A stretch of 64,000 bases of DNA, from NCBI GenBank assembly GCA_014905635.1, contig JABVCE010000012.1, positions 1,116,001 to 1,180,000 on the forward strand, in the 5' to 3' direction. This stretch comes from Scenedesmus sp. PABB004 (lineage: Eukaryota). Position numbers and translations under genes: made by a program. A model generated the notes under the pieces. The model saw only the letters and a list, made by a program, of their open reading frames with translations. It did not search any database and had not been told where the DNA came from. Of the stretch, positions 1 through 64,000 are shown piece after piece; within the stretch, counting starts at the first letter, position 1; each line of letters starts with the position of its first letter.

Positions 1-39
1 GCGCCCCGGCGCCGCGGCGCGCGCGCGCTCGCCCCGCAG

Positions 40-267
40 GTGCTGCTGGACCCGCCGCGCGCCGAGCTGGAGGCGCGCCTCGCGGCGCGGGCGGGCGCGG
101 GGGGTCACTTCATGCCGGCGAGCCTCCTGGACTCGCAGCTCGCGGCGCTCAGCGTCGACCCGGGCGAGCTCTGGCTCTGCCTCGGCGGCGCTGCCGGCGC
201 CGCGCTGGGGCCGGTGGAGGAGGTCGTGGCGGCCATCCTGGAGCGCCGCGGGCAGGCCGGCGAGTGA
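40..267 (+). CDS. Last exon of a gluconokinase (GntK/IdnK-like); upstream exons outside the window
   Basis: Acceptor cgcag at 35-39, then VLLDPPRAELEARLAAR...GHFMPASLLDSQLAAL; HFMPxSLLDSQ is the gluconokinase lid motif; TGA ends at 267. Confidence 0.85.
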   Translation: MLLDPPRAELEARLAARAGAGGHFMPASLLDSQLAALSVDPGELWLCLGGAAGAALGPVEEVVAAILERRGQAGE

Positions 268-562
268 CCCCCGCCCCCGAGAGGGGGGGGGGGGCGTGAC
301 CTCACGCACTCAGCGTGCGCGCCCTGAGCTGCGCGCTCACCGGCGCGCGGCGGCGCGGCGCGCGGCCGGCGTGTGGCCAGCGAGCTGTCGGCGGCGCCGG
401 GCGCGCGCGCTCGGAGGCCTGCTGGACTGAGCCGGTGCTACCAGGACCAGCTCCATTGCAGCCGTGGGGAGTTGGGCGTCGTGCCCAGGGCCCTGTGTGA
501 TGAGGCCATCCACCGAGCGTGCCGGGAAGGGCCCCCCACACCTGCAAAATGGATCCACCATC

Positions 563-608
563 TGGTTCCACCCGGGATCGAACCGGGGACCTCCTCGGTG
601 TTAACGAG
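563..608 (-). tRNA. 3' portion of an interrupted tRNA-Val(AAC): anticodon arm, T-arm, acceptor strand
   Basis: Minus strand reads CTCG-TTAACAC-CGAGG-AGGTC-CCCGG-TTCGATC-CCGGG-TGGAACC-A, with TTTT downstream (plus 546-549 aaaa). No D-arm or 5' acceptor strand is adjacent. Confidence 0.9.
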
Positions 609-942
609 CGGCGGCGGGCTGGTCCATGGTTTGTTGCCTCGGTCAAGTGTTACCGACACGCGCACCCGCGAGCGCGGCCCCCACCCAACCACCACCTCAA
701 CGCGGCCGACGCAGCCAACGCCTCGCCGCCGTCGCCTCGCCTCCACCGCCGGCCTGCCCGCAGCCGCCGCCGCCGCTGAGCCGCCAACACCTCCGTCGCG
801 CGCAGAGCGCGCCCGGAGGTGCCCCCGGAGCCCAGCACCACACGCGCCCAAACAGCGTCGCGGCGGCCGCACCAAGCACACGCCCGCACGCAACACCAGC
901 TGGCGCCTCGCGCACTGCCGGGCATCACACACGTACATGCAC

Positions 943-2395
943 TCACGCGAGGCGCTGCAGCGTGGGCTGCGCCACGCACAGCGCGACGCCCCGCTCGCGC
1001 GCCCAGGCGCACAGCTGCTCCAGGCCGCCGCGAGCCAGGCGGTCCTGGTGCATGGCCAGGATGACGTTGCAGCCGCCGCTGGCGAGGGTCTGCAGCACCT
1101 TGAACAGGTGGTGGTCGTGCGGCAGCTGCTCGCCAGGCGGGCAGAACACGCTGCCCACCAAGCGCTCCAGGCGCGAGGGCCGCGCGTCGCCGCGGCCCGT
1201 GATGACGACGGTCGCGTCCACGATGGCCGCGTACTGGCGCAGGAAGCTCTCGCCGTCCCCGACCTGCGCCTCGGTCGACACGCGGACGAGCGCGCCGAAG
1301 ACGAGCGGGCCGGCGGGCAGGCGCAGCTCGTCGCGCGCCGCCCGCTGCGGCGGCAGCAGCGCCGCCAGGGGTGGGGCCTGCCCGCCGGCGGCGGCGGCCG
1401 CCGCAGCGTCGCGCAGTAAGGCATTGATGTCGCCCATCCGCCCGCGGCCGACGAGGGCGAGGCGGCTGCTGCCGGCCGCGAGCGCCGCGCCCTCGCTGGC
1501 CGCGGCGGCCTCCGCCGCCAGCAGCGCGGGCATGCCGATGTTGCTCGCGGTGATGAGGAATGGCAGCGACGTCAGCTGCACGGCGTTGGGGTTCGCCTCC
1601 GCGCGCGCCGCGCCGCGCTCGCGCTCCTCCAGCGCGATGGCAAGCCACGCGGCGCGCGCGTCGGCGGCCAGGCTCTCCGCGGCGGGCGCGCCGATGAGCA
1701 GCGCGACAAAGGCGCGGGCGAGGCCGGCGCGGCCGCCCTCCTCGATGCCGCTGAGCTCGCGCGCGCCAGCGGGTGCGCCGGCCTGGCGCAGCAGCGCGTT
1801 GACGACCGGCAGCGGCGCCAGCAGCACGAGCACGTCGAGGCTGTCCTCGCCGACGAGCGCGGCGAGGGCGCCCTCGCAGCGCGACGCGCGGCTGACCTCC
1901 GTCACAGCGACGAGGCCGCGCCCGCCCGCCGCCGGCGGCGGCGGTGGGGCCGGCGGCCGCCGCCGCCGAGCTGCTGCCGGCCGCGCTGCCGGCGCTGTCG
2001 CACTGGCGCACGGCGCGGCTGCCGCCGGCGGCGCTGATCGCGGCGAGGGGCGCCTTGCGCGCCTCGTCGCAGCTGGCCGAGGCCGACTGCCGCGCAATGT
2101 GCACGGGCGTGTCGGCCGGCACCATGGCGGACAGGTGGGCCTGCTGGTGGCCGGCCGCCCCGCCGCCGGTGCCCTTGCTCGAGCGCGCGAGGCGCGCGAC
2201 GCGGCGGTAGCGCACGGTGATGGCCATGACGGTGCGGCGCGTCAGCAGCACCTGGGGGTGTATGGCCTTGGTCCGCACAGCTAGCGCCGCCTTGCCCGAC
2301 AGGCGCGTGCTGGCCGCGCCGCTCGCGCCCAGCAGCTGGGCGGCGTATGCCGCGTCGTAGTCCAGGTTGGCCTGCGGCGTCTCGACGGGGTGCAT
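943..2395 (-). CDS. Serine recombinase (resolvase / IS607-TnpA-like) protein with two catalytic-type domains; one frameshift near 1920-1990
   Basis: C-terminal domain: GALVRVSTEAQVGDGESFLRQ (Ser codon 1276-1278) and VILAMHQDRLARGGLEQLCAWARERGVAL (DRLAR 1030-1044). N-terminal domain: RRVARLARSS, LVAVTEVSRASR and WLAIALEERER. ATG at 2395 is in a different frame from ORF 943-2097. Confidence 0.8.
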
Positions 2396-2949
2396 GGTCG
2401 GCCCTGCGCTGGGCGGAGTGCGACGATGGGCGGCGGCGCGCGCGCGCGCGTGAGCAGCGCACGAGCAGCGGCGCGCGCAGCAGCAGCAGCGGCAGGGGCG
2501 CCCGGCGCCGCCCCACGCGGGGCGAGTACCCACGCCTGGCAGCACAGCGCAGCAGCGGGCCTGGCGCAGCACGCCGCGCGACGGCGCGGGCGCAGCGGAG
2601 CGGGCGCGGCGCGGCGGAGTGCTGCGCGGGTGAGTGCTGCGCGAGCGGCGGGTCTTCAGCGCCCGTGCGGTGCGTCACGCGATTGCAGGTGGGGGCACTG
2701 TGCGGCGGGTTGGCGACTCGCGTGCGTCGCGGCGGCACGTCAAAAGGGCGCAGCGACGATGACTCGTCGCGCTGCGCCTGCGTGCCTTTGCATCGCACGC
2801 AGGCGCGCTCCCCGCGTTCCAGCGGCCCCGCTCGCTGCGACGAGGCGCCGCCCAGGCGCAGCGGCAGCCCGGAGGCATTGCTGCCGGCACGCGCTCGGCG
2901 CGCGCTGCGCCGGCCGCCGCCCGCCGCGCTGCCCCTGGCGCCGCCTGCG

Positions 2950-4505
2950 ATGGCGGCGCAGCCGGACCGCAAGCGCCCGTTCGAGGTGCGGCGGCCGTGG
3001 CGGCGCGGCCGCGGCGGCGGCGCGATCAGCAGCAGCAGCAGCAGCGCCGCGGCGACCGCCCGCGCCCGCGCGCGCGGCGCCGCAGGGCGACGACGGCGAC
3101 GCCATGGCCGGCGAGGACGGCGGCCCCGAAATTGCCACCGACACCGAGGGCAGCGACGACGACGAGGTGCGCAGCCGGCACGCGTCGGCCGCGGCGGCGC
3201 GGCGGCGCGGCGGCGCTGTCCGCGACCCACGCGCGCCCCATGCGCCGCCGGGCGCCGCCCCTGCTCGCGCCACAGGCCTACGACGTGCCCGGCAGCACCG
3301 CCGCCCTGCCGGACGGAGAGGTGCGCTCGCGGCGCGTGTGGGGGCCGCAGACTCCGCGCCGCCGACCTCGCGCGCGCCGCGCCACGCGCGCGCTGCCGGG
3401 CTCTGCCGGCCGACTCGCGCGCGCCGCCGCCGCCGCCGCCGCCGTGGTGCAGCTGTTCGACCTGGCCAGCCTGCCCGTGTTCGCGGCCGGGCTCCTGGCG
3501 GTGCAGGGCAGCGCGCCGCTGCAGCTGTCCAGGGTCACCGTGGCCCGCGCCGCGCCGGCGCGCCGCGAGGCGCGGGCTGTCGGGTGCAACGGCAACTGCC
3601 CCCTGCTGAGCTCCTGTATGGTGCCGGGCTGTGCCGGCTACGTGCCCGTGCACGGGCCCGGCTTGCTGGCGATGGCCGCAGCGCGGCGGGCGGCGCCGCG
3701 CGACAGCGTTGGCCGCGACCCCGTGTCGGCGCGCGCCGGCCGCGCCAGCGCCGTCGCGGGGCAGCAGCGCCGCGCGGCGGCGGCGGCCGCGACCGGCGAG
3801 CTGGAGCTGCCCTTGTGCGTGACGTTTGAGGCGTGGAGCGGCAAGTACCGCGCGACGCTCAACCTAACGCTCAGCGGCAAGCGCGCCGAGCCGGCTGGCT
3901 CCTCGGCGGCCGCTGCCGCGGGCGCCACCGTCGCCGAGGGTGCCGCCGCCAAGGGCGCCGCCGCCAACGACGCCCCCAAGACCCTCGCTGCCTACCTCGC
4001 CGGCGCCGCGGCCGCCGCTCGCGCGGCGGCCGGCGAGGCCGCCGCCGCCGCCGCCGCCCGGGGCGGCGCCGAGGCGCCTGGCACGCGCAGCGCGTGGGCG
4101 CTGGCCGTGCGCGTGCTGGAGCAGGCAGCCAAGCTGGCCGGGGGCAGCAAGCCGCCGACCGCGGCCAAGGCCGAGCTGCGCGCCGCGCGGCGCGCCGATG
4201 TGCGGGACGCAGCGGCGGACGCCGCGCTGGTCCGCGACGTGGCGCACTGCGTCAGGCTGCGCGACTCATCGCAGGACGACCGCGGCGCGTGGTGGTCCAG
4301 CGCAGCGGGCCTGCCGCCGTGGGCGGAGCTGCAGGGCCTCGCCGCGCGCGCCGCCGCGGGGCAGGCCTTCCTGGACATCATGCTCCCCGAGCTCAAGAGC
4401 GCCGACACGGTGCGCGGCGCGGGGGCGATGCTTGCGGCGCCGCCGGCGCCGCCGCGGCCGCTCGGTCGCGTGCCTGCGCTGACGCGCCGGCGCTCTGCCC
4501 GCAGG

Positions 4506-4551
<46 letters not shown>

Positions 4552-5163
4552 CGACGGCGCCAACGGCGCCGGCGGCGCCGGCGAGGGCATCACGCGCGTC
4601 ACGGGCGTGAACAAACACAACGGCGGCTGGCGCGGGCTCTGCTACGTCACGCTCAGCAAGGGCGAGAGCGCCCTCACGCACCACGTCCCCACCCTCGAGC
4701 AGCGCCAGCAGGCGGCGGCGGCCGCCGCCGCGGCCCCGGGGCGGCGCTGCCCCAGCAGCTCGCGGTGGCGGCGCTGGGCGCGGCGCTGGGCGCGGCGCGG
4801 CAGGCGGAGACGGCGGCGCAGGCGGCGGTGGCGGCGCGGGACCCGGCGCCGGACCCGGCGGACGTGCCGGCGGCGGCGGCGGCAGTGGCGGAGGCCGCGG
4901 CAGCCGACCTGCCCAGCGTGCCCGTGAAAGTCTACGGCCCCACGCGCCCCGCCAGCCGCGCGGGCCACGGCCGCGCAGTCGAGGACCTGCGCATCCTGGA
5001 GCGCGCGGCGCACCTCGCCGGCCTGCGCGAGGCGGCGGCGCCGCCCGGCGGCGCGCCGCCGCTGCCCGCGTATGCGGCGCTCGACGGGCGCGCGGCGCGC
5101 GAGGCCGCGGCCACCGCCCTGTGCGCCAAGTCACGCGAGCGGCTCGCCGAGCTGCCCGCCTGA
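2950..5163 (+). CDS. Spliced hypothetical protein with two internal AP2-like repeats (element cargo)
   Basis: Frame-preserving GT-AG introns 2986-3085, 3167-3275 and 4410-4504. Repeat 1: LPLCVTFEAWSGKYRATLNLTLSG...VRVLEQAAKLAG. Repeat 2: ITRVTGVNKHNGGWRGLCYVTLSKG...LRILERAAHLAG. Apparent frameshift at a C/G run near 4735-4742. Confidence 0.55.
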
Positions 5164-5563
5164 GAGCTCCTGGCCGGGCGGCCCCGCCGGAGGGGCCGCG
5201 GGCGGCCGCGGGCCGGCGGCTGGCTGCGCGGGCGCGCGTGTGCGGGGAGAGTTGGCGGCGGGGCCGGCCCTGTCCAGCCGCGCGCGCGGGGCGAGAACGC
5301 CGTGCGAGTGCATGCGTGTCGCGCCGGGCGTCGTAAAGCTGGCCGCGGCGCAGTCCCCTGGCCGGCGCGTGCCTGGCCGGCGCGTGCCCGCAACTGCTCC
5401 CCCCTCCCCCGCGCCCCGCGACGGCAGCGCACGAGCACGTCGAGGTTGTCCTCTACGCAGCTCGGCGCATTTTGAGATATGACATATATATATGAGTAGT
5501 CTATCGGAGGTGTCATTCAGACTTGATTACTCTGAAACGCAAAAAGCCCATTCGCGGATACAG

Positions 5564-5637
5564 GGTTCCATGGCGTAGTTGGTTATCGCGCTCGCCCGAC
5601 ACGCGAGAGGTCCCCGGTTCGATCCCGGGTGGAACCA
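5564..5637 (+). tRNA. Complete tRNA-Val with GAC anticodon and C33, carried inside the element
   Basis: GGTTCCA/TGGAACC acceptor stem, GCG/CGC D-stem, CTCGC-CCGACAC-GCGAG anticodon arm (GAC at 5598-5600), GGTTCGATCC B-box, discriminator A. Confidence 0.9.
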
Positions 5638-5639
5638 TG

Positions 5640-5647
5640 TTTTTTTT
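5640..5647 (+). terminator. RNA polymerase III oligo-T terminator of the carried tRNA
   Basis: Eight T residues beginning 3 nt after the discriminator base. Confidence 0.85.
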
Positions 5648-5895
5648 ATGAACGGTTGTTCTCGGGGCGCGCCATCGGGCGTCCATTTTGCACCGCACAC
5701 GCCCTGTTGGCCCGTCCCTCGGTGTGTGTGCGCGGAGACAACACTGAGTGTGTGCGGGCGACGCTTTTGGGCGTAGGCGTGGCCACGGGCGGCAGCTGCG
5801 CGCGAATGACTGGCAAACTTGAAGGGGTCCGTGTGTGCGCCGTAGGCGCCTGTTCACCCCAGGTAACGCCCTTCTTCCGCGATTTCTCGGTGGAC

Positions 5896-5929
5896 AACGA
5901 GGTGTCATAACCAACTAGACCATGGAACC
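5896..5929 (-). tRNA. 5' portion of the interrupted tRNA-Val(AAC): acceptor strand, D-arm, start of anticodon arm
   Basis: Minus strand reads GGTTCCA-TG-GTCTAGTTGGTTATGAC-A-CCTCG-TT. GGTTCCA pairs with TGGAACC and CCTCG pairs with CGAGG of the 563-608 portion. The upstream flank is AT-rich. Confidence 0.9.
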
Positions 5930-6175
5930 GCACGATTTGCGCGGCGGACGATCCGGTGTCGATGCCTACTGCGACAATGTTGATGTATTTAAAAACCACA
6001 ACTGAAAATCGCGGCGCGGCATGGGCAGAACGAAATGCCCAAAAAAGAAATCAAAAATAATCAAATAACGGCGCATGATCGCTGGCCTGGCCTGGCCTGG
6101 CCGCCTCGCACTTGGAGGACACAGACACGTGCGGTGGCGGGGAGGGAGTTGGTCAGGCCCGCCAGGCGTTCCGAT

Positions 6176-6310
6176 GTGGGACGCTCAACCGCCCGGAGCG
6201 TACCGGGCCCCGCCGTGTAACCAGCAACAACAACCTCGCGTGGGACGCTCAACCGCCCGGAGCGTACCGGGCCCCGCCGTGTAACCAACAACAACAACAA
6301 CAGCCTCGCG
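6176..6310 (+). repeat. Two 48-nt direct repeats (period 64), each ending TGTAACCA and followed by (CAA)n and CCTCGCG
   Basis: 6176-6223 is identical to 6240-6287. Confidence 0.9.
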
Positions 6311-6410
6311 CGCGGGCGACGCGCCGGCGGCAGCGGCGGCCGGCGGCGACGGGCGCTCGCCCTCCGCGCCCACCGGCGAGGAGCTGGCACCGACGCCGCC
6401 GCCGGCGGCC

Positions 6411-9400
6411 GTGGACGCGCCGCCGGCAGTGGGGGCGGACACCGTCAGCACCGCCGCGTGCGCGCCCGCCCGGGCCCGCGCGATGCGGGAGACCGCCCCA
6501 CGGCCGCAGGCCGGGTCGGGTCGCGCACCGGAGCCGGCGCCGGCCGGCGGCGTCGCTGGTGGCGAGCGGGCTGCGACTGCGGTTGGCGATGTAGCGTGCC
6601 CTCCCGTCAGCGGGCGCGTCGGGGCTGCCCGGCCCCGCGTGGAGGGGCCCGCCACGGCGGGCGGGGAGCAGCCCCGCCTGCTCGTGCCCGGCCCGGTGGC
6701 GGCGGGCAGCACGGCCGCGGCCGTGCGGGGCGGCGCGGTGCGCCCCGACCGCCGCGGCCGCGCCAAGCGGCCCCGCCTGGCGGGGCCGCCGCGCGGCGTG
6801 AAGCGCCGCGCCGCTGAGGAGCTGGCGGCGCCGCAGAGCCGCTGGCAGCGCAGCTGCTACGCCGGCGAGGGCTGCGGCAGCACCTGCGCCGCGGCCACCG
6901 ATGCGGCCTCCCGCGCCGGCGGCGGTGCCGTGGAGCGCCTGGCTGCGCGGCTGCGCAAGGTGCGCGTCGGCGACGGCGCGGCGCGGCCGCGGCGCCGCGG
7001 GCCGCCGCGCGGCGGCGCCGTCCCCGCCCCCCGCCCCCAAATGCCCAGCCGCGCTAGGCGGGCGCGACGCGCCGCGCCGGGCTGCGCTGCGCTCCGCGTG
7101 GTGAGCCACAACGTCGACGGCCTCGGGGCGCGGCTCAGCCCCCAGGCCGAACACGGGCTCCCCGTCGCGGAGTGGGGCCGGCCGGAGGCTGCGGCGCAGG
7201 TGTGGGTGGAGTTGGGCGCTGACGTTGTGCTGGTGCAGGAGGTCAGCATGCCGCGCGCGCAGCTCGACGGCGTGCTGAGGCGCATCAACGCGGCCGCCGA
7301 GGCGCACCACGCCGCAGTGCGTGGCGGCGCGCACGGCGGCTTCGACGCTGAGTTCTGCCTGGACGACGGCTCGGCAGGCGTCGCCATCCTTTGGCGGTGC
7401 AGGCTGGTCGAGCAGGAGGCGCTCAGTGTGACGCGGGCTGGCTGCGGTTGTGGCAGCGGCGGGTGCCGCAGCGACGACAGCCACTGCACAACGCCGCCCG
7501 CCAGGGGCAGGCTGCTCACAGCGCGCGTGCGCTGGGGCGGCCACACGCTGCGCCTGGCTAGCGTGTACTGCCCCAACGATGCTGCGGCGAGGGTGGCGCT
7601 GCTGGGCCCCGACGGCGCGGTCGGCCGCGCCTGGGCGGCCGCGCCCGCGGGCGGCGCCGTCTTTGCCGGTGATTGGAACTACGTGGAGGACCCGCCCGCG
7701 GACCGCCGGCGGCAGCGCGGCGGCGCGCCGGGTGCCGGCGAGTGCCCGGACGACGCGCGCTGCGCCGCCGCGTGGCGGGACGGGGCGCCGGGCGCGGTCG
7801 ACGCCTTCCGCTGGCGTCACCCCCGCACGCACGGCTTCACGTTTTTCCACCGAGGCAACGGCCACCTCGCACGGCTGGACCGGGCCTACGTTGCAGAGCC
7901 CCTCGCCCGGCACGTGCTGGCCTGCACGAGCCAGCCGGCGGCGGTGTCGGACCACGACCCGCTGGTGCTGGAGCTGCTACCGCGCGTGACGCCCTGCCCG
8001 CGCGGCCGCGGGCTGCCGCGCGCGCGGCTCCAGTTTTGGAGCTCGGCGGCGCTCCGCGGCGCGCTCCGGGAATGGCTGGCGGGCCAGGTGGACGGCGCGC
8101 CCGCGGACCCCAGGGCCCTGTTGCTCTGGTACCCCGGGTTCAAGCGCCGGCTCCTGGACAAGGAGCGCGAGCTCGCGCAGCTCTGGCGCAGGGTGCAGCG
8201 GCAGGAGCAGCAGCGTGCTGGCGGGCGCGAGCTACGGCGGCTCGCGGAGCGCGCCGCGGTGCGCGCGGCCGAGGCTGACGGGCAGCAGGAGCGCGAGGAG
8301 GCGCTAGCCGCCCTCACGGCGGCCCGCGACGCCCTGCGCCGACACGCGGCGGCTACGCTGCGGGCGAGCGCGCGCGTCCAGCGGCTGCGCTGGCTGCACG
8401 GCGGCGAGCGCCCATGCACGGGCATCACGGAGCAGCTGCGCGGGCTGGAGCGCGGCGCGGCGGCGGGCCGCGTTGTGGCCCTCCGCAGCGCCGCGGGCGA
8501 CCTGGTCACGCGGCGCGCCGGCCCGGCCGAGGTGGCCATTGCGCACTGGGCCGCGGTCAGCGCGCAGCCGCGCGTTGATGCTGCGGCCCGGGCGCGGGTG
8601 CTGGGCGCGGTGCGCCGCTTCCCAAGCGCGCCGGCGGCGGCCGACGGCAGGGGCGAGGTCACAGAGCACGAGGTCCAGCGCGCGCTGGCCGCGGCGCGGC
8701 CAGGCTCGGCCCCCGGGCCGGACGGCCTGCCCACCTTGCTCTGGCGGCGCTGCGGGCGGGTGCTGGCCCCGCTGCTCGCCCGCGTGTTCTCGGCGGTGGG
8801 GGAGCTCGGCGCGGTGCCGGACGGCTTCTTGGACGGTGCCGTCGTCGGCAATGACAAGGGCGGCGACCGCACCGCGCCGGCCAACTACCGGCCCATCACG
8901 TTGCTCAACGCTGACTACCGCCTGCTGGCGCGCGTGCTGGCCGACAGGCTGCAGTTTGTGCTGGGCGATGCCATCTCGCCCACGCAAACAGCCTTCATCA
9001 AGGGGCGGCGCATCGGCGAGAACATCCTGGCGGTCCAGCTCCTGCTGCACGCGCTGCCCGCGTCTAGCCGGGCGGCGGCGGCGCTGCTGGACTTCCAAAA
9101 GGCCTACGATACAGTGGATCGCGGCTTCCTCTTTGCCGTGATGCGCGAGATGGGGGTCCCGCCCGGCTTCCTGCGCTGGGTCCGGCTGCTCTTGTCGGAC
9201 ACGCGCGCGGTCGCCGTGGTCAACGGGTTCACGTCGCAGCCCCGCGCGTTCTGCGCGGGCATCCGCCAGGGCTGCCCCCTCTCCCCCCTGTTGTACCTCT
9301 TTGTGGGCGAGGCGCTCCTCCGCTTCCTGCGTGCGCACGACTTTGGCATCGCGCTGCCAGGGTCCTCTGCGCTGCTGCCGGGCCCCCGCCTGGTGGCCAC

Positions 9401-9989
9401 GCAGTACGCGGATGACACCCAAGCCTACATTGAGGTGGGCCAGGTCCCCGCCTTCCTGGCGGCCATGGACGACTACGGCGCGGCGTCGGGCCAGCGCCTG
9501 AACCGCGCCAAGTCAAAGCTCTTGCTCCTCGGCAGCGCCGTCCAGGCGGAGTATGGCGAGCTGCGGCGGCAGCGGCGGGAGCTCCGGCGCGAGCTCGCCG
9601 CCGCGGCCCACGGCAACACGCGGGCGGCCGTGCGCCGCCGCCTCGACGCGGCCCGCGCGCGCATGGCGCTCCTGCAGCAGCCGCCGCCGCCGGCGGCGGA
9701 TCAGCCGCCGCCGGCGCCGGGCACGCCGCCGCAGAGTCAGGAGCTGGCGCGCCCGCCGGCGTGGCGCCGCACGCGGCGGCAGCGGCGGCGCCGGGAGCGC
9801 CGGCGGCTGCAGCAACAGCTTGAGGGCAGCGCCGCCGCGGCGGCCGCTGGGGGCGGCCTCTCGCCGCCGGAGCCCCGTGCTGGCGAAGGCAGGAGTGGCA
9901 GCGACAGCGACAGCGGCGGCAGCGCCTGCAGCGGCGGCACCACCAGCAGCAGCTGGAGCCACGGCAGCGGTCGCGGCGCGGTGCGGCGG

Positions 9990-10067
<78 letters not shown>

Positions 10068-11819
10068 CGGCAGGCGCCGCAGGAGCAGGAGCTCGGGCCG
10101 CTGCCGGCGGCCGAGCCAGCGCCGCCGCGGCCCGCGCCGCGGCGGCGCCCGACGCCGCGGCCGCGGGCGCCGCAGCCGCTGCCGATGCTTGCCATGGTGA
10201 GCTCGGCGCGGGTGCTCGGCGTCATCGTCGGCCGCTCGGAGCGGGCCGAGCGCGAGGCGTGGGACGACCGCATCGACCAGGTCACCGCGTCGACCTCACC
10301 GCCTTCGGGCGCGGGCTGGGCTCGGCCGCGTACGGCGTCAGCAAGGCGCTTTTCGCGGCGGAGTTCTCCGACCTACCGTCGCCGCAGCAGTGCGCGCGGC
10401 TGCAGGCGGCGGTCGCGCAGCTCGTGGACAGCGGCCAGGCGCCGGGGGCGCGGCCGCGCGCCTTTGCGGGCGTGCACGCGGCGCTGCTGGCGGGCTCCCC
10501 GGCGGCGGGCGGCTTTGGCGCCATGCCCTGGCTGGAGCACGTCCGGGCCCGGCATGCCTGGTGGGGCTCGCGCCTCGTCGCGGTCCGACCGGACACGCAG
10601 GTGCCCTGGATCCTGCTCGCTCGCAGCCACCTCTGGGCGGCGTGCCCCTGGTGGGGCCCGCTGGCGCTGCTGGACTGCGGCCCCGACCAGCGGCCTGTCG
10701 GCGATGGCTGGGGCCCGCGCGTGCTGGCGCCGCCGCCCCCGCTGCGGGGCATGATCGCTGGCCTGGCCGCGCTGGTGCCGGTCATCCAGCTCGAGCCCAC
10801 CCCTGCGGCTGGGCCCTGGTGCGCCGACGTGCCGGTCTTCGGCAACCCTCTGATCCGCGACGTGTACCCCTCGGGGCCGCGCGGCCTGCAGATCAGGCCG
10901 GTGCCGGAGGTCGGCGGCCGCCGCGCAGGCTACGCGCGCACGCTGGTGCGCTCGCTTGGCGACCTCGTGCGCGTGCAGCGCTGGGCGGCTGGCTGGCCGG
11001 AGGCGCTGGCCCACGACGCCAACGCGGAGCGGGCCGAGTGGGCCGACGTCCAGGCGCTGATGGCTGCGGTGCCTGCGGGGTGGGTGGAGGCGGCGCGCGC
11101 TGCGCCCCTGCCGCCGCTGCCCCCCCCCGCGGCACGCGCATGACCGGGCGGCGTCGACACGCAGCGGCGCGACAAGCACGTCGCGTTTGCGTGCCTGGCG
11201 CTGGGGCTGGCGCCGCCGGCACCGCGCGCGCTGCCCCCGGCCGCGCTGGCCGACCTGGACGGGACCGCCGTCGACGCCGCGCCTCCCCCGGGAGCTGGCC
11301 CTCACCGCGTCGGTCAGGGTCGCCCTGCGCAAGCTGTGGCGGCTGCGCTGGGACAACGCGGTGAAGGAGGTGTACTGGCGGCTCGCGCTCAACGGTCTCG
11401 CGACCGCTGAGCGCATGTCCCAGCCCGAGGCTGTCTGCCTCTGCGGCGTCGCCTGCCCCGGCCGCGCGCATCACTACTGGGAGTGTCCCATCGCGCAGGC
11501 AGTGGTGCGAGCCATGCTCGACTCGCTGCCCGCCGAGTGGTGCGCGCGCCCGGCCGATGGCGCGCCGCGCCTGCGCCGCGAGCACGTCTGGCTCACGTTC
11601 GCGCCGCCGCCGGCGGTGCGGCGCGCCGGCGCGCGGCGGCTGCACTCGGGCGTGTGGCGCGTGGTGTGCCTGGCCGCGCTCGCGGCCATGGACACCGGCC
11701 GGCGCGCCGCCCACCTCACGGCCCTCCAGGCAAAGAGGGAGGCGGGCGCGCGGGCGGCCGCGCGTGCCCGGCGTGCTGAGGCGGACGGCGTCGTTGCAAA
11801 CACACTTCAAGAGATGTGA
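6411..11819 (+). mobile_element. L1/Tx1-clade non-LTR retrotransposon ORF2 (APE endonuclease, reverse transcriptase, C-terminal Cys/His region), frameshifted
   Basis: APE: SHNVDGL, VLVQEV, SVYCPN, AGDWN, ARLDRAYV, SDHDP. RT: PGPDG, NYRPITLLNADYR, LDFQKAYD, GIRQGCPLSP, QYADD. C-terminal KEVYWRLALNGL...CLCG...HHYWECP. Frame breaks near 10285 and 11140-11190. No ORF1 seen. Confidence 0.93.
9993..10067 (+). repeat. (CAG)23-CAA-CAG microsatellite encoding polyQ inside LINE ORF2
   Basis: Read directly; in frame with the RT. Confidence 0.95.
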
Positions 11820-11928
11820 TCTCACAATAACTCACAACAACCCACCACTGCGCATGACAGCCGCCGCCGGAGATGGCACGCGGTCGGCCGCAGCCCCAGC
11901 CGGTGCCCCCGCGTCTCGCACACCGTCC

Positions 11929-14653
11929 TCACTCCGCCATGCCCGCACCCGCCGCCGCCGCAGCAGCAGCAGCAGCGAGCGTGCGGCACACCGGCTTGTG
12001 CGCGCGCCACGCGGCCGCCTGGCACGCGCGGCTGCAAAAGCGCGCGGGCGCGGCCGACTTGACACAGCCACTGCACACGCATGACCGGCCGCCCACCGCC
12101 ACCAGCTCGCTGCGCGCGCCGGCCAGCGCCGCGCAGCGCGGGTTGTTGCAGCACGCGCGCAGCGGCAGCGCGGCGCACACCGCGCCGCACAGCTCCTCAG
12201 CCTGCGCGGCCAGCACGGGGCCGCGCTCTTGCGCAGTGGCGAGCGCGGCGGCGTCTTCGGCCAGCGCGCCCTCCAGCTGCACGGCCAGCTCTGCCGCCGC
12301 CATGTGCAGGTGCTCCTGCTGCGCCAGCAGGCGCTCCAGGCCTGCGCGAGAGGGGTCTGCTGGCAGCGCCCCCAGCGCGCGCAGGCGCGCGCCCAGCAGC
12401 TCCGCCGCCTCGCGCAGACTCCTCAGCATGACTGCCGCGGCCGCCACCATCTCTCCAGGCATGTCAGCGCCGGCGGAGACGCTCGCGCCAGTCGTCGCAC
12501 GCGCCGCCAGCGCCTTGTCCAGCACCTGCGCCAGCACTGCCAGGCCGCGCGCCGCCAGCACCGCCCACAGCGCGGGCGGCTTGTACGCGAGCTGGCCGCC
12601 GGCGGCCGCCACGGCTGCCGGCTGCACGCGCGCCACGGCGTCGCCGATGGCGCAGCCGGTGCGCACCGCCGCCAGGCACCCGCTTGCCAGTGCCCGCAGG
12701 TTCACAAGCGGGTCGGCCTCGGCTGCTGCAAGCGGCGCGCCGGCCGCCGCGCACTTGAGGGCCGTGAGCAGGCAGGCGAACACCTCGCGCTGCAGCAGCA
12801 GGCCCGCGCCGCCGCCGGTCGTCGTCAGCGCCGGTGCGGCTGCCAGGCTGGGGCCGAGCCGGCTGATGGCCACGTACGCTGCCTGCGCTGTGCCCAGGGC
12901 GACCTGAGGCACCTCCCCGGCCGCCCAGCTCCTGAACGTGCCCTCAAGCAGCCGGCAGACGGTGGAGGGGTCCTGCCGCGCAAACGCCGCCAGCGCCGCG
13001 TCGGCTGCGGCGGCGGCAGGCGGCAGCGTGAGCAAGCGCAGACAGGCTGGGCCAGTGCGCTGCGGCAGCTGTCAAAGTGATCTGCCGCTGGCAGCAGCGC
13101 GCCACGCACCCTGGGGTCCGTTGCTCAGCAGCAGCAGCTCGGCGCAGCGCTGCAGGGTCTCCTGCGCAGTTTGGGCGTCAACCGACTGCGCCCACGCATC
13201 ACCCTGCCCCGCCGCCGCCTGGCCGCTGCCCGAGCTGCTGCCAGCGTCTGGCGCCAGCAGCGCGGCCGCAGTGGGCCTGGCGAGCGGCAGGAACGCGCGC
13301 ACCACCGCCGCCGCCGCCGCCGCCGCCTTGTCAGCGCCGTGCGCCCCAGTCCATGAGGCAGGGCGGAGGCAGTGCAGGACGGTGCCGGCGCACACCGCGC
13401 CGGCAGCCAGCAAGCAGGGCGCCGGCTGCAGCGCCGCCAGCTCCAGGGCCACCTCCGCTGCCGCGGCCGCCAGCCCCGCGCCGCCCGCCTGCGGCGAGCC
13501 GCTGCCGCCGCTGGCGCCGGCGCTGGCGCCGCCAGCTGTGCAGCTGGTCGGCGGCGAGACCTTGAACAGCAGCTGAACCGCGTAGATGCTGAACTCCACC
13601 TGCTCCGCATCGCTCTCGCCCTGGGGCACTGCAGAGGCGTCCAGCTCCAGCACACGCACCAGCGCGGCGTGCGCCGCCGGCACAGCAGGATCGCCAGGGC
13701 TGCCGCTGCTGCCGCCGCCGACGCCGCCGATGCCAGCCGGCCGACCGCGCTGCGCCTCGTGCAGGTGCGCCGCGTGCAGGGCGAGGTTGGCCAGCAGCAG
13801 CTGCTGCACCGCAGGGTCCGACAGCAGCGCCTGCCGCGCCTCTGCGCTCACGTGGCCGTGCTGGCAGGCCAGCACCAGGCTGAGCCGTCCAACAGGCTGC
13901 AGTGCGGGCCAATGAGTGGTTGCTGCCGGCCCCCGCACACCAGGTGCCGGCGCGGCGCAGCACGGCGAGTGCCAGGCGCGCGGCCGGCTGCGCCAGCGGC
14001 AGCAGCGGGCCCTCCAGCTGGCCGCGCGGCGGCCAGGCGTCGCCAACAGCACTGGCCACCAACAGCGGCGCTGCCACAACCACAGAGTGGCACAACACAT
14101 CATGAGCCACGTCCCTGTCCTGCTGCAGCAGCTGCTGCTGCTGGGCCTCCAGCTCCACGGCGACCGCAGTGCACGCCGCGACCAGCGGCGACAGCACGCC
14201 TGCGGTCGCGCCGCGGCAGCGACGTGGTCAGGGGTGGGCGCAGCAGCTGCCGGCGCGGACCGCCCGCAGCCGCCGCCGCTCACCCGCGCGCTCCACCTCG
14301 GCCGCCAGCTCCGCCGCGGGCGCGCCGAAGACTGCACGGATGCCGTAGCTCCGCGTCAGGACACATGACAGGGAAAACAGCGTGGAATCACATGCTTCAT
14401 TGGCTGCCAAACGCTGCGCCCGCAGCGCCAACGCGCGGGCGACGGCCTGCGCCAGCCGCGCCTGCACGCCGGTGGCCAGCAGCGCCCGCAGGTCGGCGCA
14501 GGGCGAGCCCCTGGCCTCGGCGTCCTCGACAAGGCCGATGAAGTAGGCGCGCAGCGGCTCCGCGGCGGCGGCCTCCGCCGCGAGCGCGTCGACGCTGCTC
14601 GCGCGCGCGCAGCGGCCCAGCAGGCCCGCCAGCGCCGCGGTTTCGGGACGCAT
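11929..14653 (-). CDS. Ala/Leu-rich protein with C-terminal MYND zinc finger; multi-exon or frameshifted
   Basis: CCNNPRC...CVCSGC...RFCSRACQAAAWRAHKPVC at the end of ORF 11929-13035. Coding-like segments in several frames extend to ATG 14653 (MRPETAALAGLL). Confidence 0.7.
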
Positions 14654-15110
14654 GCTGCGCGGATCGCGGCCCGGCGGTGCTGGCGAGGGAGGGCGGGGCC
14701 TGCGCGGCCGGGCGGGGCCGCGGCGGCACGGCGGCGCAGGCGCTGCTGCTGCCGCTGCCGCGTGGCGCACGGGCTGGGCTGGGCGGCGCGACCGCGGGCA
14801 GCGCGGGGCCGCGAGGCGCCGTCGCGGGGCGTGGGGCGGGCGCGCTGAAGGCGCGGCGCGAGCGGTTCAAGTTTACCCCGCCGAAACGGTCGTCCGGCCC
14901 CCCCGCCAGCCGCCCGCCGGCCTGGGCGCCGGCAGCGGCTGCGGTGGGCTGCCGGCGGCTGACGGCGGGTGCGGCACGGCCGCCACCGCGCGCGCCCCGG
15001 CGGCGGCGGCTGGCGGCGAGCGCGCTGCGCTCTCACCGCGCGCGCGCCGTCCGGTGAGCTAGGCGGCCTAGCTCACCGTGCCAGTGGCACCCCGCGGCCG
15101 GCGACGCTGC

Positions 15111-17119
15111 TCAGCCCGCGAGCTCGCCGCCCGCCTCGTAGCGCGGCGCCTCCTCAAAGCGCCACAGCCCGAGCGCGCGCGCGTGGCGGCGCAGCGCGGC
15201 GACCTCGTCCGCCGGCAGCGCCGCGTCGATGTCGGCGTAGCTGTCCCACCCGCGCGCGCGGCGCTCGCCGCGCCCGACCAGGTGCCGGGGCGCATACTGC
15301 TCCATCACGTGCACAAAGGTGTCCCTGCCGCGCAGGTGGGGGACGGGCGGCGGCGCCCGGTGATGTGTGTCTGGCGGCGCGGCCAGCGGCGCGTGCCGCG
15401 GCGCGGTGCGCGCGCGCGCGCACCTGCCCAGCTCCCGCGCCGCCCACTCCAGGATGGCGCGCGACTCGTGCGCGAGGCCGGGCATGGCGAGGTGGCGCAG
15501 CAGCAGGCCGCGCTTGGCGAGGCCGTCGGGCGAGAAGGCGAGGTCCCCCACCTGGCGGTGCATCTCCTTGATCGCCGACCGCGCCACGGCAGGGTAGTCG
15601 CGCGCCTTGGCCAGCCGCGCCGCAGAGTCGGGCGACCAGAACTGCGCGCGCGCGGCGCTCGTTTGCGGGGGCCGTGCAGGGCGCCGGCGCGCCGCGTAGC
15701 GTGCCGCATGCTGCGCACGCGTGCCGCGCGCTGGGCGCGCTGTGCGAGCTGGGCGGGCGCTGTCCGAGCTGGGCGCCCTGGGCGCGCGTGCTGCGCGTGC
15801 TGTGCGCGCTATGCTGTGCGCGGTGTGCTGTGCGTGCTGCGCGCTGCGCCCACCTTGAAGTCAGGCATGTAGATGTCCACCAGGCCCTCCATGAGCCGCA
15901 GTGAGGACAGGCCGTCGTAGGCGGAGGTGTTGTACACGATCGGCAGCGCCAGCCCGCGCTCCACCGCCGCCGCGATGGCCTCCACCAGCTGCGGCGGCGC
16001 GCGCGCGCGCGATGGTGCGGCTGCGGCGCTGCCCGGCGCGGCGCGGCGCGGCGCGCATGCAGCGCCCCACCTGCGGCGCCACGTGCTCGGGGGTCACCAG
16101 GTTGATGTTGTGGCAGCCGCCGAGGTCCTGCGGCGGGGGGCAAGGGCGGGCGGCGGCGTGTGCGCACGTAAGGGCAGCGCGCGGAGGGCAGGCCAGGCGC
16201 GGCCCCGGCCGGGGCGCGGGCCGGCGTCGCGCGCCTGCAGCTTGAGCATCCAGTCTGCCAGCTCCGCGCCGGTGAGCTCAAAGCCCGCGCGCTGCTGGCT
16301 GCGGGCCGGCGGCGGGGCGCGGGGCTTGGCGGGGCGCGGGCCAGGTGCTGTCCTCGCGCGCCAGGCGCAGCGGAGGCGGTGCGGGGGACGGCGGCGGGCG
16401 CTGGGCGCGCTGGGTGTGCTGCAGCGCAGCGCGCCTGATGTCATGGTTCTGGCAGAACACGCAGCGCAGGTTGCACATGCTGAAAAACACTGTGCCGCTG
16501 CCGCTCCAGCCCTGGGCAGCGGCGGCACGCGGTTGGCGAGCAGGGCGAGGGCGGGGCGTCGCGGCGCGGCGCGGCGGGCACGGGCACACGGCGGAGCACC
16601 TGCAGCGGCGTCTCCTCGGCAAAGTGCGGCGCCACGGTGGACACGAGCAGCTTGCGCCCCACGCCGCACATCCCGCGCTTGTCCTGCAGCCTGCCGGCGC
16701 GGGGGCGGCGGCACCCCGGCTCGGCCAGCGCGCGGGCGCGGCCCAGCCGGTGCGCGGGGCGCGGCCGCTGGCCGCGCGGCGCGGCGGGGCGGCGCTCACC
16801 GGTTGACGCCGCAGTCGCGCGGGCAGGCGCGGCAGTCGGCCAGCTCCGCCTCCGCCGCCGCGAGCTTGGCGGGCATGCGCCCGAGGCGGTGCGTGGTGAC
16901 GGCGGCGGGCGTAAAGTCGTCGCCGACGAGGAACGGCGGCGCCAGGTGGAGGCGCCGCGCGGTCTGCAGCTGGTGCGCCTGGTGCTGCTGGGCTGGCCAG
17001 CTGCACAGCGACTGCTCCGGCGCTCCGCAAGAGGCAGCAGCTCCAGCCCAGCCAGGCGACCTGGCAGCGCCCGCTGCAGCCAGCAGGCGCCCCACCAGGG
17101 CGTACGGCGCGCCGCGCAT
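15111..17119 (-). CDS. PflX-like radical SAM Fe-S protein, multi-exon
   Basis: CRACPRDCGVNR, GSGTVFFSMCNLRCVFCQNHDI (CxxxCxxC), GCHNINLVTPEH, PIVYNTSAYD, VDIYMPDFK, GLLLRHLAMPG. Confidence 0.88.
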
Positions 17120-17592
17120 CTCCAAGCCCTGCTGCTGCTGGCTGGGGCCCGGCGGCGACCGAGCTGCGCGCGGGCCGCCCTGGCGTTCAGAACCAGTAGC
17201 GGTGCGACCGACGGAGGGAGCTGCTCGGTGTGCAGCTGGCTGGCGGCGGTGCTGCGGGCGGCGGCGAGAGCGGCCGTGCACCGTGCGCGTCGGTGGCCGT
17301 GAAGGCTCGCGCGTCTGTTGGGAGAGAGCGTGCACGCGATCGTTGCGCTCGGCGTGGCGGGCGCAGCTGGGGGGCCGCGGCGATTCAGCGCCGCCCGCCG
17401 CCCGCGCGGCTGCCGCGGCGGGCGCCGCGGCGGGCGCGGCTCGCCGTTGCCCGGCAAGCCGCGCCGCAATCCACTCCTCTCTCGCTCGCCGCCCCATCAC
17501 CCACGCCACGCCGCGCTGCAGCCGGCGGCACGCCCGCGCCGCGCCGCGCCGCGCCGCGCCGCGCCGCCCCGCGCCGCGCCGCGCGTCCGCGC

Positions 17593-19125
17593 TCAGCCGT
17601 CGTCGCTGTCCTCCTCGCGCACGTCGTCGGCGCGGCCGGTCGCGAGCTGGCGCGCGATGACGCGGAAGATGAGGTAGGTCCAGTAGGCGTGGAGGAAGAA
17701 GAGGAGCATGAAGAGCGTGCCGAACACGCTGTAGTGCGGCTGCGGGTCGATGTCGTAGGGTATGGCCACGTACACGACCGGGTCGACGAGCATGCGGCAG
17801 ACCGCGACGTACGGGAACAGCACGCAGCGCAGCACGACCCAGGAGCCCGCGAAGCCCGCGAACCAGGCCGTCGCGGCGGCGTCGCGCTGCGCGTAGCGCG
17901 CGAGCTTGGCGGCCTCGAGGAAGATGTCGGAGGGGTCGTGGAGCAGCATCACGATCACGCCCGCGCGCGTAAAGTTGGTGTACCTGGCGGCGGCAGGCAC
18001 GCCGCGGCGGTGCGGGGGTGCGGATGTGCGGCGTGAGTGTGCGCGCGGCGCGGCCGAGGCGCGGCGGCGGGCTGGAGCCCGTGGGCGGGCGCGGGCGGGC
18101 CGCCGTGGTGTGCGCGCCGCGCGGGCCGCTGTGGTGTGCGCGCCGCGCGGGCGGGCGCGGCGCGCCGCGCGGGGGCGCTGGCAAAGGGGGGGAGGCTGCG
18201 GTTGGGGCGCACCATGAGTAGTACATGAGTCCGAGGGTGATGACGTGGTGCGCGAACGACTCGGCCCAGTCCTTGCGCCGCACCTCAACAAACATGAGGA
18301 ACGGGATCGCCTGCAGGCGCGGCGGCGGCGGCGGCGGCGCGCGCGCGGCGGCTGGGCCGCGCTCTCTGCCCCGCCCGCGCGCCGCCGCCTGCGCCGCCCG
18401 TGGGCCCGCTCAGTCTGCGTCGCAGCCCCAATCCCTCAGTCCCTCAGTCGCCCAGTCGCCCAGTCTCTCTGCGCCCCTCAGTCTCCCAGACTCTCTGCGC
18501 CCCCCAGACTCTCTGCGCCCCTCACCTGGAGGTAGAAGCCGATCTCAAGCAGGTAGAAGAGCCCGACCTTGAGCGGCACGTAGTAGTTGAGCGGGAACTT
18601 GGTCGCGCCGTCCCAGTAGCGCCGCGGGTCAAACAGCCACGGCTCGCCCGCCGCGACCGCGAGCGCGGCGGCGGAGAAGATGACGTACACGGTGAGCTTC
18701 CAGCACGACTCGTTCCACTTGACGAGCTTCGCGTCCAGCTGCTCCGGCGTGATCGCCGCGTCGCGGCGCTTCGCGAGCGCCTCGAACACCGCGACGCCGC
18801 GCGGCTGCGCGCGCGGCGCGGCGCGGTGCGGCGCGGGCGGCGCGGCGCGGCGCGGCGCGGGCGGCGCGGCGAGGTGAGCGCGGCGCGGGCGGCGCGGCGA
18901 GGTGGGCGCGGGCGCGGCGGGCGCCGCCCGGTGGGCGCGGCGCTGCGGCCGCGCCGCGCTCGCCTGGAACACCCAGCGCTTGAGCGCGAGGCGCAGCAGC
19001 GGGAAGGCCGCCGCGAACACCAGCGGCAGCGCCGCGACGTCGAGCATGCGGTTGCCGGTGATCCAGTCGCCGGGCACGCCGTGGTTCCAGTCGTACGCCG
19101 CCGCGGCGGCGCCGCCGCCGGCCAT
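17593..19125 (-). CDS. Ceramide synthase (LAG1/LOH family, TLC domain), multi-exon
   Basis: KWNESCWKLTVY, RRKDWAESFAHHVITLGL, LLHDPSDIFLEAAKL, LHAYWTYLI, DDVREEDSDD. Confidence 0.92.
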
Positions 19126-19691
19126 CGCGCCGCTGCCGGCGCCGCCGCTGGGCGCGCGCGGGGGGCGGTGGGGGGCCTGGCACGCGATCGGCAAGTACGA
19201 GAGCGGAGCTAGCTGGGGCGGCCGCCGCGCGGCGCGGGGGCGCGGGGCTGGGCGCTGGGAGGGGTGCGACCGAGTCTGCTGCTGCTGCCAGCGCCCGCCG
19301 CGCGTGCTTTGCTGCGGCCCGCAGCCGAGGAGCGCGTGCGTGGAGTGCGGGTGGAAGGACGGGTGCGGACAGGGGCAGGCCAGAGGCGCCTGGGGCGTGT
19401 GAGCGCGGGCACAAGCCAAAAACATGTGATGGGCGCGCGCGTGTAAGCTGCGGCGCCCTGCCGCGCCCTCCCAGGCGTGCTCGGCGCGGCAGCTGGGCAG
19501 CCACCGCACACGCGGGCCACGGCAGCCGCACGGGCGAGGGCGCGCTCGCAGCAGCAGGGCGCCCCGCAGCGCGCGCGCGAGCGCGTTCTGATCGCCAGCT
19601 GCGCTCGGAAGACGGACGTCCTTTGACACAGGAAGCAGCCGGTGGAGCGGCGTGAGGCCTAGCAGCAGCAGCGGCCGAGGAGCGCGGGCCG

Positions 19692-22212
19692 ATGTCCCAG
19701 GCGAGGCGATGGGCGCCCGCCACGCCCCCGCAGCGCGCCGCCCGGGCCCCGCAGCGCCGCCGTCGCCTGGGCCGGCGGCTGCCGCTCACGTCCGCGCGCC
19801 GCTCGCAGGCGCACGGCTCCTCCACGGAGGACTGGCGCCAGGCGCCCAGCCGGGGCGCGCAGTTCACCGGCCGCGCCGGCCCTGACGCCCGCCCCTACGG
19901 CCGCGGCGGCGGCGCCTTCCGCGGAGGCGCCACGCCGCAGGGCCGCGGCGACGCCGGCGGCGGCGGCAGCAGCGGCGGCGCGGCGCGGCGCTTTGAGGGC
20001 GGCAGCAGCGGCGGCGGCGCCGGCGCCGGCCGCGGCGCCGGCCCGCCTCCCGGCGGCGCCGGCGGCTATGGCCGCGGCGGCGGCGGCGAGCAGCGCGCCG
20101 CGCCGCGCCAGGCGGCGCCGGGCAGCGGCGCTGGCGCCGCGCCCGCGTCGCCCAAGGCCGGCGGCGGCGTGTCGTCGCCCAAGGCCAGCCCCTGGGGCGG
20201 CGGCGGCGGCGGCGCGCTCGCCTCGGCGCTGCGCGCAGGCAGCGCGTCGGGCGGCGACGCGCAGAGCCGCAGCACGCACGCCAACCTGCGCGCGCCGCCG
20301 CCCGTCAACCTGCAGCGCCAGGCGCAGGGGCCGCAGCCCGAGCAGGCGCGGCAGCAGTTCCTGACGCTGTCGCGCGCGGGCGCGGCCAAGGGCGCGGAGC
20401 AGCAGCAGCCCGGCACGCCGCCGGCGGGCGTGACGTCGCCGACCGCCGGAGCAGCGATGGCGGCCGGCGCGGCGGCGCCCCCACGGCCGGAGCGGGCAGG
20501 CAGAAGGCCGCGGCCGCGGCGCCAGAGGCGGCCCCGGAGGCAGCGCCGGTGGGCGGCAGGGGTGACGCGGACGGGCCGCTCTCGCCCAAGGCCGCCCAGC
20601 AGCCGGGCGCGCCCAAGCCGGCGCCGGCGCCAGCCAAGCCGGCGTGGGGCAAGCCTGCGCCCGCCGCCGCGGCACCCAGCCAGCCGCAGCAGCCGCAGCC
20701 GCAGCAGCCGCAGCCGCAGCCGCAGCAGCAGCTGCCGCAGCAGCCGCAGCAGCAGCATCAGCAGCAGCCGCAGCAGCAGCATCAGCAGCAGCCGCAGCAG
20801 CAGCAGCAGCGTGAGCCGCAGCCAGCGCCTGCGGCGGCGCCGGCGGCCAAGGCCAAGGCCTCGGCGCTCGCAGGCGCGGCCGCGCCTGCCGGCAGCGGCG
20901 CTGGCGGCAGCAGCAAGGTCGAGCCCAAGCAGGGCGTGGCACCGACGCCAGCAGCAGCGCTGGCGGCGTCGGCGGCATCGACCAAGGACGAGTGGGGCCC
21001 CGCGCCGGGCGGCGGCACGGGCGGCAGCGCGGCGGCGCCCAAGGGCGCGTGGGGCAAGCCGGGCGCGTGGGGCGCCGGCGGCGCCTCCCTGGCGGCGCGG
21101 CTGGCGGCGCAGCAGCCGCAGCCCAGCATCGCGCGCACCAGCAGCAACGCGAGCACCGCCAGCAGCACGGCCGGCGCGGCGGCGGCGGCGGCAGCGGCCA
21201 CCGCCGCGCTGGCAGGGCCGGCAGCCGGCAAGCACGCCTCGGCCACAGCGGCGGCGCCGTCGCCTGCGCCCGGCACGCCCAAGGCTGCTGCGGCGCCGTC
21301 GCCTGCGCCCGGCACGCCCAAGGCTGCTGCGGCGCCGTCGCCAGCGCCGGGCACGCCCAAGGCAGCCGCCGCGGCGCCGCAGGCAGCGCCGGGCACGCCC
21401 AAGGCAGCCGCCGCGGCGCCGCAGGCAGCGCCGGGCACGCCCAAGGCAGCCGCAGCGCAGCAGGCAGCGCCGGGCACGCCCAAGGCCGCCGCGGCGCCGT
21501 CGCCTGCGCCCAGCACGCCCAAGGCCGCCGCTGCAGCGGCGACTGGCGGGCTGGTGTTTGGGAGCATTGGCGCGGACGTGCTGCCAGTCGATGAAGCCAG
21601 CAGCAGCAGCAGCAGCAAGCCAGCCGCGCCGCCTGGCGCAGCGGCCCCGGCCCCACGCAGCACCGCCGCGGACGCGGCGGCGCCGGCGCCGGCACCGGCG
21701 GCAGAGAGCGCCGCGGCGCCCGGGTCGGAGGCGGGCAGCGCCGTCGAGAGCGTGGCGTCTGAGGCGGCCGCCGCGCCGACGGCGGGCTCGTGGGCGGCGT
21801 TGGCCGCCAAGGCCCCCGGCCAGCCCGCACAGCGCGCCCACGCGCCGCGCGGCGTGCCCGTGGGCGGGCCAGGCAACGTGCACGAGCCGCCCGGCAGCGG
21901 CGCCGCCGGCGGGCGGGGCTGGGGCCGCGGCGCCCACTTTGGCCTGCACAGCCGCGGCCGCGGCGACCGCCCACACGCTGGCAGCTACGGGCGCGGCGCG
22001 GGCATGGGCCGCGGCGCCCCCGCGTCGCCGGGGCGCGGCGGCGGCGGCCACGCGCCGCACGGCCCGGGCCGCGGCGGCCCCGGCGGGCGCGACGGCGGCG
22101 CGCGGTCGGACAGCAGCGCCGGCAGCGAGCGGCACGCGCGCCACCACTACACGCACAAGGCGCACGAGCGACCGGAGGACTTTCCGGCCGAGCCGGGGGC
22201 CACGGCCGACTC

Positions 22213-22255
<43 letters not shown>

Positions 22256-24977
22256 GCCCAGCCGGAGCCGGCGGCCGCGCCTGCAGCTGCGCCGGCGGTG
22301 GGCGGCGGCGGGGCGGCGCGCGCGGCCACGGGCGCGCCTGTCGCAGCTGGCGGCACCAACGGCGGCGCGTCCGGCGGCGCGTCCGGCGGCTGCGGCAGCA
22401 ACGGCAAGGGCAACGGCGCGGGGCAGGCAGCAGCGCCGGGGGCGCAGCCAGCGGCCGGCGACAACCCGGGGCACGGCAAGAACGGCGGCGGCGCCAGCGG
22501 CGGCACCAACGGCGGCGGCACCAACGGCGGCGGCAGCGGCGCCGCTGCCGCGGAGCAGCCGGCCAAGGGCGGCGAGGGCGGCGGTCCTGTGACGCGCGCG
22601 GCCGCGGCCAAGGCGGGCGCCGCGGCGCACGACCCGCCCGAGGAGCCGCCGGCGCCCGCCGCGGCGGCGTCGCCGGCGCCCGCGGAGGCCGAGGCGGCGG
22701 CGGACGAGGCGGCGGCGGACATGGACTGGAGCTCGGTGGACCCGGGGGCGCTCGCCTCGCTGCGGCAGCTGGTCGCGGCGCTGGAGGGCGCCGCGCCGCC
22801 GGGCTGGGCCCAGGGCGTGCGGCTGCAGCCGCGCGGGCTGGTCAACACCGGCAACTCGTGTTTCATGAACTGCACACTGCAGGTGCGGGCTGCGGGGGGC
22901 TGCGGGCGGCGGCATGCCGGGGACGCTGCCGGCCCTGCCGTTGCTCGCTGCGCCGCGCTCGCATCGTTCGCCCACCGCGCCCCGCGCCGCGCCGCGCCGC
23001 CGTGGCTTCCGTGCTCGCAGGCGCTGATGGCGGTCAGCCCCTTCTGCGGCCTGCTGCAGCAGCTGGTCGCTGCGGCGCCGGCGCTCGACCCGGCCGCCGC
23101 GCCGACGCTGACCGCGCTGGCGCGGCTGGGCGCCGAGTTCAAGCCCGTCGAGCCGCCCACGCCGCCGGGCGAGGAGGGCTGGAGCGAGGTGCCCACGGGC
23201 AAGCGGCTCAAGGTGGGGCTCAGGGCGGGGCTGCCGGCGGCGCGCCCTTTGCGCCACCGTGCTCGCGCACCCGCCGGCGCCGACGCGCGCCGCGCCGCCG
23301 CGCCCGCGCCCGCCGCAGTCCGCCGCCGCCGCCGCGCCCGGCGCGAGCGCCGCCGCCGCCGCGGGCGGCGCCGCGGGCGGCGCCGCGGGCGGCGCGTCGC
23401 TGCCGTCGCTGCAGTCACTGCTGGGCGGCAAGGCGCTCAGCCCGGGCATGATGAACGGCATTGTGGCCAAGTTCAACCCGCGCCGCGCGGGGCTCGTGCA
23501 GCAGGGCGCGGGCGCCGGCGCGGCGGGGCCGGCCGGGCGGCCGAGCCCGACGCCGGGGCTGAGCTTCCGGCACGCCGCCGGCGCGAGCGTCGCGGAGCAG
23601 GTGCGCCCGCGCGGCGCGGCGCGCGCGCGGCGGCGGCGACGGGTCCCGCGCCTGCCCGCCCGCGCCCGCGCCCGCGCCCCCTGCCGACGCGCCGCGCGGC
23701 GCCGCCGTGTGCCGCGCAGGAGCAGGAGGACGCTCAGGAGTTCCTGCAGTTCCTCGTGGACGCGGCGCACGAGGAGATGCTGAAGCTGCGGTCACGCCTC
23801 CCCGGCGCCGACGCCGCGGCGGCGCCGCCCGGCAGCAGCAGCGGCAGCCGTGACGCCACGTCCGAGCCCGGCGCCGGCGCCCGCGGCGACGGCGGCGGCG
23901 GCGGCGGCGGCGGCGGCGACGGCGGCGGCGGCGAGGAGGAGGAGTGGAGCACGGTCGTGGGCAGCCGCGGCGGGCGCAAGAACAAGGCCGCCGTCACGCG
24001 CGGCACGGGCGACCAGGGGCCCGGCAGCCTGCTGTCGGGCATCTTTGGGGGCTGCGTCAAGTCGTGCGTGCGCGCGCGCGGCGTGCGCGCGGCGCAGCCG
24101 AGCATCACGGTGCAGCCCTTCACCATGCTGCACCTGGACATCAGCGCCGACAGCGTGCGCAGCATCGAGGACGCGCTCGAGCTCATGGCGCGCCCAGAGA
24201 TCATCCACGGTGCGGACCCGCGCACCCTGCGCGCGGAACCTGCGGCGCGCGGCGCCGACGCGGCACGCACGCCACGGCGCGCGCCGCGCCGACGCCCCGC
24301 GCCGCCGCCGCCGCCGCGCGCCGCGCGGCGCGCCGCAGGCTACAAGGTGAAGGGCCAGGAGGGCGGCGTGGAGGCCGAGAAAGTCACAAAGATCAGCAAG
24401 CTGCCGCAGGTGCGCCCTCAAGCGTGCGCGCCCGCTGGCCGGGGGCTGCCATCTCGCCTGTGTGCGCGCGCGCCCACGCACGCCTGCCTCCCCCGCCGGC
24501 GCCTCCCCCGCGGCGCCTCCAGGTGCTGCTGCTGCACCTGATGCGCTTCAGCTACGGCGCCGACCGCGGCGTCGCGAGCAAGCTGCACCACAGCGTGACC
24601 TACCCGCTGCGCCTCAGCGTCCGCCCCGCCTGGACGAGCGACGACTGCCCCGACCGCCGCGGCGCGGCGTACCGGCTCGCCGCGATGGTCACGCACCACG
24701 GGCGCAACACCTCGGGTGCGTGTGTGTATGCGCGCGCCGAGGCGGCGCGCCGCGCCCTCCCTCCCACGCGCCGCGCGCCCTCCCGCGTGCCGCGCCCTCC
24801 CTCCCATGACCACCGCGCCGCGCCGCCGCGCCGCGCCGCGCAGGCGGGCACTACACCGCGCACGTGCAGCAGGGCGACGGGCGGTGGCTGCACTTCAACG
24901 ACGCGGTCGTGAGCTTTGTGAGCCAGGCGCAGGTGCTCAGTGAGCGACCCTACCTGCTCGTCTACCAGCGCGCCTGA
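19692..24977 (+). CDS. Ubiquitin-specific protease (USP10/UBP24/Ubp3-like) with long low-complexity N-terminus, multi-exon
   Basis: Cys box RGLVNTGNSCFMNCTLQ, QEDAQEFL, VLLLHLMRF, His box HHGRNTS/GGHYTAHV, WLHFND, YLLVYQRA-stop at 24975-24977. 5' exons are less certain. Confidence 0.88.
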
Positions 24978-24993
24978 GCCGGAGCCGGAGCCG

Positions 24994-25050
<57 letters not shown>
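24976..25050 (+). repeat. (GAGCCK)n hexamer microsatellite starting at the USP stop codon
   Basis: gagccg x3 followed by gagcct repeats. Confidence 0.95.
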
Positions 25051-25417
25051 GGGCACGGCGGCGGCCCCTGCGGCCCCCTGCGGCGCCGTGATGTCTGCTG
25101 TCTCGGGCGGGCCTCGCGCGGGGCGGGCGGCGCGCGGCGCGGGCGAGGCGGGCGCGCGGCGGACGACGCGGCGGCGGCCTGGGTTGGTGTCTCTGGCGGC
25201 CGTGCGTGCGCCGGCGTTGCGGGCGGGCGAGTCGGCGGCGGCGGCGCGGTGTGCGAGCAGGGCGCTGGACCTCCGCGCTTCAGCAGCCCGGAGCCGCGCC
25301 GCCGCGCGGCGGTGAAATCGCGTCCCCCTCCCGTTCCCCCTCGTCGCCCGCCCCGCCCTCCACCACACATCGGCAGTGCCAAGCCACTCCCAGGCGCCCC
25401 AGCAGACGCGCGCCAAA

Positions 25418-27550
25418 ATGATGCTCTCGCGGGTGCGCGCGCAGCTGGTGGATGCATTCTGCGATCTGCGACCCACCGGGCGGGCCGCCGGGCGGGGCGC
25501 GCGGCAGGGCAGCGCGCGCGCGGCCTGGACCTCCGACAGCGTTTGCTGAGTCCTGGCGCGCGCAGCGCGCACGCCGCGTCGCGCCGCTGCGGCACGAGCT
25601 CGCTAGCGCCTCCAGCGACGCCCTCGTCGCGGGATCTCGGCACTTGGGGCCGCGCCGCTGCAGCGCGCGCGCCGCCCGCCGCCGCGCGCGCGCCGACGCG
25701 CGGCCGCCGCCGCCGCGCGCTCCGCGCCGCCGCGCCGCGCAGCAGAGCACCATCGTGGCCAAGCTCACCAAGAAGGGCACCACCGCGGGCACCAAGAAGA
25801 CCGCCAAGAGCGCGCCGGCGGGCGGCCGCAAGACGATCCGCGAGGTGCGCGCGCCGCGCCGACGCCCGCGCCCGCGGCGGGAGCGGGCGCCGCGCACGCT
25901 GCTGCTGCTGCTGCTGCTGCGCTCACGCCGCCCGCGCGCTCGCCCGCTGCCGGCGCCGCCTGCTGCTCCCGCAGCGCGCGGGCTGGTGGGGCAACGGCGA
26001 CGCCAACAAGCTCAGCCCCTGGTATGGCCCCGACCGCAACAAGTTCCTGGGTGAGCGGCGCGGCGCGCGGCGCGTGGTGCGCGGCGCCCGGCGGCGCCCA
26101 GCCGGCGGCGCGCGGCGCCCGCCCACGCCCGCCGCGCCGCGCGCCATCTGCAGGCCCGCTCTCCGGCGAGGCGCCCGGCCACCTGACCGGCGAGTTCCCC
26201 GGCGACTACGGCTGGGACACTGCGGGCCTCTCGGCCGACCCCGCCACCTTTGCGCGCAACCGGGAGCTCGAGCTCATCCACGCGCGCTGGGCCATGCTCG
26301 GTGCGCGCCGCCGCGCCGACGCCGACGCTGCCGCGCTGCACGCGCTCTGCACACGCGGCGCAGCCCCCCGCCCGCGGCCGCCGCGCCGCCGACGCCGCCG
26401 CCGACGCGCCCGCGCCTCCGCGCGCCGCAGGCGCCCTGGGCTGCGTCACGCCTGAGCTGCTCGCCGCCAACGGTGCGGCGACGCCGCGCGCCCGCGGGCT
26501 GACGCGCTGCGCCCGCGCGCCCGCGCGCCGCCGCGCGCCCGCGCGCCCGCGCGCCCGCCGGGGCCGCGCCGCCGACCCCGCCGCGCGCGTTGCGCGCCGC
26601 GCGTCGCGCAGGCTCGCCGATCGCTGAGCCCGTCTGGTTCAAGGCCGGGGCCCAGATCTTCCAGGACGGCGGCCTCGACTACCTCGGCGACGCGCGGCTC
26701 ATCCACGCACAGTCCATCATTGCGACCGTCGCCGTGCAGGCACGAGCAGCGCAGCAGTCGGGGCCGCCGGGAGGGGCTCGGAAAGCGCGCGCGGCCACGC
26801 CCGCGCGCGCCGCCGGGGGTTGCCGCGGCGGCGGGCCCACGCGCGCGCGCGCGCGCGGCCGCCGCCGCGCCCGCGCGCAGGTCATCCTGATGGGCGCCGT
26901 CGAGAGCTACCGCGCCAACGGCGGCGCGCCCGGCGGCTTCGGTGCGCGGGCGCGCCGCGCCGCGCCGCGCGTGCGCGCACTCGCACTCGCAGCGTCTCAC
27001 CCTGCCGCCGCTGCCGCTCGCCGCGCGCCCGCCGGGCAGGCGAGGGCCTGGACAAGCTCTACCCCGGCGGCGCGTTCGACCCGCTCGGCCTCGCCGACGA
27101 CCCCGACACGCTCGCCGAGCTCAAGGTCAAGGAGATCAAGAACGGCCGCCTCGCCATGTTCAGCATGTTTGGCTTTTTCGTGCAGGCGATCGTCACCGGC
27201 AAGGTGCGCCGCGCGGGCTCCCGCCGCGCCGCGCCGCAGGGTGACGGGAGCCCGTGCCGCGCCGCGCCGCGCCGCGCCGCGCCGCGCCGCGCCGCGCCGC
27301 GCCGCGCCGCGCCGCTCACGCGGCGCGCCGCCGCCGGCCAGGGCCCGATCGAGAACCTGAACGAGCACCTCGCCAACCCCAGCGCGAACAATGCCTGGAG
27401 CTACGCCACCAAGTGCGCCCGCGGGGCGGCCGCGCGACGCCAGCGCCCGCGCGCGATGCCCGCGCCTGCGGGCAGAGACCGGCGCCCGCGCGCCGCAGCC
27501 GACGCCGCCGCCGCCGCCGCCGTGCCTGCAGGTTCGTGCCCGGCAACTGA
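25418..27550 (+). CDS. LHCBM: Major light-harvesting chlorophyll a/b-binding protein of LHCII, multi-exon
   Basis: [89 protein letters not shown] ends at 27550; TGTAA at 27625-27629. Start uncertain. Confidence 0.95.
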
Positions 27551-27962
27551 GCGGCGACGCGCGGCGCGGCGTGGCACGTGCGCTTGCTGGCCGCCGCGCT
27601 CGTGCGTGGCGGGGCTGGGCGCGGTGTAACGACGCGGGCATTTTACCACCAGCACCGCCGTCCAGCGACCCGCCGCGCCCTGCCCCGGCCCCGCGCCAGC
27701 GCAGCCCTCTAATCTACACGCGCGCGCCCCTCCAACTGCGCGGCGGCGGCTCTGCTACTTGACCGCTCGCCAGGCACGCGCACACGTTCTTCGCGGCGCG
27801 CCCCCCGCGAGGAGGGGCCGCCCGCCGCCGGGCGCGGCTCCCCGGCAGGCGCCGGCGCGCCGCGCGCGCTGCGCACTTCTCCCCCCCCCCCTGCCCCCCT
27901 TGCTGCCCTGCCCTCCCAGCTGCCCTGCTGCTGCTGCTGCGGCCGCCGCGGCCGCCGCGGCC

Positions 27963-28747
27963 TCACGCCTTCTGCTGCGGCGCCCAGGCCTCGTACTTGA
28001 GCCAGTTGCGCTTGCCGTGCGCGTTGGTCCACGAGCCCTTGGGCTGGTACGCGGCGGGCGTGCCCGTCTTGGTCACGCCGGCCTCGATCGCGTACACGGG
28101 GCGCTTGAAGTCGTGGGCGGTCGGCGCAAAGTCGTTGATGTAGTTGAGCCAGCCGTGCCACTCGGGCGGCACGACCGAGGCGTTGTAGTTTGTGAGGTCG
28201 GAGTAGACGACCCAGCGCTTGCGGTTGTAGCTCGTGCCCTCGTCCTCGTAGTACTTGTTGCCGTGCGCGTCGGTGCCCACGAGCTTGCCGGTCGGGCCCT
28301 TCTCAAAGATCGTCACAAACAGGTTGCCGTCTGCGCGGGTGGCGACGGCGGCGCGGGTGACGGCGGCGCGTGGGCGGCGGCCGCGCGCCGCTGCCACGAG
28401 CGGCCGGGTGGCTTGCGACCAGCGTCAGGCCCTGCGCGAGGCCGAGCCAGCGGCGGGCTGGCTGCCGCGCGCGTGCGCCTCGCGCCCGCCGCGGGCAGCG
28501 CCGCCGGCGCCGCTGCTGCTGCTGCTGCCGGCGCTCCACCGCGGCGTGCGCTGCAGTCGCCGCTGCGCGGCCCTCCGCCGCGCCCCCGCCGCGAGGCAGA
28601 CCGAGGAGCGCGCTGTCCCGCGGGCGGGCGGCCCTCCCTGGCTCCCCAGCGCGGCGCACCGGCGACAATCTTCAGCCAGTCCAGCGGGCGCTTGAAGCCG
28701 GCCACCTCGCGCATCGACGAGAGCCAGTTCCGCGCGCTCCCCGCCAT
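27963..28747 (-). CDS. NDUFA12: NADH:ubiquinone oxidoreductase subunit B17.2, two exons
   Basis: GKLVGTDAHGNKYYE...RKRWVVY...VPPEWHGWL. Confidence 0.92.
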
Positions 28748-29169
28748 GGCGCCAGATCTCGCGGAAGCCGCCGCGCCGCGGCCAACCGGACCGCGTGCGC
28801 GGCGCGGGAGGGGCTGAATGGGGGCGCCGACCCGCGTGCGCTGGCTGGCTGCGCGGCGAGGCCGGCGGTGCGGGGGCTGCGCACTGACACGGACGGAGGG
28901 CCGGGCACGGCCGCTCGCGGGCAGTCACTCGCGGTTTTTGGGTCTGCTGCTGGCAGCAGCCTGCTGCCGCCGCGCTGCTGCCTGCTCCTCTCTCGCTGCC
29001 GGCTCAGACCACACTGCCTCACAGCTCGCCCCAGCACACACAGTCGCCCCCGCCACACCGCACGCCGCCGCTCCCCGCAACCGCGCACGGCGCCGCTGCC
29101 GCCCGCTCAGCGGCAGCGCTGGGCCGCGCAGGAGCGCCGGGCACGGCGCCAGGAGCTCCAGCGCTGCTG

Positions 29170-31800
<2,631 letters not shown>

Positions 31801-32198
31801 GCGGCGCGCGCGGGGCCGGCGCGGCCCGGCGCCGACTGAGCGGCGCATGCGGGGCCGGCCGCACCGTGGTGGAGGTCGAGCGTGTTGTAAACCGCGCCCC
31901 GCCGGAGCGATCACTCTTTCTGAGCTGGGGCCAGCTGCGCGCGCCCGCCGCCAGCACCGCACTCCGCTGCCCTGGCTGTCCCCAGGTGGCCCCGCGCAGC
32001 GCGCCGCAGTGACGGAGTGATCGACAGCTTAGGGAAGGCGCCACGCGGGCCCGCGGCAGCTGGGGCTCAACGAACCTGTTCAGGCGCAGAGACCGTTGCG
32101 CTCGCGCCCGCGACCCCGGCGCGGCCAGGCTGCCATCGCCATAGCCCGGCTCCCCGATCGTCGCACAAATGCGAAGCTCGTCGTCTGGGGCAGCGCCC

Positions 32199-37927
<5,729 letters not shown>

Positions 37928-38358
37928 GCGGCGGGCGTGCGGCTGTGCGGGCAAGGGGGAGTTGATGGAGACGGAACACAATCTTTTCCGGCGCGCGCGG
38001 CGACGCGCGGCCGGCATGGCATGTCTAGACCAGGCGGGCCGCACTGACTCCATGTAGCATCGGCCGGGCGGCGCCCAGGTGCCGCGGCGTTGATGGCCGC
38101 GCGCACGAGAGCGGCGGGGGACGGCCCTTTTTTGACGCGCGCGCAACGGTTGCACCCGGGCGTGCGCGCGGCGCCGGCAGCACCAGGCCCGCGCGCCTGC
38201 ACGGCTGGCGCTGCGCGGCCCCGGGCGGGGGGGACGGCGGCGTCGGACGTTGTGTAGAGCTTCCAGCCCGCGGCTGCGCGCGGGACTGCTGGCGGTGGTG
38301 GCGCGCCCAGCCGCCGTAACTCGTGTGGTTACGTCGGACGCGGCGCGCGGCGCGGCGC

Positions 38359-39867
38359 TCACGCGCAGGCCACGTCCACGGGGCTCCAGAGGTGCAGCCG
38401 GCGATCGTAGAACGAGCAGGTCGCCACCAGGTCTCGCTGCTGCGGCCCCCGCCGTCCCTGCTGCGCTCCGCCGCCGGGCGCGTCTCGCAGCGCCGACGCG
38501 GCCGGCTGCCCCCCGTCGCCCGCCTCGCCCGGCCAGGCGGCGCCCCTGAACCAGTCCGCCCCGTATGCTATGCTCTCATGCCCCCCGTACTCCTCCACCA
38601 CCTGCGGCAGCGGCCACGGCGCCGCTCAGCGCTCGGCGCGCGGCGCCGCCGCGGCAGGCGCGCGCCGCGCGGCAGCTCGGCGCCGCGCAGCCCGGCCGCG
38701 GCGCGCCTGCAGGCCGCCCCAGGCCTCGTCCGCGCGCAGCAGGGCGAACCCGTTGTACATGCACGCCGCGAGCAGGCGCCGGTCGTCGCGGGGGTGCCAC
38801 TTGAGCCGCCACACGCCGCCGCCCGTCTCGACCTGCACGGCCGGGGCAGCGGCGGGCAGCGGCAGGCGCGGCGCGCGCAGCGGCGCTGTCAGCGCGGCGG
38901 CACTGTCAGCGCGCGGCGGCGGCGCCGCCACGCCTCCCCGGGCGCGCCCCTCGCCGCACCCGGCACGTCTCCAGCGGCCGCGCCAGCTGCCGCACGTCCC
39001 AGAGCCGCGCCGCCTCGTCGTAGCTGCCCGTCGCGAGCACGCCGGGGCGGCGCGGGTGGCAGGCGATGCAGGTCACGCCCGCGCCGTGCGCGCGGCGGTT
39101 GACAAAGGTCGGCGCCTGCTGCGGCGCCTCCTCGCCGGCGGCGCCGGCCGCGCACGCGGCGCGCGCGTCCCAGCCCTTGAACGCGGCGTCGTCTGCGCCG
39201 GAGTAGAGCACGTGCGGCGCGTGCCGGTCCCAGACGGCCATCCAGGTCTCGAGCTCGTGCGCGCGCCACGCGGCCACGCGGCGCGGGACGCCGCCGTCGT
39301 CGAGCTGCAGCACGCTCACGCCCCCGTCCGAGCCGGCGACCGCCGCCACGGCGGGCTGCTGCGGCTCGCGCGGCTCCTGGCGCGGGCCCAGGCCCGCCCA
39401 GTCCAGCGCGAGCGCCATGGCGCCGTCGCCGGCGGCCGCGCAGCGCGACACCTCGGCCAGCGCCTCGCCGCCGCCGCCGCCGCCGGGCGCCGCCGGCCGC
39501 CCGCCCGCGCCGGTCCGCACCGCCACGAGGCGCAGCGAGCCGTCGGCGAGCGCGAGCCCGATGCACGGCGCGGCGCTCACGGCGGGCAGGCAGGCCCACT
39601 GCAGGTCGAAGATGCCCGGCAGCTGCCCCAGCTCCGCGAGCTGCTGCAGGCCGGGGCCCCCGGGGCGGCGCCGCCGCCGTCGCCCGGCGGCGGCCGCACT
39701 GCGAGCAGGTGCAGCCGGCCGTGCCGCGTCGCGGTGGCCTCGTCCAGCTGGTACGTGCCCACGCCCAGCCAGGCCTCGGCGCCGGGCGCGGCGCAGAACT
39801 CGGCCGCGTCCGCGTGCAGCGGCAGCAGCAGTTCCGCGTGGCGGCGGCCGTCGTCGCGCGCCGCCAT
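38359..39867 (-). CDS. DPH7: Diphthamide biosynthesis WD40 protein (DPH7/WDR85), multi-exon
   Basis: GTYQLDE, AHELETW, YSGADD, HGAGVTCI, ATGSYDE, GGGVWRLKWHP, AACMYNGF, HESIAYGADW, ATCSFYD. Confidence 0.9.
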
Positions 39868-40274
39868 CGCGCCGGCGGCGGTGCGGTCGCAGTGGCAGTG
39901 AGCGAGAGTGATGGGCGGCGGCGGCGGCGGCGGGCTTCTGCGCCGCGGCATCTCGACGGCACCCACGCGTCAGCAGCGAAACCGCCTGACCGCCTGACCG
40001 CCGGCCTCCGCCGCCCGCCCGCGCGCCCCTCACGTCCCGCCGCCAAACAGGCCACAGCTCTCCCCCCTCCCGCGACCTCCGGACGCCCACTGCGACGCGC
40101 CGAGCAGCGCCGACACCAGCGGCGAAGCAGCGGAAGCCCTCTCCCGCGCCAGGCGCCCTCCGAGATCGCGCCAGGCGCATCCCATCGACGGCCGCAGTGT
40201 CGACTCCGCGCGGCGGGCCACACGCCCGTCCGTGAAGAGAGGCCCAGCTGCGCGAAGACCGCCAGGTGTCGGCG

Positions 40275-43022
40275 ATGCTCCGGGGCCCCGCCGCCGCCGC
40301 CAGGCCCGCCCCAGCGCGCCGAGCGGTCACCGCGTGTCGCTGGGCACCGGGGCACCGCACGCTGGGCACCCGCCTGCGGCCGCGCGCCGCGGCGGTGCAG
40401 CAGGCGGGCGCCGCGTCGGCGGCGCCCGGCGCGGCGCCGGCGCCCGCGCGCGGCGCCGAGCCGGCGCACACGGGCTACAAGGACGCACTCATGGTGCAGA
40501 GTGAGTCGTTGGACGGGCCGCGGACGGGCCGCGGGCGCTGCGCCGCGGGCGCTGCGCCGAGCGCCGACGCCGCGCTGCGCGCCGCGCCGCGCGCGCAGCG
40601 TTCGGCTGGGACTCCTGCCACAAGGGCGGCTGGTACAAGACCGTCCAGGCGCAGCTGGACGAGCTCGTCGCGCTCTCGGCGACGCACCTGTGGCTGCCGC
40701 CGCCGAGCCAGTCCGTGAGCGACCAGGGCTACATGCCGGGGCAGCTCTACAATCTCAACAGCAAGTACGGCACGGTGAGTGCCCACTCACCGTGCCGTAC
40801 TGAGTGCCCACTCACCCTGCCGCAGTTGCCAGGCCCTCGCGGCCGCGCTGGCCGGCAGGCTGGCTGGCTGCGCCGCGGCGGCGGGCGGCGCCCGCCAGAC
40901 GCCGCCGCCGCGGGCGCGCGCGCGCAGGCCGAGGAGCTGAAGTCGCTGGTCGCCGCGGCGCGCGCCGCGGGGCTGGTGCCGATCGCCGACATAGTTATTA
41001 ACCACCGGTGGGCGCGCAAGCCGCGCCGCGCCGCGCCGTGTGGCCGGCGGCCGCGCGAGGAGGCCGGCGGCCCCCGCGCGGCGCCGTGTGGGCCCCGCCG
41101 ACGCGCGGCGCGCCCCGCCCCGCCGCGGCCAGGTGCGCCGACGAGCTGGGCGCCGACGGCAAGTGGAACAGCTTCCGCGACGACGTCACCCACACGGGGC
41201 GCAAGATCGACTGGGGCAAGTGGGCGATCACCGGGAACGACCCCGTCTTTGGCGGCACGGGCAACCCCGACACGGGTGCGCGGCCGCGCGCCGCGGCGCG
41301 GGGCCTCCGGGGCCGCGCACGCCGCGCCGCGCCACGCCGTGCCACGCGCGCTCACTGCCACGCCGTCGCCGCCGCCGCTGGCCCGTGCAGGCGCCGACTA
41401 CGGCCCCGCGCCCGACCTGGACCACGCCAACCCCGAGCTGCGCGAGGCGCTGACCGACTGGCTCAACTTCCTGCGCACCGACGTCGGCTTTGCCGGCTGG
41501 CGGCTCGACTTTGTCAAGGGGTGAGCCCAGCGGGCCGGCTGGGGTTGGGCGCCGCACGCACGCAGCGCGCGCCGGCACGCCACGCGCCCACGTCGCGCGC
41601 GCCCACGCCGCCGCCGCGCCGCCGCCACCGTTGCTGCAGCTACGCGGCGCGCTTCGTTGACGAGTACATCTCAGACACGGTCGGCGTGGAGGCGCTCTGC
41701 GTGGGGGAGTACTGGGTCGATATGGCGTGGAGCGGCAGCGAGCTGGACGCCAACCAGGACGCCGCGCGCCAGGTGCGCCGCGGCGCGCGGCGGCGGCCGG
41801 GCCCCGCCCCCGGCGGCGCCGGCGCGCCCGCTGAGCGCCGCCGCGTGCTCGCGCGCGCCCGCGGCCAGGTGCTGTGCGACTGGATCGACGCGGCGGCCAA
41901 GAGCTGCGCCGCGTTTGACTTTCCGACCAAGGGCATCCTGCAGGAGGCGGTGAAGAAGCAGCAGCTCTGGCGCCTGCGCGACAAGGCCGGCAAGCCGCCA
42001 GGCCTCATCGGCTGGTGCGAGGCCGACCGCGCGCGCCGCTCGCGTGCCACTCGCGTGCCCCTCGCGTGCCACTCGCGTGCCACTCGCGTGCCACTCGCGT
42101 GCCACTCGCGTGTCACTCGCGTGCCACTCGCGCCACTCGCGCGCCTCTGCTGCCGGCGGTCAGGTGGCCGGCCAAGGCCGTGACGTTCATCGACAACCAC
42201 GACACCGGCAGCACGCAGCAGCACTGGTGCGCGCCCGCGCCCGCGCCAACGCACCCAAGCGCCCGCGTGCCCTCGCCGCGCCTGGGCCTGCACCTCCCCC
42301 CTCCCCGCGCCCGATTCCACTCACGCCGCCGCGTGCCCCGCCCCGCCGCCCGCGCGCGCCGCCGGCCAGGCCCTTCCCCGCCGACCGCGTCGCGGCGGGT
42401 TACGCCTACATCCTGACCCACCCGGGCGTGCCCTGCGTGCTGTGGGAGCACCACTTTGGGTGCGGCGCGGAGCTGCACAACGCGATCAAGACGCTTGCCG
42501 CGGTGCGGGCGGGCAGGGCAGCGCTCGCAAGCACGCGCGCCACGCGGCGCCGGCGCCGCCGCGGCGCGCGCGCGCGCTCGCCGCCGTGGCAGCCGCCCTG
42601 CCCTGCCCGGCCCGCCGCCGCGCGCCACGGCCCGCCCACGCCGGCGCCGCGCGCGCCGCCCCCACGGCCGCGCAGGTGCGGCGCCGCAACGGCATCGTGT
42701 CCGACACCCCCGTGCGCATCGTCGCGGCGGAGGCCGACTTGTATGTGGCCGAGGTCGGGGGCCGCGTGACGCTCAAGCTCGGCCCCCGCTACGACATGGG
42801 CCCGCTGCTGCCCAAGGAGGCCGACGGCTGGAAGACCGCGACCTGGTGCGCGCCGCGGCGCGCCGCGCCGCGCCGCGCCGGGACGGAGGGCGCCGCGGCG
42901 CCGGCGGGCGCGGGCGCCGGCGCGGCGCGGTGCGGCGCGGCGCCGACGCGGCGCGCCGCCGCCCGCCGCGTGCTGGCAGGGGCAAGGACTATTGCGTGTG
43001 GGAGCGCGGCCCGCAGGCGTGA
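40275..43022 (+). CDS. Alpha-amylase (GH13, plant-type), multi-exon
   Basis: WLPPPSQSVSDQGYMPGQLYNLNSKYG, ADIVINHR, APDLDHAN, GWRLDFVKG, VGEYW, FDFPTKG, VTFIDNHDTG, YAYILTHPG, KDYCVWE. Confidence 0.95.
42040..42141 (+). repeat. Intronic 11-nt tandem repeat (CACTCGCGTGC)n
   Basis: About nine near-perfect copies inside an amylase intron. Confidence 0.9.
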
Positions 43023-43970
43023 GCGCGGCGGCGCGCGGCGGCGGCGGCGGAGTGGGGTGGCGCGCGGGGGCGGGGATCGCGTCTCGGCGTGCGGGCGCCC
43101 AGATTTTGTGTCGGGACAGGCCAGAGGGTGCACTGCATGCTTGCGCGGGGGCAGCGGGGGGGGGGGAACTTTCTTCTTCAGGGCGGGCGGGCGGCGCCGG
43201 CGTGTGCTCGGCGCGGCGTGCCGTCAATCGGCCCAGTTTTGGCGGCGGCGGCAGGCGGCGTGGCCATCACTGTGTGCTCCATTTTGGCGGCAGGAATTCC
43301 TGCGCCCCGACCGCGTACAAACGGCGGCAAGCTGCAGGGGCGACGGGCGGGCGGCGAGGGGCGGGCGGCGGCGTGTGCAATGAACTGCAGTTCCTCCGAG
43401 GCCAGCAGCACCCGCACACGCGACAGATCCTCCCCCAGCGCAGCTCAGCTCTGCCGCAGGGCGCACGCACACACACGCAACGCAAACACCATCCGACCGA
43501 GCCCCCAGCCCTCTGCACACACAGCGCTCGCTCCACGCAGCAACGGCACGGCGCGTGCGGCACACGTGCCACGGTGCGCCGCGCCGGCAGCACCCCCACC
43601 GCCACCGGCACGCGCTCAGGCGGCGATCCTCAGCGTCGACACACAATCGGGTTTGACACCGCGAAACACCGCACACAACAACCGCCGAGATGTTGGGTTG
43701 ACCCCCGCCCACACACGCGACACGATCTGGCGCAGCACGGCATGGACACCACACAACACAGCCGGCGGCGCCGCCACGCGCGCCCGCAGCGCGCACACCT
43801 GCGCCAGGGGCGAACAACGACCACGCGCAAGGAGATGCGCCCACACACAATTGCGTGCGAGCGCCGCCTTGCAAGGGCGGGCGCGCCGGCCCAGTTTAGT
43901 GCTGCAGCAAAAGCAAAGGCAAAAGACAAGCGATCACGCCCCCCGCGCAGCCCCCCCCCCCTGCCAGCGC

Positions 43971-45736
43971 TCACGCGCCACCGCCCGGCGCGTCGGCGGC
44001 CTCCGCCGCGCCGTCTGCGTCCGCCGCATCTGCCGCGCCCGCGGCGCCGGAGCCGCCCCGCGGCGCACCCGCCTCCTGGCCCTCCACCGCCCCCGCCGCC
44101 TCTGCCTCCGCCGCCGCCTCGGCCTCCTCTGCTTCCGCCGCCGCCTCCGCCGCCTCCGCCTCCTCCACGCTGCCCGGGGCGTGGCGCGTCTTATAGGCGA
44201 TGACCGCGTCCAGGTAGCTCCCAGTCTGCCGCGCGGCGCGGCGGCGCGGCGGCGCGGCAGCGCGGCGGCGCGGCGGCGCTGATGCGCCAGGGGCCGCGCA
44301 GGCGCGTGGGGGGCAGGGCATGGCCGCGCGGGGCCGCCGCCGCCGCCGCCGCACCTTCCTGCCCTGCACGCGGCGGAAGCCGGCCGCGCTGAGCAGCTGG
44401 GTGAGCTCGGCGAGACTGCGCTCGCGGCCGTGCGTCTGGGTGAGCATGTTGAGGCTCTGCAGCAGCGCCTCGGGCGGGCCCAGGCCGCCGGGGTCCAGCA
44501 GCATCTCGCACACGAGCAGCGCGCCGCCTGGGCGTCGGGCGGCGGGCGTGCGCGGGGCGTCGGGCGGCGGGCGTGCGCGCGGGTGGCGCGCCGCGCCGCG
44601 CGGCCGCGCGGCCGCCGCGCGCGGCGCACCCAGGGGCAGCGCGTCGTGCACGAGGCGCAGCAGCTTGAGGCAGCGCGCCTCCTCCCAGTCGTGCAGGACG
44701 CGGCTGAGCACATAGAGGTCGCCCACCGGCAGCGCGCCGGCCGCGCCCGGCTCGAAAAAGTCGCCGCCGACCCACGACAGGCGCCCGCCGAGCGCCGCCG
44801 CGGCGGGCGACGACCCAAAGTGCGCGCGCGCCATGTCCACGACGTGCGGCAGGTCAACCACGACCGCCGAGAGCTGCGGGTAGAGCGCCGCGGCCGCGCC
44901 GGCGAGCGCGCCGGTCGCGCCGCCGAGGTCGACGAGGCGGGTGAAGGGCGAGAGATCAAACGCGGTCAGCACGGGCGCCGCGGAGAGCGCGCTGAGGCCG
45001 TGCATCCCGCGCATGAAGCGCAGCACGTCGCCCTCGGCCGCGTACACCGAGGCAAAGATGTCGGCCGAGTCGCGGCCAAACGCGGGCGCCCAGCAGTTGC
45101 GCCCCGAGCTGACCGCGGCCTCGAGCTCGCCCCAGAGGCGGTACAGCAGCGCGTCTGCCGGGCGGGAAGTGGGCGGGCGCGGGCGTGGGCGGTGCGTAGG
45201 CAGGCGTGGCGCGGGCGCGGACGGCGCGCTGGGCGGCTGCTGCGCGGTCGCTGCTGCAAGCAGGCGGCTGCCGCCGCCGCCGCCGCGGGCGCACCCGAGT
45301 GCGCGACGTAGCCGGCGAGGGAGCAGGGCGCGTCCGAGGTGAGGTACGCGGCCGCGAGGGGCGTCGGCCGGTACCCGGCGCCGCGGTCGCCATCGAGCAG
45401 GCCCAGCGCGACGCCCGCGTCGCAGAGGCGGCCCAGGCCGTCGAGCGACGGCTCCGCGCCGCCGCGGCGCGCGCTGAGCGCGCGCGCGAGCGCGGGGAGG
45501 GTCAGGCCGGCCCGCCCCGGTGCCGCGGCGACGGCGTCAAACACGCCGAGGCTCACGAGCGTGAAGAGCACCTGGGATTGGGTGGGTGTGGGGCGTGAGC
45601 GGGCGTGCGGCGGCGGCGCCGGACGGCGGCGTTGCCGCCGGCCACGCGCGCGGCGCGCCTTGCTCTTGCGAAAGCCGTTGAGCAGCTCCATCACCGGCGC
45701 CGGCGAAGGCAGCGACGACGCGTCGGCGGGGTCCAT
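43971..45736 (-). CDS. SAM-dependent O-methyltransferase (ASMT/COMT-like), multi-exon
   Basis: ELLNGFRKSK-VLFTLVSLGVFD dimerisation region, LVDLGGATG, VVDLPHV, GGDFF, LSRVLHDW, GGALLVCE, GRERS. Confidence 0.9.
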
Positions 45737-46269
45737 CGCTAGCGCGCTGCCGCTGCCGCAGTGTGCGCTGGCCGCGTGAACAGCTGCAGCGGCGCTCGCC
45801 GCCGCCGCGGTCGCCGGCACGCTCAGCCGCGCTCAGCCGCGGTCGCTCCAGGAGCGCGACACCGAGTGACAACGTGGTGGCCTGTGGGACGGCAATTGAA
45901 GCGCTCAGCGAGGACGCGCGCGCGGGTCGAACGCCCGATGCTCGCCGGCCCGTCGCCAGGAAGCGCCCTCCGCGCCCCGCCAGCCGCGCGTCGAGTTTGC
46001 AGATCGACGGGATTGTGCGTTACATGAAAGCTGGGCCCCGCAAGCGAGAGCGCGGTGGTTGTGTGAGCCCCGCCGTGACAGCTGTCCGGAGGCGCGCTCC
46101 CGCGCCAGCCGATCGCCGACTCACCGCCCCAGGAGGCCCAGCCCCAGGCGGCTCCGCGCGCCGAGCAGCAGCAGCGCGCGCGACGTCGCGGCGGCGCCGC
46201 CGCACGCCCGGAGAGCCGGCCCCGCCCCTCTTGCGCCCCTCGCCCCCCACCGCGCCGGTCCGCCGTGCC

Positions 46270-49200
46270 ATGTGCGTGGGCCGCCGCGCCGCGCCGGGCG
46301 CCCGCTGGCCGCGCGCCGGCCCGCCGCTGCGCCGCACAGCGCGCGCTGCGTGCGCCGGCCCAGCACCGCCTGCCGCGTCGCGCGCAGGGCCGACGACGCG
46401 CCGCCCGAGCCGGACGTGGGGCTGCGCGTGGGCGTGAGCGACGCTGCGCCGCCCGCGGCAGAGCAGCGGCACGAGCAGCAGCAGCCGTTCGCGCCGCTGC
46501 CACCCGCGCCGCGCGCGGCGCCGCCCGGCGACGACGAGCCGGAGCGCGCCGCGGCCGCAGCGGCGACGGCGGCGGCGCTCGCCGCAGCGGCGGCGGCGGC
46601 GGTGGATGCTGCGCGCGGCGTGCCGGCGGGCGACGAGGGCGAAGCAGAGGCCACGCCGCCGCCGGCTGCGCAGGCCGCCGAGCCGCCGGGCGCGCCGAGC
46701 GTGGCACGCAGGCGCGCGCGCACGGGCGCCGAGCGCGAGCGCTCGCGCTCGCCGTCACCGCCGTCGGTGGGCGCGGCGCCTGCAGGCGCGGCGGCGCCCG
46801 ACGCGCCCTGCGAGCCCGGCCCGCCAGAGCAGCAGCCGACGCACGGCGACGCGACGGCGCCCGGCGAGGCGCCACGCGACGACGGGGGCGAGCTGACCGG
46901 CGAGGCGCTGGCAGGCGCTGAGCCCGGCGGGCCGCCCTCGCCGCTGGCCGCCGCCAGCCCCTGGCAGGAGCAGGGCTGTGCCGAGCAGGGCTTTGCCGAG
47001 CAGGGCTTTGCCGAGCAGGGCTTTGAGCAGCTCACCACGGTTGAAGAGATTTTTGACGACGCCGACGTGCTGGCGCCCGCCGCCGGCGTCACCGACGCGG
47101 GGCTTGCGCCCGGCGCGGAGCGGCGCGGCCCGGGTGGCGGCGGCGAGGCCACGCCGCCGGCGCCGGCGCCAGCGCTCGCTGCCGGCGAAGACGGAGCGGA
47201 CCGCACGCCGTCGCCGCCGCTGCAGCAGCCAGCGGAGCCGCGCGATGCGGAGATGGCCGAGGCCCCGCCGCTGCCAGCAGCTGGCAGCCCGCCGCCGCCT
47301 GCGCGCGACTCCGCCGGGAGCCCCGGCGCGCCTGCCGTCGTGGCGCCAGTCGGGGACGCGGCGGCGCTCGCGGCGGCGGTGGCGGCGGCCGCCGCCGTGC
47401 CGCTGCCCCTCTCGTCCACCCCTGCCGCGCCCAGCAGCCAGCCGATGCTGCTGGCGCGCGCGGGCTCGCCGGCCCCTGCGCTGGCGCCGCCAGACGCGGC
47501 CGAGGCGGCTGAGGTGGCGCCGGAGCGCGCGCCCACCGTCGCGCCTGGTGGGAGCGACGAGGCGCACGCCGCGCCGCGCAGCCCCGCGGCGCCCGCCGCC
47601 GAGGCGCCGCTGGGCGACGACGCCGTGGCGGGCGCGGCCGCGCAGCAGGCGCACGCCGCGCCGCGCAGCCCCGCGGCGCCGGCCGCTGAGGCGGCGGAGG
47701 CGGCGGCCGCAGAGGGGGCGGCCGAGGGCGGCGCCGCGGCCTCGCCCGAGCCGTCCAGTGAGGAGCTGGCGGCGATGGTCGCGACGGCGGCCGCTGCGGC
47801 CGCGGCGGCCGCGACCGCCACCGCCATCACCGCCTCTGCCATGGCCTCCGCGCCGCCCTCGCCGCCGGCAGGCGCGCGCAGCGGCCAGCCCTCGCCGCCA
47901 CTCTCGCCGCTGCCGGAGCAGCAGCAGCAGCAGCTTCTGCCCATGATGGTCGCTGCGTCTGTGGCGGCCACTGCGGCCGCGACTGCCATGGGCTCGGCAG
48001 CCGCCGCCGCCACCGCGCAGCCGGCCCCCGAGGCCACCGCCGAGGGGCTGGGCCTGGAGCCCGCCGAGGCGGCCGGGGGCCGGAGCCGCTGGCGCCGGAG
48101 CCGCTGGAGCTCGCTGCCCCGGCGGGCGAGCCTGGGGCGGAGGATGTGACGCTGCACCTGGAGCTTTTCGAGCTCGTCAGCAGCCAGGAGCAGGCGGCGG
48201 CGACACGCGAGGCGCGCGCCGCGCTGCGCGCCGCGCACCGCGGACCCTGGCGGCGCGCGGGCGGGCGACGCCCCCGCCGCACGTCACCACCGCCGGCACA
48301 GCACGGCGAGCAGGAGGGCGAGCAGGAGGGCGAGCAGGAGGGTGCGCCGCAGCATGGTGAGCCAGCGCTGGGGCTGGGTGAGTTTGATGATGAGCAGCAG
48401 GGGCCGGAGGCGGCGGGCGCGGGCGCCAACGGCGGCCCCGCGGCGGCCGCGGCGCCGCGCGCGCGGCTGCCCGCCGCGCTGGCCGCCGCGGCGGCCGCCG
48501 CGGCGGCCGCGCGGCAGGGCCGGGCCGGGGGCGCGCGGCCGGCGAGCCCGGCCGGCCAGGAGCAGCCGGGCGCGGGGGTGGCGCCGCTGCTGGCCAGCCC
48601 CATGGGGCCTGACTTTTCGCCGGAGCAGCTGCAGGCCGACTTTGCAGCGCTGCGCTCACGGTGCGAGCAGGGCCTGCTGCGGCAGTGGTGGCGGTGCGAG
48701 CAGGCCGCTGCCGCTGCGGCGGCGGGCAGCGAGGAGGAGGAGGAGCAGTGGGAGGGCGGCCGCGGCGGCGAGGAGCTCGACGAGCCGCTGGCTGGCGGCG
48801 CCCCGCCCCGGCGGCTGCCCAACCCCTGGCGCGGCGCCGCTGCGGCACTGCCAGGCGTGCAGGGCGAGCTGGGGGAGGAGGGCGAGGAGGAGGAGGAGGA
48901 GGCTGTGGAGCCGGAGGGCTTCGAGGAACTGGCGCTCGGCGGCGAGTCGCCGCCCGGCCCCCACGCTGCGCCGCTGCGCAACCCCTGGCCCGCGCGCGCG
49001 CCGCGGCGCCGCGGCGGCGGCAGCGCGGCGGCCACGCTCGTCGACACGCTGTGGTCGCTCCTCGGCGGCGCGCCGCCCGGCGCCGGCGCGCTCGAGCTCG
49101 GCGGCGCGCCCGGCTGGGCGGGGGCTGGCGGAGAGCAGCTGGCCTCGTACGAGGCGATGGACGTGGACATCAGCGTGGCCGAGGAGGAGGAGGAGGAGGA

Positions 49201-51562
49201 GGAGGAGGAGGAGGAGGAGGAGGACGAAGATGAGGAGGCGGTGCAGCGCCGGGTGCGCCGCCAGCGCGGCGCGGCGCGGGTGCAGGCGCGGCCGAGCCAC
49301 GACCGCTCTCACCCGCCCGCCCGCCCACGCGCCCGCCCGCCCGCCCGCGCGCGCGCCCGTGCTGCGCAGAGCGTCGACGTCATCACGCTGCAGCCCGTCG
49401 CGCCCCTGGCCGTGGCGACGGCGACGGCCACCGCCACCGCGACGTCCACCGGCCGCGGGCTGCTCGCCGCGCGCGACGCGGCGGCCACGGCGGCGGCGGC
49501 GGCCGCGTCGCGCGTGGCGGCGGGCGCGGCGGTGCGCGCCGCGCGCGCGGCCGTCACCGCGGCGGCCGCGCTGCCGCTGCCCGAGGCGGCCGAGGAGGAA
49601 GAGCCGGCCGCAGCGGCGCTGCTCGAGCCCTGGGGCGAGGAGCCCTGGCGCGAGGACGAGGCACTCAACGGCGGCGCGGAGGAGCAGGAGGAGCAGGAGG
49701 AGCAGGAGGAGGCCGCGCCGGGCGCGCTGAGGGCCGCGCCGCAGCCGCAGCAGGCGGCGTCGCCGCAAGCCAAGCAGGCGCAGCGCACCCCCAAGCAGGC
49801 GGCGCCGGCGGCCGCGCGCCTCGCGCCGGCCACGCGCCCGCAGGACGCCGCGCCGCGCGCCGGCCGCGGCAGCCCCACCACGCCGCTCACGCCCGGCGGC
49901 GGGCGGCGCGGCGCCGCGGCCTCGCCCCCTGCCAGCGCTGGCGGCGCGCGGCGCAGCAGTCGGCTCGCCGTGCTGTCGCCTGACACGTATGCCAAGCAGC
50001 AGCAGCGGCGCGCGGAGCGCGCGCGCCGCCAGCTCGGCGCGGAGCTGCGCGGGCCCAGCGCGAGCCCCGAGCGCGGCGGCAGCAGCGGCGCGGGCGGCGC
50101 CGGCGCCTCGCTGAGCGGCGGCGAGCAGCCCGGAGGCGTGGCGCGCGCGCGGGCGGCCGCAGGCGGCACGCACCGCGGCAAGCGGTCCGCAGCAGACGAC
50201 CTGGGCTCGCCGCGTGGCAAGCGCTCGAGGCCGGCTGAGGAGCGCGGCGGCGCTGCCTCGGGTGCGCTGGGCCGCGTGGCCGCCTGAGCGGCCGCCGCCT
50301 CAGCAGCGGCGGGCGCGCCTGGAGCCGGGCGGTGCGTGCAGCGCCCGCCGGCTCCGCTCCGAGCCGGCGCCGCGTGCGCCGGCCGCGCCGCCCTCACGCG
50401 GCCGCCGCCGCCCCGCCGCCGCCCCGCCGCCGCCGCGCGCCCCGCAGGGGGCGGCTCAGAGCAGCTGGCGCCGGAGCCAGGGGCGCTCGCGGCGCGGCAG
50501 GCGCTGCTGGGCGATGGGGGGACCGGCACCGAGGACAGCCACGAGGCGGAGGAGCACCGCCTTGCGCTGGACAGCGAGGACGACGAGGCGCAGCTGCCCG
50601 GCTGGTGCGGGGCGAGCGGCAGCCGCGGCCCCGAGCGAGCCGCACGGGCGGCGGCGCTGCCCAGCCCCGGCGCCGCGCAGGCGCCGCCGGCCGCGCTCGG
50701 CTCGCGGCTGCCCGCGTCGCCGGCGGCGGCGGAGGAGCCGGCGGGGTGGGTGGACGAGCCAGAGAGCTCTGGCGGCGGCGGCTACGCAGCCGGCAGCGAG
50801 GGCAGCTGGGGCTTTGCAGGCGCAGCGGCGGCAGCGCAGGCTGCGCCGAGCGGCGACGGCGGGCGCGCGGGCGGGCGCGGCGCGGCGCCCGCGCCCGGCA
50901 GCGAGGCGGAGGGGTGGGGCGGCGGCGCGGCGGGCGAGGCTGAGCAGGGGGTCGAGGTCGGCGCGGCCGCAGCAGGCGCGGCGAGCGCGGGCGAGGGGGA
51001 GGAGCAGGAGAGCGAGGAGCAGGAGGAGCAGGGCGGCGCAGAGCTGGCGACAGCGGCGCCAGCGCCGCGTGCCGCCGCGAGCCCGGCCAGCCGCGGCGGC
51101 GTTGCCGCCGGCCGCGTGGCCAAGCCGCGCGCGCGCGCCGCGCCGGCGGCGGCGCCGGGCGCCTTCGCCGGCAGCCGCGGCGCGGCGGCGGTGGCGGCGG
51201 CGGCGGGGGGCCGCAAGCGCATGAGCGGCAGCGCGCGCGCGGGCCTGGTGTTCCCCGTCGCGCGCGTGCGGCGGCAGCTCAAGGCGCTGCGCGTGAGCGC
51301 GCGGCTCGCCGCGGGCGCGCCAGTTTTCCTGGCCGCCGCCCTCGAGTACCTCGCGGCGGAGCTGCTCGACCTGGCGGGCCAGGCAGCGTCCGACGTCAAG
51401 GCGCGGCGCATCACGCCGCGGCACCTCAAGCTCGCCATCGCCGGCGACGACGAGCTGTCGCGCCTGCTCGGCGGCGCCACGCTGGCGGCGGGCGGCGTCG
51501 CGCCGCACATCGAGGCCGCGCTGCTGAAACCCGGCCGCGCCGCGCCGCGCGGCGGCGGTTGA
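46270..51562 (+). CDS. Predicted very long acidic/low-complexity protein ending in a histone H2A fold (fold ~51210-51562)
   Basis: [18 protein letters not shown]...[22 protein letters not shown]...[37 protein letters not shown] phase-1 intron at 50262-50447 joins it in frame to upstream ORFs. TGTAA at 51600-51604. The H2A fold is clear; the full-length fusion is inferred. Confidence 0.7.
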
Positions 51563-51853
51563 GGGCGCAAGGCCGCGGCAGGCGGCGCGCGCGCCGAGTT
51601 GTAACGAGTTGCGTTGCGGTGCACACAGCTCGTGCAGGCAGCAAGTCACGCCAGGCCAACCAGCATTCGCCGCCGCCGTGTGCCGCTGCTCGTCCGCTGC
51701 TGCCGCCGCGCGCCGCTGCTCGCGCGCCGCTGCCCGACGCATGGCCGGCTGATTGGGGGCCGGCAGCAGCTGTTGCCGCGCCTGCAGGCGCGCAGGGCGG
51801 GCGGCACGCCGCCGCTGGCACGCCGCTGCGCGCCGCCGCGGCGCACGGCCGCC

Positions 51854-53005
51854 ATGGTGCGCGCCGTCGACGAGGGCCCCCGCTACCCCGGATCGCTCGT
51901 GGCGAGCGTGGTGAAGGAGCGCATCCGCGCGGAGCTGGAGCAGCGCGGCCGCACCGGGGGATCGCCCGGCAAGCTGCAGGCGTGGCTGCTGCGTTGGGAA
52001 GGGCTGCTCATCGGGGGCGTCTGCGCGGGCGCGCTGGCTGCGCTGGCGGCAAAGGTGTGGCTCGTCGAGCGCGTCGACGACCTCTGCCGGTGAGGGAGTG
52101 CGCGCGCGGCGCGCGTGTGCGGCGCCGCCGCGGGCTGTGCGCTGAGCGGCGCGCCGCCGACGCCGGGCGCCGAGCGCCGCCGCCGCCGCGGCGCAGGCGC
52201 CACGAGCGCCGCAGCTTTTACGAGGGCTCCTGCATGCTCGCGGGCGACCACCTCGCCGCGATCCAGGTGGGCCGCGCCTGCTCAGATCGGCGGGCGCGCA
52301 CGTCGCGCAGGCGTCCATGCGTGCGCTGCGCGGCGCGCTCACGCGCTGCGCCCCCGCCCGCGCTGCCGGTGCCGCCAACAGCACTCGCTCGCGTTTGCAA
52401 GGTCGCTGTCCGAGGCGGCCCGGCGGCAGGCGGCGGCGCGGCGGCAGTGGCAGGAGGCGCAGGCGCGCCGCCTCGGCCTGGCGGCCCGGCAATGCGAGCG
52501 CTGGCAGGCGTGGCGCGCTGCGCTGTGCCAGCAGCCGGGGGAGGGCCAGCAGCAGCAGCGGGGCACGCCGCGCGGCTGGCGGCAGCACACGCCGGCGTGC
52601 TGGGTCGCGCAGCGCCAGGCTGAGGCGGCCCAGACCGCGCTGCGCCGGGAGCAGCGCGCGCTGGCGCTGCAGGACGCCGGCAGCAAGCTGTGGGCGGAGC
52701 TGGAGCGCGCCGGCGCGCGCCGCGCGGAGCAGCTGGTCCAGCAGCTCGCGGCGACGCGCGCGCTGCTGGCCGCGCACGGCCTGCAGCTCGCCTGCTGGCA
52801 GGAGCTGCCGACCCGCTCGGAGCCGCTGCTGCAGATCGGCTGGGAGCCGCCCGACGTGGCGTCCGCGCTCCGCGCTCGCTGCGCCGGCGGCGAGCCGCTC
52901 GCCCCGCCGCGGCGGCGCTGGCTGGTCTGGGCGCGCCTGGTGCTGCCGGCGTGGGTGCCGGCCGACCTGGACGCGCGCGACGCGGAGCTCCTCCGGACGG
53001 CGTGA
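51854..53005 (+). CDS. Hypothetical protein, multi-exon
   Basis: ATG 51854 (MVRAVDEGPRYPG), donor GTGAG at 52090, coding-like W/Q/L-rich ORF to TGA ending at 53005. No family recognised. Confidence 0.5.
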
Positions 53006-53867
53006 TGGCAGCCACCACGAGAAGCTGGGCGCCTCACCGAGGGGGGCGGGAGGGGGGGCGCGAAGCGTCGCTTGGCCGCGTCAAGCCCTGACGCGAAAGT
53101 GGTCGCTCCTGTCAGTCACGTCCCGGCGGCGCGGGGCCTGGCCTGGCGTGTGCGCGATGATCCATTGGTGCTTGGCAGTGCAAAGACCTGCCCCCGATTG
53201 CGTCTCCGCGCGATGCGCTGCGCGCCCCCTGCCCGCGCACTCGCGTAGCTCAGGGAGCGGTAGATCACCCCAGGCAGGCAGCAGGCGCACTCGGGCCGCC
53301 AGGAGCGCAGGGCGACCGCACGCGCCCGCCGCGCCGCGACGCCGCGCCGCACCCCCGCGCAACGCCCGGCGGCGCCACGCCGAGCAGGCTAGGTGAGGGG
53401 CGGCCGGGCGCGGGCGGCCGGGCGCTGGGCGGCCTCCCTGGGCCAGCGCGGGCCGGCCCTCCAGCGCCGCGCCTCGCCTGCGCGGCGCCGTGCTCGCGGG
53501 GCTGGCTCAGGCGAAGCCCCGCGACGCGCTGGGCGCGTCGGCTTGCGGAGCGCGCCAGGCGCCTCGATCGGGCACGTGGGTTTGCCGCCAACCATTGAGG
53601 GGCGACCAACCCGCCCGCCGGCGCAGGCCGGCCGGACCAGCCCGTCGTGCGCCCCGTGACGCCCGCAACGCCGGCGCGGTTCGCTTCGACCCGCCGGCCC
53701 GTCCGCGCCGGTGCGTGCTCCGCGTGCTCTGGCGCTGGCGGCCCCACCGCGTGACCGGCGCCGCGCGCGCGGCCCCACCGCGGCAAGCCCGCCGCCCACA
53801 CGCCTGCTCCGCCGCCCACCGCCGCCGCAGCCCCGGGGCGCGCCGCGGGGGAAGAGGGCGAGGCAGC

Positions 53868-55135
53868 ATGAGGCGCCGCTTCGCGCCGGCGCGCAGCGCC
53901 ACGGACGCCCTGAACCGCGAGCAGGCGGCGCTGCTGCTGCGGCACGGCGCGGCCATCGACGCGGCGACCGCGGCGCTCGCGCGTGTCCTGCCGGCGGCGC
54001 TGCTGGCGGCGGGCGGGCAGCGCGACGTCGCAGTCGGTCTGGTCCTCGCCGCGTGCACGCGCCGCGGCAAGGGCGGCCGCCAGGCGGGCGACGACGCCAC
54101 GCTCGACCCCACGCTGGAGCCGCACCACGCGGCGCGCATCATGTGAGGCGCCGCGGCGGCGCCGCGCCGCGCCCGCCGCGCGGCCGCCGCGTGCCGTTGG
54201 TTTGCCGACGCCCTGCCCCCTGCCTCGCCCCGCCCCGCCTCGCCTGCGCCTCCGGCTGCGCCCGCAGGGCCAACCGCGAGGCGGCGGCGCGCAGCAAGAT
54301 GCGGAAGAAGCTCCTGCCCCTGGTGGGTCAAGGCCCCAAACCCCGGCGGGGTTCGGGCGCTGCTCGCTGCTTGCGCCCCGACGCGCGGCGCCCGGCGCGG
54401 CGCGCGCGACCGCGCCGCGGCGGCGGCTGCGCCGCGCGACCGCCGGCCCACCCGCGCGCGCGCGCGCTCGCGCGCCGGCCCACCCGCGCACCCGCGCCCG
54501 CGCCCGCGCCGCGCAGGTCGCCGACCTGCTGAGGGGCCTGCGGGCGCGTGACAAGGCCGCGCAGGTGGGGCCTGCGCGCTGCGCTGCCCCCCCCCCCCAC
54601 ACACACACACCCACACCTCCGCCCGCGGGCAGCGCGGCCGCCGGCGTGACGCACCCTCCCGCCCGCCTGCGCTGCGCCCGCCCGCGCCCGCGCCGCGGCG
54701 CAGAGCCTGAGCGCTGACAGGATCATCGCCGACGTCGTCAACGAGCTCATGGCCCGCGGCATGCACCGCCTGACCTACCCGCACGGCCCTGCGGGCCCCG
54801 CCGGCGGCGGCGAGGACGCCGGCGGCGACGCGGGCGCCGGCGTCGCCGGCGCCGGCGACGCGCAGCGCGCGAGCCCGCGCGCCGGCGGCGCCGGGTGCGG
54901 CAGCCCCGAGCCCGCGCCGCACGGCGCGGCCGCGCCGGCGCGCGCGCGCGCGCGCGAGCCCGCGCGCAAGCCTGCACGGGGCGGCTCCGAGCCGGGCGCT
55001 GCCAGCGGCGTGGGCAGCCGCAACGTGGCGCGGCACCTGGCGGCGCAGGCGTTTGCCATGGAGGCGCCCGACGAGGCGCCGCCCAAGCGCCCGCGCGCTC
55101 CTCGGCGCCCGCGCGCCCCGCGGCCCAGCAAGGCC

Positions 55136-55171
<36 letters not shown>

Positions 55172-55810
55172 GCCGCGGCGGCGGCAGCCGCGGCTGCAGC
55201 GACGTTGGCGGCGGCGGCGATGGCGCCGGCGGCCCCCGACGCGCGCGCCGTCGAGAGCCTGGCGCCCGTGGCGGCCGCCAGCAACGGCGGCGGCGGCAGC
55301 GACGGCAGCAGCGCCACGCTGGCGCAGCACTCGTCCTGCCGCACGGCCTGGCGCCGCACCGTGCCGCCGAGCATCGCCAGCATTCTCGCGCAGCTGCCTG
55401 CCGTGCCGGGCGGTGGCGTGCTGCCGGCGCCAAGCCCCGTGCTGCCGCCGCCGGCGTTCAGCGGCGCGTTCGCCTGGCAGCAGGACGCGGCGGCCGGCCG
55501 CGGCTGCACGGGCTTCTGCGGCGCCTGCGCCTGCTGCGCCCTGCTCGCGCCGGCTGCGCCGGCAGCCACCCCGCTGCTCGGCGGCGGCGCGCTCGTGCCG
55601 CTGGTGACCCCCGACGCCGACAGCGCCAGCAGCGGCGGCCGGGACGGCCTGGGGCCGGACGACCCGCTGGCGCTGCCGCTCGCGCCGTGCGCGTGGCTGG
55701 CGCTGGACGGCGACGGCGACACCGTCATGATTGCTGGCCCGGATGAGGCCGAGCAGGCCGCGACGTCGCGCCTCGGCGCGTTGCTGCTCGCGCAGCTGGC
55801 GCGCGCGTGA
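53868..55810 (+). CDS. bZIP-type transcription factor, multi-exon
   Basis: Splicing gives LDPTLEPHHAARIM-ANREAAARSKMRKK, matching the bZIP basic-region N-x7-R pattern. Confidence 0.75.
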
Positions 55811-57736
55811 CCGGTGGCGCATGCGCCGGGGGCCCGCGTGGCGGCGCCCCTGCACTGCACAATAAGAATTCTGCTGCCAGCATCAGGCAGCTCGGCTATT
55901 ACTTGCTCGCAGTCACCACGGTCACTCCACCACCCTCACTCCCACCACCCTCGCTCCCGCACATGTTGCATGTTGCGCTGCCGCGGCAGCTCGCGCGCGT
56001 CACCCGACTCCACCCGGCACTGCCGGCGCCACGCGCGCCGCCTGGGGGGTTCTGTGCGGCGCGAGGAGGCGCCTTTGGACGTCCGTTTTCGCGGCTGTCA
56101 GATCGCACTGGACCCGCCAAACTCACGGCGGGTCGATCCGTGGCCGGTCGGTGTTGGTTGGTTTTGTTGTTTGGTGCGTTTGCGGCGGCGGCGCCGCTGC
56201 AACGAGCCGAGCGCGGTGCGCGGCATCGCTGTGGGCAGCCGGCATGGCGCGGCCCTAGAGTTGCTGCGCGCGCGCAGCTCCCGGCACTGCAGGACGCTGC
56301 ACTTGCCATTCATTGCCCCCCGCGGCACTGCTACCTACGCATCACTGCACTCTGTTCAAGGTCCAACGCATGCGCACTCGCCCCGCGCGCAGCCGCCCCG
56401 CTGCCGCTGCGGCGCTGCGCCCCGTCGCGCCGCCGCGGCTGACGCCCCCGCCGCACCGCAGCAGGGCGCGCCCGGCGCGGCGCTGACGCACTGTGTGTGT
56501 GCTGGCAGCACTGCGTTTGGAGCGAGAGCCCTGCCAGTCTTATTGGCGGCAGCTTGCCTGACGGCGCGCTGCCGCCTGTGGCGCCGCACGCGCGTGCGCT
56601 CGCGCGCCACGCGTGAGGCGCCTGGAATCAAACGCGCCCCTCGCGCTGATCTTTGTCCTTGTGCACGCAAGGATTTAAGTTTTAAGTTTGTTGGCGGCAA
56701 CCAGCACCCAGCACCGGAACCAGCGTGGAGGCCAGTGGGTCGGCAGCAGAGCTGCAGCTTGGCGCCTGGCGCCGCGGAGCGTTTCCAACTTACCGGCTGC
56801 AGCAGCGGCCGGTCCACTTGCCCCTTGTGCAGCACTCGGTGTGTGTTGATGATGGTCGTGTGAGTGCGTGTTGTTTGGCGTGTCGGACACTCGAACCCCA
56901 ACGTGCGTGTGGGCCCAAGCCTGGGGCACCTGCCCACCGTCCAACTGGAGGCGCCCCGCAATGCGAACCGGCTCCAACGAGCGGGGGCCCACGGGGGCGC
57001 CCCGCTCACGCCGCCGCCACGGCCATTGACGACGACACGACGACGACGACGACGCTTGCACCAGCCGGGCCCCGGCTGCGTGGTTGGTTGGTTGCGTGTG
57101 CATGCTCGCGCCTCGGGCGGCGCACGCCCTCGCACCGCAGGCCGCGCGCTTCTGACGCCGCCTGGAGCCGTGCTCGGACCGCACTGCCGCGGCTCTGACC
57201 GGCCGCGCGTTGCGCCGTGCTGCGGTGCTGCGGTGCGGGCGCCGCCCCTTTGGGGAGGTAGGATATGGGCGGGTGGGGGGCGGGGGTGTAGGGAGGTAGG
57301 GGCGGCAGTCGCACGCGGCGGCCGCCCGTGCTTGGGGCGGCGCGATGATCGGGCGTCACGCGCCCGGCTGGTCCTGATCGGCGGCGCGCGCTTTGTGACC
57401 AAGGCGTAGTCTCTCTCTTTCGTGTACGTACGTAGGCGGGGGGCGGGGGGGGGGAGGGAGGCAAGCACCGGGCAAGGCTTTGCGCGGCCCGCGCCCGCGC
57501 TCGAAGCCAGACCGCCGCCGCTTGCGCCGCCGCTTTGGCGCGCCGCTTTGGCCCGCCCCGCCGCGTAGAGTCCGCAACTCCGCGCCCCGAATCGCCAGCC
57601 CACCACCCGCCCGCACGGCAGCGACCCTCGCTCTCGCAGGCGCCGGCAGCACCGCGGGCTGCGCGCAGCCGCTCGCGTCCTGGCGTAGCGGGGCTCCATG
57701 CCGTCGCTGGCGTAGCCCGTCCGCGCCGCGCCGGCG

Positions 57737-60253
57737 ATGGCGGCCAAGCACCGCCGCTGGCCGCTCTGGGCGGGCGCTGCAGCGGTCGCGGCCTGCGCGC
57801 TGCTGCTGCGCAGCGAGGGGGGCGCCGGCGGCCTGGAGCGCCTGGAGCGCCTGACCCCGCTCCTGGCGGAGCGCGTGGGGCGGCCCAAGATCGCGGCGCT
57901 GCGGGCGGGCGCCCAGGAGGTGTGGGACATCATCGGCCCCGGCGGCCGCCTCCACCCAGGCTGGTTCCTGGAGCACAAGGGCCACCTGGTGATCGAGGGC
58001 CTGCTCATGGTCATCATCGCGGTCATGCTGCTGCAGAGCCGCTTCTACCCGCGCGCCACGGAGGACGAGGACGGCCTCACCGAGCAGGCGCGCCGCCGCC
58101 GCTGCCCGGAGCGCCGCCGCCGGCGCCGGCGGCAGGCGCCGCCGCCGGCGCCGCCCGCCGCCGCTCCCGCTCCCGCGCGCCGAGCGCAGCGCCGCGGCCG
58201 CGGCCGCGCCGCGCGCAGGAGATTGACGCGCTGTGCCGCGAGTGGGAGCCCGTGCCGCTCGCGCCGGATGTGGATGAGGAGGACCAGCGCCCCGACCCGC
58301 CCGTGGTGCAGAGGTGCGCGCGCGCCGGCCGGCGCCGGCCCCCGAGCGCCGGCGGCAGCCACGCGGGCCGCGCGGCCGCGGCGCCCGCGGCCGCCCGAGC
58401 CGCGCGGCCGCGCGCCGCCGCCGCCCGCGCCGGCGCAGCCGCGACGGCTCGGCCTTCCGCGTGACTGTCAATGGCAAGCCCGCGCTCAACCTGGCGTGCG
58501 CCGACTTTTTGGGCCTCGGCGATGACCCCGACGTGCAGGCGCGCCGCGCCGCGCCGCGCGGGCGGTGGGCGGCGGCGGGACGGCGCGCCAGGCCGGCGCC
58601 GCGGCGCCGCGCGCGACCGCGCCGCCCGCGCGCGCCCCGCAGGCGCGCGCGCGCGCGACGGTCGAGCGCTACGGCGTCGGCTCGTGCGGGCCGCGGGGGT
58701 TTTACGGCACGTTTGATGTGCACCTCGATCTCGAGCGCGCGCTGGCGGAGCACATGGGCCAGGAGGAGGGTATCATATACAGGTGCGCGGCGGCGGCGGG
58801 GCGCCAAAGCTAGCAGCAGGGTTTGGGGATTGCTCTGGGCGGCGCGGCGTGGCGCGCGCGCCGCGGGGCGCAGGCGCTGCGCGGCCGCCGACCACGGGGC
58901 CGGAAGCAGCGCCGACGCGCCGCCGCCGCCGCCGCCGCCGGCGCCGCCGCAGCTACGACATCAGCACCATCGCCAGCGTGATCCCCGCGTTTGCGAGCCG
59001 CGCCGACGTGCTGGTCCTGGACGAGGGCGTGTCGTACCCGGTGCAGCAGGGCGCGAAGCTCAGCCGCGCGCGGCTGCACTGGTTCAAGCACAACGACATG
59101 CAGGACCTGGAGGCGGTGCTCAAGCGGATAGAGGCGCAGCAGCGGCGCGAGCGGTGCGCGCGCGCGGCGGCGCCGGCGCCGCGGCGGCAGCGGCGGCGGC
59201 GCCGGCCGCCCCGCGGCCAGGCCGCCCACGCCCGCCGCGGCCGCTGCGCCCGCGGCCGCGTCGCAGCGCGCCGCTCGTGCGCAAGATGATCGTCGTGGAG
59301 GGCGTGTATGCCAACAGCGGCGACGCCGCGCCGCTGCGCGCGCTGTACGAGCTCAAGGAGGCGTACCGGTACAGGTGCGGCAGCAGCAGCAGCAGCGGCG
59401 GCGCGGCGGGGGTGCCAGCTCTGCGCGGCGCGGCGGCAGCGTCGGCAGCAGCGCCGCGAGCGCCGCCCGGCCCCGCCCGCGGCGCCACAGGCTGTGCGTG
59501 GAGGAGAGCCACGCGTTTGGCGTGCTCGGCCCCAACGGCCGCGGCGCGTGCGAGGCGGCGGGCCTGCAGCCGGGGCAGGTGCGCGGCAGCCGGCGGCGGC
59601 GCGGGCCGTGCGGCGCCGCCGGCCCCGCGACGCGGCGGCGCGCCCACGCACGCTCCCCCGCGCAGGTCGAGGTGTTGGTCGCGTCGATGGGCACCGCGCT
59701 CGCCTCTGTGGGCGGCTTTTGCGTGGGCCACCACGAGGTCTGCGACCACCAGCGCCTCTGCGGGCAGGGCTACTGCTTCTCAGCCTCCCTCCCGCCCTAT
59801 CTGGCGACCGCGGCGCACGCGGCGCTCGAGACGCTCGGCAGCGCCAAGGGGCAGGCCCTCGCGGCGCAGGTGCGCCGCGCGGCGGCGTCGCTGCGCGAGG
59901 CGCTCGCGGACGTGCCGGGCCTGGTCATCCCCGGCGGCGGCGCCGCGGCCGCCGCCGCCGACGGCGGCGCGAGCGCGCAGTCGCCCGTCCTGCACCTGCA
60001 GCTCGCGCCGGCGCGCGCGGCCGCAGCGGGCGGGCGGCGCGCGGCCGACGCGCTGCTGCAGCGCGTCGCCGACCGGCTGCTGGAGAGGCACGGCCTGCTC
60101 GTCGCGGTGCCGCGCTACAGCGTGCTGGACCGCGTACTGCCGCCGCCGAGTATCAAGATCTACGTCCACGCTGGCCTGCCGCCGGAGGACGTGCCGCGCG
60201 TCGCGGCTGCGATCCGCGAGGCCGCGGGCGCCGTGCTCGGCGCGCGGCGCTAG
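57737..60253 (+). CDS. LCB1: Serine palmitoyltransferase subunit LCB1, multi-exon
   Basis: [87 protein letters not shown]. Confidence 0.93.
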
Positions 60254-60599
60254 GGTTGGGGCGGCGGCGCGCGTGCGCCGCCGCGCCCGCCCTCGCGCGC
60301 GGCGGCCCCCGCGCTCGGGCGCGGCACCCCGACGCGGCCGCGCGATTGCGCGCCGCGATGCAACATGGTTTCGCCGCCGCGCTCGCCGCCGCTCTCGCCC
60401 GGGCGAGCCCTGACCTCGCACGAGGGCGTTGCGCTTTAGCCGCGCTTCAGCGTTGTGCCGCTGCGCCTGCCGTGGGTGGTGGTCTGCGCCGCGCGCGGCA
60501 GTCGCGCCGCACAGTCCTCACCGCACACGCACACGTCGTCGCCGCCACACACGCGCGCCGCACACGCACGCAGCCGCCGCCGCAGCAGCGCCGCCCGCG

Positions 60600-61263
60600 A
60601 TGGGCAAGACCCGGGGGCACGGCTCTCGCCGCGGCGCCTATCGAGGCCGGGGCGGTGGCGGCCGGGGCGGCGGCCGCGGCGAGGAGTCGGGCAGCGAGAG
60701 CGAGGAGGAGCTGGTGCCGCAGCAGCGCGGACTGGGTGCGTTTGTCGCCCGCCGCCGCTGCAGCCGGGGCCCCGCAGCATCTCCCGGCGCGCGCCGCGCG
60801 CTACCGGCGATGCGGACAGGGCGGTGGCGCGGCGCCGCGCCGGCTGGGCGCGCGGGCGCGGCTGTTTGGGGGCGGCAGCCGATCATCAGCAGCCTTGGGG
60901 CCTGCCCGCCCGCCCAGGCCCCCCGACACCGCCGCCCCGACACCGCCGCCCCGCTCTGTCCGGCTTGCAGGCGGGCAGGGCAGCAACGTGGGCATGCTGC
61001 CGCCCAGCGACAGCGACAGCGACGAGGGCGGCGGCGCTGCGGTGGAGAAGAAGGCCAAGGCCAAGGCCGGGCAGAGCAAGAACGCGGGCAAGCTGCCGCC
61101 CAGCGACAGCGGCGACGAGGACGAGGACAGCGACGAGGGGAGCGACAGCAGCAGCGAGGAGCCCCTCAACGAGTACCTCAGCGCATCGGCGCCGCGCAAG
61201 AAGTGCGTCTGCGCCGCCCGCCCGCCGCCGCTGGCGCTGCTGCTGCTGGCCGTCAGACCCGAT

Positions 61264-61310
<47 letters not shown>

Positions 61311-61767
61311 GCGCCCGCCGCCGCGCCCGCACGCCCCGCGCGGGGGCCGACCGCCGCGCCCGCCGCCGCGCCCGCCGCCGCGGCCGCGGCGCGCAGGAAG
61401 GCGGCCGAGGAGGAGGCGCCCGACCCGGAGCAGATCGCCAAGGACCTGGAGCGGCTGGAGATGATCAAGAAGAAGCGGTGAGGCGCTGCTGCCACGGGCG
61501 GCAGCACGGGCGGCAGCGCAGCGAGCCCGGCAGCGCAGTGACGCGGCAGCGCCGGCGGCAGCGAGGCCGGCAGCGAGGCCGGCAGCGACGAGCGTAGCGT
61601 GCACGGCAGCAAGGAGGGCAGCGCGGGCGGCAGCGCGCGGCGCCTGCGCCGGGGCGTGCCGCCCACGCCGCTGCCGCCGCCGCCGCAGCGAGGACGATCG
61701 GCTGAAGCGCATCGCTGAGGAGGGCTGGGACCGGTTTGCGCCGCCCTCGGAAACAAACAAGCCGTGA
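60600..61767 (+). CDS. PDAP1/PP28-like heat- and acid-stable phosphoprotein, multi-exon
   Basis: RGG-rich start, acidic SDSD tracts, EQIAKDLERLEMIKKKREDDRLKR; TGTAA at 61973-61977. Confidence 0.6.
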
Positions 61768-62200
61768 GCGGGGGTCGCTTGGCGCGCCGCGCGGGCCTGC
61801 CGGCAGCGGCCCGGCGCCGCCGCGCCGCCGGCAGCGGCCGACCGACCCGCCTGCCCGCCGCCGCCGCCGCGCGCAGGCCTGGGAGCGTGCCGACGGACCA
61901 CCCGAGCCTGGCGTGAGGCGTGCGGCCTGCGGCCTGTGGCCTGAATTCATCCCCGCCGGCAGCGGCGGGCCCTGTAACAATAGCGCCCCGGCGATGTCCG
62001 GCTGGGTGTGAGGCTCGGGAGCCGCCGCGGTCACCAATTACTCTCTGCGGGTCACGCTCCGGCGCCGCTGCCGCTGCCGTTCACGAGAATGAGGCCGCCC
62101 GCGCCGCCAGTCTGGGCCTCCGCGACGGCATCCCGCATGGTGTGACCCGGGGGTCGCCCACCGCGCAGCAGGGGCGCCGTGCGGCCGCGCACGCGTTGAC

Positions 62201-64000
62201 ATGGCGGCGGCGACCTGGGCGGCCGCCTCGCTCCGCAGCGCCCTGCTGGCGCTCCTGGACGCGCTGCTGGCGCTGGCGGGGCTCGCGCGGGTTGCCCGCT
62301 CGCCGCACGGAGCGCGGCAGGCTGGCGTGGCAGCAGCGCCGCCGCCCGCTGCTGCCGGGCCCGCGCCGCCGCCGCCCGCGCGCTTCTGGCTCAGCGCCGC
62401 CGAGGAGGCAGACCTGAAGTCTCAGGCGACGCAGTTCGCGGCCGGCTGGCGGGCGCGGGGCTACGGCTACGGCGGGCGGCTGCACGCGCTGCGGGCGCGC
62501 GCCTTCCCGCAGCTCGCCGCCGCGACCTACCTGGACCACGCCGCCGCGCCGCCCTTCTCCACCGAGCAGCTGTGCCGCGCGACGGAGGAGCTGGCGGGCG
62601 GGCTGTTTGGCAACCCGCACAGCCAGCTCGGCGGCCTGGACGGCACGCCCGCGGCGGTGGCGCAGCTGCGCCTGCTCACGCTGCGCATGCTGAACGCGGC
62701 GCCTGAGGAGTACGAGGTCGGCGGTGCTGGCGGCGAGGGATGGGGGGGAGGGGGGGAAGAGGGCGGCGGCGGCCGCGCCGCGTCTGGGGCCGAGCCCAGC
62801 CCGGCGCCGCGCGCCGCGCAGGTCGTGCTCACCTCTGGCGCGACCGCGGCGCTCAAGCTCGCGGGCGAGTGCTTCCCGTGGACGCGCGGCGCGAGCGTGT
62901 GCGCGCACGCGGCCGCGCTCCACAACAGCGCGCTCGGCGTGCGCGAGCTCGCGGCGGCGGCGGGCGCGCGCGTGGCGCCGCTCAACCTGGAGCAGCTGCT
63001 GCCAGCGGGCGCGGCGCCGCAGGCGGCGCAGGCGCAGCAGGAGCAGGCGCAGCAGGCGCAGCAGGCGCAGCGGGCGCAGCAGCAGGCGGGTGGGGACGGC
63101 GGCGAGGTGCACTCGCTGCTCGTCCTGCCGGCAGAGTGCAACTTCAGCGGCGCGCGGCACGACACGCGCGCGCTGCTGCGGGCCTGGCTCGCGCAGCAGG
63201 GCCGGCAGCAGGAGCGGCAGCAGGAGCAGCAGCAGCAGCAGGGGGAGCAGCAGGAGCAGCAACAGGAGGGGCAGCAGCAGGAGCGGCATCAGCAGGGGCA
63301 GCATCAGGGGCAGCGCTGGTGGCTGCTGGTGGACGCCGCAAAGGCGTGCGCCAGCCACCCGCCAGACTGCTCAGGCCCGGACGGGCCCGACCTGGTCGCC
63401 CTCAGCTTCTACAAGATATTTGGCCACCCCACGGGTAGGCGCGCCGGGGCGGGCGCCAGGCCGCCAGCGCCGCCGCCTCGCGAGCTTGCGGGCGCGCGCC
63501 GCGCCCGCGCTGCGCCACCACCGCGACGCCCGGCGCCGCCACGCCGCGCAGGCCTGGGTGCGCTGCTCGTGCGGCGGCGCCTGCTGCCGCTGCTGGCGCA
63601 GCAGAAGGCCTACTTTGGCGGCGGCACCGTGGAGGTGGCCCTGCCGACGCGGCGGCACGTCGTCAGGTCAGGGCCGCGCCTGCGGCGGCGCAGCATGAGC
63701 AGGAGCAGCGCCGGCTCTGCCCGCCCGCGCGCGCGCAGCACCGACGCCCGCCCGCCGTGCCGCCGCAGGCGCCCGGGTGCGGCAGGGCTGGAGGACGGCA
63801 CGCTGCCCTTCACAGCCATTGCCGCGGCGCGGCACGGCTTTGCGCACCTGCTGTCCCTGGCTAATGGTGCCGCCGCGCCCGTCAGCGCAGCATGCGGCGG
63901 CGGCGGCGGCGGCGGCGTGCCCGTGCCGCCAGCGGTGGGCGCAGCGCTCGCCGCCGACGCGGCGGCGCTGCGGGGCGCGTTTGACGCCGCCGACCGGCAC
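62201..64000 (+). CDS. Molybdenum cofactor sulfurase (ABA3/MOCOS-like), 5' part; continues beyond the window
   Basis: GYGYGG, YLDHAAA, FGNPHS, TSGATAALKLAGECFPW, HNSALGVRE, PAECNFSG, VDAAK, SFYKIFGHPTGLG, YFGGGTV, EDGTLPF. Confidence 0.9.
   Translation, partial: MAAATWAAASLRSALLALLDALLALAGLARVARSPHGARQAGVAAAPPPAAAGPAPPPPARFWLSAAEEADLKSQATQFAAGWRARGYGYGGRLHALRARAFPQLAAATYLDHAAAPPFSTEQLCRATEELAGGLFGNPHSQLGGLDGTPAAVAQLRLLTLRMLNAAPEEYEVGGAGGEGWGGGGEEGGGGRAASGAEPSPAPRAAQVVLTSGATAALKLAGECFPWTRGASVCAHAAALHNSALGVRELAAAAGARVAPLNLEQLLPAGAAPQAAQAQQEQAQQAQQAQRAQQQAGGDGGEVHSLLVLPAECNFSGARHDTRALLRAWLAQQGRQQERQQEQQQQQGEQQEQQQEGQQQERHQQGQHQGQRWWLLVDAAKACASHPPDCSGPDGPDLVALSFYKIFGHPTGRRAGAGARPPAPPPRELAGARRARAAPPPRRPAPPRRAGLGALLVRRRLLPLLAQQKAYFGGGTVEVALPTRRHVVRSGPRLRRRSMSRSSAGSARPRARSTDARPPCRRRRPGAAGLEDGTLPFTAIAAARHGFAHLLSLANGAAAPVSAACGGGGGGGVPVPPAVGAALAADAAALRGAFDAADRH

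Follow-up and report, generated by a model that had tools for sequence, protein, structure and literature searches.

A tRNA-Val(AAC) gene of Scenedesmus sp. PABB004 split by a 5.3-kb insert with a serine-recombinase-like gene

The split tRNA gene and its junctions

A nuclear tRNA-Val(AAC) gene of Scenedesmus sp. PABB004 is present in two pieces on the minus strand, of which the 5' part (5896-5929, 34 nt) comprises tRNA positions 1-33 and the 3' part (563-608, 46 nt) positions 28-73. All coordinates refer to the window, the 64-kb stretch of a 1.24-Mb contig that was analyzed. According to the original prediction, the pieces lie 5.3 kb apart in the correct order on the minus strand and make up a tRNA-Val(AAC) when joined, and both statements hold: upon deletion of 609-5901 in silico, the remaining sequence is recognized by ARAGORN as a tRNA-Val(aac) of 74 nt that folds into a normal cloverleaf. 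Neither ARAGORN nor Rfam detects an intact tRNA-Val(AAC) in the window, which contains the two pieces only. A T-run terminator follows the 3' part on the minus strand at about 545-550.

The two pieces overlap in the hexamer AACGAG (plus strand), which is found at 603-608 and 5896-5901; it forms a direct repeat at both junctions of the intervening DNA, corresponds to tRNA positions 28-33 and contains no GG. The chance of a 6-bp overlap alone is about 4^-6, and two pieces that complete each other exactly with such an overlap are far beyond chance. The split tRNA-Val(AAC) gene is a real feature of the assembly.

The resemblance of the junctions extends beyond the hexamer. The target copy of the anticodon arm (594-608) reads CTCGGTG-TT-AACGAG, its last 6 bp being the left copy of the direct repeat, and an imperfect copy of the arm at the right junction (5886-5901) reads CTCGGTG-GAC-AACGAG, its last 6 bp being the right copy. 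Common to both is the 7-mer CTCGGTG, followed by three (junction) or two (target) differing bases and then AACGAG; a 7-mer match of this kind occurs in about 1.5% of 400,000 random position pairs from the same window (p about 0.015). The likeness of the insert to its target sequence is restricted to one side, the right end.

Contents of the insert

The insert between the two pieces (609-5895, 5,287 bp) has no terminal inverted repeats: the best local score between its first 80 nt and the reverse complement of its last 80 nt is 9, compared to a shuffle mean of 8.4, and a score at least as high is reached by 42% of 500 shuffles. No second copy of the insert is found within the 64-kb window, and the annotated proteins include no paralogue of its annotated gene, HT031_004117. 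The G+C content of the insert is host-like, as extreme as that of the surroundings, which together with introns of the host type, as read by eye, suggests that any insertion may be old. A 50-nt stretch (5418-5467, plus strand) is similar, in the same orientation, to 1812-1864 within the recombinase-like gene; at this stretch, the G+C content falls from about 0.84 to 0.60, and the low-G+C right part that follows (5468-5895) resembles an ordinary tRNA locus. Phage or conjugation genes are not found in the insert, nor is a TnpB or Fanzor gene.

Besides the recombinase-like gene, a second spliced gene and a whole tRNA had been predicted in the insert. The tRNA is indeed present, an intact tRNA-Val(GAC) with C33 (5564-5637, plus strand; Rfam, 62 bits) that is followed by a T8 terminator and is identical to the split tRNA-Val(AAC) in its acceptor stem and T arm. 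The second gene stands as an apparent multi-exon gene on the plus strand (about 2950-5163), divergent from the recombinase-like gene, but the splicing ascribed to it relies on splice sites read by eye only; it has no family or PDB match. tRNA-Val with G34 (anticodon GAC type) is normally absent from eukaryotes, and G34-type tRNAs are reported to be harmful in eukaryotic translation systems (PMC8266599), which makes the carried tRNA interesting in itself.

The recombinase-like gene HT031_004117

The gene of HT031_004117 (943-2395, minus strand) ends 334 bp from the left end of the insert and encodes 429 residues as annotated, with exons at about 2395-2000 and about 1842-946 and a stop codon at 943-945; the annotated intron takes out a segment that is kept in homologues. 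The RVST and DRLAR motifs, which had been predicted from the letters of the insert, are both encoded in the open reading frame 943-2097 on the minus strand, and the proposed structural comparison of this frame with the resolvase family yielded a serine-recombinase catalytic fold (Foldseek, VIA-align). The catalytic core with both motifs, from beta1 to beta4, maps to 946-1300 (minus strand).

The full-length protein was modeled poorly (pLDDT 40), and the C-terminal 120 residues gave a predicted model with a pLDDT of 78 and a pTM of 0.77. In a Foldseek search of the PDB with the C-terminal model, the top match was 6dgb (IS1535 TnpA, IS607-like; E 9.4e-4), and serine recombinases made up most of the first 25 matches listed. 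VIA-align ranked serine recombinases as the best 12 of 48,161 chains (Z 7.4-10.7), the next, unrelated chain scoring 7.3, and the structure matches in BFVD are phage and giant-virus recombinases. Sequence comparisons point in the same direction with lower scores: 6dgb was retrieved from the PDB by phmmer (E 0.003), and five of six matches in a profile search were 6dgb, 3lhk, 3lhf, 3g13 and 3bvp. The Pfam family PF00239 (Resolvase) matched 943-1350 (minus strand) with 13.9 bits (E 0.058), below its gathering cut-off of 23.3; whole HT031_004117 and two homologues (P0002, P0003) gave no match to PF00239, and a further homologue (P0004) scored 13.7 bits. The NCBIfam model for IS607 (NF033518) scored 21.2 bits (E 1.7e-4) against a cut-off of 110, with only profile positions 105-153 matching.

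RVST directly follows the predicted beta1 (model residues 18-24). In the homologue alignment, it is kept in all three sequences that cover the motif, and four of four have DRLAR or DRYAR, likewise within the longer motif [H]QDR[LY]ARGG. The residues of the two motifs are presumably equivalent to Arg8/Ser10 and Asp67/Arg68/Arg71 of gamma-delta resolvase. Helix E is missing after the core: the product stops about 9 residues past beta4, and the alignment of the model extends over resolvase residues 1-100 only. No helix-E-like exon was recognized in 600-900 on the minus strand; since the stop codon is overlapped by a donor-like hexamer (GTGAGT), an exon may have been missed. Without helix E, IS1535 TnpA is defective in the formation of paired-end complexes (PMC6188088). 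Family and PDB searches recognized no DNA-binding domain in the N-terminal 300 residues, whereas IS607-family TnpA has a winged-helix or MerR-like domain ahead of its catalytic domain.

The C-terminus of HT031_004117 can be assigned confidently, on the basis of the predicted model, as a serine-recombinase catalytic core that is closest to IS607 TnpA. The family appears to be small and algal, with a large N-terminal region preceding the IS607-type core, and it is very rare, with 4 clusters among 1.84 billion representatives.

Origin of the insert

The explanation that we favor, and that we consider well possible though somewhat short of an even chance, is that the anticodon arm of tRNA-Val(AAC) was entered by a single-copy integrative DNA element, of which 609-5895 is either the whole or a fixed remnant, with HT031_004117 as the most likely agent. 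Integration could proceed in the following manner: The joined ends of the element, presumably in a circular intermediate, would make up a site similar to the anticodon arm of the tRNA, with 13 identical positions in 15-16. HT031_004117, as the putative catalyst, would prefer the tRNA-Val anticodon arm as target and exchange strands inside the common AACGAG, which would leave the hexamer at both junctions and inactivate the tRNA. The carried tRNA-Val(GAC) could then read the GUC and GUU codons that the lost gene had served. This reading is supported by the tRNA restored upon deletion, the 6-bp repeat and the target likeness of the right end, the recombinase fold with its conserved motifs, the carried tRNA, which has the amino-acid identity of the disrupted one, and by the rarity of the recombinase family, which makes a chance passenger in a tRNA-splitting insert unlikely. 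Against it stand the single visible copy, the scores below the Pfam and NCBIfam cut-offs, the missing helix E and an N-terminal region in which no DNA-binding domain was recognized. Moreover, serine recombinases exchange strands over 2 bp, and IS607 uses GG and leaves no duplication (PMC6188088); the 6-bp repeat devoid of GG, the one-sided target likeness and the target position fit DDE transposons of the Dada type at least as well.

The insert would then be a non-autonomous or decayed Dada element, or one of a similar DDE family, moved by a transposase from elsewhere, and the recombinase gene, the second gene and the tRNA would be captured passengers; we regard this as unlikely. Dada elements generate 6-7-bp target duplications, lack terminal inverted repeats and occupy fixed positions in small-RNA genes, several families being inserted at the anticodon arm and Dada-tV in tRNA-Val-AAC, -TAC and -CAC; complete elements span 4.7-11 kb, and the hosts comprise animals, Perkinsus, Laccaria and Ectocarpus (PMC3706591, PMC8869645). 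These insertions into tRNA anticodon arms, tRNA-Val-AAC included, show that the original prediction, which knew of no described equivalent, went too far; IS607-type serine recombinase genes are also known in eukaryotic nuclei (PMC3627910, PMC2715888). The 6-bp repeat at tRNA positions 28-33 and the absence of inverted ends are as in Dada, and the right subterminal CTCGGTG mimics the target, at 3 instead of 2 nt from the repeat. The inverted partner of this motif that would be expected at the other end is, however, not found in the 150 nt that begin the insert on the left. No transposase family, DDE families included, was matched at E <= 0.01 by the 39 stop-to-stop frames of at least 80 residues in the insert, the sole match being to an unrelated vertebrate domain, or by the 79 long frames elsewhere in the window, but this negative is weak with respect to Dada, as the search contained no Dada profile and Pfam may not cover the family. 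The term 'green alga' occurs 0 times in the 2013 Dada text, and it would be a strange accident if a mere passenger came from a recombinase family that has four clusters in 1.84 billion proteins.

A different process, such as the uptake of a piece of genomic DNA where the tRNA gene had broken or a local rearrangement of a tRNA-Val cluster, is rather unlikely in our view; the recombinase-like gene would then be a domesticated host gene and uninvolved. The extreme G+C content that the insert shares with its surroundings, its spliceosomal introns (as read by eye), its single copy in the window and among the annotated proteins, a recombinase core devoid of helix E and a right part (5468-5895) like that of an ordinary tRNA locus would all agree with such an origin, and IS607-derived genes that are fixed in the nucleus of Lachancea kluyveri under purifying selection provide a precedent (PMC2715888). 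On the other hand, the repair of breaks usually results in a loss of bases and not in a 6-bp duplication, and it would explain neither the target-mimicking end nor why one fragment contains a gene with the recombinase fold together with a tRNA that has the identity of the target. That tRNA pieces were wrongly joined to unrelated sequence during assembly is very improbable: tRNA genes are repeats, but mis-joining or collapse of repeats yields whole units, not complementary pieces with a 6-bp overlap, and the contig extends over 1.24 Mb with an annotated gene inside the insert. A functional split tRNA gene of the Nanoarchaeum type, with halves that are transcribed separately and then joined in trans, is hardly credible, and so is a kinship with the permuted tRNA genes of algae. 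Some algae reportedly have disrupted or permuted tRNA genes (PMC3728597, PMC3978253); yet the break at tRNA positions 28-33 is no intron site, and the halves lie in normal order, separated by 5.3 kb that include protein genes. Furthermore, the 50-nt flank that follows the 5' part and the one that precedes the 3' part form a duplex of -23.4 kcal/mol, compared to a shuffle mean of -26.6, and 77% of 500 shuffles pair as well or better.

Overall, the insert has the appearance of a site-specific mobile element of a rare and possibly new kind. The original interpretation, a prophage- or island-like mobile element that targets tRNA genes, is supported in part, by the split tRNA and the catalytic fold. 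The broader generalization of the serine-recombinase reading is distinctly doubtful: green algae would harbor undescribed nuclear integrative elements in which a divergent serine recombinase, with a large N-terminal region and an IS607-like core, targets the tRNA-Val anticodon arm via a tRNA-like attachment site, while a G34 tRNA-Val carried by the element, of a type that eukaryotes have otherwise abandoned, offsets the damage. If true, these would be a eukaryotic counterpart of the bacterial tRNA-targeting islands that follows different rules.

Implications

Mobile elements that insert site-specifically into multicopy RNA genes follow a 'safe harbour' strategy. To our knowledge, the only DNA elements of eukaryotes that do so are DDE transposons (Dada); apart from these, the strategy is known from retroelements. 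A serine recombinase that does so in the nucleus would add a new enzyme class to target-specific mobile DNA of eukaryotes, and HT031_004117 could be a compact integrase that is already adapted to an algal nucleus and has a defined natural target. If the insert is instead of the Dada type, it would extend this superfamily to green algae and document the capture of a recombinase gene.

Comparison with known systems

The best structural and sequence matches of HT031_004117 are IS607-like TnpA proteins, and its catalytic core is C-terminal as in the IS607 family (IS607, IS1535, ISC1926) and its eukaryotic and giant-virus relatives (Fanzor2, the Lachancea kluyveri genes); like the insert, IS607-family elements lack terminal inverted repeats. 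In contrast to IS607 TnpA, HT031_004117 is twice as long, with an N-terminal region of about 300 residues that matches no recognized domain, has no helix E and scores far under the family cut-off. IS607 recombines at a GG dinucleotide with no duplication and little target choice (PMC6188088), whereas the insert shows a 6-bp repeat devoid of GG at a specific tRNA position and carries a second gene and a tRNA as cargo instead of TnpB or Fanzor.

Dada elements (-tL, -tA, -tD, -tV) likewise reside in eukaryotic nuclei in the tRNA anticodon arm, that of tRNA-Val-AAC included, and the insert is comparable to them in the 6-7-bp duplication, the lack of terminal inverted repeats and the size of 4.7-11 kb (PMC3706591, PMC8869645). 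A subterminal motif common with the target is likewise present at the right end of the insert, but its inverted partner is absent at the left. Dada encodes a DDE transposase of >1,000 residues with a DxxH motif and two zinc fingers (CCCC and CCHC), and the search of the 39 frames of the insert matched no transposase family; Dada families are multi-copy, with copies at the same position of one gene family, and have no serine recombinase, whereas a single copy is seen here.

Bacterial prophages and islands that integrate into tRNA genes resemble the insert in the recombinase near one junction, the tRNA-gene target, the short direct repeats and the cargo. Such elements bring along the 3' part of the tRNA and thereby keep the gene whole; here, the tRNA-Val(AAC) gene is destroyed and a separate, whole tRNA with another anticodon is carried instead, in a eukaryotic host, among genes with apparent spliceosomal introns and without phage or conjugation genes. 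TnpX (Tn4451) and TndX (Tn5397) excise circles, use a GA dinucleotide for strand exchange and favor target sites similar to the joint of the circle. These recombinases are bacterial and have an N-terminal catalytic domain followed by large C-terminal DNA-binding domains, the opposite of the domain order of HT031_004117; their preference for joint-like targets would fit the likeness of the insert's joined ends to its target.

The split tRNA gene and its junctions

A tRNA-Val(AAC) gene on the minus strand is interrupted by an insert of 5,287 bp (609-5895), which separates its first 34 nt (5929-5896) from its last 46 nt (608-563); the hexamer AACGAG (+ strand) is common to both pieces. After in-silico deletion of 609-5901, a 74-nt tRNA-Val(aac) remains that forms a regular cloverleaf, as the original prediction of a split tRNA gene had held. 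The hexamer corresponds to tRNA positions 28-33, to which the 5' strand of the anticodon stem contributes four bases and U32 and U33 the other two. The exact complementarity of the two pieces makes an assembly artefact an unlikely source of this structure, which is real and unusual. A functional, trans-spliced split tRNA was rejected, since the flanks of the two halves pair no better than shuffles.

At the right junction (5886-5901), likeness to the target extends beyond the hexamer: CTCGGTG is followed by three (not two) differing bases and then by AACGAG, so that the 5' piece bears a deformed copy of the entire anticodon arm. Because such a 7-mer match occurs in ~1.5% of random position pairs in this repeat-rich window, the apparent target mimicry is suggestive, short of proof. 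Further sites resembling the right junction were limited within the window to one match with 3 mismatches, which is within chance, and repeats common to both insert ends to 9-11-mers, at about the chance level. An 11-mer, TCCATTTTGCA, is found downstream of the split tRNA (543-553) and of the tRNA carried by the insert (5682-5692), which is roughly expected by chance for the region sizes scanned.

Anatomy of the insert and its surroundings

The insert is devoid of terminal inverted repeats and, by eye, of Helitron-type ends (TC...CTRR between A and T), and no second copy of it is present within the 64 kb. Its G+C content is ~0.8 up to ~5460 and ~0.6 from there to the junction. The left junction lies 334 bp beyond the end of the recombinase-like gene (2395-943, minus strand). 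A divergent second gene (about 2950-5163, plus strand), which by eye appears to consist of several exons, is without a match in Pfam or the PDB; a homologue search restricted to longer proteins had no match either, which is weak evidence. AP2-like motifs seen in it by eye were unsupported by the Pfam and PDB searches. Neither a transposase nor any other credible Pfam family was detected in a six-frame scan of all 39 insert frames of at least 80 aa. Near the right end, at the drop in G+C, a segment of 50 nt (5418-5467) resembles part of the recombinase coding sequence (1812-1864) in the same orientation; this likeness scores 55, where the best of 300 null trials reached 49, and the segment may be the relic of a second, truncated copy.

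The low-G+C right part carries the single intact tRNA that ARAGORN and Rfam find in the window, a tRNA-Val(GAC) (5564-5637, plus strand) with G34, C at position 33 and its own T8 terminator. It shares with the split gene 31 identical bases, comprising the T arm and the acceptor 3' strand, as well as the acceptor 5' strand, whereas the D and anticodon stems differ by compensatory changes. According to the available text of PMC8266599, eukaryotes exchanged G34 for I34 tRNAs in the case of eight amino acids, valine among them; the genes for G34 forms, including nuclear tRNA-Val genes, are reportedly missing, and G34 forms prove toxic in eukaryotic systems if neither position 32 nor position 38 is altered. 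Since G34 forms are thus described as both missing and toxic, it is remarkable, by whatever means the insert came to its site, that a G34 tRNA-Val lies within DNA that destroys an A34 tRNA-Val gene.

The window DNA is ~80% G+C and, outside the insert, contains ordinary nuclear genes, among others for a chlorophyll a/b-binding protein, histone H2A, alpha-amylase and an O-methyltransferase. The C-terminal end of a gene resembling, by eye, gluconokinase-type kinases (1-270, plus strand) stops ~290 bp before the 3' end of the split tRNA. A few hundred bases upstream of the 5' end of the split tRNA starts the long ORF of a non-LTR retrotransposon (6411-10754, plus strand) with endonuclease/exonuclease/phosphatase and reverse transcriptase domains, in which CAG/GCA repeats (9982-10072) give rise to spurious Rfam matches. 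Between this ORF and the AT-rich region upstream of the tRNA, two tandem units of ~64 bp are discernible by eye (about 6177-6310).

The recombinase-like protein

The translated ORF 943-1947 (minus strand) is 100% identical to the NCBI protein HT031_004117 of Scenedesmus sp. PABB004, whose gene lies on a 1.24-Mb contig. A Pfam search with the whole protein returned nothing useful. Three sequence searches with the C-terminal 135 residues gave weak yet coherent signals: IS1535 TnpA (6dgb) by phmmer against the PDB (E 0.003), the NCBIfam IS607 transposase (E 1.7e-4; 21 bits versus a cut-off of 110) and Pfam Resolvase (E 0.058). When a profile of four C-terminal domains was searched against the PDB, serine recombinases made up five of the six rows (6dgb, 3lhk, 3lhf, 3g13 and 3bvp), with E-values in this search from 0.01 to 2. 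The C-terminal domain, folded with a small alignment, gave a confident model (pLDDT 78, pTM 0.77). Its best Foldseek match is IS607-like TnpA (6dgb; E 9.4e-4, TM 0.54), followed by the PhiC31, ISC1926, MJ0014, TP901-1, Tn3 and gamma-delta enzymes. In VIA-align, which is independent of Foldseek, ranks 1-12 among 48,161 chains are all serine recombinases (Z 10.7 to 7.4, rmsd 2.6-4.9 Å over 88-113 residues), and comparison with viral structures agrees. As these three rankings concur, the serine recombinase of the original prediction passes a check for the resolvase fold, and a recombinase fold is supported for the modelled C-terminal domain; assigning the protein to IS607, or on curated thresholds to the Resolvase family, lacks such support.

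When 1.84 billion representatives were searched exhaustively with HMMER, only three relatives emerged, drawn from Logan and JGI data: P0002 (448 aa, E 6e-18), P0003 (428 aa, E 1e-10) and P0004 (98 aa, E 1e-7). They have the same architecture and, where they cover these motifs, retain RVST and HQDR[LY]ARGG; a full-length fold of P0003 was unusable (pLDDT 40). None of the 19 pattern matches in viral contigs or the 151 in metagenome contigs was confirmed as a relative, and tblastn against plasmids gave only 2 weak Ralstonia matches without an annotated feature. Two gut-metagenome loci from a second metagenome scan (L001 and L002) were spurious and encode giant surface proteins.

The protein ends ~9 residues past beta4 and its model aligns only to resolvase residues 1-100 in VIA-align, so that helix E is absent. 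A missed 3' exon, perhaps coding for helix E, is possible, because the stop codon shares bases with a perfect GTGAGT splice-donor hexamer (941-946, minus strand) and because the insert's protein, P0002 and P0004 all terminate at the same ...R[IL]A; no candidate for such an exon was recognised. Within 1842-2011 (minus strand), P0002 and P0003 conserve a segment, VAVTEVSRASRCEG..., that the annotated intron of HT031_004117 excises; an alternative GT-AG intron (2011 to 1896) would retain part of it. No DNA-binding domain is recognisable in the N-terminal 300 residues. ARSS and SRASR motifs, seen by eye, had suggested a further resolvase-like domain in the N-terminal half, which found no support: a PDB profile search gives lipases (E 0.05), and hhalign against the C-terminal domain assigns a probability of only 0.4%.

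Origin of the insert and comparison with known systems

Mobility and tRNA targeting of the insert rest on one copy, and three readings of its arrival remain. Integration driven by the encoded recombinase would account for a gene that adjoins a junction, for insert ends that, when joined, would look like the target, and for a carried tRNA that matches the destroyed one in identity; moreover, a member of so rare a family as that of the recombinase-like protein is unlikely to be a passenger by chance. Serine recombinases, however, exchange over 2 bp, and IS607, which uses GG, leaves no duplication and is hardly selective in its targets (PMC6188088); a 6-bp repeat without GG, combined with one-sided similarity, is unlike what this chemistry predicts. 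Alternatively, another insertion process may have delivered the insert, the recombinase-like gene being a domesticated bystander. Such an origin is compatible with the host-like composition and single-copy state of the insert, and Lachancea kluyveri provides a precedent for IS607-type genes established in a nucleus (PMC2715888).

The junctions themselves are closely described by the published traits of Dada, which would make the insert a DDE transposon. In the available text of the Dada papers by Kojima and Jurka 2013 and Kojima 2022 (PMC3706591, PMC8869645), these elements are without terminal inverted repeats, generate 6-7-bp duplications and occupy fixed positions in tRNA, snRNA and 5S genes, with the anticodon arm as a hot spot; families in tRNA-Val-AAC exist, and the flanking letters are sometimes altered. 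A DDE transposase is nevertheless undetectable in the insert by Pfam, the inverted partner of the right-end motif CTCGGTG is absent from the first 150 nt of the left end, and the available 2013 text (Kojima and Jurka) makes no mention of the superfamily in green algae.

No report of a tRNA-linked serine-recombinase integrative element in eukaryotic genomes was found in the literature from 2019 on, and the papers found on serine recombinases and transposable elements in Chlamydomonas describe no such element. The original prediction, in claiming no described equivalent, overlooked Dada, which is the nearest known system for the insertion anatomy, a likeness drawn here from the available published description; for the protein, the nearest known system is IS607 TnpA.
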